Assembly: GCF_028641065.1 (NCBI RefSeq)
Contig: NC_073393.1
Location: 38,688,001-38,752,000, forward strand
Length of the DNA stretch: 64,000 bases
DNA from: Leucoraja erinacea
Lineage: Eukaryota
Direction: 5' to 3'
Shown: positions 1 to 64,000 of the stretch, one piece after another
Layout of the letters: every line of letters starts with the position of its first letter
Numbering within the stretch: position 1 is the first letter of the stretch
The notes under the pieces: generated by a model
Told to the model about the DNA's origin: nothing
Seen by the model: only the letters and a program-made list of their open reading frames with translations
Databases searched by the model: none
Position numbers and translations under genes: made by a program

Positions 1-69
1 AGTGATGTTGCCTGACCTGCCGAGTTACTCCAGCATTTTGTGGCTTTCCTTAATAAACCAGCATCAACA

Positions 70-960
70 CGTCCTTGTTCCTACAGCTTAACATCAGTAG
101 CAAGGAAGATACTGGAAACAATTCTGAAGCAGAGGATTAATGATCATTTTGAGAAGCAGGCACTGATCAGAGTCGGCAAATGTGGCCTTGTCAAGGGCAG
201 ATCATCTCAGATCAATTTGATTCAAATCTTTGAAGACAAAATATATCAATGAGGGCAGGACAGTAGATGCGATTTACGCTGACTTCAATAAGGCCCTTTG
301 ACAAGGTCCTAGATGGGATCCAGAGCAAGTTGGCAAACTGGAACCAAAATTGGTTTGGCAATAGGCAACAGAGGGTGATGTAGGAGGACTTTTTTTGTGA
401 ATGGATGTCTGTAACAAGTGGTGTCCCACAGGATCAGGATACCCAGTGAATGACTTCAACATGGATGCAGGAGGTATGATAATTTTGGAAATGACATGAA
501 AATTGGCAGGGTTGTGAATAGTATGATAGGTAGTCTTAGTCTGCAGATAGTAGTAGTGTTGAAATGGGCTGAAAAATAGCATTTTGTGAGAACTAATGAG
601 ATGAGGCTATACACCAAGAATGGTAGGGACTAATGGAGTATTGAGGAACAGAGGGGCCACAAGTACAAGTACAAGTCAACATCCTTTGTATTGGCAGCAC
701 ACAGCATGCTATAGGAAGGACATGACAGCATTAAAACAGTACAGAGTAGATTCACCAGGACATTGCATGGGATGGAGAATTGTGTTTATGACGAGAGACT
801 GGAGAAACTAGGTTTGTTCACCATGGATTGGGGGAGGTTAATAGATGGAGGCATATAACATTACGGGGTATAATAAATAAGGTAAACTACAGGAAACATT
901 TCTCCTCGAGGACATAGATTTTATGGAAGAGGATTCTCCAAAGACCAGTGGAGTCATTGA
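70..960 (+). mobile_element. Old CR1-like LINE fragment
   Basis: YSLTSVARKILETILK...GLVKGRS..INLI.IFE, followed by degenerate DFNKAFDKV and GVPQGS. Confidence 0.7.
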
Positions 961-2726
961 ATCAATAGGAGAGTCGGGGTTTATGGGAGTCTAGGGCTAT
1001 GAAGAATATAGAATCAGAAGAAGGGTCTCGACCCAAAACATCACCCATTCCTTCTCCCCAGAGATGTTGCCTGTCCCACTGAGTTACTCCTGCTTTTTCT
1101 TATTGTAGGATTTTCTGCTTCTCACTTGTCCTTGTAGCCTTAGTCACCAGCACAGTCAGTCATCTTATCCACTTCTGTAACCTACCTATACCTCTTTGCA
1201 AACTTTTTGCATCTTCTTTGCTGCTCAAATTCCCATCAATAAACAGAAAACTTTGTTGCACACTGCTTTTTAATCTAAATTATAACTACCTGAAATACTC
1301 TGTGTAATTTACTGCTAACTTGAGAAAAAAATTATTACAACTGTGCACTCTTATGCAAGCAAAATGGCCTTGGTGAAATGACTTGTCGAATGCCAAATAA
1401 GATATACTATATCAACTGTGAATGAAAACCAAAAACACTCAGCAGAATAAGAGCAAAGTGTACTGCTGATTAAGCATCATCGATGGTAGGAGAAACAATT
1501 GATACGTTACCCATTCCTGAGTGTCTCCAGCATTTTCTGTTTTTATGCAAATGTATTCACTTGCTCCTTTTAAAATACCCTGCCAGTTAATTCTCAAAAA
1601 TCCCCCAACATTAGTCAAAAGCAATTTTCTCTTCATAAAATGATACTGCCTCTGTTTGGTCAGAGTGTGACCAAAGATTTTTTTATTTAAAGCCTTGTTA
1701 CCAATGTCCTTAGTATTGGAGTCCAACATGTTGCCAACAATTGGTTAACAATTTAAAGATACAGCATGGAAACGGGCCAATGAGTCCACGTTGACCATTG
1801 ATCATCCAGTCACACAAGTTTTATGTTATCCCACTTTCGCATCCAATCCCTACACACAATGAGTAATTTACAGAAACTAACTAACTTGTAAGACCACATC
1901 TTTGGGATGTGGAAGGAAACCAGAGCACCCCAGTGAAATCCAACTGGTCACAGGGAAAAATTGCAAACCCCACACAGACATCATACAAGATCAGGATCAA
2001 AATATCTGTTAAGACAGTTTCACAAAACTGGAAGAAAACACTGTTACCAGTCGTCCAATTTTAGACACAAAGCTGGAGTAACGGGACATACAGCATCTCT
2101 GGAGAGAAGGAATGGGTGATGTTTTGGGTCGAGACCTATTTTCAGAGCAATTTTAGTTCCCTTATTTTCTCCACAACGATGTTAATGACAAGTGCCATTA
2201 AACCATCACTGACATGAATCCATTCACTTCTATTTTAACTCAGTTTACTGTATTTACATCTTCTGAGAAGTGGCCTTTGCTATTTCTAAAATAAGCACAA
2301 TATTTTTTTCCTTTTAGTTACATGCTTTCTGCCAGCTTCTATTTTAATGCATTTGCAAAATCGCGGTGTTTTTAAGTGAATTCTTGCTGGATGACCATAA
2401 CTTAAAACAGTTAACTCCCTCGTTAAATCTGTTCACCATGTGATATGCAGCCGTTTTTTTAAATAACAAAAATCAGACGGGATTAACAGCATTGCCCCGT
2501 CTACCCAACCGCCCAGAGAGTTGTGAATCTGTGGCATTCTCTGCCACAGAAGGCAGTGGAGGCCGATTCAAGATTCAAGAGAGTTTATTGTCATGTGTCC
2601 CAGACAGGACAATGAAATTCTTGCTTTGCTTCTGGGTGTATTCAATAGATAGTTAGATACAGCTCTTAGGGCTAACGGAATCAAGATATATGGGGAGAAA
2701 GCAGGAACGGGGTACTAATTTTGGAT

Positions 2727-2914
2727 TTTGTTGAGAAGGAATTGCAGATGCTTGAAAATCGAAGGTACCCAAAAAAGCTGGAGAAACTCAGCGGGCGCAG
2801 CAGCATCTATGGAGCGAAGGAAATAGGCAACGTTTCGGGACGAAACGTTGCCTATTTCCTTCGCTCCATAGATGCTGCTGCGCCCGCTGAGTTTCTCCAG
2901 CTTTTTTGTGTACC
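2727..2914. repeat. Fold-back Penelope terminal-repeat insertion with a 14-bp flanking duplication
   Basis: 75-bp arms at 2763-2837 and 2841-2915 with 1 mismatch. tactaattttggat at 2713-2726 and 2915-2928. Confidence 0.8.
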
Positions 2915-3000
2915 TACTAATTTTGGATGATCAGCCATGATCATATTGAATGGCGGTGCTGGCTCGAAGGGCCGAATCCTGCACCTATTTTCTATGCTTC

Positions 3001-3150
3001 TACCCTAACCCACCACTCCCCCTACCCTCCTTCACTCCCTCCTACCATACTCCACTCCCTCCTACCCTACTCCACTCCACTCCCTCCTACCCTACTTTAC
3101 TCCCTCCTACCCTACCGCCCCCTGCCCATCCACTCCGACCCCACCCCAGC
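3001..3150. repeat. C-rich low-complexity tract (CCTAC/CTCC units)
   Basis: Runs of cctcctaccctactccact directly visible. Confidence 0.8.
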
Positions 3151-3198
3151 CAACACAAAGCGCTGAGAGGATGAATGGGGTTTGCGCGCCGCTCCCAC

Positions 3199-3275
3199 CT
3201 CGTGGCCGAGACCGCCGCCGCCGCCGCTGCCTCGTACAGCGGCTCTCCCGGGTAGTCGTCCTCCACCTCACACAT
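3199..3275 (-). CDS. CTU2: CTU2 (cytosolic tRNA 2-thiolation protein 2) coding exon 1; the rest of the gene was not found and probably lies left of the window
   Basis: GCGCCATG start gives MCEVEDDYPGEPLYEAAAAAAVSAT(R), similar to the human N-terminus MCQVGEDYGEP. AG|GTGGGA donor at 3198. Head-to-head with RNF166 as in human. Confidence 0.8.
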
Positions 3276-3637
3276 GGCGCGGGTCCGCTCACCGGTCACC
3301 AGCGCCAGCCGATAAATCAATCGGAAGAAACCGATTAAATATTACTCCTTGCTAACACTTGATTATTATTATTATTTTTTTTTTGCAAGTGTCTTTCGTT
3401 AAAACCGCTGCGCTGTTCGCATTGAGCGGCCCCGTCCACCAGTGCCGCTCCTCTGCAGCGTGGCCGCGTCTGATAACAACACGGGTTTGACAAAGCAAAA
3501 TGTCGGCGTTTCCGTAGAAACAGGTTGGGTTCCAGGCCGTCGATGACGTCGGGTTGTTGTGGGCGACGCGGTGTGATGACGCGTAAGCCGCTCGGGTGTC
3601 GCGGGCTGATGATGACTGTTTAGGTTGTGGAAGGCAG
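3276..3637. promoter_or_regulatory. Bidirectional CpG-rich promoter and 5' UTR region shared by CTU2 and RNF166
   Basis: 362 bp between divergent ATGs, within a CpG-rich zone of about 3180-4100. CRE-like TGACGTC at 3544-3550 and TGACG at 3577-3581. Confidence 0.75.
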
Positions 3638-3783
3638 ATGATGGCGATGTTTCGGAGTTTCGTCTCCGGGAATCAGACAAAACAAGCGGCGGCATCGGGG
3701 GATAACTTGGCCGACACGTACAGCTGCCCGATCTGCCTGGAGGTGTACTACAAGCCGGTGTCAATAGCAAGCTGCGGACATGC
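3638..3783 (+). CDS. RNF166: RNF166 E3 ubiquitin ligase exon 1 (first half of RING); conserved Met at 3641
   Basis: MMAMFRSFVSGNQTKQAAASGDNLADTYSCPICLEVYYKPVSIASCGH matches human MAMFRSLV...CPICLEVYHRPVAIGSCGH. GC|GTGAGT donor, phase 2. Confidence 0.96.
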
Positions 3784-5104
3784 GTGAGTTGGTGACGGGG
3801 AGCCGTGTGTGTGTGTGTGTGGATCGGTAGACAAATAGTGGCGGTCTGGGGATGAGACAATGGCTGTGTGTGTGTGTGTGTGTGTGCAGCCGAGGGGAAG
3901 TTCACCTGTGTTTGCCAGCAGCGAGCCTTCAATGAGCCGGCGGGAGGAAGGTCATCTTGCCCCTCCACAGGAATTTGCGGTTTCCTGTCTTGCTTAAAAT
4001 GCGTTTTGTGGAGGATGTCGTGAAGTTCTTGTGAAGCTAATTCGATGGCGTCATCTTCACTGTGGGATCGGTGGTGCATGTTCGGATGCACGGCCAGACC
4101 ACACGGAGGCTTCTAACTGCTTGTTAGGTCAACACAGCGGTGCAATTAATGGCTTTTAGACACCTACTGCTTGATCCGAGACAGCGTTTTTATGGAAGAT
4201 TTGATATTTATTTTATTAATTTTAAAAAACATCACACCCTCTTGTTTTGTGGACGTGTTTAAAAACAAACGTGACCGTAATTTTGAAGTTCGTGGTGCTT
4301 ATAACAAGTGTTTCACATGAGCGCCAGTGCGTTTTTAATATGTAAATCCATTGTTGTTTCTTCTACCTTCCCATATATCTGATTATTGACAAACCTTGAT
4401 ACAAAATAACCATTGCTCGTCGTGCATTTATGAAAACCCGTTTAATTTAGCGACAAGCAGAAAATTATAAACAATACTACACCCGCGATTGGACATACCT
4501 GTAGTATGTCCAAAACCAACCAGAAATTGCTGGAAATCTGACTTTCTGTTAGTCTTGATCCCAATTAAGTATTGCTGATCATCTAGCAGATTTTAAGTTT
4601 CTAAATGGATCCTCACAGTTCTATGTCGTCCTGTCAGACTTAAATGGCGTGTATGAAATGCTCTGACGAACTGAGTTGACAGATCTTTCAATGGATACTG
4701 ATTTGAGCAGCTGAGGTCCAGGAATTAGTGGATTAAATTGGCAAAGAGTAGTATGAAATATTCTGTGACAATGAGTAACGAGAGGTAAAACAAATATGCA
4801 AAGGTGACACTTGGGAAAAGAAAGTGTGAATATCTTGTTCTAATTTGTTTATTATTAGGTATTGATTGCCTCAAAGGGAAAAAAAACTAATGCGTGATGA
4901 GATTACTTGTCATTATATATTGATTTTGCAATGTCTGCATTCCATTTTCATTGATTTCTCAACAGGATTTATCTGACAATAACAAAATCAGTTTTCTCTA
5001 TAGGTAATACAGTTATATAGGATTTCTCAATAAAATATGTACCCTCAATTGCTTCAATACATTTTATGAAATTAATTGTTTCTTACTATATATTCATATA
5101 TTGA

Positions 5105-5395
5105 CGCAGAGGTGTAACTGGTAGAGCAGCTGCCTCGGCGCCAGAGACCTGGGTTTGATCCTGATCTCCAGTGCGGAGTTGCCTGTGACTGGGTTTCCTT
5201 CAGGCACTCCAGTTTCCTCCCACACTCCAAAGACATGTGGGTGTGTAGGTTGATTGGCTTCTGTAAATTGCCCCTTGTGTGTAAGGAGTCGGTATAGAAA
5301 GTGGGATGACCAAGAACTAGTGCGAACGTCTGATCAATGGTCTGTGTGGATTTGATGTGCCAAAGGGCCTGTTTCCATGCTGTATCTTTAAACCA
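5105..5395 (+). mobile_element. Same SINE family, diverged
   Basis: Aligns to 12259-12577. Confidence 0.75.
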
Positions 5396-7361
5396 AGGAA
5401 TCTGTTTTCACTTTTTGCTTTTAATCATTTGAAGCAACATGTATTATTTTGAAATAATGTAGATTCTGTGTCTCCAGGATGTTTTAAGGGAAGTGCCCCT
5501 GACTGATAATGACAGAAACAACCATTATCAGTTCATGTTTAGGAAGGAACTGCAAATGCTGGTTTACACCGAAAATGGACACATAGTCATGAAGTGACTC
5601 AGCGGGACAAGCAGCATCTCTGGAGAAAAGAAATGGGTGATGTTCTGGTCAAGACTTTTCAGATGGTCTGAAGAAGGATCTGGACCCAAAACGTCACCAA
5701 TTCCTTTACTCCAGAGCTCCTACCTGACCTGACCCCGAGGTACACCAGCATTTTGTGTCTATCTTCATTATCAGTTGATAATGTATTTGTACGTGTGGTT
5801 AGCTGAGTTTTCATATCACACATGCTTTCATACAGGGCATTAAGAAAAATAAAGACTCAAGCACGGCAAAGTTCCTTCAGTGTTTTCAAGTTTTCTATTA
5901 CACTTAAGGTTTTCAACATTTAATTAGTATACTGAATTCCTCTAGCAAGCATACATTAATTATTCACAAGTACATATTTACAAATAAACACCAGGAATCC
6001 AAGGGATGTATTTTTATTTTACATTTTCAGAATAGTACTAATGAATACATATCGAACAGTTTACTGGCGTAATAAATATATTATGAAACGGAACTAGAAA
6101 ACACACAGTTTTAGCATTTGTATATAATGAAACAAGGTCAATTAATAATTGCATTGTGAAGGGCTCAGTAGGAAAATGGGAACATTTTACATGGATTTTG
6201 AGAGTGACACCTATTGCAAATAAGTAAATGCAAGAACACATGCAAATAGGAGCAGTATCACGCAGTTTGGCTTCTCAAACCTTCCCTGTCTCCATCCTAC
6301 CCCGCCATTCAATATGATCATGGCTGGTTTATCCCAGATCTTCCTCCTCTGTACCAGATGCAGATGGCGCTTAATTGCCCAATCTTTCTACAAAGAAATA
6401 ATTCATAATTATAAATGATGCATTCCATAACTTGGAGAATGAAATGGTGACTATCGTGGTAGCAATGGGAGTCGGCGAGCCTATTGTGAGTATTGGGTGT
6501 TAGCCTATTCCTGAAATGGAATTGAATGTTCCACAGTCATCTGTATACATTCCCAATTTCCGGGTTTACCATTCAAGGAAGGTAATTACTGACACAGCTG
6601 AAGATGAAAGTGCCAAGGACAATACCATGAGAAACTTCTGCAGTATGCCTTGGAGTTGAGATGATTGACCACTGACCACAACCTTCTTTCTTTGAATGGG
6701 ATATGACTTCAGCCATTAGAGAGAGTATTTAACCTTTGATGCCAATTTACTTCAGTTTTACCAGGGTTCTTGATGCCATGCTATCTTTGTATCAAGAGCA
6801 GTCATTCCTGCCTCCTCTCTGCAATTTGTTCTCCAATCCATGTTTGGATCAAATTGCGATAAGGCACTGAGTGGACCTAACAAAACTCACTGGCCATAGT
6901 CTGCAGGTCAATGGTGAGTATGTGCTACTTGGTAGTGTTGTCATCTTCGTCTTTTGTCGCAATGCCAATGAAACAGAGCAGACAATTTTGGGTGGTAATT
7001 AGACAGGTCCTGCTTTCTGTGAACAGGACGTGTTGCCAATTTTCCACATCAACAGATAGTTTTATTTACCATTGATGCAACAATACTGGAACAACTTGAC
7101 TAGAGAGGCAGCTGGTTCTGGAGCACAGCTCTTCAGTTCTACAGCTGGGATGGGTTTGTTTTTTTTTAGTTCTGCATTCTTTGCAGTATCCGTTACTGTT
7201 TCTTGACAACACATGGAATTAATTCAATTGGGTTCAGATTGGCTTTAATGTTGGGGATCTTAAACAGGATGTAGCGTCTGCTGGGCAGTTCTGGCTGAAT
7301 AAGGTTGCAGATGCTTCAGCCTTGTATTTAGCAGTGACTTGTTAGAACCAACTGCCCCCCC

Positions 7362-7394
<33 letters not shown>

Positions 7395-9699
7395 CCCCCC
7401 TCCCCACCCCAACCACACAAACATCAAGGCTGGAGATGTGTGCTACTTCTTCCCTGTAGCTGTTGAATTATGTACCGCCACTCGTGGCTGGATATGGTGG
7501 ACCTGTAGATCTTTAATAACAAATTAGTTGAATTGATACCATTTCAAACCATATAGCATATGTTGTGACTGCAGAGACAATAGGTGAAAGTGTGATATTT
7601 CCACAAGGTCATTCATATATTTGGCACTTAGTGCAACTTGTCAATAGAGTGAAGTAAGCAACTACGGAGAGGTTCCCTTCAGTGTTTCAGGTGAAGCTGC
7701 TGTTACCTTGCTGAATGGGTTAGATCATTATTCATTGTGCTGTAAACAGGCTCAGAGCCAGTTCATGGACTTTTATATCAGGGAGCATCAGTTTTCTGCA
7801 TCATTTGTTCCTGTACCCTAGAAATCAGGTTTAGTGATAGACTAAAAAGGTGATTCAGTTATAGCTGTGACATCTGTGATCCATATGAGAGTAAACAATG
7901 AGTCATGTGACATTCTTCCTGATCAGTGTTGATTCCCCAAGTCAGCAAGAGAGGGATATCTCTGGCCTGTGAGGTGGGCCAGTCTGGCACACATACATAG
8001 CAGGCCTTTCTTGTTAGTGAGACCTCTCCTCCTCCTCCTCTCTGCTAATGTTTCCTTTTGCTGAAAATTAAATTAGAATTGTGCCCTCGTCATAGCCACT
8101 CTGTCACTGATGTAACCAAGTGCAAGGTCACACTCTGTAGAATATTACAGGTGTACCCCCTAAAGTGTCTGGTCAGCATGGTCACAATTGGAGGAACTGG
8201 CGTGTAGTTAGGACTGTGGCTCTTTCCCAAAGATGTTGGCCTTCTTTCTCTCCATAATGATCCTCTGACCATTTCCTCTTGCTCCTAGCTGTGCTGAAGG
8301 CCTAGTAGGAAATGAGTAACAAGTACAGTTGAGCACTCTTTTAGCCTCTTTATTTAAGCCCTTTTAAGAATCATCTCTTTCTGACTCCAAAACAAAGCTA
8401 TAAGCAGTCTGAAGAAGGGTCTTGACCCATAACATCACCCATTCCTTCTATCCAGAAATGTTGTCTGTCCTGCTGAGTCACATCAGCATTTTAAGTGTAT
8501 CTGGTTTAAATCAGCATCTGCAGTTCCTTCCTACAACAAAGCTATTAGTAGACACAAAATGCTGGTGTGTAACGCAGCGGACAGGCAGCATCTGTCAACT
8601 CAGTAGCTCAGCGGGACAGGCAGCATCTCTGGATAAAGCTATTAGTAGTTTTAAATGGTAAAATGCTGTGCATGGTGCTTTGTTAAAGTACAGTTTTGTG
8701 TGAATGGCCGATGTTGTATTTTTGTTAATGAGGTTCATGTGGTAGCATCTTAGTTGAGAGGCTGTCAATGATTATTTGTAGGGATCTGTATTATCAAGAC
8801 ATACTCTGCATGCTGCTGTACATGCACGGAAGTGCCTGCACCATTTTCTCACTGCAAAGAATGCGCTGTGTTTGCACATTAACCAGATTATTCACTTGTG
8901 ATGCATATATGTTGTACAATGCAAGACAAAACTGAAAGGGAAAAGTTTTTTTTTCAAATGGTGACAGATTTGCAAATATTATATCGAAGAACATGGAGTA
9001 CTATTCATTATTTTGGCCTCTTTGCTTGAATAAGAATGAAAAACTGGCCCAAGAGACTGCAGTTGCTGTAGCCTGGTGCAAAATAGGAAAGCTGCTGGAG
9101 GAACGACGTGGGGCAAGCATCATTTGTGGAAGGCAGTGGACAGTCAATGCGTTGGGTCATCTATTTAGAGTGGTGAGAGCCCCTTGCAATATCAGCAGCT
9201 TGATGGATGGTGGGCACAGGAATGGTCTCTTCCCAAATTGTTGACCATCCATCTCTCTCCACCGATGTTGCCTGACCCGCTGTGTTCCCTTAACAGCTTT
9301 CTCTTTTTGACATTGAAAGGATGTTTGCTCGGGCTTCAGATATATCAAGGACTTACTCAGAGGGCCATCGGGTTATAGATGCTCAGCTTGTGCATATTTA
9401 TTCAAGATTGATTGGGATTTCTAGATTATTTGGATACTGGAACTAAGGATAATTAGGATCAGGTGCGAAAGTGGAGTTAAGGTAGAGTATCATGCATGAT
9501 TGATGGCAGAGCATATTTAAGGGATTATATAGCCTATATCTATTTGAATGATAATAAGAACACCTGGGTATCCAATTGCAAGCAGTAACAATCAAAATTG
9601 GGCAGGTAATAGTGTGAAGTGGTGTGTTAACCATGTACTGTGAGCAAAGAAAATAATAGGGGGACACAATATATATTTAGTTACGGCCAAGGGCGACCC

Positions 9700-9987
9700 A
9701 GTAGCCCAGGTGGCAGAACAGCTGTCTCACAGCGCAAGAGACCAAAATTGATCCTGACCTCAAGTGCTGTCTGTCTGGAGTTTGCACATTCTCCATTTGA
9801 CCACGTGGGTTTCCTCTGGGTTCTCAGTTTCCTCCCACATCGCAAAGACATGCTGGTTTGCAGGTTAATTGGACTCTGTAAATTGAACCTGATGGATGTA
9901 AAACATAGAACTAGTGTGAATGAGCAATCGATGGTCAGCATGGACTCACTGAGTCGAAGGGCTTGTTTCCATGCTGTATCTCTTAAG
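9700..9987 (+). mobile_element. Same SINE family, diverged
   Basis: Aligns to 12259-12577. Confidence 0.75.
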
Positions 9988-11269
9988 ATAAATTTTCCAC
10001 GTCATTTCAAAAAACATGGAACTGAATTATGTCTCCTACATCACCATGCAGGGCTAGAGTGACGTTATTAATTTGCTGTGCCTGTAAATGATAAACTGAA
10101 GGCACAAAAACTGCATATGATACGGCGTGCAGTATCTTCAGATTCGCTCTTTAAACACATGAGATTAGAACAATAATTTAACTTTGGCACCTAAATGATA
10201 TCCTAAAATGCTCATTGATCACAATGCAATACAAGAGAACGCAGGGAGAAGATTTTAAAATGTGGGAGTAAAGTAATTGTGTAAACTAATAAGCACTGTT
10301 TCACAAAGAACTGCTGATGCTAGTTTAAACTGAAGATAAAGCTGGAGTGACTCAGCGAGACAGGCAACATCTCTGGATAGAAGGAATTAGGTGACGTTTT
10401 GGGTCGAGACCCTTCTTTAGACTGAGAATCAGGGGAGAGGGGGACACAGATATATGGCTATAATAAAAAAAACAAGAACCAATAAGCACTGTTTGCCCTC
10501 ATGGCTGAGTACCCATAAATTGGAAGGAAAATCTGACCTGAGAAAATACAGTTGTGTATTCTCGCCCATTCTTGGGAAACAAAACAGGTTGAAAATCATA
10601 AAATACTTAACTCAAATGCCCTAAAATGCAATAATTTTATGAATATTTAATGAATAATTACCAGCACAAAAAATGATTAATATTACAGTTGTATGCTATA
10701 ATTTTATTGCTTGGCTGTCCTTGGCAACAAACCCCTTCAAAAACCTTTTTTTTGTGCCAGGGATATCATCTTCATGCATTTGCTGTATTTTAGTGACTCG
10801 TTAAAAAAAAAAACTGACGAGTTAATGCCTTGCCATCTATTGCAAAGTCATTTTTAATACACCCACATTTCACTTATCTAATATCACAAAAAGTAGATAA
10901 AATAATCTGTTTAGAGAAGGCTTTTCCCAGTATATGATTATGTCATCGCTGCAAAGAACCCAAGGGTGACAAATGTTGGTGAGAATCAAGGATAATTTTT
11001 TATCAGGTTGTTTCTCCTTTCATAAACAAAAAGTAAGTTTGACTCTTCTGTTGTACCTTTGTTCCAGGTATGTGTATGTATTATAGATCTTCTAAAATAA
11101 AACTATTCCCACAGAGCTTTTGGATAGGAGTCCCAGTGTATAGCCCTAGCAGAAATGAAGGACCTATGACATATTTCCATATCAGCGTGGTCTGCATATC
11201 TAGAGGGAATCGCATGCAGAATGCAGGATAGTTAGAACTAGGAAATTAATATCTCGCTTTATAGTGACA

Positions 11270-11565
11270 TCGGAAATTGGAGGAACAGCACCTCGTATTC
11301 CGCTTGGGGAGTCTGCATCCTGCGGGCATGAACATTGAATTCTCCCAATTTTGTTAGCCCTTGCTGTCTCCCTCCCTTCCTCAGCCCTTGGGCTGTCTCC
11401 TCCCATCCCTCGGCCCTCGGGCTCCTCCTCCTCCTTTTTCCTTTCTTCTCCCCGCCGCCCCCGATCAGTCTGAAGAAGGGTTTCGACCCGAAACGTTGCC
11501 TATTTCCTTCGCTGTATAGATGCTGCTGCACCCGCTGAGTTTCTCCAGCATTTTTGTGTACCTTC
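11270..11565 (+). mobile_element. 5'-truncated Penelope-like element with hammerhead motif
   Basis: RKLEEQHLVFRLGSLHPAGMNIEFSQFC-stop; hammerhead core at 11470-11497. Confidence 0.85.
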
Positions 11566-12258
11566 ATGCTTTATAGTGTCGGCAAGGAAGATAAGGAATT
11601 TTGTATGAAGAAGGATTGCCTTTGCTGAGATAAAATCATCTATTGATGAGAGAAAATATTATGAAGCTAGGCAGGCTTTGAGACTCGGGTAACACTGAGA
11701 AGTAAAGAGAATTAATAGCTCATGGAAATTAGTGTATATGCTCCCTGAAAGGGGCAGAGAAGAGATAGAATGTAACATTTCAGACAATGTTCTTGCACTT
11801 GACAAAAATAGTGGTAGCTAAATGGGGGGTTTAACATTTACATGGATAGGAATAAGTTTTTTGAGTGTGCAACATTTTTTCAGAACCAAGAAGAAGGCAG
11901 GCTACATTAGATCTAGAAATTGATAATGAACTATATTTATTGTGCTAATGATGTGTGAATACTTATCAAGTAGTTATCACGATGTGAGTGTGTTCATCGT
12001 AACTTTCATTTGAAAGAGAAATGTGATAAAGTTAGTGAGATTTCAGATATATGCAGAGTTGACTTCTTTGCAGTGTGGTAAAACTGTTACTGCTAAACTT
12101 AGAAGATCTGTTAATGGGTAAACAACATAAGCTAGGTGGGAGAAGTTCACAAAAACAATTTTAGTTTGATCCAGGATCAATTTATACCCTAAAGTTGATA
12201 AAAGCTCAATTTGCAAATAAAAACCACAAGTGACTGATGAAATAAAGGGCAGTACAAA

Positions 12259-12577
12259 GGGCGGTCACGGTGGCGCAGCGGTAGAGCTGCTGCCTTGCTG
12301 CGCCGGAGACCCGGGTTCGATCCCGACTACGGGTGCTGTCTGGGCGGAGTTTGTACGTACTCCCCGTGACTTGCGTGGGTTTTCTCAGAGATCTTCGGTT
12401 TCCTCCCACACTCCAAAAACCTACAGGTTTGTAGGTTAATTGGCTTGGTAAATGTAAAAATTGTCCCTGGTGGGTGTAGGATAGTATTCATTTGTGGGGA
12501 TCGCTGGTCGGCGCGGACACGGTGGGCCGAAGAGCCTGTTTCCGCACTGCATCTCTAAACTGAAACTAAAACTAAAA
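12259..12577 (+). mobile_element. Near full-length tRNA-derived SINE (HE1/V-SINE-like)
   Basis: A box TGGCGCAGCGG at 12271, B box GGTTCGATCC at 12314, central ggtttcctcccacactccaaa, CR1-type tail gggccgaag.gcctgtttcc..tctctaaact. Confidence 0.85.
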
Positions 12578-14202
12578 TAAATGGTAAATAAAATCAAAAA
12601 TGTCCATAGATCCTGGTGACTGGATTAATCAAGAGTCATACGGCACAGCCCAACTCCTCCATGTTAACCAAGATGCCCCATCTAAGCTAGTTACATTAGT
12701 CTGCACTTGGCCCTTTTCCCTCTAAACCATTCCTTCCATGTACTTGGACAGGTGTATTTTCAATGCTGTTATAGTATTTGCTTCAACTACCTCCTCTGAA
12801 CAGCTAATTCCATTTACCTACCAACCTCTGAGTGAAAAAGTTGCCCCTTGGGTTGCATTAAATCTCATCTCTCTCTCCTTAAAAACAAATGTGCTCTTGT
12901 TTTTGATTCCCTTATCCTGGATAAAAGTATCTGTGTGTTCACCCTATCGATTGCCCTCGTGATCTTATACACTTCTGTAAGATCAACCCTCAGCTTCCTG
13001 CATTCCAAGGAATAAAGTCCCAGTGTGCTCAACGTCCCCCTATAGCTAAGCCCCTCAGGTTCTGGCAACATCATCATGCACTGTGCAGGAAAGGGTGATA
13101 ACATGATACAAAGCATGAACATGAAAATAAACTTGGAAGTCAACACAAAATATATTCCTGATTAAATTAAGCAAAAGTTGGCCAGGAATATAGAGGGCCA
13201 AATGATGATATGGTAATTCAAAATATGGATATAATAGGCATACTGAATTATTGCATTTATATTATTAGACATGGGTGTCAGGAAAATAATGTTGGATCGG
13301 AGATGGTAGCATCAGAATTAAACTTTATTAAAACACAAAACAAAGTATGCGGAAGTGGCAGGTTGGAGCATCAGTTTGTGTTGCAAACTCACGCCTCTAG
13401 GGACTCAAGTTCAATGCTCGCATCAAATACTTTATAAGTGGGTTTGCACCTTCTCCTTGTAACTGTGGATTTCCCCACCTCAAAGATGTGCCAGTAGATT
13501 AACTAGCTGATATCAATTTCTCCTTAGTATTGGTAAGTTGATGGGATTCAGGGAATGAGACTGATAGCATTGTTGTATTGGGAGCTGGAATGGATCTGAT
13601 TTGGTTGAATGACCACCTTCATTATTGTAATAAGTAATGACACTGTGGAGCAACAACAGACCAGATGTTTCCATCTCTTGGTTATTAAAAAAAGTTAAGG
13701 ATTGTGCAGATATCCTGACCTTCCAAAATTTCCTTTAATTTGGAAGTGATTCTTTTGACTGGAAAATTATGCATATTACTTTGCTGCTTAGCAATATTTA
13801 GAATAAGAAGCCATGAAATCAAACATCATATTGTAAAATCATTTGTTTGGAGTTCAAGACAGAGTCACGAAACATCTTGAAACGATCTGAAAGAGCCAGG
13901 ATGGATTTGTAAACTGGGTCACCTGTGCCTGTTCAATCCGATTTCTTAAATAATATCTGAAGACATTCTCTGTGCACTATTCATTCAAAAAATAATCAAG
14001 GACCTTTCATTCAGCATTTAGTTAAGTCACTCATAAATGGCTATAATGTAAAATTATAACTCTCCCGAATTGACGAGAAAATATTGGCGTAGTTAAGAAA
14101 TTGGATGAACAGTACGACAGAGATTAGGGATAATGTACAATTCTCTCATTTGTTCAGAGTAATTATTGGTGCACCACGGGATCAGTGTTGGGTTCACAAC
14201 CG

Positions 14203-15055
14203 TCTATATACAACTAAAACTCTGATCTTGTGCTCTTCCGCTTTACACGGTTTTTCTATTTGCGCAAAAACGGTACGCGATAGCGCTACGATATTTCTCC
14301 AGGTTACTCAACGTTCTCCTGTGCTGCAAGTGCAACATGTATCGTTCAGAACGGTGGTATATTCTAAAAGTTATCAAGGTTTAAAAATCTTAAAAAACGC
14401 GCGTGCTCAGATTCCTTCATTCAGCGCCACGCAGATTGGTCTCTTCCGTCGGTCAATGCCACGGTCGGGATGGCGACGCACTTTCCATCCCCACTGGCAG
14501 CGGCCTGTCCCGCCTCACTCACAATCTCCTCTCTCCCCACCCCATAGTAACTTGTCTGTCGTCTTCCCCCACCACAGTCAGCGGCCGCAGGGAGGTGTGG
14601 TTCAGTAGAGGCCCTGGTCCAGTCTCTCCCTCTCCCCCGCCCACCCTCTGCGGCAATGGCAGTCCCGTCTACCTGCCGCCCAGGTCCGTCTCCACCGCCG
14701 CTGTGGTAACTCGCCCTCATGGCCTTCTCGGAGGACATCTTCTCCACCAGCTCATCAAAACTCGTGGAGAAGCCCACCGTGATGAACACCGACTTCAATT
14801 CCCCCCCCCCCGTTCCGCGGACCGGCAGCACCAGCGAGCAGGCGGGTGGGCAAGGCGGGGACGAGCCGAGCGGCAGCTGAACCAGAGGCAGCAGAGGGAG
14901 GGAGAGTCGGGTTGCAGGGTGGATGAGCAGTTTGTGTGCACACACACACACACACACAAATTGGTCCAATCGTCAAGTCAACGGGATCTAAACCACAGCT
15001 GACAATGAATTGCCTGTGGAGAAAGGAGCTGCAGATGCTGCTGTGACAGGTCTAG
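14203..15055 (+). mobile_element. Non-autonomous Helitron-like element with captured GC-rich sequence
   Basis: Starts TCTATATACAACTAAAACTCTGATCTTG and ends ggtCTAG|T. No TSD recognised. Shares 5' motifs with the element at 63508. Confidence 0.65.
14715..14798 (-). pseudogene. ALG13: Captured ALG13 exon-1-like fragment
   Basis: LKSVFITVGFSTSFDELVEKMSSEKAMR versus human ALG13 MKCVFVTVGTTSFDDLIACVSAPDSLQ. Followed by donor-like GCGAGT. Confidence 0.75.
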
Positions 15056-16229
15056 TCTAATATGTCATAAATATAAATACATTTGTTAATAAGATGGAGG
15101 CTTTGAGAATAATTAAATGCTCAGCTTTTACACAAATATGGGTGACTAATAAGTCTAAATTAAAATAATAAAAAAATTTAAATAGTTATACAGCATGGAA
15201 ACAGGCCCTTCGGCCCAACAGTGCCCATGCCAACCAAGATACCCCATCTACACGTCCCACCTGTCTGCATTTGACCCATATCTCTCTAAGCCTTTCTTAT
15301 CCATGTACCTGTCTAAATGTCTTTTAAATGTTGTATTAGTACCTGCCTCGGCTACCACCTTTGGCAGTTCGTTCCATATATCTATATATATGGATGGGAA
15401 GGGAATGGAGGGTTATGGTCTGAGCGCAGGTATATGGGACTAGGGGAGATTATGTGTTCGGCACGGACTAGAAGGGTCGAGATGGCCTGTTTCCGTGCTA
15501 TAATTGTTATATGGTTATATTATTATATCCTTCGCCATCTTTAATCTATGTCCTCTGGTTCTTGCTTCACCTGCTCTGGGTAAAAGACTCTGTACATTCA
15601 CCCCATCTATTCCCCTCATGATGTTACACTCTAAGGTCAGCACATCCTTCTGCATTCCAAGGGATAAAATCCCAATAGCTCAGGCTCTCGTCCTGGCAAC
15701 ATCCTCGTAATCAAGATCCTGATCACTGATCAAGATCCTGCTGTAATTTTTAGAATGATCTATGCTATCTACAATACCACCCCTTTGCGTGGTAATGCAA
15801 TGTTACTAATCATGTCTTCTACAGTGCTCACTGGTACATCGTGGCTTCGGCAGGTCTATATCCAAGGGGTCTTTTAAAAAGGAGGGTGTATTGTATATCT
15901 TGCATGTCAAGGTGTTTGCTGAATTTCTAGCAATGGCTAATCTTTAATAGCTGTAACTCCTATGGATTCACTACAGATCTGGATATAAGACACAGTGCTG
16001 GAGTAACTCAGCAAATCAGGCAGCATCCCTGGAGGGCATGAATATGTGATTTTGTTTTAGGATGGGGACCCTTCTTGACCCGAAAAATCACCTCTCCATG
16101 TTCTCTAGGGATACTACCTGAATCACAAGGCTGCTCCAGCACTTTGTGTCTATTTTTTGGAAACTAGCATCTGCAGTTTCTTGTATAATGGAAGCTGGAA
16201 ATGGCCTAAATATCCGAATATTTTTTTTT

Positions 16230-16545
16230 ATTTTAATTTAGAGATACAGTGCAGAAACCTAGCCCTTCGGCCCACCGTGTCTGCGCCGACCAGCGATCCC
16301 CGCACATTAACACTACCCTACACACACTAGGGGCAATTTTTACATTTACCAAGCCAATTAATCTACATACCTGTACGTCTTTGGAGTGTGGGAGGAAACT
16401 GGAGATCTTGGAGAAAACCCACGCAGGTCACAGGGAGAAATTACAAACTCCGTACAGACAGCACCTTGTAGTCGGGATCGAACCCGAATCTCCGGCCCTG
16501 CATTCGCTGTAAGGCAGCAACTCTACCGCTGCGTCATTGTGACCG
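16230..16545 (-). mobile_element. Same SINE family
   Basis: Reverse complement of the SINE, including gggatcgaaccc. Confidence 0.8.
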
Positions 16546-16769
16546 TGACTATGACAGACAAAGATAGACACAAAATGTTGGAGTAACTTAGTGGTGATTC
16601 ATACAGTGTTGAAATAAGCTCAACCTGCATTCATTCCACCTGCCTGCATTCGGTCCATATTCTCCAAAACCTATCCTTTCCATGTGTTTTTTTAAATGTT
16701 GTGTTAGTACCTGCCTCAACTATCTTCTCTGACATCTCATTGATATAGATAATATACATCACAAGCTAA

Positions 16770-17570
16770 TTGATATAGAGATTCCCTGCACCAAATCCTC
16801 AGGCACACTACCAATCAGACCTCCAGTCTGAAAAACAAACTTATACAATCACCCTCTGCTTCCATCCATGAAGCCAATTTTCTATCCAGTCAACTAGCTG
16901 TCTTTGGATCTCTTGCAATCTAACCTTCCAGCCCAGAGCAGCCTACCATGCAGAACCTTTTCAACAGCCCTGCTAAAATTCATATATACAATGTCTATAG
17001 CTCTGTTCGCATCAACCTTTTTGGTCACATCTTCAAACAACTCAATCAGATTCATGGGACAAGATCTCGTACATATAAAACCATGCTGACTGTCCCATAC
17101 CAGCCCTTGTCCATCTCAATGCGTGTGTATCTTATCCCTCAGAATACTCTCTCTAGTAACTTTCCGACCACAAATGTTAGACTGACTGGCCAATAGGCTT
17201 TTAAGCTCCTAGGCTTTTCCTTTCAGCCCTTCTTAAATAGAGGCACCCTCCAGTTTTCCAGCATCTCATCTATATTTAATGGTGACTCTGCTATTTCTTC
17301 TCTAGCTTCCCACAATGTCCTTGGGTATATCTGAACAGGCCCAGGAGATTACCTTGATAAACATTAGGACCTTCAGCATCTCCTCGACTGTAATACTGAC
17401 TGCTGTCAAGACATGACCATTGCCTGTTCCAAGTTCCCTGGTCTTCATGTCTTTCTCTGTGGTAAAAAAAGAGAAGTACTCATTGAGGACCTTGCCCATC
17501 TCCTGTGGCTCCATACCCAGTTGATTACGTTTATTCATGAGGGACCCTATTTTCTCTCTCTGGTTATTTC
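16770..17570 (-). mobile_element. Degenerate CR1-like LINE internal fragment
   Basis: Minus frame EMGKVLNEYFS.FT.EK, plus the reverse complement of QHGF and LIE.FE motifs. Confidence 0.7.
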
Positions 17571-17577
17571 TGGTTGG

Positions 17578-17890
17578 CAGCACAGCGGCACAGTGGCGCA
17601 GCGGTAGTGTTGGGCCTTATAGCACCAGAGACCCGGGTTCGATCCTGACTATGCACGCTGTCTGTACAGAGTTTGCACATTCTCCTTGTGACCGAGTAGG
17701 TTTTCTCTGGGTGCTCCAGTTTTCTCCCACATGCCAAAGACGTGCAGGTTTGTAGGTTATTTGGGCTTCTGTAAATTGTCCCTAGAGTAGGAGAGAACTA
17801 GTGTACAGGGTGAATGTTGGTCAGTGATTACTCAGTCGGCTGAAGGGCATGTATTTATGCTGTCCATGCTAAACTAAACTTAAACTAAAC
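17578..17890 (+). mobile_element. Same SINE family
   Basis: A and B boxes plus a (ctaaa)n tail. Confidence 0.8.
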
Positions 17891-20624
17891 TTAATCATGT
17901 ATTGTCTTTCCGCTGACTGGATAGCGCACATCAAAAGCTTTTTGCTGTACCTCTGCACACATGACAATAAATAAATAAAATCTTAAATCAGCCCTTTTCC
18001 CACCATGTGCTTAGCAGTACTTCGGGTCCCAGCCGGAAACGCCACGTCTATTTTCACCAGAGATGCTGCTTGACCCATTGAGTTACTCCAGCATTTTGTG
18101 TCTATCTTTGGTATAAACCTACATCTGCAATTTGTTTGTATTACTATGATAGATATCTTGCTTTTGAGGATGGTAACATCATTGAATTTCAGTTTGTATC
18201 TGAGCTAACAAGATTGTAGGACAGCATGCTCTTGAAATAAATGAAGCGTGTTCTGACTTTATCTATTTGTTATTTTGAGCAGACCTAATGGAAGCAGGTA
18301 ACCTCATTCCATCCTAGTTCATTGGGTTCTGCGGAGGCCAGTGTGAAATTTACAGTCTCCGCATTGGGTGGGGCAGGAGGTGCTTTTGGAAGACGATGCA
18401 TTCCTCGCATTGTTCACGGATCATGGGTTTTATGTGCAGATGACAAATGGGCATTATCAAAGTCCTCCTTCATGCTCCATCTCCCTTTTGAACAGTCATG
18501 AGCCAGGAATTTCTGTGAATCTGTGGGCCTTGGTGGTCGCAAGAACGACAACTAAGTTTTATTAACTTATTTATGTCAAAAATAACTTCTTGATTCGCAG
18601 GTCCTTACAAACACGTCTGGCCACAACGGTGGTCAGCACACAACTGCCGCGCAAAAGTGAAACCGCGCGAAAACAGCAGCCCCTCCCGAGTCACGTGACC
18701 GCGGCTTCCGAACGCCAGGTTCGATACCAGCAGGCGCCGCTACAGGCATGTTAAACTTTTCAAAAAAAGCTTTGTCAGCCACCTTCATTGTTTCCTCTGT
18801 CTTCCTGGTAATCTCTTGCCATCTTGCAACTTGGAATAGAGTGTCAGTGTCAAGAGTGAGTGAGCAATGTGGCTTGTCCATTGTAGCCAGCCAAGTGTAA
18901 TTTAAGGCCTACATGTTGTGGATGCTGCTGACATTGATTTGCTTATCCTAAAAATGATTTTGGACAATTTTAAGGGATAGCAAAACAGCACAGCCGTTTG
19001 TACTACTGCCCCTGGTTCCAGCGACCCAAGTCCAATATGGGTTATTAAATGTATGGAGTTTAAACATTCTTCCTGTGGTGTTGCAGGTGTGCTGCTCTCC
19101 TCTGTCCCAAAGATGTGCTTGTTGTTGATGTGCCATTGGCTACTGTATGTTGTCCCTCAGTGAAGGTAAATTGAAAAACAAATAAAGGGGAGTTTGTGGA
19201 TGTGTGTGAGAGAACAAGTTGCAGGGCTACAGGAGAAAAGCAAGAGAATCTTCCATGATTTTATAAACCTCTGGAGGTTCACCGCTTAGCCTCCTAGGCT
19301 GCGGGAGGAATAAAGCCCCAGCCTCTCCAGTCTCTCCTTATAGCCCAAGCTCCATTCCCGGTGAATCATTCTGAATCCGTTCCAGCTTAATGACATCCTT
19401 CTGTAGCTAGGGGACCCGAACTATACACAGTATAATAGGTGTGGTCGCCCAAAGACTTGTAGCATGGCACCTCAAACCTTTGCAGGTTGTACCTTTCAGT
19501 TGGCAGCCTCAGAGTCTTCCTTGGCCTCCAGGCTAATCTACCAAACCCACACCATCCGAACCAGAAAGAAAACATGTGTCCACATCTTATACATATCTTT
19601 TTTACTAAGTCTCGCCCAACAATTCTGCCCCCAAGCACCAATCTTCAACTTCCTCCCGCCCAACCAAAAGGTGCAGCCTATACAGTTTGGATGTTAACTC
19701 CTTGATCATCTACCTTAGTTTTCTCACCACTGCTGTGATAACATATGGCTAATTAATTACTTCTGAAGCGATGTTTGAGCTTGGTCTGAGCAGCAGGAGG
19801 GCACAATTGTAACTGGCCTTGGGTTACTATTGGTGCAATGATTATCTGTCTGATACACAAACATGAAGCCATTCTAAAGTATTTTGCCAATTGTTGAGCA
19901 TTTTGAACGTTGATGGATTTGTGAAAGGCACCGCTGGTGTGTCTTTTTGGTTTTTATATTTGGTGTTTCTCCATAATGGTACGATTTTATAGACTATTTG
20001 GTTCAGAAGGAAATTGGGCTCGCCGTTAACCCTTGTCAGTGGAAGCACCTTTATAGCAAAAAATATTGAAGAGCATTCTGAAGCAGAACATTGGAGGGCA
20101 GAAAATATATCTGCTGTCTTCATCATTAAAAGTCTTGCTACAGTGGTTTACAATATTTGGGCATCTCTCTTTCACAAAGACTTACTTGCTTTTCCTCTAT
20201 CGAGTGACATGATGTGTTTTTTCTACTGAAAGGTGCTGTAAAATAATGATACTGCAGTCATATTTTTGTATTTTTAGTAGTTTTCTGAACTAGTTGTGAC
20301 TCTGTCTCACTGTTACATAAGTATTGTTCCAGAAAACACTGCAGTGCAGTTATTGACCTCAATGACTAATCATTTGTGCTTTTTGTACTGCTGAATCCTG
20401 TAACTTTGGTATGCAATGAGCATCTGTTGTGTAAATCCCAGAGAAAACTCACATCAGCAATATGTTTTTGCCACCTTGTCAATGAAGGCAGTAACCACAG
20501 GCTGAACTCTAACAGGCTTTTTTTAAAAATAGGTATGCATCGATTTTAGTGGGTCTTTTTCCAGCTTGAATCCCATCGTTGTGCTGTTCAGGAAAATGAA
20601 ATGTATATGGTTGCCCCCATTAAA

Positions 20625-21290
20625 TTTTTTTTTTTTTTTTTTTTTTTTATTTTTATTCGAAGTACGGTAAATTACAATACTACACAACACATATATCTTA
20701 ATACATTTTTTGTACCGCTTCATTTTTTTTGAGCTTTAAGAAAAAAATAGAAGTAAGGAAAGTAAAGAAAGTGCGCAAGAGTCGTGAAGTGCAAGAGTGT
20801 TGGGAAAAGAAAGCCCCTTAGAAAAGAAGTTAGAGAAGGAAGTAAAGTGAGAAAGTAGACCCTAGAAAAGAAAGAAAAAGAAAGTAGGAACAATCGCTCT
20901 ATTATAACATTAAACTCCGCAGAAAGGGGACTACCAACCAAGTCTGTTTTTGTTGTTTTACCTCCCGTTACCAGGTCCTGATACCATTTATTTATTTATT
21001 TATTTATTTAAATTACTATTGCACCTCATGCTTGTAATAGGTGATAGGTCCAGAAACGTAGACCACGTCTTTTGGAATTGGTCTGCTTTACCTGCTAAGA
21101 GGAATCTCATCTCTTCCAGATGTAATGTTTCAAACATATTTGATATCCACATTTTTATTGTTGGTGTGGGCGCATTTTTCCAAAATTTAAGTATGAGCTT
21201 TTTTCCCATTATTAGCCCGTAATTGAATAAATTCTTCTGAAACACGTTTAGTTCAGGGTTACCTTCCGATATTCCAAAAATAATCCATTC
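20625..21290 (-). mobile_element. 5'-truncated L1 (ORF2 C-terminus, 3' UTR and poly(A)) with TSD
   Basis: Poly-T from 20625. Minus ORF GLIMGKKLILKFWKNAPTPTIKMWISNMFETLHLEE is typical of the L1 ORF2 end. TSD tggttRcccccattaRatttt at 20608 and 21291, at a TT|AAAA site. Confidence 0.85.
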
Positions 21291-21439
21291 TGGTTACCCC
21301 CATTAGATTTTAACGAATATGCTTTCTTTCTGAATTTTGACTCTAAATGAAAACCTGAAATGTTCCCGTTAAGAAGCATTGTGTAATCTGCATGTGAACA
21401 TTTTATGATGCCAACTTAGTTCAGGGGAATATGAACAGA

Positions 21440-22070
21440 TTCATTGAAAGGACAAAAAAATGACCAGTGGAAAATGTGGGGATATTCACTTTGTTGGAAA
21501 AATTGAAAAGCTGATTTATTTTATAATGTGATGAGAGATTTAAATATGTTGGTATTAAGAGGGACTTGGATGTAAGTAAATCACTGGATGTCAATGCGCG
21601 GGTACAATAAGCAGTTAAGAAGGCAAATACCCTTAATATCAAGCAAATCTTGGGATAGGTGAGACTGCATAAGGAATATTGTGTACAGGGTGGAGCTCTG
21701 TGTAAACGGAAGGATGTATGTATGAAGGACAGAGTGCAGCAAATGTTCACCAGGTATATTCCTGGGATGGTGGGATTATTGTATTAGCCATAAAAAGTAA
21801 AAAGGCATGTAATCTCCTGAGTTTAGAAGATTGAGAGGCGATTTCACTTAAACACACACATTTTGTCGATGATGCAAGCTGTTATGTGGTATCTAGAACT
21901 AGGCATCATGATGTTAAAGTCAAGGTCAGCCATTTCGGACCGACGAGAGACATTTCTTCACCCTGAAGGCAGTGAATTTATGGAATTCTTACTACGGGAG
22001 ATGTAGAAGCTTATTTACTGTCTTTTCAAGGCAAGAGCCAACAGATTTTTAGATACAAGTAGTATCACGG
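21440..22070 (+). mobile_element. Old CR1-like LINE 3' fragment
   Basis: Degenerate QxxFTRxIPG, FRRLRGD and AVNLWNS coding remnants. Confidence 0.6.
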
Positions 22071-23066
22071 AATGACAGCTAGGTGTAATCGTGACCAATG
22101 ATGTGTCCTGGTCCAACTCCATTGACACGGCAGCCAAGAGAAAGCATAGAAGTGCCTCTACAGTCCACCATGCAAACCAGCCTTCCCTTCCGCCCAACCA
22201 TCTATACTTCACACAGCCTTTGGAAAACAGCCAACATAGTCAAGGTTCACTCGCACCCCAGTCATTCTCTCCTCTCATCGAATAGAAAATACAAAACTGA
22301 AAGCACAACACACCAGATTCAACAACCGCTTCTTTCCCCACTGTTATCCCACTGTGGAGCAGATATCATCAAATGTGAAGAATTAATTCTCAATCTTCCA
22401 ATTTATCTCGTTGCGGCCCTCGCAATTTTTTAATTTGCTCATTCCCTGTAACTGTAACATCATATTCTGCACTCTATTTTCATTTTTGCACAACCTGATG
22501 TGATTATGTATGATATGATTTGCCTGAATAAACTCTATAAACTAAACTAAACATCGATGAAGGGTCTCGACTTGAAACTTCACCTATTCCATGTTCTCCA
22601 GAGATGCTGCCTGACCCACTGAGTTACGCCAGCATTTTGTCTCTATATTGCCTCATTCGAGGGCCTGAAAGAAATGTTAGCAAATGTTTGTAAAAACAAG
22701 GAACCGCAGATGCCGGTCTACAAAAAAAAAAGACATAAAATGTTGGAGTGACTTAGTGGATCAGGCATCATCCCTGGAGAACATGGATGTCTGGGTCATA
22801 GAAAAGAGGAACTGCAGATGTTGTAGAAAAAGAGGACCTGCAGATACTGATCCATGTTCTCCAGGGACCCTGCCTGACTCGCTGAGTTACTCCAGCATTG
22901 TCCTTTTTTTGTTAACTAAAGTTTACTCCTCAATCAATATTACTCAAACAGATTACTTGCATATTAGTTTCTTGCTTGAATCGTTGGCATGGTAAACCTC
23001 TTTTTGTAGTATGCAACATTGCAGTAAAGGGTTTTAGAAATGTTATTTTTGTTTATAAGCTTAATA

Positions 23067-23931
23067 CAGGTTTTCCGGCACCCTCAGTTCCAGAACCTTT
23101 CTGGATTATTTGTTTTTCTGGACCGACAGAGGTGATAATGAAACGACATTATACCTCTGGCTCGCTAATGACAACCCTCCCATATCCCTAAAGCACCACG
23201 GAATGACCTACCGACCCATCCCCAGCTGCCATCATCTCCCCGGCCGTTTAGAGCCCCAGCTTCCGACCCCACTCCCGACGTGCAAGGTGCACCAGCGAGC
23301 CCTTCTTCACCCACCAAAATTTGGCTAGGTCAGGATCTCTGGATAACACGGAGAGGAGACATCAGGACCGTTTCTCAAATTGATTCAGCCAACTGAGTTA
23401 CTCCAGCACCTCGTGTCGTTGTACTTTAAAACCAGCCGCCAAAACCACTAATCTTGGGGGAGTGGGGGGAGCCCGGTTTCTGACCTTCGGGTCACCGTCC
23501 CCTCCTTCCCCCTCCCCCCCAACATACTTCACCTTTGAAGCTACAGCAGGTGAGAGGGGAGGGAGGAGCCCCACAGTGAGGAGGCACACTGAAGAGCTAC
23601 AGTGTGAATCGCAACAAAAGCCGTGTGAACCGGTGAAGACTGGCTCGCGGCTGCAGACACAGCTTCGGTGCCTGGTTATAACATGAAACAACACAGTAGC
23701 CGACTGAAGGGTCCCTATGTCACCTATCCACGTTCTCCAGAGATCCTGTCCCACTGAATTACTCAGCACTTGGTGTCCTTAGGTGGGTGATGAAGGGCTC
23801 GCTGGTGCACTTTGTGTTGGGAGTGGGTTCAGAAGTCGGGGCCAGGGAAACAGTGTGAGCTGGGGATGGGTCGGCAGGTCCGTTATATCCAACATCTGTT
23901 ATAAGGGGGTCGTTAAAATGAGGGTTTACTG
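23067..23931. mobile_element. Tc1/mariner (Tigger-like) terminal fragments with nested Penelope repeats
   Basis: TA|CAGG start at 23067 and gagggtttACTG|TA end at 23931. The two ends do not match, so these are probably two separate fragments. Confidence 0.4.
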
Positions 23932-24226
23932 TATCGTCTTTATGAAATACTTAGGACAGGAGATTGAGAGCATAGTGTGTTCTTTCATGACGGAGGGACA
24001 CGATCAGAAAGAGCTTCAACTGAACTCCCGTAATTTTGTGCAGATTATACTGGTGGGCGGACTATCAGTTGCCTCAAAATCAGTGTTCAACCTGTATAGT
24101 AACCTGCTAATGGGGTGTTTTGTTAGATTTTGCTGAGCTGCAGAGTGAAATCTCTTTGTTAGCGATTGACGCTTTTGAATAAGCACCTTGTAAACTACTG
24201 GCTAACAATGATCCATTATCTTTCAG

Positions 24227-24383
24227 GTTCTGTGGGGAATGTTTGCAACCCTGCCTCCAAGTTGTGTCACCGTTGTGCCCACTTTGCCGCATGCCCTTTG
24301 ACCCCAAAAAGGTGGAAAAGGCCTCTAATGTGGAGAAACAGCTGTCGTCGTATAAGGCTCCATGTCGGGGATGCAATAAAAAG
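24227..24383 (+). CDS. RNF166: RNF166 exon 2 (157 bp)
   Basis: tttcag|G acceptor; FCGECLQPCLQVVSPLCPLCRMPFDPKKVEKASNVEKQLSSYKAPCRGCNKK; AAG|GTAATT donor. Confidence 0.97.
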
Positions 24384-24504
24384 GTAATTTAAAACAAAGC
24401 AAGTTCCTCCAAGTAAAAATTACGTTGTTTTAAAAATCTGAAAAAGTGGATTGTTAATCAATTTCAGTGCAGTTTACAGTTCTCATAGTCATATTTCTGT
24501 TACC

Positions 24505-24757
24505 AGTGGTCCGCGCTTGCCGCACCTAACGTGGTCGCTTGAGCCGACGGACTCGCGGGGGGGGGAGCCGGGGGAGTTGTGCGGTGGTCCCGACAGCTGG
24601 GCTCTGAAAAACTGACAGTGTTCAAAAATTCCGCGCGGCAACGGCCTACCGGCCCATAGCCACATTGAGGCCTTACTCACCGCCTCGACGGGCATACACA
24701 GCGTCTTGACGCCGTACGTCACGCGCGGACTTCGCTCGAACTTCACGTCACTCACTC
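24505..24757. mobile_element. CpG-rich internal fragment, probably from a DNA transposon
   Basis: Abrupt GC/CpG-rich block in an AT-rich intron, similar in style to the Harbinger-like MITE interiors. No termini recognised. Confidence 0.35.
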
Positions 24758-24929
24758 ATGCAGACAGTTTTGGACAAAGCTTGCCGCATGCAGATTGGGG
24801 GGGGGGGGGGGGAAAGCTGGACTGGAAGAGTAGGTGTGAGCTTGATAAAAAGTTGAATTGCACGAGCTAGACAAAAGGGAAAAGACAGTGGGTGGGGGAG
24901 TTGCAAAGGGGGGGGGGTGGTATAGTTGC

Positions 24930-25300
24930 CTAAATTTGGAGATTTCAGTGTTCATACCATTTAGATTGTAAACTACATAAGCAAAATATGAGGTGTTCTT
25001 CCAGTTTACATGTGGCCTCACTCTAGCAATATAAGGTCCAGGATAGAAAGGTCAGTATGGGAATGGGAAGAGGAGTTAAAATGGTTACCAACAGGGAGAT
25101 CAGGTAAAGCTTGGCGGACCGTGTGCCGAATCCACGCTTGGTCTTGCCGATGTACAGGAGGCCTACCGGCTTGTGCATCCATCACATCATCCTCTGACAT
25201 TTCCGTAACCTCAATATGATCCAACCACAAGTCACATTATCCCATCCCCACCCCTTTTCATCTTCCGTAGAGACCGCTCCCTCCATAACTCATTGGCAAA
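24930..25300 (-). mobile_element. Penelope-like GIY-YIG remnant with an adjacent inverted piece
   Basis: Minus frame PDLPVGNHFNSSSHSHTDLSILDL. Confidence 0.7.
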
Positions 25301-25904
25301 TCATATTGGGTATACTCTAAACATTGTGAATACTTTCTTTGCATCCAATATCTTACTTAGCAATAATTACATTTTTCAGCTTTGCCATTATGAAAGCTTG
25401 ACAAGCTATAATTTATAGGCATGACAAATTTACTTATTATTTCTAAGAAATTAATTCCCTTGTCTAGTCAGCTGTAGTCAAATAGTTGCAATAGGCTCAG
25501 GTTTGCTTAGAAAAATGAAATTTGACCTTGGAGCAAGCTTACGCATGCTCCACCATCTCAACGTTCAGTGATTTTTCTCTTTATTTTTCAGATACAGAAA
25601 CTGGTGGTAAAATATTATTGTCCGTGGGGTAAATATAGTTGTGTAAGAGTTATTCTTTGGCGCCTGGTGTGATGATGTTGTCCTCTGTTAGTGTGGAATG
25701 AGCCATATCAAGGTCCATGGTGTTCAGATGAGGAAGTTTTCACGAAGGATGGATTGTGTGACCAAGACTCAATAACAGTAATTACTTGACTTCCCTAAAT
25801 TAAGCAACACATTTCCAACAAAAGGACACCCAACATGGTTTTTAATTCAAATTGAAACAAGAAAAAATATTATTTTTCTTGCACTAATGTGAGAGAAATG
25901 TGCG

Positions 25905-26975
25905 ACTCGGCTATTTCTCAAGGTAAACTAATCTAGAAGATTAAGATGCATGGTGCTTTGGCAGTTTGGATTCAGAACTGACTTATCCATAGAAGACAGA
26001 GGATAATGGTGGAAAGGTGTTATTCTGGCTGGAGATCTGTGACCAGTGGGATTTTGTGCTGGTACCTCTGTTGTTTGTGATATATATATATGTGACTTGA
26101 ACAAAAATGTAGATGGTTTAGTTACTAAGTTTGCAGACACCACCAAAATTGGTCCAGTTGAGGACAATGAAGAAGGCTGTCAAAGTATACGGTAGAATAT
26201 AGTTCTATTGCAGATCTGGGCAGAGAAATGGCAGATGGAGTTTAATACAAGCAGGTGTGAACTGTCACACTCTGGGAGGTTGATTGTATGGGGAAACGAT
26301 ACAGTTAGGGTAAGACCATTAACAGCATTGATAAGCAGAGGGATCTTGTGGTCCAAGTCCTTTGCTCCTTGAAAGTGGCAATAGATGATGATAGAGGGGT
26401 AAAGAAGGCATATAGTATGCTTGTCGTTAGCAGTTTGGGCAATGAGTAAAAGATTCAGGAAATCATGCTGCAGCTTTCTAGAACTTTGGTTGGGTTGCAT
26501 TTGGATGAATGTGTCCAGTTCTGGAGGCTTTGGAGAAGGTACAGAAGAGGTTTGCTAGGATGCTGGGTATTAAGTATAAAGAGAAGTTAGAAACACATGG
26601 ATTGTTTTCTTTGAAGCATTGGAGATTGTAAGGGAAACCTGAAGTATATGAAGTTTATGAAGGGTGTAGATGGGGTAGACAGTCAGAACCTTTTTCCCAG
26701 GATAGAAATGTCAGAGGGCATAGCTCTAAGGTGAGAGGGGCAAAGTATAAAGGAAATATGCAGGACGTTTTTTTTACACTATGTGTGACAGGTACCTGGA
26801 ACGCACCCACCGCCAGGGTTGGTGTTGTAAGCAGATACAATGTGGCGTTTAAGAGGCTTTTGGAAGGCACGTGGATATGCAGGGAATGGAGAAACATGGA
26901 TCACGTGCAGGCAGAGACTAGTTTAGCTGGGCATCATGTTTGGCACTGACATTGTTGGCTGTTGTGCTATTCTAT
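25905..26975 (+). mobile_element. Degenerate CR1-like LINE 3' part
   Basis: aagtttgcagacaccaccaaaattgg (KFAD-TKIG), tgggcagagaaatggcagatggagtttaat (WAEKWQMEFN) and a typical tail. Confidence 0.8.
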
Positions 26976-27031
26976 GTTGTTAACTACACAATTTCTGACT
27001 GACGTGCATAATCTGTGTATCATTGTACAAG

Positions 27032-27144
27032 GTGACTCTGGTGAAGATGCGGACTCACATTTCTTCCTGCTATAAAGTTCAAGAACAGATGGACAACTGT
27101 CCAAAGTTTGTACCTGTTGTTCCTACTACACAGCCCATTCCCAG
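27032..27144 (+). CDS. RNF166: RNF166 exon 3 (113 bp)
   Basis: tacaag| acceptor; VTLVKMRTHISSCYKVQEQMDNCPKFVPVVPTTQPIP(S); AG|GTAAGA donor. Confidence 0.96.
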
Positions 27145-29379
27145 GTAAGATATCTGCACTACTGGTTGTAACATTGCCTCGTCCAAAGAGGTTATTGGAG
27201 TTAACTCACTATTAGAGCTATTAACTGCAAAGCATTTCAACTACCCAGTTACTACTGATACCTGCAGAGTATGATAACTTTCATGCTAAGAGTACAGCTT
27301 AAGTATTTTGGAGAAGGAGTTAACTGAAATGTATAAATTATTCTCATGCATCTTCATTTAATGGGAAATACTTTTTAAATCTTCTGAAGAAAAAAAATTA
27401 GGAAACAGCCATGTCAAATTTTTATTAAAAAAAAATTATTAAAATGCTTGTGACTTTCAACACAAACTTTCAATGAGTTTGAATATATTTGCAAAAAAAT
27501 AACTTTATACTTTATTTACCATAGTATCTTTCTTGCATGGAAATCTAGCTGAGCATTGAAGGGAGAATCTATAGAAAAATAAATGAAAACTAATAAATGA
27601 AAGTAACATTTTGAGTGTTTAAGATGAACCAGGAGTATCGAAATCAACACCTAGACCTTTTCAATGTAAGTTGTGACAGAAGTGTAACAAAGATTGAGGA
27701 AATTGCATGTCAGCAAGAAGTAGAGAGCGTGCGCATGTTGCGTGTACTGGCAGTTGGAAGAGGTACAGACTTGTAAAGAAACTTTTAAAGAAGGATCAGA
27801 ATTTTGAATTCTTTGTGTATTGAGATAAAGACCCAGTGGGGCATTGAAGAAGTGGAAACATAAGAACCCACTGCTGCTGGAATCTTGAGCAAAAAGCAAA
27901 GTGGAGTAGTCCAATCAGTCTGAAAACGGGTCTGAACCCAAAAGTCATCTGTCCATTCCCTCCACAGATGCTGCCTGAAATGCTGAGTTCCTCCAGCACT
28001 TTGTTATTTGCTCAATGACAAAGTGAAACTCTTTGATAGAATGATGCTAAAGATTCAATATATGTAAGTAAAAATGTAGATGCTCGAATAGTGTGAGCAT
28101 TGGGATGAATCCAGTTTGGAGTGAGCAGATCGTAGACATTTATGGCATGGAGGGCTCATTCAGCCCAATCTCCTTCGCCAACCTGTACATATGAGATATA
28201 TCTATCTAGATATCTTTTGAAATACAATAATATTCTGCCATCTTTTCTTGAGCAGTGATTTCCTGACCTTTTACAACAGAGCTCTTTCTCCCTGATCTTC
28301 CCTTGATCCTCTGGTTAAGAAAAATACTTTACAATTCACCTGTAATCTGTGTTCTCTCTAGTTATTGACTTGCGTGCTGCAAGATAAAAACTATGTTTAT
28401 TAATATCATTTTGCAATTGGTGAATTCAGAAACAGATAATCCAGCTATTTCACTTGGCAATTGTCTTTAATTTCTCCTCCTTATGTGATCTTAATTTCCT
28501 GAATACAAAGTAGAAGGCCTGTAAAAGGCCCCTCGGTCGCAGAAAGTAATAACCCAGACACAATTCTTTCCTTGACTTTGCAAATACAGTGGACATGTTA
28601 GTAAATGTCATGGAGCCATACAGTGTGGAAACAGGCCCTTTAGCCCAACGTGCCCCCACACCGACCAACACGCCCCACCTACACGAATCCCACCTGCCTG
28701 CATTTGGCCCATATCCTTCTAAACCTATCCTATCCATGTACCTGCCCAAACGTTTTTTAAACGTTGTGATAAATCTGCCACAACCACCTTCTATCCCAGG
28801 GACTGGCAGGACGTTCACTTGTTCCAGAACCTTTACTCGACTACCTAAATCCCCCATAAAAGAGGTTATTGTGTAGGAAAAAACATTGGCCCTCGGTGAC
28901 AGCGGAACCTTCGGTCCGAAAGGGGAACTAAATCACCTTCATAAAAGAGAAGTGGGGGGGTAATCTATATTTGGAAGAAACCAGACCTCACGTTAAAGCT
29001 CACGTTTGTGCCAAACCACCCATTCTTAATGTCCCCTAGTCTAGGGTGACAAAAGACTCCATTTATCCTATTCCCTCTCATGATACCTGAAGACTCAAAC
29101 TACATGATCTATATGAGCACTCTAACACCCCTACGCTAAAAAATTTATCCGAAGACCGACAAATTCCTACTGCACTCGTAAAAGGAATGTCCCAGTCTGC
29201 TCAACTTTCCCCTAAGCTCAGGCCATCGAGTCTTGGCAACATCCTTCTAAATCTTCTCTGCACTCTTTCCAGCTTAACAACACCTTTCCTATAACAGAGC
29301 AGACTGAACAGAATCCCTCACCGATGTCTTGTACAAATGTATGTTCACAATTTACTAAAGCCTACTAATTTTCTTTCAG

Positions 29380-29494
29380 TAATATTCCAAACCGATCCAC
29401 ATTTGTCTGCCCATACTGTGGGGCACGAAACCTTGACCAACAGGAACTAGTCAAACATTGCATGGAAAATCATCGCAGTGATCCCAACAAAGTG
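29380..29494 (+). CDS. RNF166: RNF166 exon 4 (115 bp)
   Basis: ttctttcag| acceptor; NIPNRSTFVCPYCGARNLDQQELVKHCMENHRSDPNKV; GTG|GTGAGC donor. Confidence 0.97.
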
Positions 29495-29738
29495 GTGAGC
29501 CTCCAGCTTCTTATTTACTAAGATTAACTAAAGGTTGAGATTTTTTGGCATATCTAAATAGAATGTGTAGGTCATGTTACTTTGGTGGAGTAGATACAGT
29601 GTCAGTTGGGGGCAGAAAGGAAATGTATAAAGTGAATTAATCATCTGTAGTTTCCTTTATTTAGTAGATACGGGTAGCATAGGTGGTGAGAGCAGGTATT
29701 GAGGGGGGTGGTTCTGGGATGCCAGAACTAACTCTGGA

Positions 29739-30190
29739 GCAGGGCTCGAAATTAACGGTTGCCAATGGCCATGTTGAGCAACCTAAAATCCGTGTCATTT
29801 TGCCCGGCTTGGCAAGCACCTGGGATACTTACCGTTCAATTCTGAGCTAGCCCCTCTCTCTACCCCTCTCTCTCGCTCTCGCTCTTTCTCCGCCTCCGCC
29901 TGCCATCCATGACCAGGCCGCTGAGTCTCCGCTCTCCGGCCGCTCCTCATCCGCTGGCCTACTACGGCAACTGGTCGGCGCCGGGCACTTTCTCCCTCCC
30001 TTTGCATTGTGGGAGATCTGGCTGCCATTGCTGTCCGGTCGCCGCCTCGCCGTGACTGCTGAAACCCAACGCAGAATCACTCCCTGGAGCTGGAGTAACT
30101 CTTGCTTCTTGGTTTCCTGGTCCTCCAAAATATTCCAAATGGAATTTAAGGTGAAGATGGTGGAGGGTCCATCACCAAACTCTGAACAAT
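29739..30190. mobile_element. hAT-like fragment with GC-rich interior
   Basis: Begins CAGGGCTCGAAATTAACGG; no matching right end seen. Confidence 0.4.
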
Positions 30191-31011
30191 AATAGCCTAT
30201 TGCACTTTTATCTGTTTATTGTGTATATATATGGGCTGTGGTATATAAACACACTGAACTTTTATCCCCTGTTCTGTATTATGTTTACATATTCTGTTGT
30301 GCTCTTGACTTGGACTTAAGCAAAAAAGAGCCACCTTTAGTTGCGTCTGGTTAGGTAACTATGGTAGGGTGACGACTATTCCATGCTTTAATTGTGCAGG
30401 GAAACTCCATGGAACAGCCAGCATCTCTGGATAGAAGAAATTTGGTGATGTTTCGGGTAGAGACCATTCTTTAGATTTCCTCTGGATTTAGTGTTTTTAG
30501 TTTAATTTAACGATACAGCGTGGAAACAGGCCCTTTGGCCCACCGAGTCCACACCAACCGCCAATCGCCCTACACTCGTTTTATCCCACACATTAGTGAC
30601 ATGAGTCAAGAGTGTTTTATTCTCTCACGTCCCAGTTAGAACAATGAAATCCTTACTTGCAGCAGCACAACAGAATATGTAAACATAGTACTCTGTAAAC
30701 AATGTTATAAACGAGAAAACAAAACAGTGTATATTTATATATGAATATATAGCTATATAAATATATATATATGTGTGTGTGTGTACAATTTTGAGAGGTG
30801 GTGAGAAGGACAAAGTGCATTTGTGTGGCGTGTTACTGGAAGCAGGGGTTAAGAAAACACTCAGAATTGACCCAGTCCTGCTTATGGTTTAGGAATGCTT
30901 CTAGCATTGACATCGCTGAACAAATGCACAGCACATTAAGAAATAACAAGTAAAATGAACTGGTCCTCATCATTTTATTTCCTCCTTCATTTTTTCCCCC
31001 TGCTTGTGCAG

Positions 31012-31119
31012 GTATGTCCAATTTGTGTGGCAATGCCGTGGGGAGATCCAAGCTACAAGAGTGCCAATTTTCTCCAACACTTGCTTCACAGGCACAAGTT
31101 CTCCTATGATACATTCGTG
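31012..31119 (+). CDS. RNF166: RNF166 exon 5 (108 bp)
   Basis: Polypyrimidine tract and gcag| acceptor; [36 protein letters not shown]; GTG|GTAAGC donor. Confidence 0.97.
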
Positions 31120-32598
31120 GTAAGCACAAGTTCATTACATGGGACATGTTTTCAAGCTTTTGTATCATCAGGCAACAAAATATACACCCTTGAAAGCATA
31201 TACCACCCGATTCCATCCCTGCTGTTATCAGACTCTTGATTGTGCCTCTCGTATGTTAAGAATGAATTCTCGATCACCCAATCTATGTCGCTGAGCCCTT
31301 GCATGATTTTTATGTGCATTTTCTATGTGGTTGTAACATTGTCTTCGGTACTCGTTTCCTTTCTCTTATTTTGCGTTACCTATTGTACGCGCATGGACAC
31401 AAAGTGCTGGCATAACTCAGTAGATCAAGCAGCATCTCAGGCGAACATTGATGGGTCTATCCCCATCTGCAGATATCATACACTGTTGTATGCATGTTTG
31501 GTTTGATTGTCGTCGTGTATGGACGATTTACCTGGTTTTAGCGTTCAAAGCAAGTTTTCACTATCTCAGCACACGGGACAAGAATAAACCAATACCAATA
31601 ATCATAGTGAAAAGTGTAATTAGAAAATGTCAGTAGCTTGGATTAGAAATGCGTAGACAAGTATAAAAAAATCTCGATTCTTAGAGGTCAGGGCACCATC
31701 AGATTTGATCATTGCTCGCTGTTCAGTTCGATGAATTGGCAATTGGGGTTGGAAAGGTTAGCTGTCATATTCTAGACTAATGATCAGTGACTGGTGGAAA
31801 GTGCATGTGTGTATGGATGTCAGGCTTGCAGGGTTGGATTCACCCATGGTTTCCCTCTCTTCTACATCCCTTTCTAGAAACATTTGAGTTAAGTGCTTCA
31901 GTGCAGCCAGAAAGGTCGGAAGACTGCATGGTTGTTGATTTAAATGAACATTTTATCATTTACTTTTGAATGTGAGATTTGAGAAAATGACTTTAAGGTT
32001 CTCACTGAATTAAATCATGTTGGTGCTGGAGGAGGTGTTTGCAAAATCATAATAACAGTGGTGGAAACTGAGGCAAAGTCTATGTGAGAAAAGGAGACTG
32101 GGTCGGGTGGAAGATTTGGGAATTTGACTACACAGTGGAATACAAAATGGTATTTATTCAGATGCCAGTTTATCTCAATAAATGGTTACCAAGTAATTGC
32201 ACTAGTCCCGTGGACAGTGCTGAAATAAGGGCCTAAAGTTTTTCACAACCCATCAGCTTCTAGCTGTTTGAGGAGCATGTGTACGATGCGGAAATGTGTA
32301 TTTATTTCTTCAGAAAAGCTTACACCTCTCATGGTCTGGAATAATTGATATATATTTTCATTTTCCATTCTGCTGCGGGGTTGTATTTTGATTTTACAAG
32401 CAGCTTTTCTGCATCTTTTTCTCCTTCCCCATCTCTCATATACACGCCCCCCATCTCCCAGCTCGCCTGTTTTATGCAAGTTTCACGTATCTAACTGCAG
32501 AATGAATTATTTTTTTTAGCTGGTGTTGAGGAAGTGCTTGTGTGTGCTTTCTACCACTAGGTGTCAGAATGACCTGCATTTGTCATTTTCCTTTGCAG

Positions 32599-32664
32599 GA
32601 TTACAGCATTGATGAAGATGCAGCATTACATGCAGCAATAGCACTTTCACTCACTGAGAAATGA
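32599..32664 (+). CDS. RNF166: RNF166 exon 6 coding part (UIM) and stop
   Basis: ctttgcag| acceptor; DYSIDEDAALHAAIALSLTEK-TGA. The six exons sum to 705 nt in frame. Confidence 0.96.
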   Translation, partial: DYSIDEDAALHAAIALSLTEK

Positions 32665-32694
32665 AACCGCTATCTTCACAGAGATCTCAGTGGA

Positions 32695-32880
32695 CATCCT
32701 TTGTACAGGTTAACTTCACTCTCCTGGGCAAAGGGTACCTGTTTCCCAGCATTCTGAAAGGTACTGTCATCCTCTGCACAAGTCACCTTCTCTCATCTGA
32801 GCAAACGCAACGTCCTCTCCCAGCATTCAGGAAGGTGCTGTCATCCTTTGCACAGGTCACTTCTTCATATGTACAGAGGA
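32695..32880 (+). repeat. Degenerate 73-74 bp tandem repeat just after the RNF166 stop
   Basis: Units start catcctYtgYacaRgt at 32695, 32768 and 32842. cccagcattc.g.aaggt.ctgt recurs. Confidence 0.7.
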
Positions 32881-35800
32881 AGAGGAAATGTCTGGCCCAC
32901 TTGCAAGTATTCCATAGGGCGCTCTCATGCTCAATGCGTTAGCTTTTCGCACTTGAGCACAGATCATGCTCACTTGCCCAGCATCCTGTAGGGTTATAGT
33001 AGCTCAGCCAGTCACAGCCTCTACTCAAATCTTTTTTATAAAGAACACTCGTGTATGTTAAGATGTATTGGGTACAACTTTACTCACATATTTCTACATA
33101 GTTGGGGAAGGGGATCTTTAATTTTAAGTTTATTTTTAATTTGGAGGTCATTGTGGATTTTAAAATATGAAAGGATATTTTAAAAACAGTTACAGGTGGG
33201 AATAGAAAAGTTGAGAACTGAATGAAAGAATCTTTCATGTACCATGTGTGTTATTTTCCTGCAAATCAGAGCTCGAATTTTACAGCTAATAGATTGTAAA
33301 TTTAGTGTAAACAGGGTTGAGGGGTGCATACCCATGACATGAATTTGTCTCTATTTAGCTAACTGCCATGGAAAACATCTTCCTTCTTAAATGCTTAGCC
33401 TCCTAACTGTTATCTCAATGAAAAATATGGTCGGCAGTATTGGTTGATTACCTCAGATGTTGCAGTATTACTGAATGGTGTTGAACCCAATGATTTGCAA
33501 AGTGCCAGATATTTAGATCTTTTATGTATGGAAGCCTGTTTATTCTTAAATATTTATTTAAGTTGTAACTCTGTGTTACCTCTTGCTCTTGAATGAAGAT
33601 ATCAGCAGTTTCCAAGATTTCAATTGTCACTATTTGCCCAATCCTGCTACAAAAGATGGAGTTTATGAATACCAATGAAGCTCTTGGGAACTGCTGTAAA
33701 ACTCTCATGTTGCAGGAACCTGCAGACGTTAATTCTGGATATATTGGATAACTGAAATGCCTTTTGTTTGCCATGTCATTCGTGGGTACTGCAACTATAT
33801 TTTTGATTATATGACTGTTTTGGCTTTTGGCGATATCTGGGAATGCCTGTTCATATTCACAGCCCTTATCCCAAGTCCAAGATGAATTGGTACTGAAAGT
33901 CCTTAGACTTGGAAGCTGCATGCATGATTAAATGAACAGTAACATTTGCATCATATCAATGTCCTCTGGAATGAATAGCACGTATAGGTGGATCTTTCTT
34001 TAAAGAGCACCTACAGCATTTTATTGCCAACAATCGCTGAGAGAGACTGTATTTGGGAGCACAGAAGATACTTTCAACATGTCTGGCAACCTCCCAAAAC
34101 ACTAAGGATCTTAATCTGATAGACCAAAATGTGTAGCACAAGGTCTCGCACAAAACCAGCATGGACCTTGGGGCAGTACTGTGCCTTGTCAAAGATCAGG
34201 CAATTTTATCCCACAATATGTATCCAATATGTCCAGTTTTTAATGGGTGTAATTCTTATAGTACTTCCAATAAAATGTATCAAAACTTGTAATCTGCCCA
34301 ATTTTTTTTATCAGTCCAAGCAAATATCCTTTCTTAAAATATTGGCAATTACTGTTCAAGTAATGGAATTAATTGAATGATTGTTTCAGATCAATCCATC
34401 AAATAAACCACTTTTAAATAATCACCAATTTTCCACAGGAAATTAAAACAATGTTGATCTACCTAATTTTATGCAGATGAGGCCAAGTGCCTTAACCACA
34501 GGAGGGGAAACGGTCAGAAAATAAACCCAAATTTAAATTGTATTTATTAGCAGATGCTTCAATCCAGTTTTAATTCTATTCGTGAAGGAGATCCGACTGA
34601 CTTTTATTTTACTTCTTAGAGATGCGATGCACATAGCCCGGTTGCTTAAAGAATGAAAACCGTATTCTGGAGGCCAGACTTTAACTATCTGAATGCTATC
34701 AGCAAATGACCAAAGTATACAGTTCTTCAAAAGCTCAAAAGTGAATGGAAAGCTTTGGTTTATGCAAAAAGCGTGCATGGATGTGGATGCACTTGTGTGA
34801 ATGTGTACTGTTTCATCACCAATGTCAGCAGATGTACTAATGTTTTATCTCACCAAATATAAATGTAAAATTAAAGACAGACATAAAAACAATAGAGCAT
34901 AAAATCAGAGGGTGCATAAAATAGCTGGCAGACTAAACCCAACTTTGGATAGGAACAATCAAAAGCAACCCAGACATGCCTGAGATAATGTCTGTCAAAT
35001 ATTTAATTCTGAAAAATGGTTCCTCTGAAACCTTCCAAAGCTCGGAGACTCGTCTCAGATGCATATATTTTTTATATCTCTGGTAAGGACAGGTTTCACA
35101 GTTCATTCCAAAATGTCAGGGTGTAGATTTCTGAGGCAGAACTTCAGTGGAGGCTCAGAGGGGAAAGCTTTCAGCTGTTGTTAAACCTTAATCTTTAGGG
35201 AGCAAAGAATAGCTTTAATTTTGGGTAAAACTGTTGCTATGACATTCTTGTGGATAACCAACTCTGATTCTTTTCCCGTCATGGTCTGAAGGAACTAGCT
35301 AAGGAAATCATTGTGCATATCTGAGAATAATTGGTTCGTGTTGTATGCTCTTGTAATATTGCTCCAAAGGATATGGGTGAACCTCTGACATTGCATCTTT
35401 ATCCCATGAGATAATGTATTTTATTCTCATCGTGTTATCATTATTACCATTTGAGTTATTTCTACAACATTCTATATGCTTTATTTTCCAAACATGGACA
35501 CATCCATGTTAATAGCTCATAATTCCTCCAGATTTTCCTTCCTCTTTGGCGATGTGATGGAAATGAATGGAGAAAGCTTCATTGTCACAGTTGATATCAT
35601 ATTTCCAACATTGTGAATGTGATATGGACAGGCACTGAAGAATATTGCCAGGATCCCTCTATCGTTATTCTTCGCAACAGGAATGTTACAAAAAATTTGA
35701 CACAAAGGCTATATCTACTCCAACTCACATTGTTATCCATATTAGTGCAACAAGGGTGTATGGTCTTGTTCAATTAATGAATGCGGTATTCGCTGTTGAT

Positions 35801-36452
35801 TTTGTGATAATTCATATGTTTGAATACTACGTTAAGATTGCATTACCAGAGAAAATTCATAATTATTGGGTTTATTTTCAGTAATCCTGTACCCTTACAC
35901 CATTATATTACAAGGACATAACTTGTTACTTTCATTTTCTTAACAGAGCTTGCATTGAAATGGGTATTAAATATAACTTGATAATGCATTCCTTTTAATA
36001 TATATTTATATATATATCAGTACCAACTTGTATTTGGACGATGCCTTAATGTAGCAAAGTACCCCATGGTATTTCATGCTACTACTGTGCTGCTATTTAA
36101 CAATGTTTTTGGTTGTTCTCGGTTAATGTAAAAGGAACAATGACAAATTCTAGTTCTGGTCTTATCTGCAAATTAAAAATTTAATTCCAAAGTTCAAGGA
36201 AGAGGAAGCTATTAAATAATTATTGTAGATGTTTAAAATGGCTTAAGAAGATTGAATATACTGCACAAACTCATCCGATGAATATCCTGGTGGTTAGCAA
36301 TTGCTTTAGCCAAGCCAATTCCATATGCTGCTGTGAGAGGACATAAGGGGGGGATTGCGTTTCATATATGTAGAAACATTCCAGCTGTAGCAGAGATGAA
36401 TGGCCATGCAGTCCTTTATTGAACTTTGATCTGATTCTGAAAGTCACGCATA

Positions 36453-37190
36453 GGGTGATTTCACGAAAGGTCACTGGAGCGTAGATCCGCACCCACGTGA
36501 CCGAAAATCTGAAGTGGAGTACATGCTATACATCTGGTACATGTTAGTGAATGGGGAAACACGCACTTTCACACCCGTTAAAAACATCGAAAACGGCCAG
36601 TTTTTGAGCTGCAATTTACTGTGCCAGTCGGGGTGACCGTGAGGCACAGCTACCTAAATTTACAGTCCAAAAAAAAGATAGAAACTAAGGTAAATTCAAG
36701 AGGGAGCTGAAGGTGCAAATCCAGCGGAAATGACCAGCGGACATTTGCCGTGGAGATTTAAAGATCCAAAATATCGGGAATTATCGCGTTTGCTCGCTGC
36801 ATTTCATCAAAAAAGTCAATAATGCCTTGCTTTTGATGAAATGCGGTGAGCAAATGCGATAATTCCCGATATTTTGGATCTTTAAATCTCCACGGCAAAT
36901 GTCCGCTGGTCATTTCCGCTGGATTTGCACCTTCAGCTCCCTCTTGAATTTACCTTAGTTTCTATCTTTTTTTTGGACTGTAAATTTAGGTAGCTGTGCC
37001 TCACGGTCACCCCGACTGGCACAGTAAATTGCAGCTCAAAAACTGGCCGTTTTTGATGTTTTTGACGGGTGTGAAAGTGCGTGTTTTCCCATTCACTAAC
37101 ATGTACCGGATGTATAGCATGTACTCCACTTCAGATTTTCGGTCACGTGGGTGCGGATCTACGCTCCCGTGACCTTTCGTGAAATCACCC
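36453..37190. mobile_element. Foldback MITE with two 360-bp inverted arms, an 18-bp spacer and TA flanks
   Basis: Arms 36453-36812 and 36831-37190 match at 352/360 positions with no indels. TA at 36451-36452 and 37191-37192. Confidence 0.92.
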
Positions 37191-40100
37191 TATACTTAAT
37201 TTTTTTTTACTGCTTTGGGGATTACTATATCTTAATCGGAGTCACTGCTGATATGTCCTAAACCCATCCTGCATGAAAGTCAACACTTTGGATGATCTTT
37301 GAATGACTGCCTAACATGTGAGTTCTATATGGAAGCCAGTAATTATTTTCAAACTCTATAATCCACTATCATTCCTTGATATTACATTTTACTGACTCCT
37401 GACTAATCTGGAAAAGATTTTGTAGCTCAATTTCCATCTCAATTTCTCTCCAGTTCATAACCTGTCTTTGCAGTTGTAACAACCTTGTTGCTTTTGCAGG
37501 CTGTGCACGTGCAGCAGATATGTTGATAAATGTTCTTATGCTTATGCAGGGTCATACATTTCCACGAAGAATCCTCTTTCAGGACCAAATCTTGAAAATA
37601 TGTACACTTTTTTGACCACTATAAATGCAAGAGTTTTTTTCTATGATGTTAATGAGAATAGGAGATGAATCTTAAACCTACATGACTCCCACTAACAACT
37701 GGGAGGTGACATCACTTTATTTCTATTTTAATTCCAGTTCAAAATGCCAATGGTGTGTTTGTATTCAAGGAATCAGTTTATCATGGCTAGATTTTTTTCA
37801 TTGTGCAGATGGTGTTTTAAAGATTAGAGAACATATGAGGGTAAATGTAAGTAAGTTTATTTCCACTTGTGGAAGTAGTTTAAATCCATTCCCATGCTTA
37901 GTTTCTGCCAAACTAATACTGTGATGCATGAAATTTGAGGTCTTGGATTTGCAAAGTTTCGGCTAGTAAATCGTAACTGTATAACTAACTGATTAGAGAA
38001 ATACAATGTGGTAAGGAGACCTCACAGAATGAAATTCGAGCTCTGAAAACATTGTTTTCTTTTCTACCTTCTTCTTGCCTTTTACATTCTATTAATGTGT
38101 AATGTCATCTCGAGCCCATTCCTTGCTGGGTGGTGAATCTTTTGTTATCTCCTTATCGTTTTGAAATAATGTGACTCTTGTATGTTCAAGGGGGAACACG
38201 AATAACCAGTTAGATTCACGCGAGTCAGATAAATCATTTTAGCAGGTTTCTTCCACATTAAGAAGCGGCTGAACCAAACAAAAAATGAAGCAAGTGCTGA
38301 GTGAATATATTTTTAGAGCTACAGACAGGGTAGTTAGTGATTGGGAAGAACGGTTAAACCTACATTTAAAAACCATTGGGAGAAACTTGCTATAATTTTA
38401 AATGCCTACACTCTTGTTGCGGTGATAAATGAGTGAAAGGAAGCAAAACCTTGAGGCATTTGTAATTAATAACAGGTCAGCTGAGATCCATCACATGCAG
38501 CACATCAGTGAATAAGAAGTAATCAGAGATATCGACAGTCTCAGCTGTGGATAGACTTAGTTTCAAGGCATGGAATGAAAATTTCAGTTACAATAAATCT
38601 TGAAGGTTTTTATGTTGTTTAGTACAGAAGGTTTTCGGACGAATTTCTGTAGTGCTTCACAGTAAGGGAGAATTTGACAATCTAGGTGATTATCAACATT
38701 TGTACTTGGATGGCAGGAACCAACTGGCCAGGTTGGTGAATACAGCTGGCCAGGTATTTAAAACTCAGACTCTCAAGAATTGTTGGATTTTGGTTTGAAG
38801 TGGAATAACAGAAGGGAACATGTAACATTAACAGTTACAAAAAAAACCCCCATTCATTCTGCTCCATAGTTTAATCCCCAACCAACTGAGCACAAGTGAA
38901 AATTTCCAGCTCATCATTTCAAAAAAAAGGTGTTACGGTTATATTAGAGTGTGAAAACGATTTAATTAATGTGGAGATCAGTGTTTGAAACTGTTGAGAT
39001 CACCAGTAGAACTTGCTGGTGGCTTGCAGTTTGTATTTGCAAATATACAGGTGTACAAGATAAGTTATATTTCTTCTATATCTTAATTTATTAAAGTTTA
39101 AAATTTATATTTAATTTCTTTTGGGCATTACCTTTTTGGCTTGCAGCTCACTAGCAAAAATAAATGTGGGTATTCGTTACCAATAACGCTTTGCTAGCTG
39201 CTCATCATCATCTTCAACGCTGTAGATTGTATCTGAATAGGAATTGTAATGTTAAAAAGATTCTTCCCATTGTTTTGACCTTTCAATTAGACATGCAATT
39301 TTGAATTTTAAATTGGCTTCAATTATACTTTAAGTTTTACAAATGTTTTGTCTTCTAATGTAAGCCAAGTTCCAATACACAAGCATGTAAAAATAGTTAA
39401 AGTTATCCATTGGGGACTGGCCAATGATGATAAACGAGCTGTGGATTTCACTGAGGCAAGGCCACTGAGCTAATGTTGGTGTGATTTCCTCACTTACTCC
39501 GGCTCAGTAGTAATCCTCTGACTGCAGAGCTGTGAGATGCAGAGTCCACATTCTTCCATCAAGCAGCAAAAAAATGATTATAGAAATCTTATGCTAAACT
39601 GTAAAGCAAACCTTGTCTAATTTTCTAATATTTTTAATGTACTACAGTGCACATTTTCAAACTAGTTTTTTAGGAATTGTTTGTTGCTGTGTGAAGTTAG
39701 TGTGTACATTTGGACAATTTGTAAATAAAATTTTGATTGTTCAGCAACTCATCTGTTTCATTTTTATTACTTAATCCCGAGATATTTTAACTACAACTGT
39801 CCTAATTAAGCAAAGATTTTACTGCTTGGAAACGTGGATATTCTGACTTAATTGTCATTAGTGATAGGAGCAGAATTAGGCCATTCGTTCAGGGTGGGAG
39901 ATTGCAACCTTCATGTGGTCCGCTCTGTTTCGACAAATGCAATCAACCTGGTGTGCACAATCAAGTAAGGTCAAATAGAACAAGTTGTCCGACAACTTTA
40001 GGCTGTGCACGCCATACGCAAGAAGAAGAAGAAGGCCATTCGTTCCATCAAGTCCACTCTGCCATTCAATCATGGCTCATCTGTCTCTCCCTCCGAACCC

Positions 40101-40261
40101 CATTCTCCTGCCTTTGCCCTTTGCCTTGTCACTTATCATATTTGGCATTTCTGCTTCCTGTAAAGGCTCAAATTAAACCAAGATATTTGAATATGTGACT
40201 GCCATGATCCACTAGCAACCACATGCATTTGTAAAGCATCTATTAATAAAATGAAACATTA

Positions 40262-40319
40262 TGGGCCTGCACCACTTAGGCAATTTTTCAGGCGACTGCC
40301 GGCTACTTGCACGCGCATG

Positions 40320-40356
<37 letters not shown>

Positions 40357-41041
40357 CGCTTCCTTCACCAGCCCGTTATGCAGGCGGGGGACAGGGCAAG
40401 CGGGGGGAGCGTTGTTTGAGTGAAATTCACACGGTGCAAAGCCAATGTGATACAGACACACACCGCGATGAACAGGAAGGTTGGCGCTGTAATTAAGACG
40501 GTGAAAGCACAGTGTACGGGAAGGGTCACGTAAGTCCTTTTTAAAAGAGGGGGGGAGGAGAAGGAGTGGAAACACACGGCTGTGAAGCTCGGCGGACATT
40601 AACATTACCGGTCGGTTACTGCGTACGTTTTTTTTCCCCAATGAGCCAATGAAATTCACCAGTCAGCACTGGCTAGAACCTACGACAAACCTTTGACCAT
40701 CTGGCAACCTACTACCACTGCACCTACGGCACGAGAATTGGGCTCTGGCGACCGGAAGGTACAAATCTCCATGGCGGCTTCACCCATTCTGGTCGTCTCC
40801 CTTTCAAGGGAGATGCTAAAAAATTTCGTTTTACTGTACACGTGACAATAAATTGAAAAATTTTGCGGCGATTCTGGTCGCTGCTAATGTTTCCTTGAAA
40901 ATTTGCGGCGACCTTAAATGAGGCCGCAACTAGTTCCCAGAATGCGGGAACTCCTCACGACCATGAGGGCGACTACCCGGCAACCACCCGCAGACACGTG
41001 ACTGCATAGTCTCCTGCAGTTGCCTAAGTGGGACAGGCCCA
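40262..41041. mobile_element. PIF/Harbinger-like non-autonomous DNA transposon
   Basis: TIRs TGGGCCTGcaCCACTTAGGCAA and TTGCCTAAGTGGGACAGGCCCA. TTA TSD at 40259-40261 and 41042-41044. Confidence 0.8.
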
Positions 41042-42211
41042 TTACAAGGCTTTTCAAACATTTTTTGAAAAATAATGCTCAGTCACAAAGTGCACTGTCT
41101 TTAAGGAGGAAAGCAAAGTGTGGGGGAAGTAAATCCAGAAGTAAGGATACGAACTGAGAACTAAGTCTATTACTGTGGGGTTGACAGCTGAAGGCATCAC
41201 CAGCCCAGGGAGAGCATGTCAGGTTAAGAAATCCCAAGTGGTCAGTTTTCCAAACATTTGGATGGTTGGAGGAGAATACAGGGTTGTGGAGGATTGATGC
41301 TGTGGGTGAATTTTAAAACTAAGTTGGGAGTTTTAAATTTCAGGCTTTGCTCAACAGGAAGTGGAAGGAAGATAAATGAATCTAACTTGAGACTGTAAAG
41401 GAAAACAATGGAAATTCCGACTAAATTAGGCAGCATCTATGGAGAAAGAAATGCAATTAATGCTTTATGTCAGTAACTTTCCATCAGAACAGACTGCAGG
41501 GTTGTGGATAATCAAGTCGCTGGGAACCACGGCTTATTACTTGTTATCATGGTGCATGGAGGCCATGAGCTGGCTCATTCCCTTCCCCCATTCAGATCTA
41601 CAGAACCTTCATTCTCAGCAATTCCTCTGTGGTTCTTTTGCAATTTACAATTCAAAGGGGTGATTTACATTCCAATTAACCCACCAGCAGCACGTGAGAT
41701 GATAAAAGTATGAATAAGGGATTCAAAAACAAGAGCACAGTTGGACAATATTACAGAGCCAAATTTCTTTAGTCAGGGGGTGGTGAATCTGAAATTAATT
41801 GCCACAGAAGGTTATGGAGGCCAAGTCAATGGATATTTTTCAGGCAGAGATAGATTCTTGATTACTCCGGGTGTTAGGGGATAAGTCAGGAGAATGAGGT
41901 TGAGAGGGGAAAGATGGATCAGCCACGATTGAATGGCGGAGTAGACGATGGCCTGAATTTCCTATTTCTGTTCCTGTCGCTTATGAACATGAAATAAAGG
42001 CGTTTTTTGTGATTGCAAGTAGATGGCCAAAGCTCAACGTAGAATCAATGACAAGAATGCAAATGTGTTTTTGTCTCTGTCATTGTCAGGCAAGAGGGAT
42101 GCACTTGTTGGTGATGGAATGGAGCCAACTGAGGAATGCAATTGTGGTCGTCCCAATATTTGAGGGAACCCTTTCTTATGCAGTATTAAATTGCCGTATG
42201 TACATGTTGAG

Positions 42212-42850
42212 ATCAAGTCAAGTCAGTTTTATTCGTCACATGCACATAACGTGCAGTGAAATGAATTTGCCAGCAGCGGTACAATAAGAAAAGAACACAC
42301 AATACACAATAAAAATTTAACACGAACATCCACCACAGCATTCATCACAAAATTTGGTCAGTCCTCCTCCATTTTCCCCCGTGGTCGGGACCACAACCCT
42401 CCACAGTCGCTGCTGCGGGCGTCCAGATGTGCAGACAAGGTAAGTCCAGAATCGGCGCCTCCCCACCGGAGACCGCGGCTTCCAGATGGTGTAGGCCGCA
42501 GGCCGGCGGTTGAAGATTTAAAGCTCCTCCCGCGCTGCAGCCAGAAGCACCGCAGACCGCAGGGCCGGCGGTCGGAGCTCCTCTCCAGGGATCCCCGGCA
42601 AGGGATCCCCGGCTCCGGACCCTGCGCCAACTGGAGCTCCGCAAACCCCGGCTTCAGGCTGCCACGGGCCAGCGAACGGAGCACCCAGGTGAGGGCTCGC
42701 CCGCTCCGCGACAAAAGAGCCCTCGCTGTGCCCGCTGCTGAAGCCCCGGGCGCATCTCCGGGAAAGGCCGCACTGATCCTCTATGTTAGGCCATGAGGGA
42801 GACGCCATGGAAAAAGTCGCCTCGCTGTGGAGGAGAGAATCCAAGAGGCA
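42212..42850 (-). mobile_element. GC-rich non-autonomous retroelement with a (ttgac)n LINE-type tail
   Basis: tcaagtcaagtcagttttattcgtcacat tail (reverse complement of gtgacgaataaaac..ttgacttga). A related shorter copy lies at about 45250-45470. Confidence 0.5.
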
Positions 42851-42999
42851 TTGAGAGATGGTGATAGCCCTGATGCTATGCTGTAAATGCTGATATTTTT
42901 CACAGCCTTCATTGAAGGGCAAATGTGATGATGAGAAAAGGGAGGACTTCAGAGATAATGGTTTCGGAGTAGGAATAAAGAATCATTACATTTGTTTTT

Positions 43000-43278
43000 A
43001 GTTTTAGAGATACAGCGCGGAAACGGGCCCTTCGGCCCACCGAGTGCGTACCGACCAGCAACCCTCGCACATTAACACCATCCTACACACACTAGGGACA
43101 ACTTTACATTTTACCAAGCCAATTAGCCTACAAACCCGTACGTCTTTGGAGTGGGGGAGGAAACTGGAGATCTCGGAGAAAATGGGGTCATGGGGAGAAC
43201 GTACAAACATCATACAGACTAGCACCTGCAGTCAGGATCGAACCCGCATCCCTGGCGCCGAAACCGTGCCACCTCATG
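43000..43278 (-). mobile_element. Same SINE family
   Basis: Reverse complement match to 12259-12577. Confidence 0.8.
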
Positions 43279-43877
43279 CTTGAGTAACTCAGAGAGTCAC
43301 GGAACATCTCTGGCAAAAATTGATAGGTGACGTTTTGGGAGGTCGTGAGCCTTCAGGCTGATTGGGGGGGGGGGGGGGGGGGGGGGGGTTAGGACAAAGC
43401 TTAGCAAGTGATAGGTGCAGACAGCTGAGGTTTCACTTCATTGGCCAGACTTTGTCCTGCATCTCCTGTTTTTCTTCCCCCCCCCCCCCCACCACCACAG
43501 TCAGTCAGAAGAATCATAATTACGTACATAATATTTCAAAAACTAATTCAAAGTCAAAAGCAGAAGGGGTGGAATTGGAGTTTCTGAGACTGTACCCCTT
43601 GAATGGGGTAGGATGTGGGTGTGGGCCAAAGTCACTGTTACTTTAAAAACTCTTCATTGGAACAGAAGGATATAAACAAACAGAAACTCAACCAATCAAG
43701 ATAAAGTTAAGCTGACACTTGTCAAGGTTGTAAAAAGCTAAATTTGTTACATTCAATATTAGGTCCAGAAAGTTGTAAAATGTCTTGTCAGATGAGATAC
43801 TCTGCCCTGAGCTGACTATTCTAACTTCCATACTGCACTCAAATACAGCTGGACTATTTCTGACACTTCTACACCAA

Positions 43878-44335
43878 TTCTTGACCTCACTATCTCCATC
43901 GCAGGTGATAGACTTTTGACGGTCATCCACTATAAACCCACTGACTCCCATGGCTATCTAGACTACACTTCTTCCCACCCTGCTTACGCCGCATCTGCTC
44001 CCAGGATGAGGCGTTCCACACCAGGGCATCGAAAATGTCCTAATTCTTCAGGGAACGGGGGTTCCCCTCCCATACCATAGATCAGGCTCTCTTCAATACC
44101 CCACAACACTGCTCTCTCTCCCCATCCCCCCACTCGGAACAAGGGCAGAGTCCCCCTAGTCCTCACCTTCCACCGTCACACACAACAAATAGTCCTCCGT
44201 CAGTTTCGCCACCTCCAACGTAACCGCACCACTCGCCAAATCTCCCCATCCCCCCCCCATCCCCCCCCCCCCCCCCCCCCCCCCCCCGTCTGCTTTCCGC
44301 AAAGACCGCTCCCACCATAACTCCCTGGTCAATGC
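43878..44335 (+). mobile_element. Penelope-like element RT/linker fragment
   Basis: FLDLTISIAGDRLLTVIHYKPTDSHGYLDYTSSHPA, then LRRICSQD. An inverted terminal-repeat piece follows at 44340-44410. Confidence 0.85.
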
Positions 44336-44439
44336 TCCCTGGACAGGCAGCATCTCTGGAGAAAAGGAATAGGTGATATTTCGAGTTGAAACCCTTCTTC
44401 AGACTGAGTCAGGAGAAAGGGACCCTTCTCTGACACTAT

Positions 44440-44830
44440 TTGTCCATATGGACGCCTGACATAGGTGTCCGTGTTGTCTAGAAATTTCAGAGAGGAGATT
44501 CGAGCTAGGTGGATGGCATCTACTGCGGACTGGTAACCAAAGTGCAGTGGACCAAGGCTGGCTGGGAGGCTGGAGTTAATGAGTATCATCGCCATCTATC
44601 CAAACACTTCACAATGGTGGATGTCAGAGCCACAGGACAGCAGTCATTAAGGCACGCTAGCTTGCTTTTCGATAACACTGGGATGATGGTGGTCTTCTTG
44701 AAGCAGTGGGGTCCTCAGGATGGAGTAGTGAGAAATCAAAGATGTCTGTGAATACTCCTGCCAGCTGGTCTCAGCAAGTCCTGAGGGACTCTATCCAGGC
44801 CAGTTGCTGTCCATGGATTCACTCTCAGAC
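44440..44830 (-). mobile_element. Rex1/Babar-like LINE RT fragment
   Basis: Minus frames give CFKKTTIIPV..CLND..PVALTS and SAVDAI...LDNTDTYVR. Confidence 0.65.
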
Positions 44831-45961
44831 CTTAACATCAGCCACAGGGACTGGTGGTAAAGGCACACCTAAGAATAACAGGGCTGGATTACTGGGTGAG
44901 CAGCTGGACAAAGTTGTTGAGGCAGACATAAAAACAACATTTAAAAAACATTTGGACAGGTGCATGGATAGGAAATGTTTCAGTGGATATGAGTCAAACA
45001 CATGCAGGAATGAGCGTGGATAGACATCTTGGTTAGCATGTGTGTGTTAGGCCAACTGGCCTATTTCATCATTGGATGATGATCATTCTATGACTTTAAA
45101 TATCTCTCAGCACTTTATTTCGCTGTAGCTATCTTTAGCGGATCTATTTTTATTATTCGTATGCAAGTATCTACAAAATGATATGTAAAAGAAAACTAGT
45201 CAAAAGATATAAATATCTTCCAAAAGCATTGAAAATACATTTCATTCCATTCAAAGGTACAAAGGTTCATTTATTGTCACATACACCAATTGGTGCAGTG
45301 AAATTCCAGTTGCCTTTGCAGCACATTAATAAGAAGACAACATAACAATGTAAAGGAATTTAGCATTAAACATAAAAAACATCCCCCCACAATGGTTCCC
45401 ACTGTGAGGGAAGGCACAAAGTCCAGTCCCCATCCCCTTGTTCACCCATAGTCGGGCCTATTGAGGCTTCATGTAATTCCCTTTGTCATGTATCTGTACA
45501 CTTTAATGACTCGGTTGTAATCATGTAATCTGCTGACTAGTTAACGTGCAACAAAAGCTTCCCACTGTATCTCGGTACACGTGACGATAAACTAAACTAA
45601 ACCAATGAACAATTTAAAAATAAATATAAAATACGGAACAGAAAACAGAAAACATTCTCACCCAGAGAGTTGTGAATCTGTGGAATTCTCTGCCTCAGAA
45701 GGCATTCTCTGGATGCTTTCAAGAACGAGTTAGAGCTCTTAAAGATGGCGGAGTCAAGGGATATGGGGAGAAGGCAAGAACAAGGTACTAATTGTGATGA
45801 TGATCAGCCATGGTCATAGTGAATGGCAGTGCTGGCTCGAAGGGCCTCATGGCCTACTCCTGCACCTATTGTCTATTGAAGTGCTGGACTGGAACTGTAG
45901 CAGAGGTCAGATTCACCAGCATCTATGCAGGATGCTGTGTTTTGGGTCCCATCGGGACTCT

Positions 45962-46490
45962 TAGAAACATAAGAAACATAGAAATTAGGTGCAGGAGTAG
46001 GCCATTCGGCCCTTCGAGCCTGCACCGCCATTCAATATGATCATGGCTGATCATCCAACTCAGTATCCCGTACCTGCCTTCTCTCCATACCCCCTGATCC
46101 CCTTAGCCACAAGGGCCCATCTGCACTCCCTCTATGGCAATAATGTCCTTCTCTCCATTTGGAGACAAAACTGCAGTAGAACCTCTCCGCTCCTATACTC
46201 AAATCCTTATGCAATGAAAGCTAACATACCATTCGCTTTCTTTACTGCCTGCTGCACCTGCATGCCTACCTTCAATGACTGGTGTACCATGACACCCAGG
46301 TCTCGCTGCATCTCCCCCTTTCCCAATCGGCCACCATTTACATCTATAACTAACCCTCTTAAATATAGCCAATGAACTGGCCTCATTGTGAAAAGGAACT
46401 ACCCTGCCAGCCAGTTGTATCCACATCAATACTGCAGAGTTGCCAGAGATTCACCACACTCTCTGTCGTGAAAAAAGTTCTTCTCATCTC
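45962..46490 (-). mobile_element. Same young CR1 family, internally scrambled copy
   Basis: The tail is essentially identical to 51467-51615. An upstream LINE segment is intercalated at about 46121-46340. Confidence 0.8.
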
Positions 46491-47009
46491 GCTATCCCAT
46501 CTTTTAACTGAAGCAGGTAATTCCCCATTTTCTTTCCCCCCCTTAAAAATCTTCTTCAGACTGAATCTAAAGGATGAATAAACACTGAAAACTCTGCTGA
46601 TTTGTCATTTTGCACTATTATTGTTTGTTTTTGGTTTGTGTGTGTGTGTGTCTCTCTCTCTCTCTCTCTCTCTTTTCCACCTAAGATGCTGACTGACCCG
46701 TTGAGTTACTCCAGCTTAGAGATATATATATAAGATGGACATATATATATTTAATATTTATGTACTGTATTTGTGTACATATACACACACTGAACTTTTA
46801 TTTCTCCTTGATCATATTGTTTGCAGTGTACTATGTTTACATATTCAATTGCTCTGCTGCTAGTAGGGATTTCGTTGTTCTACCTGGGACACATGGCAAC
46901 AAAGCACCGAAGATAGACTGAAGTTTGACAGTCTGAAGAAGGGTCACCACAGATGCTGCCGGTCCCGCTGAGTTACTCCAGCATTTTGCGCCTGTCCTCG
47001 GTGTAAACC

Positions 47010-47495
47010 AGCACCTGCAGTTCCTTCCTACACATTCGTGACAATAAAGCACTCTTGACTCTCGGCACCTGTAATGCATGTGCAGCGTGCAGTGAGTGCT
47101 TCGCCCGCTGCAGTCCGTTATAGCAGGGTCCCGTTACCAACACCAAGTGCCGGGCTGTGGTTCTGAGATCCACCTGTTCTGCTGCAGGGACAGATGAGAG
47201 GGCGCAGATCGACAGGCGCTAGCTCCTCCTGGTGTGGAGGGCTGTGTGTGTGTAATTGGGCCGGCGTGAGGTCCATGTTCACAAGGTCTGACCGCTGGCA
47301 CCTGCTGCCCAGATAGTTTCCACATTGAGGAATGCGAGGGGCGGCCTCGCTGGACGCGTCCTGCTGATGCACTGGTTATTCCTGTCATTATTTTAATTTC
47401 CCCCGTCTTGAGACCTGAGCTGGGGCACCGCGGCTTTGGGAGCACACTTCATTCAGGCTGTGTGCTCCCGGTGGGAGAAGGGGGAATACACAGTC
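47010..47495 (+). promoter_or_regulatory. SNAI3 proximal promoter and 5' UTR, GC-rich, with a CACCTG E2-box cluster
   Basis: Elevated CpG upstream of the ATG; CACCTG at 47012, 47066, 47171 and 47299. Confidence 0.55.
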
Positions 47496-47571
47496 ATGCC
47501 CCGTTCCTTCCTGATCAAGAAACACTTCAGCACCAAGAAACCCAACTACAGTCAACTGGAGATCCAGAATG
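47496..47571 (+). CDS. SNAI3: Snail family repressor SNAI3 exon 1 (SNAG domain)
   Basis: MPRSFLIKKHFSTKKPNYSQLEIQN; G|GTAAGA donor. The paralog is assigned by synteny with RNF166 and CTU2. Confidence 0.92.
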
Positions 47572-48713
47572 GTAAGAACATCACTGTGATTTCTTTCACA
47601 TTGTTATTATTAGCTGTGCAAATAAACTGTATTTCTTTGACTTTTAAACATTTAGTTTGGAGTATAATGTACTTGTTCGCTTCTGTTGAGACAGAATGTT
47701 CTCATTAACTTTGTCAATTTCATGTAATTGCACTGCCTTGATATTGGCGCAGTGATGTGCGCGCTTTCCCCGTCACAATCGAAGAGTAAAAATTCTTCTA
47801 GGTAGAATCACTGAGTAAATAGTTTTCAGAGCGCGGTTTATTAGATAAAGGGCGATTCAGCAGGTGCATCGACTTGCATGCGGGTCCCCATTCTTATTCA
47901 CAGCATCGCCCTCCAGCACCAGGCTGGTATTCGTCTTAAATAAGCAACAAGCATGTTTGGGCTGCTTTCTGAAGTATTCTGTTTGCTGCACCCTACTAAA
48001 ACAAAAACCGCTTCACTGTAAAGCAAACTTCTTTCTTCAGAAGTCCCCCGTGTCGTTTATTTTTAGTGGCTTGTTTTCTGTTCCATACTAGACTTCCCAT
48101 TTTGGCTTGTGGGGACCACTCTGAGGTACGTTGGTCTCTTATTTTAAGTGAATCATTTCCTCTCGAATTTTTTTGCTAATTGCCCAGGGTTTTTACCTCA
48201 CAAAAGGGAAGGCAGCACAGCCTGGTTTTCGCATTGGGATAGATGAATTGCAAAGGGGAAGTGGTGGTGGTGGTGGTGGTGGAAGTGTGAATGACAAAGG
48301 GAGTTAACTGTTTGGTACAAAAATCAATGCATGCAAGCAACGAGTGGTGGATAGATCCATTCCTTTTGTAAAGATATTCGGGATTTGGATTCGGGATTTA
48401 AAGAGACTGACAAACAGCATTTGATTTGATCTTTCAATGGTCATCAATTTCCTCATGGGGAAAAGTGTTTAGTTTTAGCACAAAGAATTGTACTTCTGTA
48501 TTCTCTATTTTTACCTGTTAAAGAAGACTTTCACTACCATTCATTTAAAAATACTTCATTGCTGGGACTGGAAAACTTGTTTAAACACAATGATTAGGTG
48601 AAATAATATTATTTGATCTGGGTGTTAATTATGGGTAAGGCAATCCTTTTTCATGCTTCACCAGTTAGTATTTCTATCGACTTGCACGAGTTGAGACTCT
48701 GCTTTCTTTGCAG

Positions 48714-49352
48714 CCTCGGCTATTTTGCCATATCTATACGAGGGATTGACATTTCCACTGATGGCACCGCCTGAAGTTCTCGCCCCCATCAGTTGTGACC
48801 CACCAGCACTGTGGGACAGGGCTCCAATCAGTCTCCGAATGTGCCTGCCCCTGCCCCTGCCCCTGGATGCTGAGATTGGAACAGAAGCATCATTCAGCAG
48901 CCAGCCAGGCCTGCAGATCAGTGTGAAGGAATGCCTGGCTGTCAGGGACAGCAACACCCCACTAAGGAACACTGTGAATGACCTCAGCCTGTCCCTTTCC
49001 AAAAGAGCCAAGAGAAGGGAGACAAACAATGGCACATTTAAAGGAGACGGTGAAACCCAGGAGAAAACCCTTGAGGTTGAAAGTGCTGTTGAAGCAATCC
49101 TGGAGAGGTTTGAGTGTTTTCATTGTCACAAGGCATACAATACTTCATCTGGTCTTTCTAAACACAGACAGCTGCATTGTGAATCACAGACTACAAAATA
49201 TTTTAACTGCAAGTATTGTGATAAGGAATATGTCAGCCTGGGTGCATTGAAGATGCACATAAGGACTCACACTCTGCCCTGTGTCTGCAAAATCTGTGGC
49301 AAAGCCTTCTCGAGACCATGGCTCCTCCAGGGGCACATCAGAACACATACCG
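48714..49352 (+). CDS. SNAI3: SNAI3 exon 2 (639 bp; central region and zinc fingers 1-3)
   Basis: ttctttgcag| acceptor; ...[24 protein letters not shown]...[48 protein letters not shown]; G|GTAAGT donor. Confidence 0.94.
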
Positions 49353-50975
49353 GTAAGTACAAATAAAGCATTAGGGTCGGGGAAAGGGGTGAAAAACCAC
49401 CAAGTTCCCACTGCTTATTATTCAGTGACCTGCTGAAAAGTTCATCAATGAAAATGAGGATGAGAACAGGATGGAGGCGCAGCAGTGATGTCTTCTTTAC
49501 CACCGGCACTGCCGCTTGCCTCCCCTTGCGCTTGTATCCTTGCCTCAAAGCAACATTGCCCACAGCACTCACTGTGTGGCTCGTACATACAGTCTGACAA
49601 AGGGCTGCCCTGAAGGGAAACACTGGGGAGGCAAAAATGATTGGATATAAAGTACATGTTAATTAAATTAAATGTTATCTCTACACTTATTGTGCTGCAG
49701 GAATTTTGCATTAACACCATCAGGGTTTCCAATTTAATAAAAAAAGACTATTAAAGTGTAGATTTAACCTTTTGCATAAGGGAAAACAAAATGTAACCTT
49801 TTTCATTTGTGTAAGTAGGAACTGAAGATCCTGGTTTAAACCAAAGATACTAGAGGATGTAGTATCTCCTCTGGTATCTTTGGTTTAAACCAAAGATAGA
49901 CACAAAAAGCTGGAGTAACTCCGTGGGACAGGCAGCATATCTGGAGAGAAGGAATGAGTGACGTTTCATGTTGAGACGGGTCAGGTCTGAAGAAGAGTCT
50001 CGACCCGAAATGTCACACATTCCTTCTCTCCAGAGATGCTGCCTGTCCCGCTGAGTTACTCCAGATTTTTAGTGTCTGTCTTTTTATTTCAACAAAATAG
50101 TCCTTTCCTAAGACGGACTCAGAAATATATCGGTGTACTTCAATGCTACATGATATTACTCTGCTGGAACCATAATATGTTTGAAGCAATGGGCATTGCG
50201 GTTATGTTCCTCTATCATTCTGCTATGAAATCTCCAAGTTCCCCACATGGATTACCATTATCCAGCTGTGAATCGCCATGTAGGATAGATAGCAAACACC
50301 TCATTTACGTAATACAGTTCGTAGCAAAAGCTGCAATTGTGATTTGCTGAAAATTAAGTGAATCTTAATTTGAGTTTTTGTTTTGTTTTTAACTATTTCG
50401 ATGACCTTTGAAGTTGCCCAAAGTACTGCTTGCTGGCAGACCAGCACAGAACTCTCATGTCATGCTATTTGCAAAGCAGGTCCAATAGCCAACATACCTG
50501 CTGTAAGGATTGCTGGAGACATCTGGCTAAATTCTGAAGATGGAGCTCCAATATTATTAATGCCTGACTGGTGATAGAAAATGCTCTAGATACAGTAGAA
50601 CACTGACATTTTCTCTGGATTGAATTTAATTGAATGTCCATGCATATGGAATTCAATTAGGATTTCAAAATATTTGCCACTCAAAAGCAAATGGCTTTAT
50701 AAAGTGCATGATATAGTATACAGTTTATAGTGGTGTTTTAGCAAATTATTTCACAGGTTTTATTATAGTTTGTTTATTTACGTATTTGTTAAACATAACA
50801 GGGGATTGGGCTTTCACCAATGGTGTACTGTGGGATGGGGTATGGTTATTTTTCTGAGTCAAAAGAAAATCAATGTTGTGATGTCCATATCCTGGTTTCT
50901 TTTTAAATGGTACATCCTTCTTGCTAAGGGTGATGTGAAACATTCCTCCCTGATTTATATTTTTGCCCTTTACAG

Positions 50976-51157
50976 GGGAGAAGCCGTTTGCCTGTCCACA
51001 CTGCAGCAGGGCTTTTGCAGATCGCTCAAACCTGCGTGCACATCTGCAGACACACTCGGATGTGAAGAGATATCATTGCAAGAGCTGCTCAAAGACTTTC
51101 TCCAGAATGTCTCTTCTATCCAAACACAAGGAAGCCGGATGCTGCCCCTTATCTTGA
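50976..51157 (+). CDS. SNAI3: SNAI3 exon 3 (zinc fingers 4-5 and stop)
   Basis: tttacag| acceptor; [63 protein letters not shown]. Total CDS is 897 nt. Confidence 0.95.
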
Positions 51158-51466
51158 TGCAAACTCTGTGATATTATTAAATTCTGATTTGATAGCAGGC
51201 TGGAGTTTTGCAAAGTGTTGAGGGCCTATTATTTTAGCATTATATCATTGAACATGGTTGCGAAATGCTGTACTTGTTGGTTTGTTAACTCTCAAAATAA
51301 TTTCACCCTAATGGAGACCTGCAGATGTAATCGGCTAAAGCTCTACCAATGTTGACTCTACTAGTTATGACATAAAACCATTTTGTCCATGGAACATAGA
51401 GTGGTACTACTGCACAAGAAGAGGCCCTTTGGCCCACACTGCCTGTGCTGAACATGCTGCCAAGAC

Positions 51467-52023
51467 ATAGAAACATAGAAATTAGGTGCAGGAGTAGGCC
51501 ATTCGGCCCTTCGAGCCTGCACCGCCATTCAATATGATCATGGCTGATCATCCAACTCAGTATCCCGTACCTGCCTTCTCTCCATACCCTCTGATCCCCT
51601 TAGCCACAAGGGCCACATCTAACTCCCTCTTAAATATAGCCAATGAACTGGCCTCGAATACCCTCTGCGGCAGAGAGTTCCAGAGATTCACCACTCTCTG
51701 TGTGAAAAAAGTTCTTCTCATCTCGGTTTTAAAGGATTTCCCCCTTATCCTTAAGCTGTGACCCCTTGTCCTGGACTTCCCCAACATCGGGAGCAATCTT
51801 CCTGCATCTAGCCTGTCCAACCCCTTAAGAATTTTGTAAGTTTCTATAAGATCCCCCCTCAATCTCCTAAATTCTAGAGAGTATAAACCAAGTCTATCCA
51901 GTCTTTCTTCATAAGACAGTCCTGACATCCCAGGAATCAGTCTGGTGAACCTTCTCTGCACTCCCTCTATGGCAATAATGTCCTTCCTCGGATTTGGAGA
52001 CCAAAACTGTACGCAATACTCCA
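51467..52023 (-). mobile_element. Young CR1/HER1-like LINE 3' fragment nested in an older CR1
   Basis: Open RT-tail frame LEYCVQFWSP...QRRFTRLIPG...RRLRGDLIETYK...RVVNLWNSLP. (catagaaa)n tail. Flanked by a ccaagac duplication. Confidence 0.9.
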
Positions 52024-53380
52024 AGACCATATCCATCCATTCCCTGCATATCTGCATGTCTATCCAAAGTCTCTTAAATACCTCTATTGTATCTGCTGCA
52101 ACCATCACAGCGTGTTACAGGCACTCGCTGCCCTCTGTTTTATGAAAAAAAAATTGCCTTGCACATCTCCATTAAACTTTGCCCCTCTCACTAGAAAACT
52201 ATTCCCTTTATTATTTGATTATTTCCATCTTAGGAACAAGGTTCTGGCTGTCTACACTATCTAAGCCTCATAATTTGATATACTTCTATCGGGTTGCCCC
52301 ACTCCCTCTAATATTCCAGAGAACAAAATCCAAGTCTGTCCAGCCTCTCCCTGTAGCCAGTACCCTGTATTCCACCCATTATTCTTCTAAACCCCCTCTG
52401 CCCCTTTTCAAAGGCTCCAGAACCTTCCTGTAATGGGTGAAGAGAACTGCACGTAATACTCCAAATGTAGCCGCACCTAACCCCTATAAAGCTGCATCAT
52501 GCCTACCTGACTCTTATACTCATTTTCCCAACCTATGAAAGCAACCAGACCATATGCTTTCTTTAACTCCCTATCCACTTGTGTTTTGCCACTTTCAATG
52601 AGTTATGGGCTTGGACCCCAAGATCCCTCTGTACACCAATGTTGCTAAGGGTTATGCCGTGAATGTTATATTTTCCCCTTGCATTTGACCTCACAAAGTG
52701 CAACACCTCACACTTGTTCAGATTAGACTCCATCTGCCATGTGTCAGCCTATTTTTGTAGTTGAGCTCTATCCCACTGTATACTTTGACAGTCTTCCTCA
52801 TAGTCTGTGACCCCAACAATGTTGGTGTCATTTGCAAACTTACTAACCATTCAGTTTACGTTTATATTTAAGTCATTTATATATACCACAATCATCAGTC
52901 CCAACACAGATCCCTGTGGAACTCCACTGGCCAGAGACCTCTAGCCAGAGTATTGTCCTTCCTTCACAATGCTCTATCGGTCTTCTATCGATAGTCACTG
53001 TTAGTTCCGAATCCATACGACTAAGTCACTGTTAGTCCTGTTCATCTTAATCTTCTGGATCAGCCTTCAATGGGGGACTTCATCAAATGCCTTACTAAAA
53101 TCCATGTTGACAACATCCACCTTAATGCTCTTCAAGAGCCTCAACACATCCTCCTTTTTAATCTCAAACTATCCTTGCGTTTTGACATTCTTCACACTGA
53201 CCTCACAATGTACTTCTCCTTGGTGAAAATCTCGCCTAGACTCCAAGCATCAATTCCCTTCTTTATCCTTGAGTAGTCCTACCTTCTCCCTGATTACCAC
53301 CTTGTTTTTAATATAGGTTTAAGAAGTTTGGGATTTGCATTCAACTGACTAAACAAAGGTATTTCATGGCCCCCTTTGGC
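52024..53380 (-). mobile_element. Older degenerate CR1-like LINE (host of the 51467 insertion; its 3' end lies at about 51395-51466)
   Basis: Degenerate RT motifs, for example the reverse complement of KFANDTNIVG and gatccctgtggaactcc. Confidence 0.8.
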
Positions 53381-53399
53381 CTGTCTAATTGTGCTCTGG

Positions 53400-53486
53400 G
53401 TTTTTACAACCCCCCCCCCCCCCCCCCCCCCCCCCCCGCAACCGCGCGTTGAGGGGACGGGACCCAAATGGTCCCCCTTGGTCTAG
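53400..53486 (+). mobile_element. Helitron 3' terminus remnant
   Basis: Hairpin GGGACC-caaat-GGTCCC followed 7 nt later by CTAG|T (53483-53487). Confidence 0.6.
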
Positions 53487-53934
53487 TATTCCATAAAGTT
53501 TTAAGTTTGGTTATTAGAATGTTTTTTTTATTAACTTGCATCAGCTTATAAAACTTAACTTTCAATACTTGTGATGGGTACTTTTTATTTTGCCAGTTTG
53601 CATCTAGATTTCCTATGGATTGCAACTATGGATTACCTAGCAGGCTTTATTCCAACACTAAAACACTGCTGTACTCTGTAAGGTTTTTAATCCATGGTTA
53701 AGTTCATTCTTTGGTCATTTAAAATACCTACATACAAGGATTTAGTTGGAACATTTCATTAAAAAACAATGTCATGGAGGGTTCTGTTTTACTGTCACAA
53801 AGTTCGCGTCTATATTATTCTGAAGGAAAAGTGGTTGTGGAATGCTTAAATCCTGCTTCTGATTGATTGTGCTTAGACACAAAATGCTGGAGTAACTCAG
53901 CGGGACAGGCAACATCTCTGGAGAGAAGGAATGG

Positions 53935-53966
53935 GTGACGTTTCGGGTCGAGACCCTTCTTCAGGC
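53935..53966 (-). ncRNA. Minimal hammerhead ribozyme motif
   Basis: The reverse complement reads CTGAAGAAGGGTCTCGACCCGAAACGTC|acc. Confidence 0.6.
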
Positions 53967-55894
53967 ATCTGATTGCGCTTTCCAGCACACTTTGGAGAGA
54001 AGAAGCCAATATTCCACTTTACAAAAGACTGCCTTTGTTCTTGCTACGGTCTGCTCATGCTGGAAGTCGGACTAAAATCCTAACTGTTCTACCTCAATAA
54101 ATCTAAGTCAACTCAACAACCACCATACTTTCGGAGGCAGCAACATTGGAAATAAATGTAGTCCATGGTGCTTAAAAAAAATGTACAAAAACAACAGTTG
54201 GAACTTCAATGAAAGGAGAATGGACATGTGCAAATACTGTACACAATGTAAATATAAATGACGCTGTGATTTTCTTGCATATTAGGTTGTGAAAACATCA
54301 TTTCACTTGTCATGTACTTTTTACTATGTGATAATGGTGATATAACCATAATAGCAGTTCAATAAAATGCCTGTTTAACAGAAGAATTCTTGAGAACATT
54401 TTAACATGAGCCATTTTTATCAGATGTACCAAGACTAAAGATAGGCACAAAATGCTGGAGTAACTCAGCAGGACCCTTAATTATGAACAGTGTGTGTGTG
54501 TGTGTGTGTGTGTGCAAGTGGGGAAATGTGCACTTTGCATGGAAGTAACTTCAAAGATGTTCTACCAGTTCTTCACCCCATCACAGTGGCAGCACAGTGG
54601 CACAGCAGTAGAACTGCTGCCTTACAGAGGCAGAGACCTGGGTTCTACCCTGACTACGGGTGCAGTCTGCACTGTACGTTCTCCCTGTGACCTTGTTGGT
54701 GTTACGCAAGCGTTGAGTAATGACAAGTCCCTCAAACAAATTTAGACATTCAATTGAGTTAAACCCTATGCTCAGCAAAGATCCACATGTGCCAACTTCT
54801 AGCACCAGTCATTGGTGTAATAATACTGATTGCATTCATATCTTTGAGATTCTAAACTGATAATGGGCTAAAATGATAATTATAATAATATGGAGGCAAA
54901 GTCTGGCTGGGCCAGGTGGAAAAGGATCAAGACTATATTCTCATCAGTCCATTAAACTGCTCCAGCTTTGGCCACAAAGATGGTCCAGTTTGATTACTTG
55001 TACATGCTGTATTTTTGGACGCCTTTTACTTGCTGTTTAAGACAATATTACTGCTTCAGATAAAATAATGATTCCTGCAATTCTCATATTAACCCTTCAA
55101 TTTCATTCATTTTGTTTCTTTTCTCCACTACATTCCATCTGGTAACAGCTGTAGGTAGGTAGATATTTATGAATAAGTTTACATTTAGTAAATTATAACA
55201 CGGGTTGAAGAGTTAGTAACTAAACTCCCCCCAGATCATCTCAGTGCTCGAGTACTTCAATGTTACCTGCCTACAGGGGGGTTGGGGTTGGGGCTAGACC
55301 TGTGAGAGGGGCAGGTTTTACACTGTCGTTTTTGGATAGGATGCAGAATGAGAATGGGCTAAGAGACGAAGGAAGGAAAGTCTGGAGCCATTGATGTTTT
55401 ACTGAGAAGGTCAAGGCAGTACATATGAGTCCACTGATATATTTTAAACATTAAACATGAGAAAAGCCTACATATAACTTTAAATATAGTTAGATCATGT
55501 GGTAAAAAGGGCAGACATTTAAAATTTAAAATAATAATAATAATTGAAGAATTAAAACTATATTTTAAATAAAGCTGAATATGAAATTGTGTGAAATCTG
55601 TAACAAATTTTAGCCACCTAGAAATTCATTGTTTGCTGAGTGGCACTATATGGAGAGACACAATTTTCTTCCAATGCTACTGGGTATTGATTTCTTCCCT
55701 GTGCACTTCATGTAAGTTCCCAATGCACTAAAAGGGCAATGATTCTCAGTCTTTTATGCGGCTATACACAACAACCTTGCGTCATTTTAGCCATAGTGTG
55801 TGAACTGTGAGTGAACGCTGCTCCATCTTCACTGTGGCCAGAATCTTTAACATGGTGCTTGTCGCCTGTTAGTCTTCCTGGAAGAAGAGAGATC

Positions 55895-56560
55895 GAAGTT
55901 GTAGACACCAGGAGCTGCAGATGCCGGTTTGCCAAAAAAGACACAAAGTGTTGGAGTAACTCACTAGGAGAGAGGCCAACGAGTATGCATGGGAAATAGA
56001 ACGGACATGGGTGAGTGGACAGAATCATCCTGGAGGGAATGACCGATCCCTTTGGAATAGTGACTGAGGAAGAGAGGGGATGTGTCTGGAGAAGTGAGGA
56101 TATAGAGGATTTTATCCTGGTTCTGCAAATGGGGAGATGGGAGTCGGAGATAGTGTGTGAAATAGAATGAATACTGTCCATAAGGGAGAATCTGTGTTCC
56201 GATAAGAGGAAAACATATCAGAAACTGTGGTGTGATATAAAGGCACTACCATGGAAACAGATGCAGAGAAGATGGGGGAACTAGGAGAATGGAATAGGGT
56301 CCTTCCAGGAAGCAGGATGGGGGTCTGTGGGGTTGTAATGGATCCTGATCACCAACCTGTCATCAGAAATGGAGATAAGAGGTAGAGAAATCACAAAGAA
56401 GTAAAGAGTTAGAGATGGACCGCATAAAGATGAAAACTAGGTCAAAATAGACAGGAGAGTTACTAAAAGCATTGCGACTGTGGGTGATAGCAGGAAGTGA
56501 TGGTCAATACCAGAAAAAGAGGTGAGGGAGGAGGTTTGGGTAAGAGTGAAACCAAAAATA
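55895..56560 (-). mobile_element. Older Penelope-like element fragment
   Basis: A terminal-repeat piece followed by the degenerate reverse complement of the 43878-44335 sequence. Confidence 0.55.
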
Positions 56561-57065
56561 TTTCATAGTGAAAATAAGTGCTTGGATCCACAATGGTGTA
56601 ACAGTTAGTGCTGCTGCCTCACACCTCCAGTGACCTGGGTTCAATCTTGACCAAGGCGTTCCAGTTTACTCCTGTATACCAGAGATGTGCTGTTAGGTTA
56701 TTTAGCTACTGCGTTCCCCTTGATGGGCGGCAGGAGAACCAGGGTGGAGGGGATGAACATGAGAATAAGAACTCGCAGGGAAATAAGTAGTGGGACGTGA
56801 TGGAAGGGATTGCTCTGGGAGCCAGCACAGCAGAAGGAAAATATGAAAAGTTTCCATCACAAGGGAACATTGAAAATGTGTTCAGAGATGTGAAGAAAGA
56901 TGGTCATGGAGAAGAACTCAGTGGACATCTGCTCAAAGATGAAACAAAGGTCCTTAAGGTCATCCAGATATGATTAGAGAATTGTAAATAATTGGGTGTC
57001 CTTGATGAAGATCAGCTGGTTGGGGCAAGGAAACTGGAAACACACAAGACAACAGAAATGTAATT

Positions 57066-57650
57066 GAAGATAGACACAAACAGCTGGAGTAACTCAGCGG
57101 GACAGGCGGCATCTCTGGAGAGAAGGGATGGGTGGCGTTTCGGATCAAGACCCTTCTTCAGACTAGTTGGGGAAAAGGGAAACAAGAGATATAGACGGGG
57201 ATGTGGAGAGATAAAGGACAATGAATGAAATGCATGCAAAAAAAGTAACAATGATAAAAGAAGCAGGCCATTGTTAGCTGTTTGTAGGGTGAAAATGAGA
57301 AGCTGGTGTGACTTGGGTGGGGGAGGGATGGAGAGAGAGGGAATGCCGGGCCTACCTGAAGTGAGAGAAATCAAAATTTCATACCACTGGGCCGTCAGCT
57401 GCCCAAGCGAAAAATGAGCTGCTGTTCCTCCAATTTGCGTTTAGCTTCACTCTGACAATGGAGGAGACCGAGGACAGAAAGGTCGGTGTAGGAATAGGAG
57501 GGAGAATTAAAGTGTCCAGCAACCGGGAGATCAGGTAGGTTCAGGCTGGCTTAGCGAAGGTGTTCCATGAAACAATCGTCCAGTCTGTGTTTGGTCTCGC
57601 CAATGTATAAGAGTCCACACCTTGAACAACAGACACAGTAAATGAGGTCT
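57066..57650 (-). mobile_element. Penelope-like element 3' end: GIY-YIG endonuclease remnant plus terminal repeat with hammerhead motif
   Basis: Minus translation GLLYIGETK...PVAGHFNSP...KRKLEEQQLIFRLG, then CTGAAGAAGGGTCTTGATCCGAAACGCC. Confidence 0.85.
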
Positions 57651-57950
57651 AATGTAGATAAAATGTCATTGATGTGGATAAGGGAGAAAAAAAGTCAAAA
57701 GATCCAAATCAATTATTTCTGTGTGTAAAGTGGGCTGAAATGATGGATCAACCAAGTCAATCGTGTTTATGTTTTTAATTTTAGTTTTAGTTTTAGAAAT
57801 ACAGCGTGGAAACAGGCCCTTCGGCCCACCGAGTCCGTGCCAACCAGCGATCACCAGTACACTAGTTCTATCCTCCATACAGACAGTGCCCGTGGTCAGG
57901 ATCGAACCCGGGACTCTGGTGCTGCAAGGCAGCAAATCTACCGCTGCGTC

Positions 57951-58582
57951 AGGATTTGAGTATAGGAGCAGGGAGGTTCTACTGCAGTTGTACAGGGTCT
58001 TAGTGAGACCACACCTGGAGTATTGCGTACAGTTTTGGTCTCCTAATCTGAGGAAAGACATTATTGCCATAGAGGGAGTGCAGAGATGGTTCACCAGACT
58101 GATTCCTGGGATGTCAGGACTTTCATATGAAGAAAGACTGGATAGACTTGGTTTGTACTCGCTAGAATTTAGAAGATTGAGGGGGGATCTTATAGAAACT
58201 TACAAAATTCTTAAGGGGTTGGACAGGCTAGATGCAGCAAGATTGTTCCCTATGTTGGGGAAGTCCAGAACAAGGGGTCACAGTTTAAGGATAAGGGGGA
58301 AATCTTTTAGGACCGAGATGAGGAAAACCTTTTTCACACAGAAAGTGGTGAATCTCTGGAATTCTCTGCCGCAGAAGGTAGTTGAGGCCACAGTTCATTG
58401 GCTATATTTAAGAGGTAGTTAGATGTGGCCCTTGTGGCTAAAGGGATCAGGGGGTATGGAGAGAAGGCAGGAACAGGATACTGAGTTGGATGATCAGCCA
58501 TGATCATATTGAATGGCGGTGCAGGCTCGAAGGGCCGAATGGCCTACTCCTGCACCTAATTTCTATGTTTCTATGTTTCTAT
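57951..58582 (+). mobile_element. Young CR1/HER1-like LINE 3' fragment inserted into a SINE head
   Basis: LLQLYRVLVRPHLEYCVQFWSP...; nearly identical to 51467-52023; (tttctatg)n tail. Confidence 0.9.
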
Positions 58583-59938
58583 CACTGCTGCACCCACTGT
58601 GAGTCATATGGAGAAAAGTAAAAGCAACTATGAGGTTGTAGCTTGTGGAAGGATGATTCCCACTGGAAGCTCGTGACTGTCTGGGAGGGTTGATGGGCGT
58701 TGGAGAGTTGATGTTGAGTCTGCTCAAGTTAGAGGCTGGTCCAGTAACCCAGAACACCATTGACTTTGTCAACAGTTTAAAGACAAATTGTATGTCCATA
58801 AATCTTTCACTGATGAGTAATCTATAAAAACCAAAATGAAGAAATATCTTTTTGCAAGGTTCTTTTGCATGGTAATTATCTAGAGTGAATAATACTGATG
58901 TGCGTGTAACACAGACATTGGAGGATAAAAGCCTAGTAAGCAAGTGGAATCATATATAACAAATATTAAAAATTGTGTTTGGAAATTAAAGTGAGTATAA
59001 AGGAATATTAAGGGCCAGATCAAAGAGCTGAACGGCTTATCTTATCCTTGACTCCTTCAAGCTCACTCCGTCCTTAAAGGAGAGGATGGTTTCTTTGAGG
59101 AACAAGCTCAAAGTCTGTAGAAATTGAAATATTTCCAATCCTTTTAAGTTAAATGTTTCAAAAGTTAAGTTTAACAGTGCAACCTTCATTAATGTAATGT
59201 TGATTTCAATTCAAATCTAAACCTTTTAATTCTTACGAAACCAATGACAACTTTTCATTTGGGTTTAAAGCAAAATGGATATCAATCTCAGCATGTCAAA
59301 CAGTTTGCATATTATTTACTATGGAAAAATACTATTAATAAATACCCTTAGCCTTGGTTTTGCAGGCCGGCAATAGATAGTATCCAGCTGTGTGGAGCAT
59401 CCTGGGATACAGCCAATGTAAGGTCTGTTTTTAATGAATCGTCTCCACTAGATGCTTACTACTTGCTAAAAATAACCTACTTTTGGAATGAGGTAAATCT
59501 AGCCTTGTAGTTATTAGAGGTGATGGTTTGAAAATAGTTCCTCTGTTGCTAATTATACCATGACCCGTGTCGACAGACCTCCACGCCTAAGAATAAACCA
59601 CTGGCAGCCGTGTGTGGAACCACATATGCTGCTGAGACTCCAAAAACAGACTCTGCAAATGAGCTGAATGCCAACGGGAACACCTGTGATAAAGAGCAAC
59701 AGGTTTCAATCATCCTTTAACTGTGGGAATAAATCCAACCAAAGACTAAACAGGCTGCTATCAAGATGATGGCTTGATAAACAAGGCTATTCAGTAGCAT
59801 CAGTAACTTGCCTGTTAATGTTGCTAGGGTTCATGATACAGCCATGCGTATGAATTGGCAGAGCCAATATATCCGTCTTCCCTCGTTCAGTTTACTTGAC
59901 TGTTGATTGAGTTGCACCAAAACCAGTTGGTGCTCGAA

Positions 59939-59970
59939 GTCTGAAGAAGGGTCTTGACCCGAAACGTCAC
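59939..59970 (+). ncRNA. Minimal type I hammerhead ribozyme motif (Penelope-associated)
   Basis: gt-CTGAAGA-A-GGGTCTTGACCC-GAAA-CG-TC|ac: intact core, helix II hairpin, palindromic ACGT helix III and GUC site. Helix I is very short. Confidence 0.65.
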
Positions 59971-61101
59971 CCATTCCTTCTCTCCAGAGAACCTGCCTGG
60001 CCCGCTGAGTTACTCCAGCCTATCTTTGGTTTAAACCACGGCATCTGCAGTTCCCTCCTACACATTCCACCTCACCCGCTGAGTTACTCCAGCATTTTGT
60101 GTCTATCTTTGGTGTTTGAAAAGCTGACACCAGCCATCAATGAAGTTGAAGGTGTTCATTTTTACTTGTTTTGCTTTGAGCAATACTGGTTTGAGGGGAC
60201 AGGGGATCAAACTGCCAAGGATAGGAGCGTGAGGTGGGATTACAGGGAAAGAAGGCAGGGGGCTCAGAATTAGGAAATAAATGGGGAGAAGTGAACTCTT
60301 AAGTGAGAAGTTGTATTGCTTGTACCCAATAATCCCTATATAACCTGGTATGGTGTGAGGCCACAGTTATTATAAGGACTACAAATCGACAGAGACCTGC
60401 TACTGAAGTGGGAGTGTGTCCTGTCAGACTGAAATCTTGTTTCCAATGAGTGAAAGCACTCCATGAAAACTGTACAACCCTGAACAGTGGAAATTGTATT
60501 ATTTATGAATGCACTTCCATTGTGCCCAACCCATCCGTTAGTATGTTTAAGAAGGAACTGCAGATGCTGGAAAATCGAAGGTAGACAAAAATGCTGGAGA
60601 AACTCAGCAGGTGAGGCAGCACCTATAGAGCGAAGGAAATAGGCAACGTTTCTTCGAAGGGTTTCGGCCCGAAACGTTGCCTATTTCCTTCGCTCCATAG
60701 ATGCTGCCCCATCCGTTGGTATAACTTGCTTTTCATTTATAGCTATATAGGTACAATTGCTTCAATGTGGGCTGACAGAGGTTTTTGCTCATCTTGTTGT
60801 GCTCACTTTTTTTCCTTTGCATATTTACACTGGTTCCATTGGAAGTGCCCTACGTCTGGTCACCATCCTACCCTCATCTAAACTCTTTCTTTTAAAACTA
60901 AATCTTTGAGCAAACCCCTGTTTTAGCAACCACTTGTTGTTGGTATTATTTCCTTTGTTTCTGTCACCTTAAAGAACCTTCTTACATTAATCACACTTAA
61001 AACTATTGGTGACCACTCGACCAATATTTCAAAACTACTTAGACCAATGATACAGTCTGTCATTTCAACCATTATCTCATTTATCCTCCTTTGTTCATTA
61101 A

Positions 61102-61350
61102 AGGGCTCAAGAGTTCTCCCGAGCTTCCCCTGATTCGAACTCGGAGAATTACCATAATAGCCGCTCGTAGGTACTCAGGGCTCTGGTGGACATTTTTCAA
61201 CATGTTGAAAAATCTTCACGAGCTTACCGCGTTTCCCGAGTACCTGCCGTTAGCGTTACAAGCCGCTAAGAGACGTCCTGAGCTCCGACGCACCCGCTTT
61301 TTTAAACTCGGGAGAGCTCTTGAATTACCTCGTACAGTGGGACAGGGTCT
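61102..61350. mobile_element. PIF/Harbinger-like MITE, left TIR partly deleted
   Basis: TAA flanks; right end GTGGGACAGGGTCT; subterminal inverted repeat tcaagagttctcccgag / ctcgggagagctcttga; central palindrome atttttcaacatgttgaaaaat. Confidence 0.7.
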
Positions 61351-62089
61351 TAACGCTGATCAGTTCGGAGGGAACTGGTTTTGCTTTGCTTTGCTGCAGC
61401 CTTTACTACTGAATTCAGCCAGAGCTACAGGAAACTCCAGGCATGGGTTTGGACTCGTATTGAAAAGCCACTTCTCACCATATTAAACATTTGCCACAAT
61501 GTGTCGAGATATAAACCATGCATTCGACAGAGAAGTGGAACAATTATGCACAAGTTAGTGAGTAATATTGTACCATTGTGGTAACTGAATAATATCTGCT
61601 CACGTCGTAAAGCAGAACAGCAAAAGAGAAATGATATGCCTTAGCTAATTATTTCTGTTTAATTTAAAAATACCTCTGTAAAAAAGATTGTGTGGTATAA
61701 TCCTAGCAATTTGGCAGGGAACTGAGATTTAACCGATGAAGTGACCCACAGACTCTTCTCAACGGATCAGGTGATTTGCCCAACAATTCTGTGTTCTCCT
61801 TGTGACAAAAAGCAATTAATATAATAAGTGTTTTGTAAAATAGTGGGAAAAGGACAGGGAATTAAATTCTTTACTTGTGCTTTTAAAGGAAGTTTCGTTT
61901 TTGACGACTGTCCTCTGGGGCTCATGAGTGGAGACCTTCCTTTAGACTAGTATAATAAAGAGGAACTGCAGCTGCTTGTTTATACCAAAGATAGACACAA
62001 AGCGCTGGAGTAACTCAGCGTGTCAGGCAGCATCTCTGGAGAGAAGGAATGGGTGACGTTTCAGGTCGAGACCCTTATTCAAACTGAAG

Positions 62090-62380
62090 TAGAGTCACTG
62101 CCTGACAACGCAAGAGACCGGGTTCGATCCTGACTACGGGTGCTGTCTCTACGGCGTTTGCACGTTCTCCCTGAGACTGTGCGGGTTTTCACCGAGTGCT
62201 CCAGTTTCCCCCTACATCCCAAGGACGTGGAGGTTTGTAAGTTAATTGACTTTGAGTGCATTGTCCCTAATGTGTGTGTAGGATAGAACTGGTGTTCGAG
62301 TGATCATTGGTCAGTGCAGACTCAGTGGGCCGAAGGGCCTGTTTCCACATTGTATCTATATACAAAACTAAACTAAACTT
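62090..62380 (+). mobile_element. Same SINE family, fused to a Penelope repeat
   Basis: B box gggttcgatcc and a (ctaaa)n tail. Further partial copies lie at about 1760-2000, 30500-30600, 54585-54700 and 57780-57950. Confidence 0.8.
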
Positions 62381-62717
62381 GACTTTGCAGATCAGTTAAA
62401 CACTTGTGATGATTTTCTTTATTTTTATTTAAAAGACTACAGTGCAACTCAGATTTCAGCTTGGAAAATCTGATTGTAATATTCAGATGTGTAGACTTGA
62501 TCTCAAATGCCGACTGAAGGAATACTGTGTTATAAATATCCAGAACTTGCTGAAAGCTGGTTCGGATATATTTATTTATGAGCTTGCTGTGCCTTCCACT
62601 AACCCTTGCTAAATAGTTTCCATTGTGTGTGTTTGTGTATAAAAATACCGCAGATTGGTCTGGCAAGCATGGAGTGAATGAAGAGTATGTATGCACTTGT
62701 TAGAATGAAATCAGATA

Positions 62718-63008
62718 CTGTGTGTGTTTGTGTGTATGTGTGTGTGTGTGTTGCGTCTGGCTGTGTGCGTCCATGCATTTTGTCTGTGTGTTTTTTTGTG
62801 TGTGTTGTGTGTGCACTGTGTGTGTGTGCACTCTGTGTTTATGTGCATGTGTGTGCACGCGTGTGCATGTGTTGTGTGTGCACATGTTGTATGTGCACAT
62901 GCTCCGAGTGCTCACATGCTATGCGGGCACATCTGTGCTTTGTGTGTGCACGTGTGATAATCGTGTGCATGTGTGGAGTATGCACATGTGGTATGGGGTG
63001 TGTGTATG
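62718..63008. repeat. Degenerate (TG)n low-complexity tract
   Basis: Directly visible. Other microsatellites: (TG)n at 3805, 3866, 46618 and 54490; (CA)n at 14939 and 40322; (CCCTCA)n at 7364; (GGT)n at 48261. Confidence 0.85.
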
Positions 63009-63507
63009 CGCTATACCCATTTGCCTATATTAAACCCATGTCCCTTTATGTCCAAGAACTTGACCAAATACCTTTTAAACATTGTAATTGTATTTTGCTC
63101 TGCTAACTCCTCTGGCAGCTCGTTCCAGATATTCCCCACCCTTTGTGTGGAAAACCAAACTCAGATTTCCCTTAAATTATTACCATCTCACCTTAAACCT
63201 GCACCCTTTAATTTTAGATTCTCCTGCCCTGGGAAAAAGATTGCCACTATCTCTCCTGAAGCTTCTCATTGAGTAATTGAGCTATACAACACAGAAACAT
63301 GCCCTTTGGCCCAGCTAGTCAAAGTTGCCTAACCGAACTATTCCCTTTCCTGTGCTAATTCCTTATCCCTCCAAATCTTTCCTATCCATGTGCTAGTCCA
63401 AGTGTCTTTTAAATGTCATTACAGTTCACAAAACCACCATCACTTCCCGTGGCAGCTCGTTCCAAATACAGAACACCCTCTGCGTAAAAAGGTTGTCCCT
63501 CAGATCA

Positions 63508-64000
63508 TCTCTATAACTAAAATTCTCATCTTGACCACTTCCTTTTTGTGCTGTATATTGCTTTTAGAAAAAACGCTACCCTCTATCGCTATGATTTTTG
63601 ATCATCTTGCTCATAGTCCCCTCCGCTAAGGCAGCCCTGAGGATTATCCGATTGATGAAAAGTAAAAAAGTTATGAGTGTTTAAAAAAATCTTGAGATAA
63701 GCTGATTGGTCCTCTCACCTGACAATCATCATGATGAAGGAAATGCGCCTTCAGGGGGGCGGGGTGGGCAGGCCTATAAACCCCCCGATGCCTGGACGTG
63801 AGTCAGTCACCGCGAGGGAGAGGCCACAACTCTGATTCTGCTGTGAGTCAACTGAACTGTGAGTCTACTGAACTGTGAGTCTGCAATGTACTTGCAATTA
63901 ATGATTTGTTAGCCCTTAATAAAAATGATATGGGTTGTTTGGCCTGCCCTGTGCTTGAAACTGAAATGACAATGGCAATGAAATGAAACTGAGATGAGTT
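63508..64000 (+). mobile_element. Helitron-like element 5' portion (runs off the window)
   Basis: A|TCTCTATAACTAAAATTCTCATCTTG start, interrupting a CR1 fragment. Motifs shared with the 14203 element (ctaaaa..ct.atcttg, aaaaacg.tac, aaagttat..gtttaaaaa..gattggtc). Confidence 0.6.

What the first reader, a model, noticed from the sequence alone, without database searches (positions are those of the whole stretch)
14203..15055. Helitron-like element carrying a genomic (unspliced) copy of ALG13 exon 1
Seen: inside a TC...CTAG|T bounded element, the minus strand at 14798-14715 reads LKSVFITVGFSTSFDELVEKMSSEKAMR. It is followed immediately by GCGAGT, one base from a GTGAGT donor, and sits in GC/CpG-rich sequence. 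Known (from memory): the ALG13 N-terminus is MKCVFVTVGTTSFDDLI..., and human coding exon 1 ends at about codon 27. Helitrons capture host gene fragments at the DNA level. Inference: similarity stops where the intron should start, so this looks like DNA capture of the ALG13 first exon and CpG island rather than a retrocopy. It may be amplified genome-wide as a gene-fragment-carrying Helitron family in a cartilaginous fish. It is antisense to the RNF166 pre-mRNA, so intron 1 transcription makes ALG13-antisense RNA.
Basis: partly seen in the sequence, partly recalled or inferred. Interest (0 to 1): 0.8.

Follow-up and report, generated by a model that had tools for sequence, protein, structure and literature searches.

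The report
Skate Helitron carrying ALG13 first exon
A rolling-circle jumping gene in a skate genome once picked up the front end of the housekeeping gene ALG13 and copied it to a few hundred places, as is known from bats, and this is one old, decayed copy.

Summary
Confirmed, and more ordinary than first scored. Window 14203-15055 is a decayed copy of a non-autonomous Helitron family of roughly 300-500 copies. The true ALG13 gene lies on C12. The element carries one unspliced block of it, antisense: 368 bp upstream of the ATG, all 81 nt of exon 1 and 194 bp of intron 1, no exon 2. The family consensus matches donor exon 1 at 78 of 81 nt, with ATG and GT intact. Fuller copies show A|TC, a terminal hairpin, CTAG|T and no target duplication. 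A broken Rep-PIF1 Helitron shares both ends. A cargo-free sister family shares both flanks of the cargo, with a 17-of-21 match at one junction, favouring internal filler-DNA capture. Copies decay neutrally and lose CpGs; the donor keeps them. The window copy lost ATG, GT and hairpin, and shows no RNA of its own. It parallels bat HelibatN3/NUBPL. I found no report of it in cartilaginous fish.

The parts
14203..15055 (+). Whole element: internally deleted copy of a non-autonomous Helitron family carrying an ALG13 5' fragment
   Evidence: 19 of 19 other loci align from 14200-14256 onward and 15 of 19 to 15042; ends
14203..14496 (+). Helitron 5' leader (begins TC), shared with a Rep-PIF1-encoding Helitron and with a cargo-free sister family
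   Evidence: Consensus 1-265 matches the C20 element at 86%; 23 of 25 cargo-free loci match this part; coordinates mapped
14497..14714 (-). Captured first ~190 bp of ALG13 intron 1, with the splice donor decayed from GT to GC at 14714-14713
   Evidence: Aligns to donor C12:5687136-5687329; left edge approximate (about 5 bp)
14715..14798 (-). Captured ALG13 coding exon 1; in this copy no ATG, one extra codon, 6 of 81 aligned bases changed from consensus
   Evidence: Donor exon C12:5687055-5687135; 20 of 28 residues identical
14799..15042 (-). Captured sequence upstream of the ALG13 ATG (5' UTR and presumed promoter, a CA repeat, and the tail of a common repeat that borders the donor island)
   Evidence: Aligns to donor C12:5686687-5687054; that it holds the promoter is inferred, the start site was not mapped
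15043..15055 (+). Remnant of the Helitron 3' end: two short pieces of the terminus joined across deletions, ending CTAG before T; hairpin lost
   Evidence: Compared with full ends; this junction occurs once in the genome; fold
3641..3784 (+). Host gene exon 1 (first half of a RING finger; RNF166 by recall); the element lies in the intron after it
24225..24389 (+). Host gene next exon (second half of the RING finger); boundaries approximate

Best explanation
An old non-autonomous Helitron acquired a 643-bp piece of the ALG13 CpG island (upstream sequence, exon 1, start of intron 1) as genomic DNA, in reverse orientation, in the middle of the element (shown). It most likely did so by a template switch or break repair primed on a short GC-rich match, replacing the parent's own middle (inferred). 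The product kept the 5' TC end and the hairpin-CTAG end and was copied to about 300-500 sites (shown) by the Rep-helicase of a related autonomous Helitron, now broken (partner shown by shared ends; its action inferred). The copies were then methylated and decayed neutrally (inferred from CpG loss and equal change at the three codon positions). The window copy is one dead insertion in a RING-gene intron and has no function.
For: Donor: exons 1, 2 and 3 on C12 hit PF04101 positions 2-22, 32-79 and 81-120 in order, and exon 2 is 100% identical to a protein that NCBI names ALG13, whose first 27 residues are donor exon 1. Consensus of 20 copies matches donor exon 1 at 78 of 81 nt and keeps ATG and GTGAGT. 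Copy number: 40 of 40 scored of 529 candidates matched; 188 places match a 23-nt exon motif with at most one mismatch, control 0. Ends: 22 of 30 with the 5' end, 12 of 30 with the 3' end, 8 of 30 with both; base before TC is A in 13 of 15, base after the end is T in 14 of 15, and 6 of 6 complete copies share only 0-2 flank bases. Partner: C20:31202748-31208730 shares 265 bp (86%) and 106 of the last 109 bp queried (85%), and holds Helitron_like_N and PIF1 matches. Internal capture: 0 of 25 sister loci match the cargo, 23 of 25 match the 5' leader, 13 of 25 hold the purine block that follows the cargo; parent and donor match at 17 of 21 bases at the left junction, reached at 2 of 1678 donor positions. 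Neutral decay: non-CpG change 4.6, 4.5 and 4.1% at codon positions 1-3; CpG-type change at 957 of 2844 sites in 47 copies, 20 of 70 in the window, 5 of 42 in the donor.
Against: No empty site was seen, so this copy's borders rest on alignment. The window copy has G, not A, before TC and no hairpin. 4 of 30 exon-picked copies show neither end within 1.5 kb. The junction match was picked after the fact in GC-rich DNA, and the right junction shares only 3 bases. Exon change in copies (4.4% non-CpG) is lower than in the flanks (6.9-7.3%); I put this down to how copies were selected and to subfamily variation, but did not test it.
Confidence: 0.85

Rival explanations
1. Same family, but captured by 3' end bypass: a Helitron without its terminator sat in ALG13 intron 1 on the opposite strand, read through exon 1 and the upstream region, and gained its present 3' part from a second Helitron in a later step.
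For: Read-through past a missing hairpin is shown experimentally for Helraiser (PMC4778049, passages). The cargo follows the 5' leader in the order read-through would give. The C20 and C6 autonomous elements hold an internal terminator-like motif just before the Rep frame, a sign that ends are bypassed in this group.
Against: Both flanks of the cargo are found, in order, in one cargo-free sister family. No terminator remnant lies between leader and cargo. The window element's Helitron leader matches nothing at the donor island, only a sister element 41 kb away.
Confidence: 0.2
2. The family is a source of working promoters and first exons: some copies drive ALG13-promoter transcripts that splice into downstream host exons, as bat HelibatN3 does.
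For: 25 of 44 covered copies keep both ATG and GT. The whole stretch between the upstream repeat and the ATG was taken. Precedent: three bat transcripts start in NUBPL-derived insertions (PMC4778049, passages).
Against: CpG loss in copies (34%) points to methylation, and codon positions change equally. No site where many RNA molecules begin was found on the window copy, and bulk RNA depth over its cargo was 0. Only this one copy was tested with RNA.
Confidence: 0.25
3. The window copy regulates ALG13 by antisense RNA made during transcription of the host intron.
For: Orientation is antisense. Single-cell reads lie on the + strand at depth 0.55-0.68 over the cargo, like 0-1.68 in the unique intron beside it.
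Against: 73-74% identity to the donor with indels; depth no higher than ordinary intron; 0 in bulk poly(A) RNA; decay like any other copy.
Confidence: 0.03
4. A processed ALG13 retrocopy, or a chance peptide match.
For: The peptide alone gave no Pfam or PDB hit.
Against: DNA match runs into intron 1 and upstream sequence, and the window query has no hit at exon 2. Consensus is 78 of 81 nt identical to donor exon 1.
Confidence: 0.01

Closest known systems
HelibatN3 of Myotis bats (NUBPL capture); PMC4224331 and PMC4778049, passages seen
   Same: Non-autonomous Helitron that amplified the promoter, 5' UTR, first exon and part of intron 1 of a single-copy gene to high copy number.
   Different: Different gene and lineage. 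Here about 300-500 copies against about a thousand. Promoter activity is shown for HelibatN3 and not shown here.
Heli1Xen1 of Xenopus laevis; PMC12001565, passages seen
   Same: Vertebrate Helitron with captured coding fragments, 17 of 19 from gene 5' ends.
   Different: There 19 fragments over 64 insertions (at most 17 copies named for one); here one capture reached hundreds of copies and is old (9% from consensus).
Filler-DNA acquisition in insect Hel1 Helitrons; PMC6544945, passages seen
   Same: Host DNA internal to the element, with a shorter related element present and short junction matches.
   Different: There the captured pieces are short (about 70-100 bp source ranges); here a 643-bp promoter-exon-intron block with a named donor gene.

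Membership tests
Helitron (canonical, non-autonomous) | 5' end begins TC | tested here: met
   Window 14203 and aligned copies
Helitron (canonical, non-autonomous) | 3' end CTRR | tested here: met
   Window 15052-15055; 10 of 15 extended copies end CTAG before T
Helitron (canonical, non-autonomous) | Short hairpin about 11 nt before the 3' end (family) | tested here: met
   7-bp stem, 3-nt loop, 11 nt from the end, -7.5 kcal/mol in copy L010; 3163 exact matches of the 28-nt end, control 0
Helitron (canonical, non-autonomous) | Hairpin and A|T site in the window copy itself | tested here: not met
   Hairpin deleted and 5' flank base is G; the shortened end is unique to this copy, so it is a damaged member
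Helitron (canonical, non-autonomous) | Insertion between A and T (family) | tested here: met
   A before TC in 13 of 15, T after the end in 14 of 15, of 47 copies examined; T in 30 of 30 related ends
Helitron (canonical, non-autonomous) | No target-site duplication | tested here: met
   0-2 shared flank bases in 6 of 6 copies with both strict ends
Helitron (canonical, non-autonomous) | Autonomous Rep-PIF1 partner with the same ends | tested here: met
   C20 element, broken by stops, shares both ends and holds PF14214 and PF05970 matches; of 8 Rep loci examined, the long-frame ones (C38, C600, C29) did not share the 5' end
Helitron (canonical, non-autonomous) | Empty orthologous site | tested here: inconclusive
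   None among the 15 joints shown of more than 2800; a contig of organism E runs 28 bases into the element, suggesting the site is filled there too
Helitron (canonical, non-autonomous) | Rolling-circle movement by the transposase | not testable with these tools
   Needs a transposition assay
DNA-level gene-fragment capture (HelibatN3 type) | Contiguous upstream, exon and intron sequence of an identified single-copy donor, no spliced junction | tested here: met
DNA-level gene-fragment capture (HelibatN3 type) | Captured promoter drives chimeric transcripts | tested here: inconclusive
   None seen for the window copy in 2 RNA runs read at about 5% and 1%; other copies not tested

The most novel reading that the evidence does not exclude
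Skate Helitrons, like bat ones, took CpG-island gene starts more than once and spread them as ready-made promoter, ATG and splice-donor cassettes. Some of the hundreds of ALG13 copies (25 of 44 keep ATG and GT) now serve as alternative first exons of skate genes, and sister families such as the one at C12:5644931-5645905 carry other captured gene starts.
Probability: 0.25. Interest if true: 0.65.

Novelty: new member of a known kind. Interest (0 to 1): 0.42.

Why it matters
It adds a cartilaginous fish to bats and Xenopus as a vertebrate lineage where Helitrons took a gene's 5' end, which supports a general bias toward CpG-island starts. Donor gene, cargo-free parent family, broken autonomous partner and both junctions all sit in one genome, so the case can help decide between filler-DNA and read-through capture. 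It also shows an essential gene keeping its CpG island while hundreds of copies of it lost theirs. In practice, the copies will confuse read mapping and annotation at ALG13 exon 1. The window copy itself matters little.

Tried and rejected
Pfam and PDB searches with the window peptide found nothing; a PDB search with donor exon 1 also found nothing, and its Pfam match is weak (E 0.087). One search was aimed at the wrong stretch of L075 and told nothing; one search repeated it on the right stretch. The junction test used a window that was not found and is void; one search is the valid run. One search scanned 22 of 90 window frames and missed the short RING exons, later found. No RNA holder was listed for the stretch, which is no evidence on expression. 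Minus-strand single-cell reads over the cargo (depth 3.1 and 7.5) were rejected as evidence: 10 of 10 reads at 14736 carry the family and donor base, not the window's, and other repeats nearby show similar strand bias. The idea that the C12 exon is just another Helitron copy was rejected: no Helitron ends flank it, and it continues in frame into exons 2 and 3. The idea that most elements with this 3' end carry ALG13 was rejected: 0 of 30 do within 1.5 kb. The donor of the sister family's cargo was not found: 25 of 25 loci examined were Helitron copies. Three look-ups of earlier scan findings returned nothing. Paper searches: helitron+ALG13, helitron+Leucoraja and helitron+elasmobranch+transposable element+captured each gave 0 papers; listings showed no paper on chondrichthyan Helitrons. 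Repeat libraries (Repbase, Dfam) and subscription journals were not searchable, and no supplements were read, so the family may already be catalogued.

Full report
Observation. The peptide, the GCGAGT after it, the TC start at 14203 and the CTAG end at 15055 are all present. The stretch is 61-64% GC with raised CpG. The peptide alone found no Pfam or PDB match, so I looked for the donor in the same genome.

The donor. A PF04101 search of the genome gave 18 matches, one of them a short exon at C12:5692826. In 70 kb around it, the window peptide matched at E 3e-13, and the window DNA matched C12:5687315-5686948 (74%) and 5686898-5686715 (73%). There, an 81-nt exon begins with ATG at 5687055 and ends before GTGAGT; exon 2 (5690618-5690780) and exon 3 follow in frame. 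The three exons hit PF04101 positions 2-22 (weak, E 0.087), 32-79 and 81-120. Exon 2 is 100% identical to P0001, which NCBI names ALG13 of 'Leucoraja e...' (name cut in the output), on a contig as long as C12; its first 27 residues are this exon 1, and seven of eight other shark and ray proteins returned carry the same motif. No Helitron end flanks the donor exon. The captured block is about C12:5686687-5687329: 368 bp upstream of the ATG, exon 1 and 194 bp of intron 1. The window query has no hit at exon 2. This is DNA capture, not a retrocopy.

The family. A search with 14600-14930 gave 529 candidates, and 40 of 40 scored matched. A 23-nt exon motif matches 188 places with at most one mismatch, 81 of them exact, control 0. 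The ratio of exact to one-mismatch hits gives about 290 copies by my arithmetic, a low estimate because it ignores indels; I therefore say 300-500. The consensus of 20 copies has an intact 81-nt exon, 78 of 81 identical to the donor, with ATG and GTGAGT. Of 30 copies picked on the exon motif alone, 22 have the 5' end, 12 the 3' end, 8 both and 4 neither within 1.5 kb. In 47 copies, strict end patterns were found 15 times each: A precedes TC in 13 of 15, T follows the end in 14 of 15, and 6 of 6 complete copies share only 0-2 flank bases. The end is a 7-bp hairpin 11 nt before the last base of CTAG. This 28-nt end occurs exactly 3163 times, control 0, but 0 of the first 30 such places carry ALG13 within 1.5 kb, so the ALG13 family is a small part of a large Helitron group.

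Partner and parent. Helitron_like_N matches 78 places. Of 8 that I extended, a 6.0-kb element at C20:31202748-31208730, between A and T, shares the first 265 bp (86%) and the 3' end (85%) and holds PIF1 helicase pieces; its frame is broken. The elements with long open frames (C38, C600, C29) do not share the 5' end. A cargo-free sister family exists: of 25 loci, 23 match the 5' leader, none matches the cargo, and 13 hold the purine-rich block that follows the cargo in the ALG13 family.

Mechanism. The cargo sits between two parts of one parent and replaces its middle (shown by alignment). At the left junction parent and donor agree at 17 of 21 bases with one gap; 2 of 1678 donor positions and 1 of 291 parent positions score as well. 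This test was chosen after seeing the alignment and the DNA is GC-rich, so it is modest support. The right junction shares 3 bases. This is what the filler-DNA model predicts (PMC6544945, passages). Read-through past a lost hairpin is the proven route for Helraiser (PMC4778049, passages) and remains possible in two steps. I put the capture route at about 70% filler-DNA, 20% read-through, 10% other.

Fate. Copies differ from consensus by about 9% (7% outside CpG). Non-CpG change at codon positions 1, 2 and 3 is 48 of 1047, 49 of 1100 and 38 of 917, with no sign of selection on the peptide. CpG-type change affects 957 of 2844 sites in copies, 20 of 70 in the window and 5 of 42 in the donor, against 639 of 15700 for other C and G: copies were methylated and the donor island largely was not (inference). 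Exon change in copies is lower than in the flanks (4.4% against 6.9-7.3%), which I did not resolve. 25 of 44 covered copies keep both ATG and GT.

The window copy. It has lost the ATG, has GC for GT, has one extra codon, and lacks the purine block and hairpin. Its shortened end occurs once in the genome, so it left no daughters. It lies in the first intron of a + strand RING gene (exons at 3641-3784 and about 24225; RNF166 by recall), so the cargo is antisense. A contig of organism E covers 13082-14230 with 64 differences and enters the element by 28 bases, short of the 31 needed to count as bridging; it suggests the insertion predates that split. No empty site was among the 15 joints shown. 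Bulk poly(A) RNA, read at about 5%, had depth 0 over 14463-14915. Single-cell RNA, read at about 1%, had + strand depth 0.55-0.68 there, like the unique intron beside it; its minus-strand reads carry the family base (10 of 10 at 14736) and come from elsewhere. No place where many molecules begin was found.

Comparison with what is known. [quoted passage not shown] Xenopus Heli1Xen1 shows the same bias, 17 of 19 fragments (PMC12001565, passages). I read search passages only, no supplements. Searches for Helitron with ALG13, with Leucoraja, and with elasmobranch plus capture gave 0 papers each; repeat libraries could not be searched.

Verdict. A real and well-supported case, a new member of a known kind. 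The family meets the Helitron tests I could run; the window copy is a damaged member with no sign of function. Interest 0.42. It would rise to about 0.65 if copies prove to act as first exons or if sister families carry other captured gene starts.

Noticed in passing
L036:1926-2910 (G000 C12:5644931-5645905, minus strand): Sister Helitron family with related ends and a different GC-rich interior ending in a splice-donor-like site; 540 candidates, 40 of 40 scored matched. It may be another captured gene start or the Helitron's own leader exon; no donor found.
   Followed up: partly
L109-L110 (G000 C20:31202748-31208730) and L115 (C6, about 76536590 onward): Autonomous-type Helitrons have an internal copy of the terminator hairpin, without CTAG, just before the Rep start codon, so their 5' leader looks like a whole non-autonomous element.
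   Followed up: partly
L098, L096, L097, L094 (G000 C38:11403190, C600, C779, C1290): Helitron Rep frames open for 1479-1739 codons, and C38 and C600 copies 97.6% identical over 8 kb: a young, possibly still active Helitron family.
   Followed up: no
L063-L092 (G000 C1): Elements sharing the 3' end fall into many subfamilies; several hold TATA-like, GGAAG and CAAGATGG motifs followed by a splice-donor-like site. Native or captured is not known; motif meanings are recalled.
   Followed up: no
L034:3850-4010 and 4350-4890 (ALG13 donor): The donor's upstream region and intron 1 hold GC-rich tandem repeats; three copies (L012, L015, L017) keep more of the upstream repeat than the consensus does.
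   Followed up: no
window 3200-3280 (minus) and 48695-51200 (plus): A second gene starts head-to-head with the RING gene in the CpG island at about 3277, and Snail-type zinc-finger exons lie at 48.7-51.2 kb; CTU2 and SNAI3 by recall of the human neighbourhood, not searched.
   Followed up: no

Follow-up and report, generated by a model that had tools for sequence, protein, structure and literature searches.

A young palindromic transposon copy with 360-bp arms behind the RNF166 stop codon, and the strand polarity of its arm mismatches

The RNF166 locus and its palindromic element

The window, i.e., the whole stretch of 64,000 nucleotides that was analysed and to whose positions all coordinates refer, carries RNF166 on its plus strand, which confirmed both the gene identity and the sense strand given in the original prediction. 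Exon 2 is 100% identical to sawshark RNF166, its top match, and the sawshark protein maps to six plus-strand exons starting at about 3641, 24228, 27029, 29375, 31012, and 32599, with RING, C2HC, Di19, and UIM parts. Because of this identity, and since that protein covers all six exons, we infer a cartilaginous-fish host. A Snail-family zinc-finger gene lies downstream of RNF166, also on the plus strand (48695-49366 and 50969-51070; C2H2 matches), and is presumably snai3, by human synteny.

As summarized in Table 1, the last coding exon of RNF166 is followed by a stretch that probably represents a long 3′ UTR. The palindromic element is located in it at a distance of 3.8 kb from the stop codon; one poly(A) signal (proximal) precedes the element, and another (distal) follows it at 2.5 kb. 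Repeats cover 4.7% and 0% of the UTR stretch on the two sides of the element, compared with 19% of the gene body and 24% of the downstream region, and single-copy DNA depth was 22-43 in each bin from 32400 to 39707 not touching the element. Extremely high-copy SINE-like repeats, with a summed depth of up to 2e6, were noted at 39854-40200, about 100 bases past the distal signal.

Table 1. Features of the 3′ part of RNF166 and of the palindromic element (window positions).
Feature	Position	Strand	Remarks
RNF166 last coding exon (UIM) with TGA stop	32599..32664	+	stop at 32662-32664
Probable long 3′ UTR; AT-rich, almost without other repeats	32665..39750	+	continuity as one RNA presumed
Proximal AATAAA, probable short 3′ end excluding the element	34269..34274	+	organism D polyA RNA peak at 33966-34226 (depth 3.48), next bin 0.18
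Left TA, probable target-site duplication	36451..36452	+	from sequence; an AT offset by one base is an equal alternative
Left arm of palindromic element	36453..36812	.	begins GGGTGATTTC; 18 CpG, o/e 1.0
Uninterrupted Watson-Crick stretch, 198 bp	36590..36787	.	pairs with 36856-37053
18-nt spacer (hairpin loop)	36813..36830	.	36829 is G vs. A in about 99% of family depth
Right arm of palindromic element	36831..37190	.	ends GAAATCACCC
Right TA, probable target-site duplication	37191..37192	+	from sequence
Distal AATAAA followed by a U-rich tract; probable long 3′ end including the element	39724..39729	+	plus-strand read peaks just upstream in organisms A and D

The element is part of an inverted repeat (arms 36440-36812 and 36831-37203) that is larger than any other in the window; in it, clean pairing begins at 36450/37193 and proceeds inward, so that block 36450-36812 pairs with 36831-37193 across a spacer of 18 nt. 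Within the element proper (36453..37190, paired positions adding up to 73643) the arms are 360 bp each, differ by 8 mismatches (97.8% identity), and account for 98% of the length. Hairpin folding compared with shuffled sequence gave a z score of -67. The longest stop-free frame within the element among all six frames has 65 codons, and no second copy was found in the 64-kb window.

We mapped four public sequencing runs on 32400-40200, with organism A being the species of the window and organism D a second species. For organism A, summed contig depth, which does not equal copy number, was 4e4-3.6e5 over the element and 22-43 in the flanks; for organism D, in which cover of the flanks was patchy, the element reached 2e3-9e4. 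In both species the depth exceeds that of the flanks thousands-fold, and the transposon family is plainly very large. The 360-bp terminal inverted repeats, the lack of coding capacity, and the high copy number of the family bear out the predicted identity of a foldback MITE. As the CpG observed/expected ratio is 1.0 in the arms vs. 0.3 in the flanks, the copy appears to be young. In a second individual of organism A, which has at least 11 flank substitutions relative to the window, contigs from the flanks enter both termini and end about 25 bases inside, and the insertion is therefore not private to the assembly. An assembly artefact was ruled out, as the contigs of this independent individual run into the element from both unique flanks. 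No empty insertion site was present among the 15 listed of 270 joints. We thus assigned the element, as a young copy, to a palindromic family of non-autonomous DNA transposons that is present at very high copy number in two species.

The termini read TA/GGG...CCC/TA or, alternatively, AT/AGGG...CCCT/AT. With its probable TA duplication in an ATAT target, its lack of coding capacity, and its very high copy number, the element resembles the TA-targeting MITEs of Tc1/mariner type; these, however, have CAG/CTC-type ends in place of GGG...CCC, and they differ from an element made up almost wholly of its arms. A matching transposase was not found. hAT elements are flanked by an 8-bp duplication around TAG...CTA ends, and a hAT origin was rejected, since the respective 8-bp flanks differ (GTCACGCA vs. 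TACTTAAT). A Crypton was rejected as well: according to the available text of PMC3212892, Cryptons have no TIRs and carry 4-6-bp terminal direct repeats, while long TIRs are present here and the nearest 4-bp direct repeat is CATA vs. TATA. For Harbinger elements, the accessible part of PMC4482050 gives a TWA target duplication, and for the ISL2EU group of the PHIS superfamily a duplication of AT in the conserved target A/AT/T. No 3-bp TWA duplication of the PIF/Harbinger kind is formed by the flanks examined (ATA vs. TAT, or CAT vs. ATA). An AT duplication like that of ISL2EU can be read if the element starts with AGGG, yet the adjacent bases in this one copy are C and A (flanks C-AT and AT-A), unlike A/AT/T.

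In architecture only, the element is similar to the palindromic Harbinger repeats of Xenopus tropicalis and to zebrafish ANGEL, a non-autonomous DNA element; all are gene-less, high-copy, and fold their arms over a short loop, giving dsRNA when transcribed through. Both the frog and the fish elements are self-folding and are described as major ADAR targets in the available parts of PMC5625713 and PMC8096273, respectively. They differ from the element studied here, whose single arms reach 360 bp (the frog element has about 220 bp in total) and whose target duplication has 2 bp instead of the 3-bp TWA.

Searches with the element gave no Rfam match at gathering score in 32400-40300, and an exact scan with a terminal 22-mer gave 0 matches in metagenome contigs and 0 in prokaryote genomes. 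Hits of a terminal 17-mer (3 viral loci) and of an internal 19-mer (8 metagenome loci) were dismissed as chance, as all 11 match over 17-27 bases only. Viral contigs L001 and L002, both with a 17-base chance match, are identical to each other across 2229 bases and apparently represent a phage tRNA cluster. No description of this transposon family, or of G-U polarity in the arms of vertebrate MITEs, was found in the literature covered, outside of which lie most subscription journals and Repbase.

Arm mismatches and their polarity

The eight arm mismatches were found where they had been predicted, at left-arm positions 36475, 36535, 36556, 36579, 36589, 36788, 36796, and 36798. On the plus strand seven of the eight are G/T, five of them in CpG context, and the remaining one (36475/37168) is T/C. 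The perfect core that had been placed between the mismatches was recovered as the longest Watson-Crick run; a mismatch-free gap of 198 bp has a chance probability of 0.015 with 8 random mismatches and of 0.057 with 6. For seven of seven transitions in one direction we recomputed a two-sided P of 0.0156, in agreement with the earlier figure of about 1/64. This polarity test is post hoc, as the pattern was chosen after the fact. An 11-bp interval holds three of these G/T sites; merging them into one event leaves 5/5 (P 0.06), and dropping them leaves 4/4 (P 0.125). Given 50 elements with 7 transitions each, the chance of seeing at least one seven-of-seven case is 0.54. Under a 60% strand bias P for such polarity is still 0.03. 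The G-U polarity of the arm mismatches is real but based on seven sites.

The comparison with the family at mismatch sites covers 40 of the 330 differences to sequencing contigs. The window copy has G at 37064 and 36845, where A makes up 98.5-100% of the family depth in both species, and loop base 36829 follows suit (Table 1); these three Gs are near-private plus-strand A>G changes. At 36796 the family is mixed, with A in 36% and 83% of the depth, and this mismatch may be inherited. The sorting of contigs between mirror positions suggests CpG C>T changes at 36535, 36855, and 37054 and an A>G change at 36556: left-arm contig depth is down to 50 at 36532-36533; the right arm received 289k vs. 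253k near 36556 in organism A, and 18k vs. 4k in organism D; and the left arm received 898k vs. 24k near the loop. Thus, the case in which the same mismatches are already found in the family consensus, raised earlier as one that would speak against a special polarity, does not apply at two of the seven G/T sites, where nearly all of the family depth has the Watson-Crick partner. Most of the arm mismatches are probably not ancestral. With the loop base included, all eight transitions run in the C>T or A>G direction on the plus strand (P 0.008, again post hoc). Letters common to both arms but unlike the bulk of the family were noted at 36730, 36734, and 36668/36975; taken together with the 198-bp gap (P 0.015-0.06), they point to subfamily structure or arm-to-arm copying.

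As strand-biased mutation had been put forward to account for the polarity, we scored substitutions in old repeats against the majority letters of five repeat families (a sixth seed family gave no consensus columns). Inside the gene, 68 G-U-making vs. 70 A-C-making changes were counted (C>T 50/614 vs. G>A 49/622; A>G 18/507 vs. T>C 21/582), which lends no support to a gene-wide bias; outside the gene the counts were 45 vs. 68 (P 0.04). In old repeats outside 3640-39750, G>A on the plus strand (51/669) was about twice as frequent as C>T (25/633; P 0.006), an excess that possibly reflects an unrecognised minus-strand transcript, replication bias, or chance. Inverted repeat pairs with both copies inside the gene showed 110 G-T vs. 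92 A-C mismatches (P 0.23), and pairs downstream of the gene 97 vs. 122. The G-T share differs between the two sets with a Fisher P of 0.04, the pairs being non-independent as copies are shared. Published strand biases differ in direction among vertebrates: the available text of PMC2927911, in which no cartilaginous fish is included, gives A>G above T>C for mammalian genes, and A>G below T>C together with C>T above G>A for teleosts, the latter also in teleost introns on the non-template strand.

The reading we favour, at a probability of roughly 0.6, is that of a neutral young copy whose plus-strand polarity arose by small-number chance. A non-autonomous DNA transposon, with long terminal arms making up nearly its whole length, would have been mobilised by a transposase encoded elsewhere and would have moved, at a fairly recent time, into a TA located downstream of the RNF166 stop; the hairpin would be a by-product of the family architecture. 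The arm differences would mostly be point mutations of this copy: two A>G changes that the data show directly, plus one further A>G and about four CpG C>T changes that are probable. The common plus-strand direction of all seven would most likely be chance among the many elements and windows scanned. Two results speak against chance: counting the loop base (8/8) makes the case for it somewhat worse, and the G-T share of the non-independent repeat pairs is higher in the gene than downstream.

Rather doubtful, in our estimate, is strand-specific mutagenesis or repair at the foldback, by which the plus strand, exposed or self-paired in transcription or replication, would have its C, 5mC, and A deaminated. 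In a variant of this explanation, hairpin-templated correction would remove A-C mismatches more readily than G-T ones. In that case, the family would bear this polarity as a mutational signature, linked to host transcription or to the orientation of the element. Such a process would account for eight transitions of deamination type on one strand, three of them seen as A>G by direct comparison with the family, and the arm-shared non-family letters and the long clean stretch hint at arm-to-arm copying; the C>T excess on the non-template strand of teleost introns is in line with it. Yet the old repeats of the same gene are unbiased, A>G falls below T>C in teleosts, and the DNA strands fold near-equally (-468 vs. 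-457 kcal/mol), with the polarity itself read from one full copy only. Unlikely as well is the more far-reaching proposal that the main RNF166 message carries the 97.8%-matched hairpin, toggled by poly(A) choice, and that the arms of the family were homogenised by arm-to-arm copying, the residual differences recording strand-specific deamination of C and A on the sense strand of the foldback DNA. If this were true, sibling copies would measure the process and would test how an interferon-bearing vertebrate tolerates near-perfect self dsRNA. The family provides a large panel for strand-specific mutation in palindromes, in which each copy holds its own internal comparison.

Transcription across the element

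RNA was assessed in a single-cell run of organism A, of which about 1% was read, and a polyA run of organism D, of which about 6% was read; both libraries look 3′-biased. Plus-strand single-cell reads of organism A reached a depth of 22.8 in 39447-39707, just upstream of the distal AATAAA, and weaker signal was present at 34227-34748, 38142-38402, and 39186-39446. In organism D, polyA reads formed the proximal peak listed in Table 1 and a distal one at 39186-39707 (4.91 and 3.98); nearly all of the first mates were on the minus strand, which corresponds to plus-strand RNA in most stranded libraries. The peaks in both organisms fit a pair of poly(A) sites that flank the element. Along the repeat-poor stretch of about 7 kb, organism A favours the distal site and organism D uses both. 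Internal priming at an A7 run at 39568 is a less likely source of the distal peak, given the depth of 0.29 in 39186-39446 vs. 22.8 in 39447-39707.

The claim that the element is transcribed in RNF166 sense RNA is probable in view of the plus-strand peak just upstream of the distal AATAAA in two species; the part of it that concerns a single message was not matched by reads, as none in either RNA run joins the stop codon, the element, and the distal end. Depth of RNA over unique sequence was zero in both runs for 35010-36314, 37359-38141, and the last coding exon, and the nearest upstream signal in organism D was 0.07 at 34749-35009. Among mapped RNA reads on the element, 90% and 98% continue into unlike sequence and hence derive mostly from other copies. 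On balance, some mature RNF166 RNA probably contains the element, with a smaller, though appreciable, chance that it is absent from mature mRNA.

It could also be proposed that RNF166 ends at the proximal site, or that the hairpin is spliced or cleaved out and the distal peak is a separate plus-strand transcript, so that the element lies outside the mature RNF166 mRNA and the polarity has no RNA meaning. This explanation, which we hold to be improbable as the main account, is in accord with the zero RNA depth over the two unique intervals flanking the element and with organism D, in which the proximal site is used about as much as the distal one. It also agrees with the near-absence of such duplexes from mRNA: the available part of PMC7006430 reports only 4 duplexes of >300 bp and >96% identity, judged unreliable, in the annotated mRNAs of 49 organisms, and this lowers the prior for the element being in mature mRNA. 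However, with 3′-biased libraries and the small fractions of the runs read, the coding exon is likewise at zero; moreover, plus-strand reads extend back to 38142, less than 1 kb from the element, and the scarcity of repeats is unbroken between the stop codon and the distal signal. The explanation concerns location only and can coexist with chance as the source of the mismatches.

Under the favoured reading of a neutral copy, a transcript polyadenylated at the proximal site would skip the element, and one that extends to the distal site would probably carry a hairpin of about 360 bp. Editing of that hairpin by ADAR would be expected from the behaviour of the frog and zebrafish palindromic elements, and the host would tolerate the hairpin rather than maintain it. 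The arrangement would resemble the inverted Alu pairs of mammalian 3′ UTRs in being repeat-derived dsRNA that is kept in or left out by poly(A) choice. Unlike these, it consists of one self-complementary DNA element, and its arm identity and 18-nt loop make it much tighter than typical Alu pairs.

Folding, editing, and other inverted repeats

The predicted hairpin energy was -710 kcal/mol for the plus strand and -683 kcal/mol for the minus strand, a difference of 3.8%, and the 198-bp core is kept in both orientations. These values do not sustain the suggestion that selection preserves dsRNA in the sense RNA. A>G places amounted to 23/267 in RNA vs. 7/170 in DNA for organism A (P 0.08) and to 10/161 vs. 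8/121 for organism D (P about 1), pooled with the right-end repeats and coming mostly from other copies. No excess of A>G editing in RNA over DNA was seen in either organism in these counts, dominated as they are by other copies. Abundant editing is described for elephant shark brain in the accessible part of PMC5625713. The proposed tie between the hairpin and an immune role of RNF166 found no backing at this locus: the role in interferon induction comes from mammalian work (available text of PMC9424811).

That selection keeps a long dsRNA in the RNF166 message as a module for ADAR, Staufen, Dicer, or immune sensors, with A-C changes purged and G-U changes passed, is very unlikely: the seven-of-seven polarity in the sense direction, the position of the element as the only young repeat of the repeat-poor 7-kb stretch, its presence in a second individual, and the location of most unique-sequence reads of organism A at the distal 3′ end are what it could explain, but it needs many purged mutations, each worth <1% of the hairpin energy, it leaves a T-C mismatch tolerated in a young copy of a family with very many siblings, no editing excess accompanies it, and the genome-wide trend, as given in the available part of PMC7006430, is selection against long near-perfect duplexes in mRNA.

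As a transposon copy, the element is ordinary. The remaining interest lies in a near-perfect 360-bp hairpin that may sit in a mature mRNA; if it is present in exported mRNA, it would offer a natural setting for testing ADAR and MDA5 tolerance in a cartilaginous fish.

Other inverted repeats were observed in the window. Local palindromes at 2755-2923, 45754-46097, 49832-49892, 49892-50083, and 60612-60711 are apparently common short repeats in head-to-head arrangement, with G-T:A-C counts of 0:0, 4:8, 2:0, 4:1, and 1:3, respectively. Two LINE-like 3′ fragments form a further inverted pair (51465-52023 and 58016-58576), the copies being 94% identical and located about 6 kb apart.
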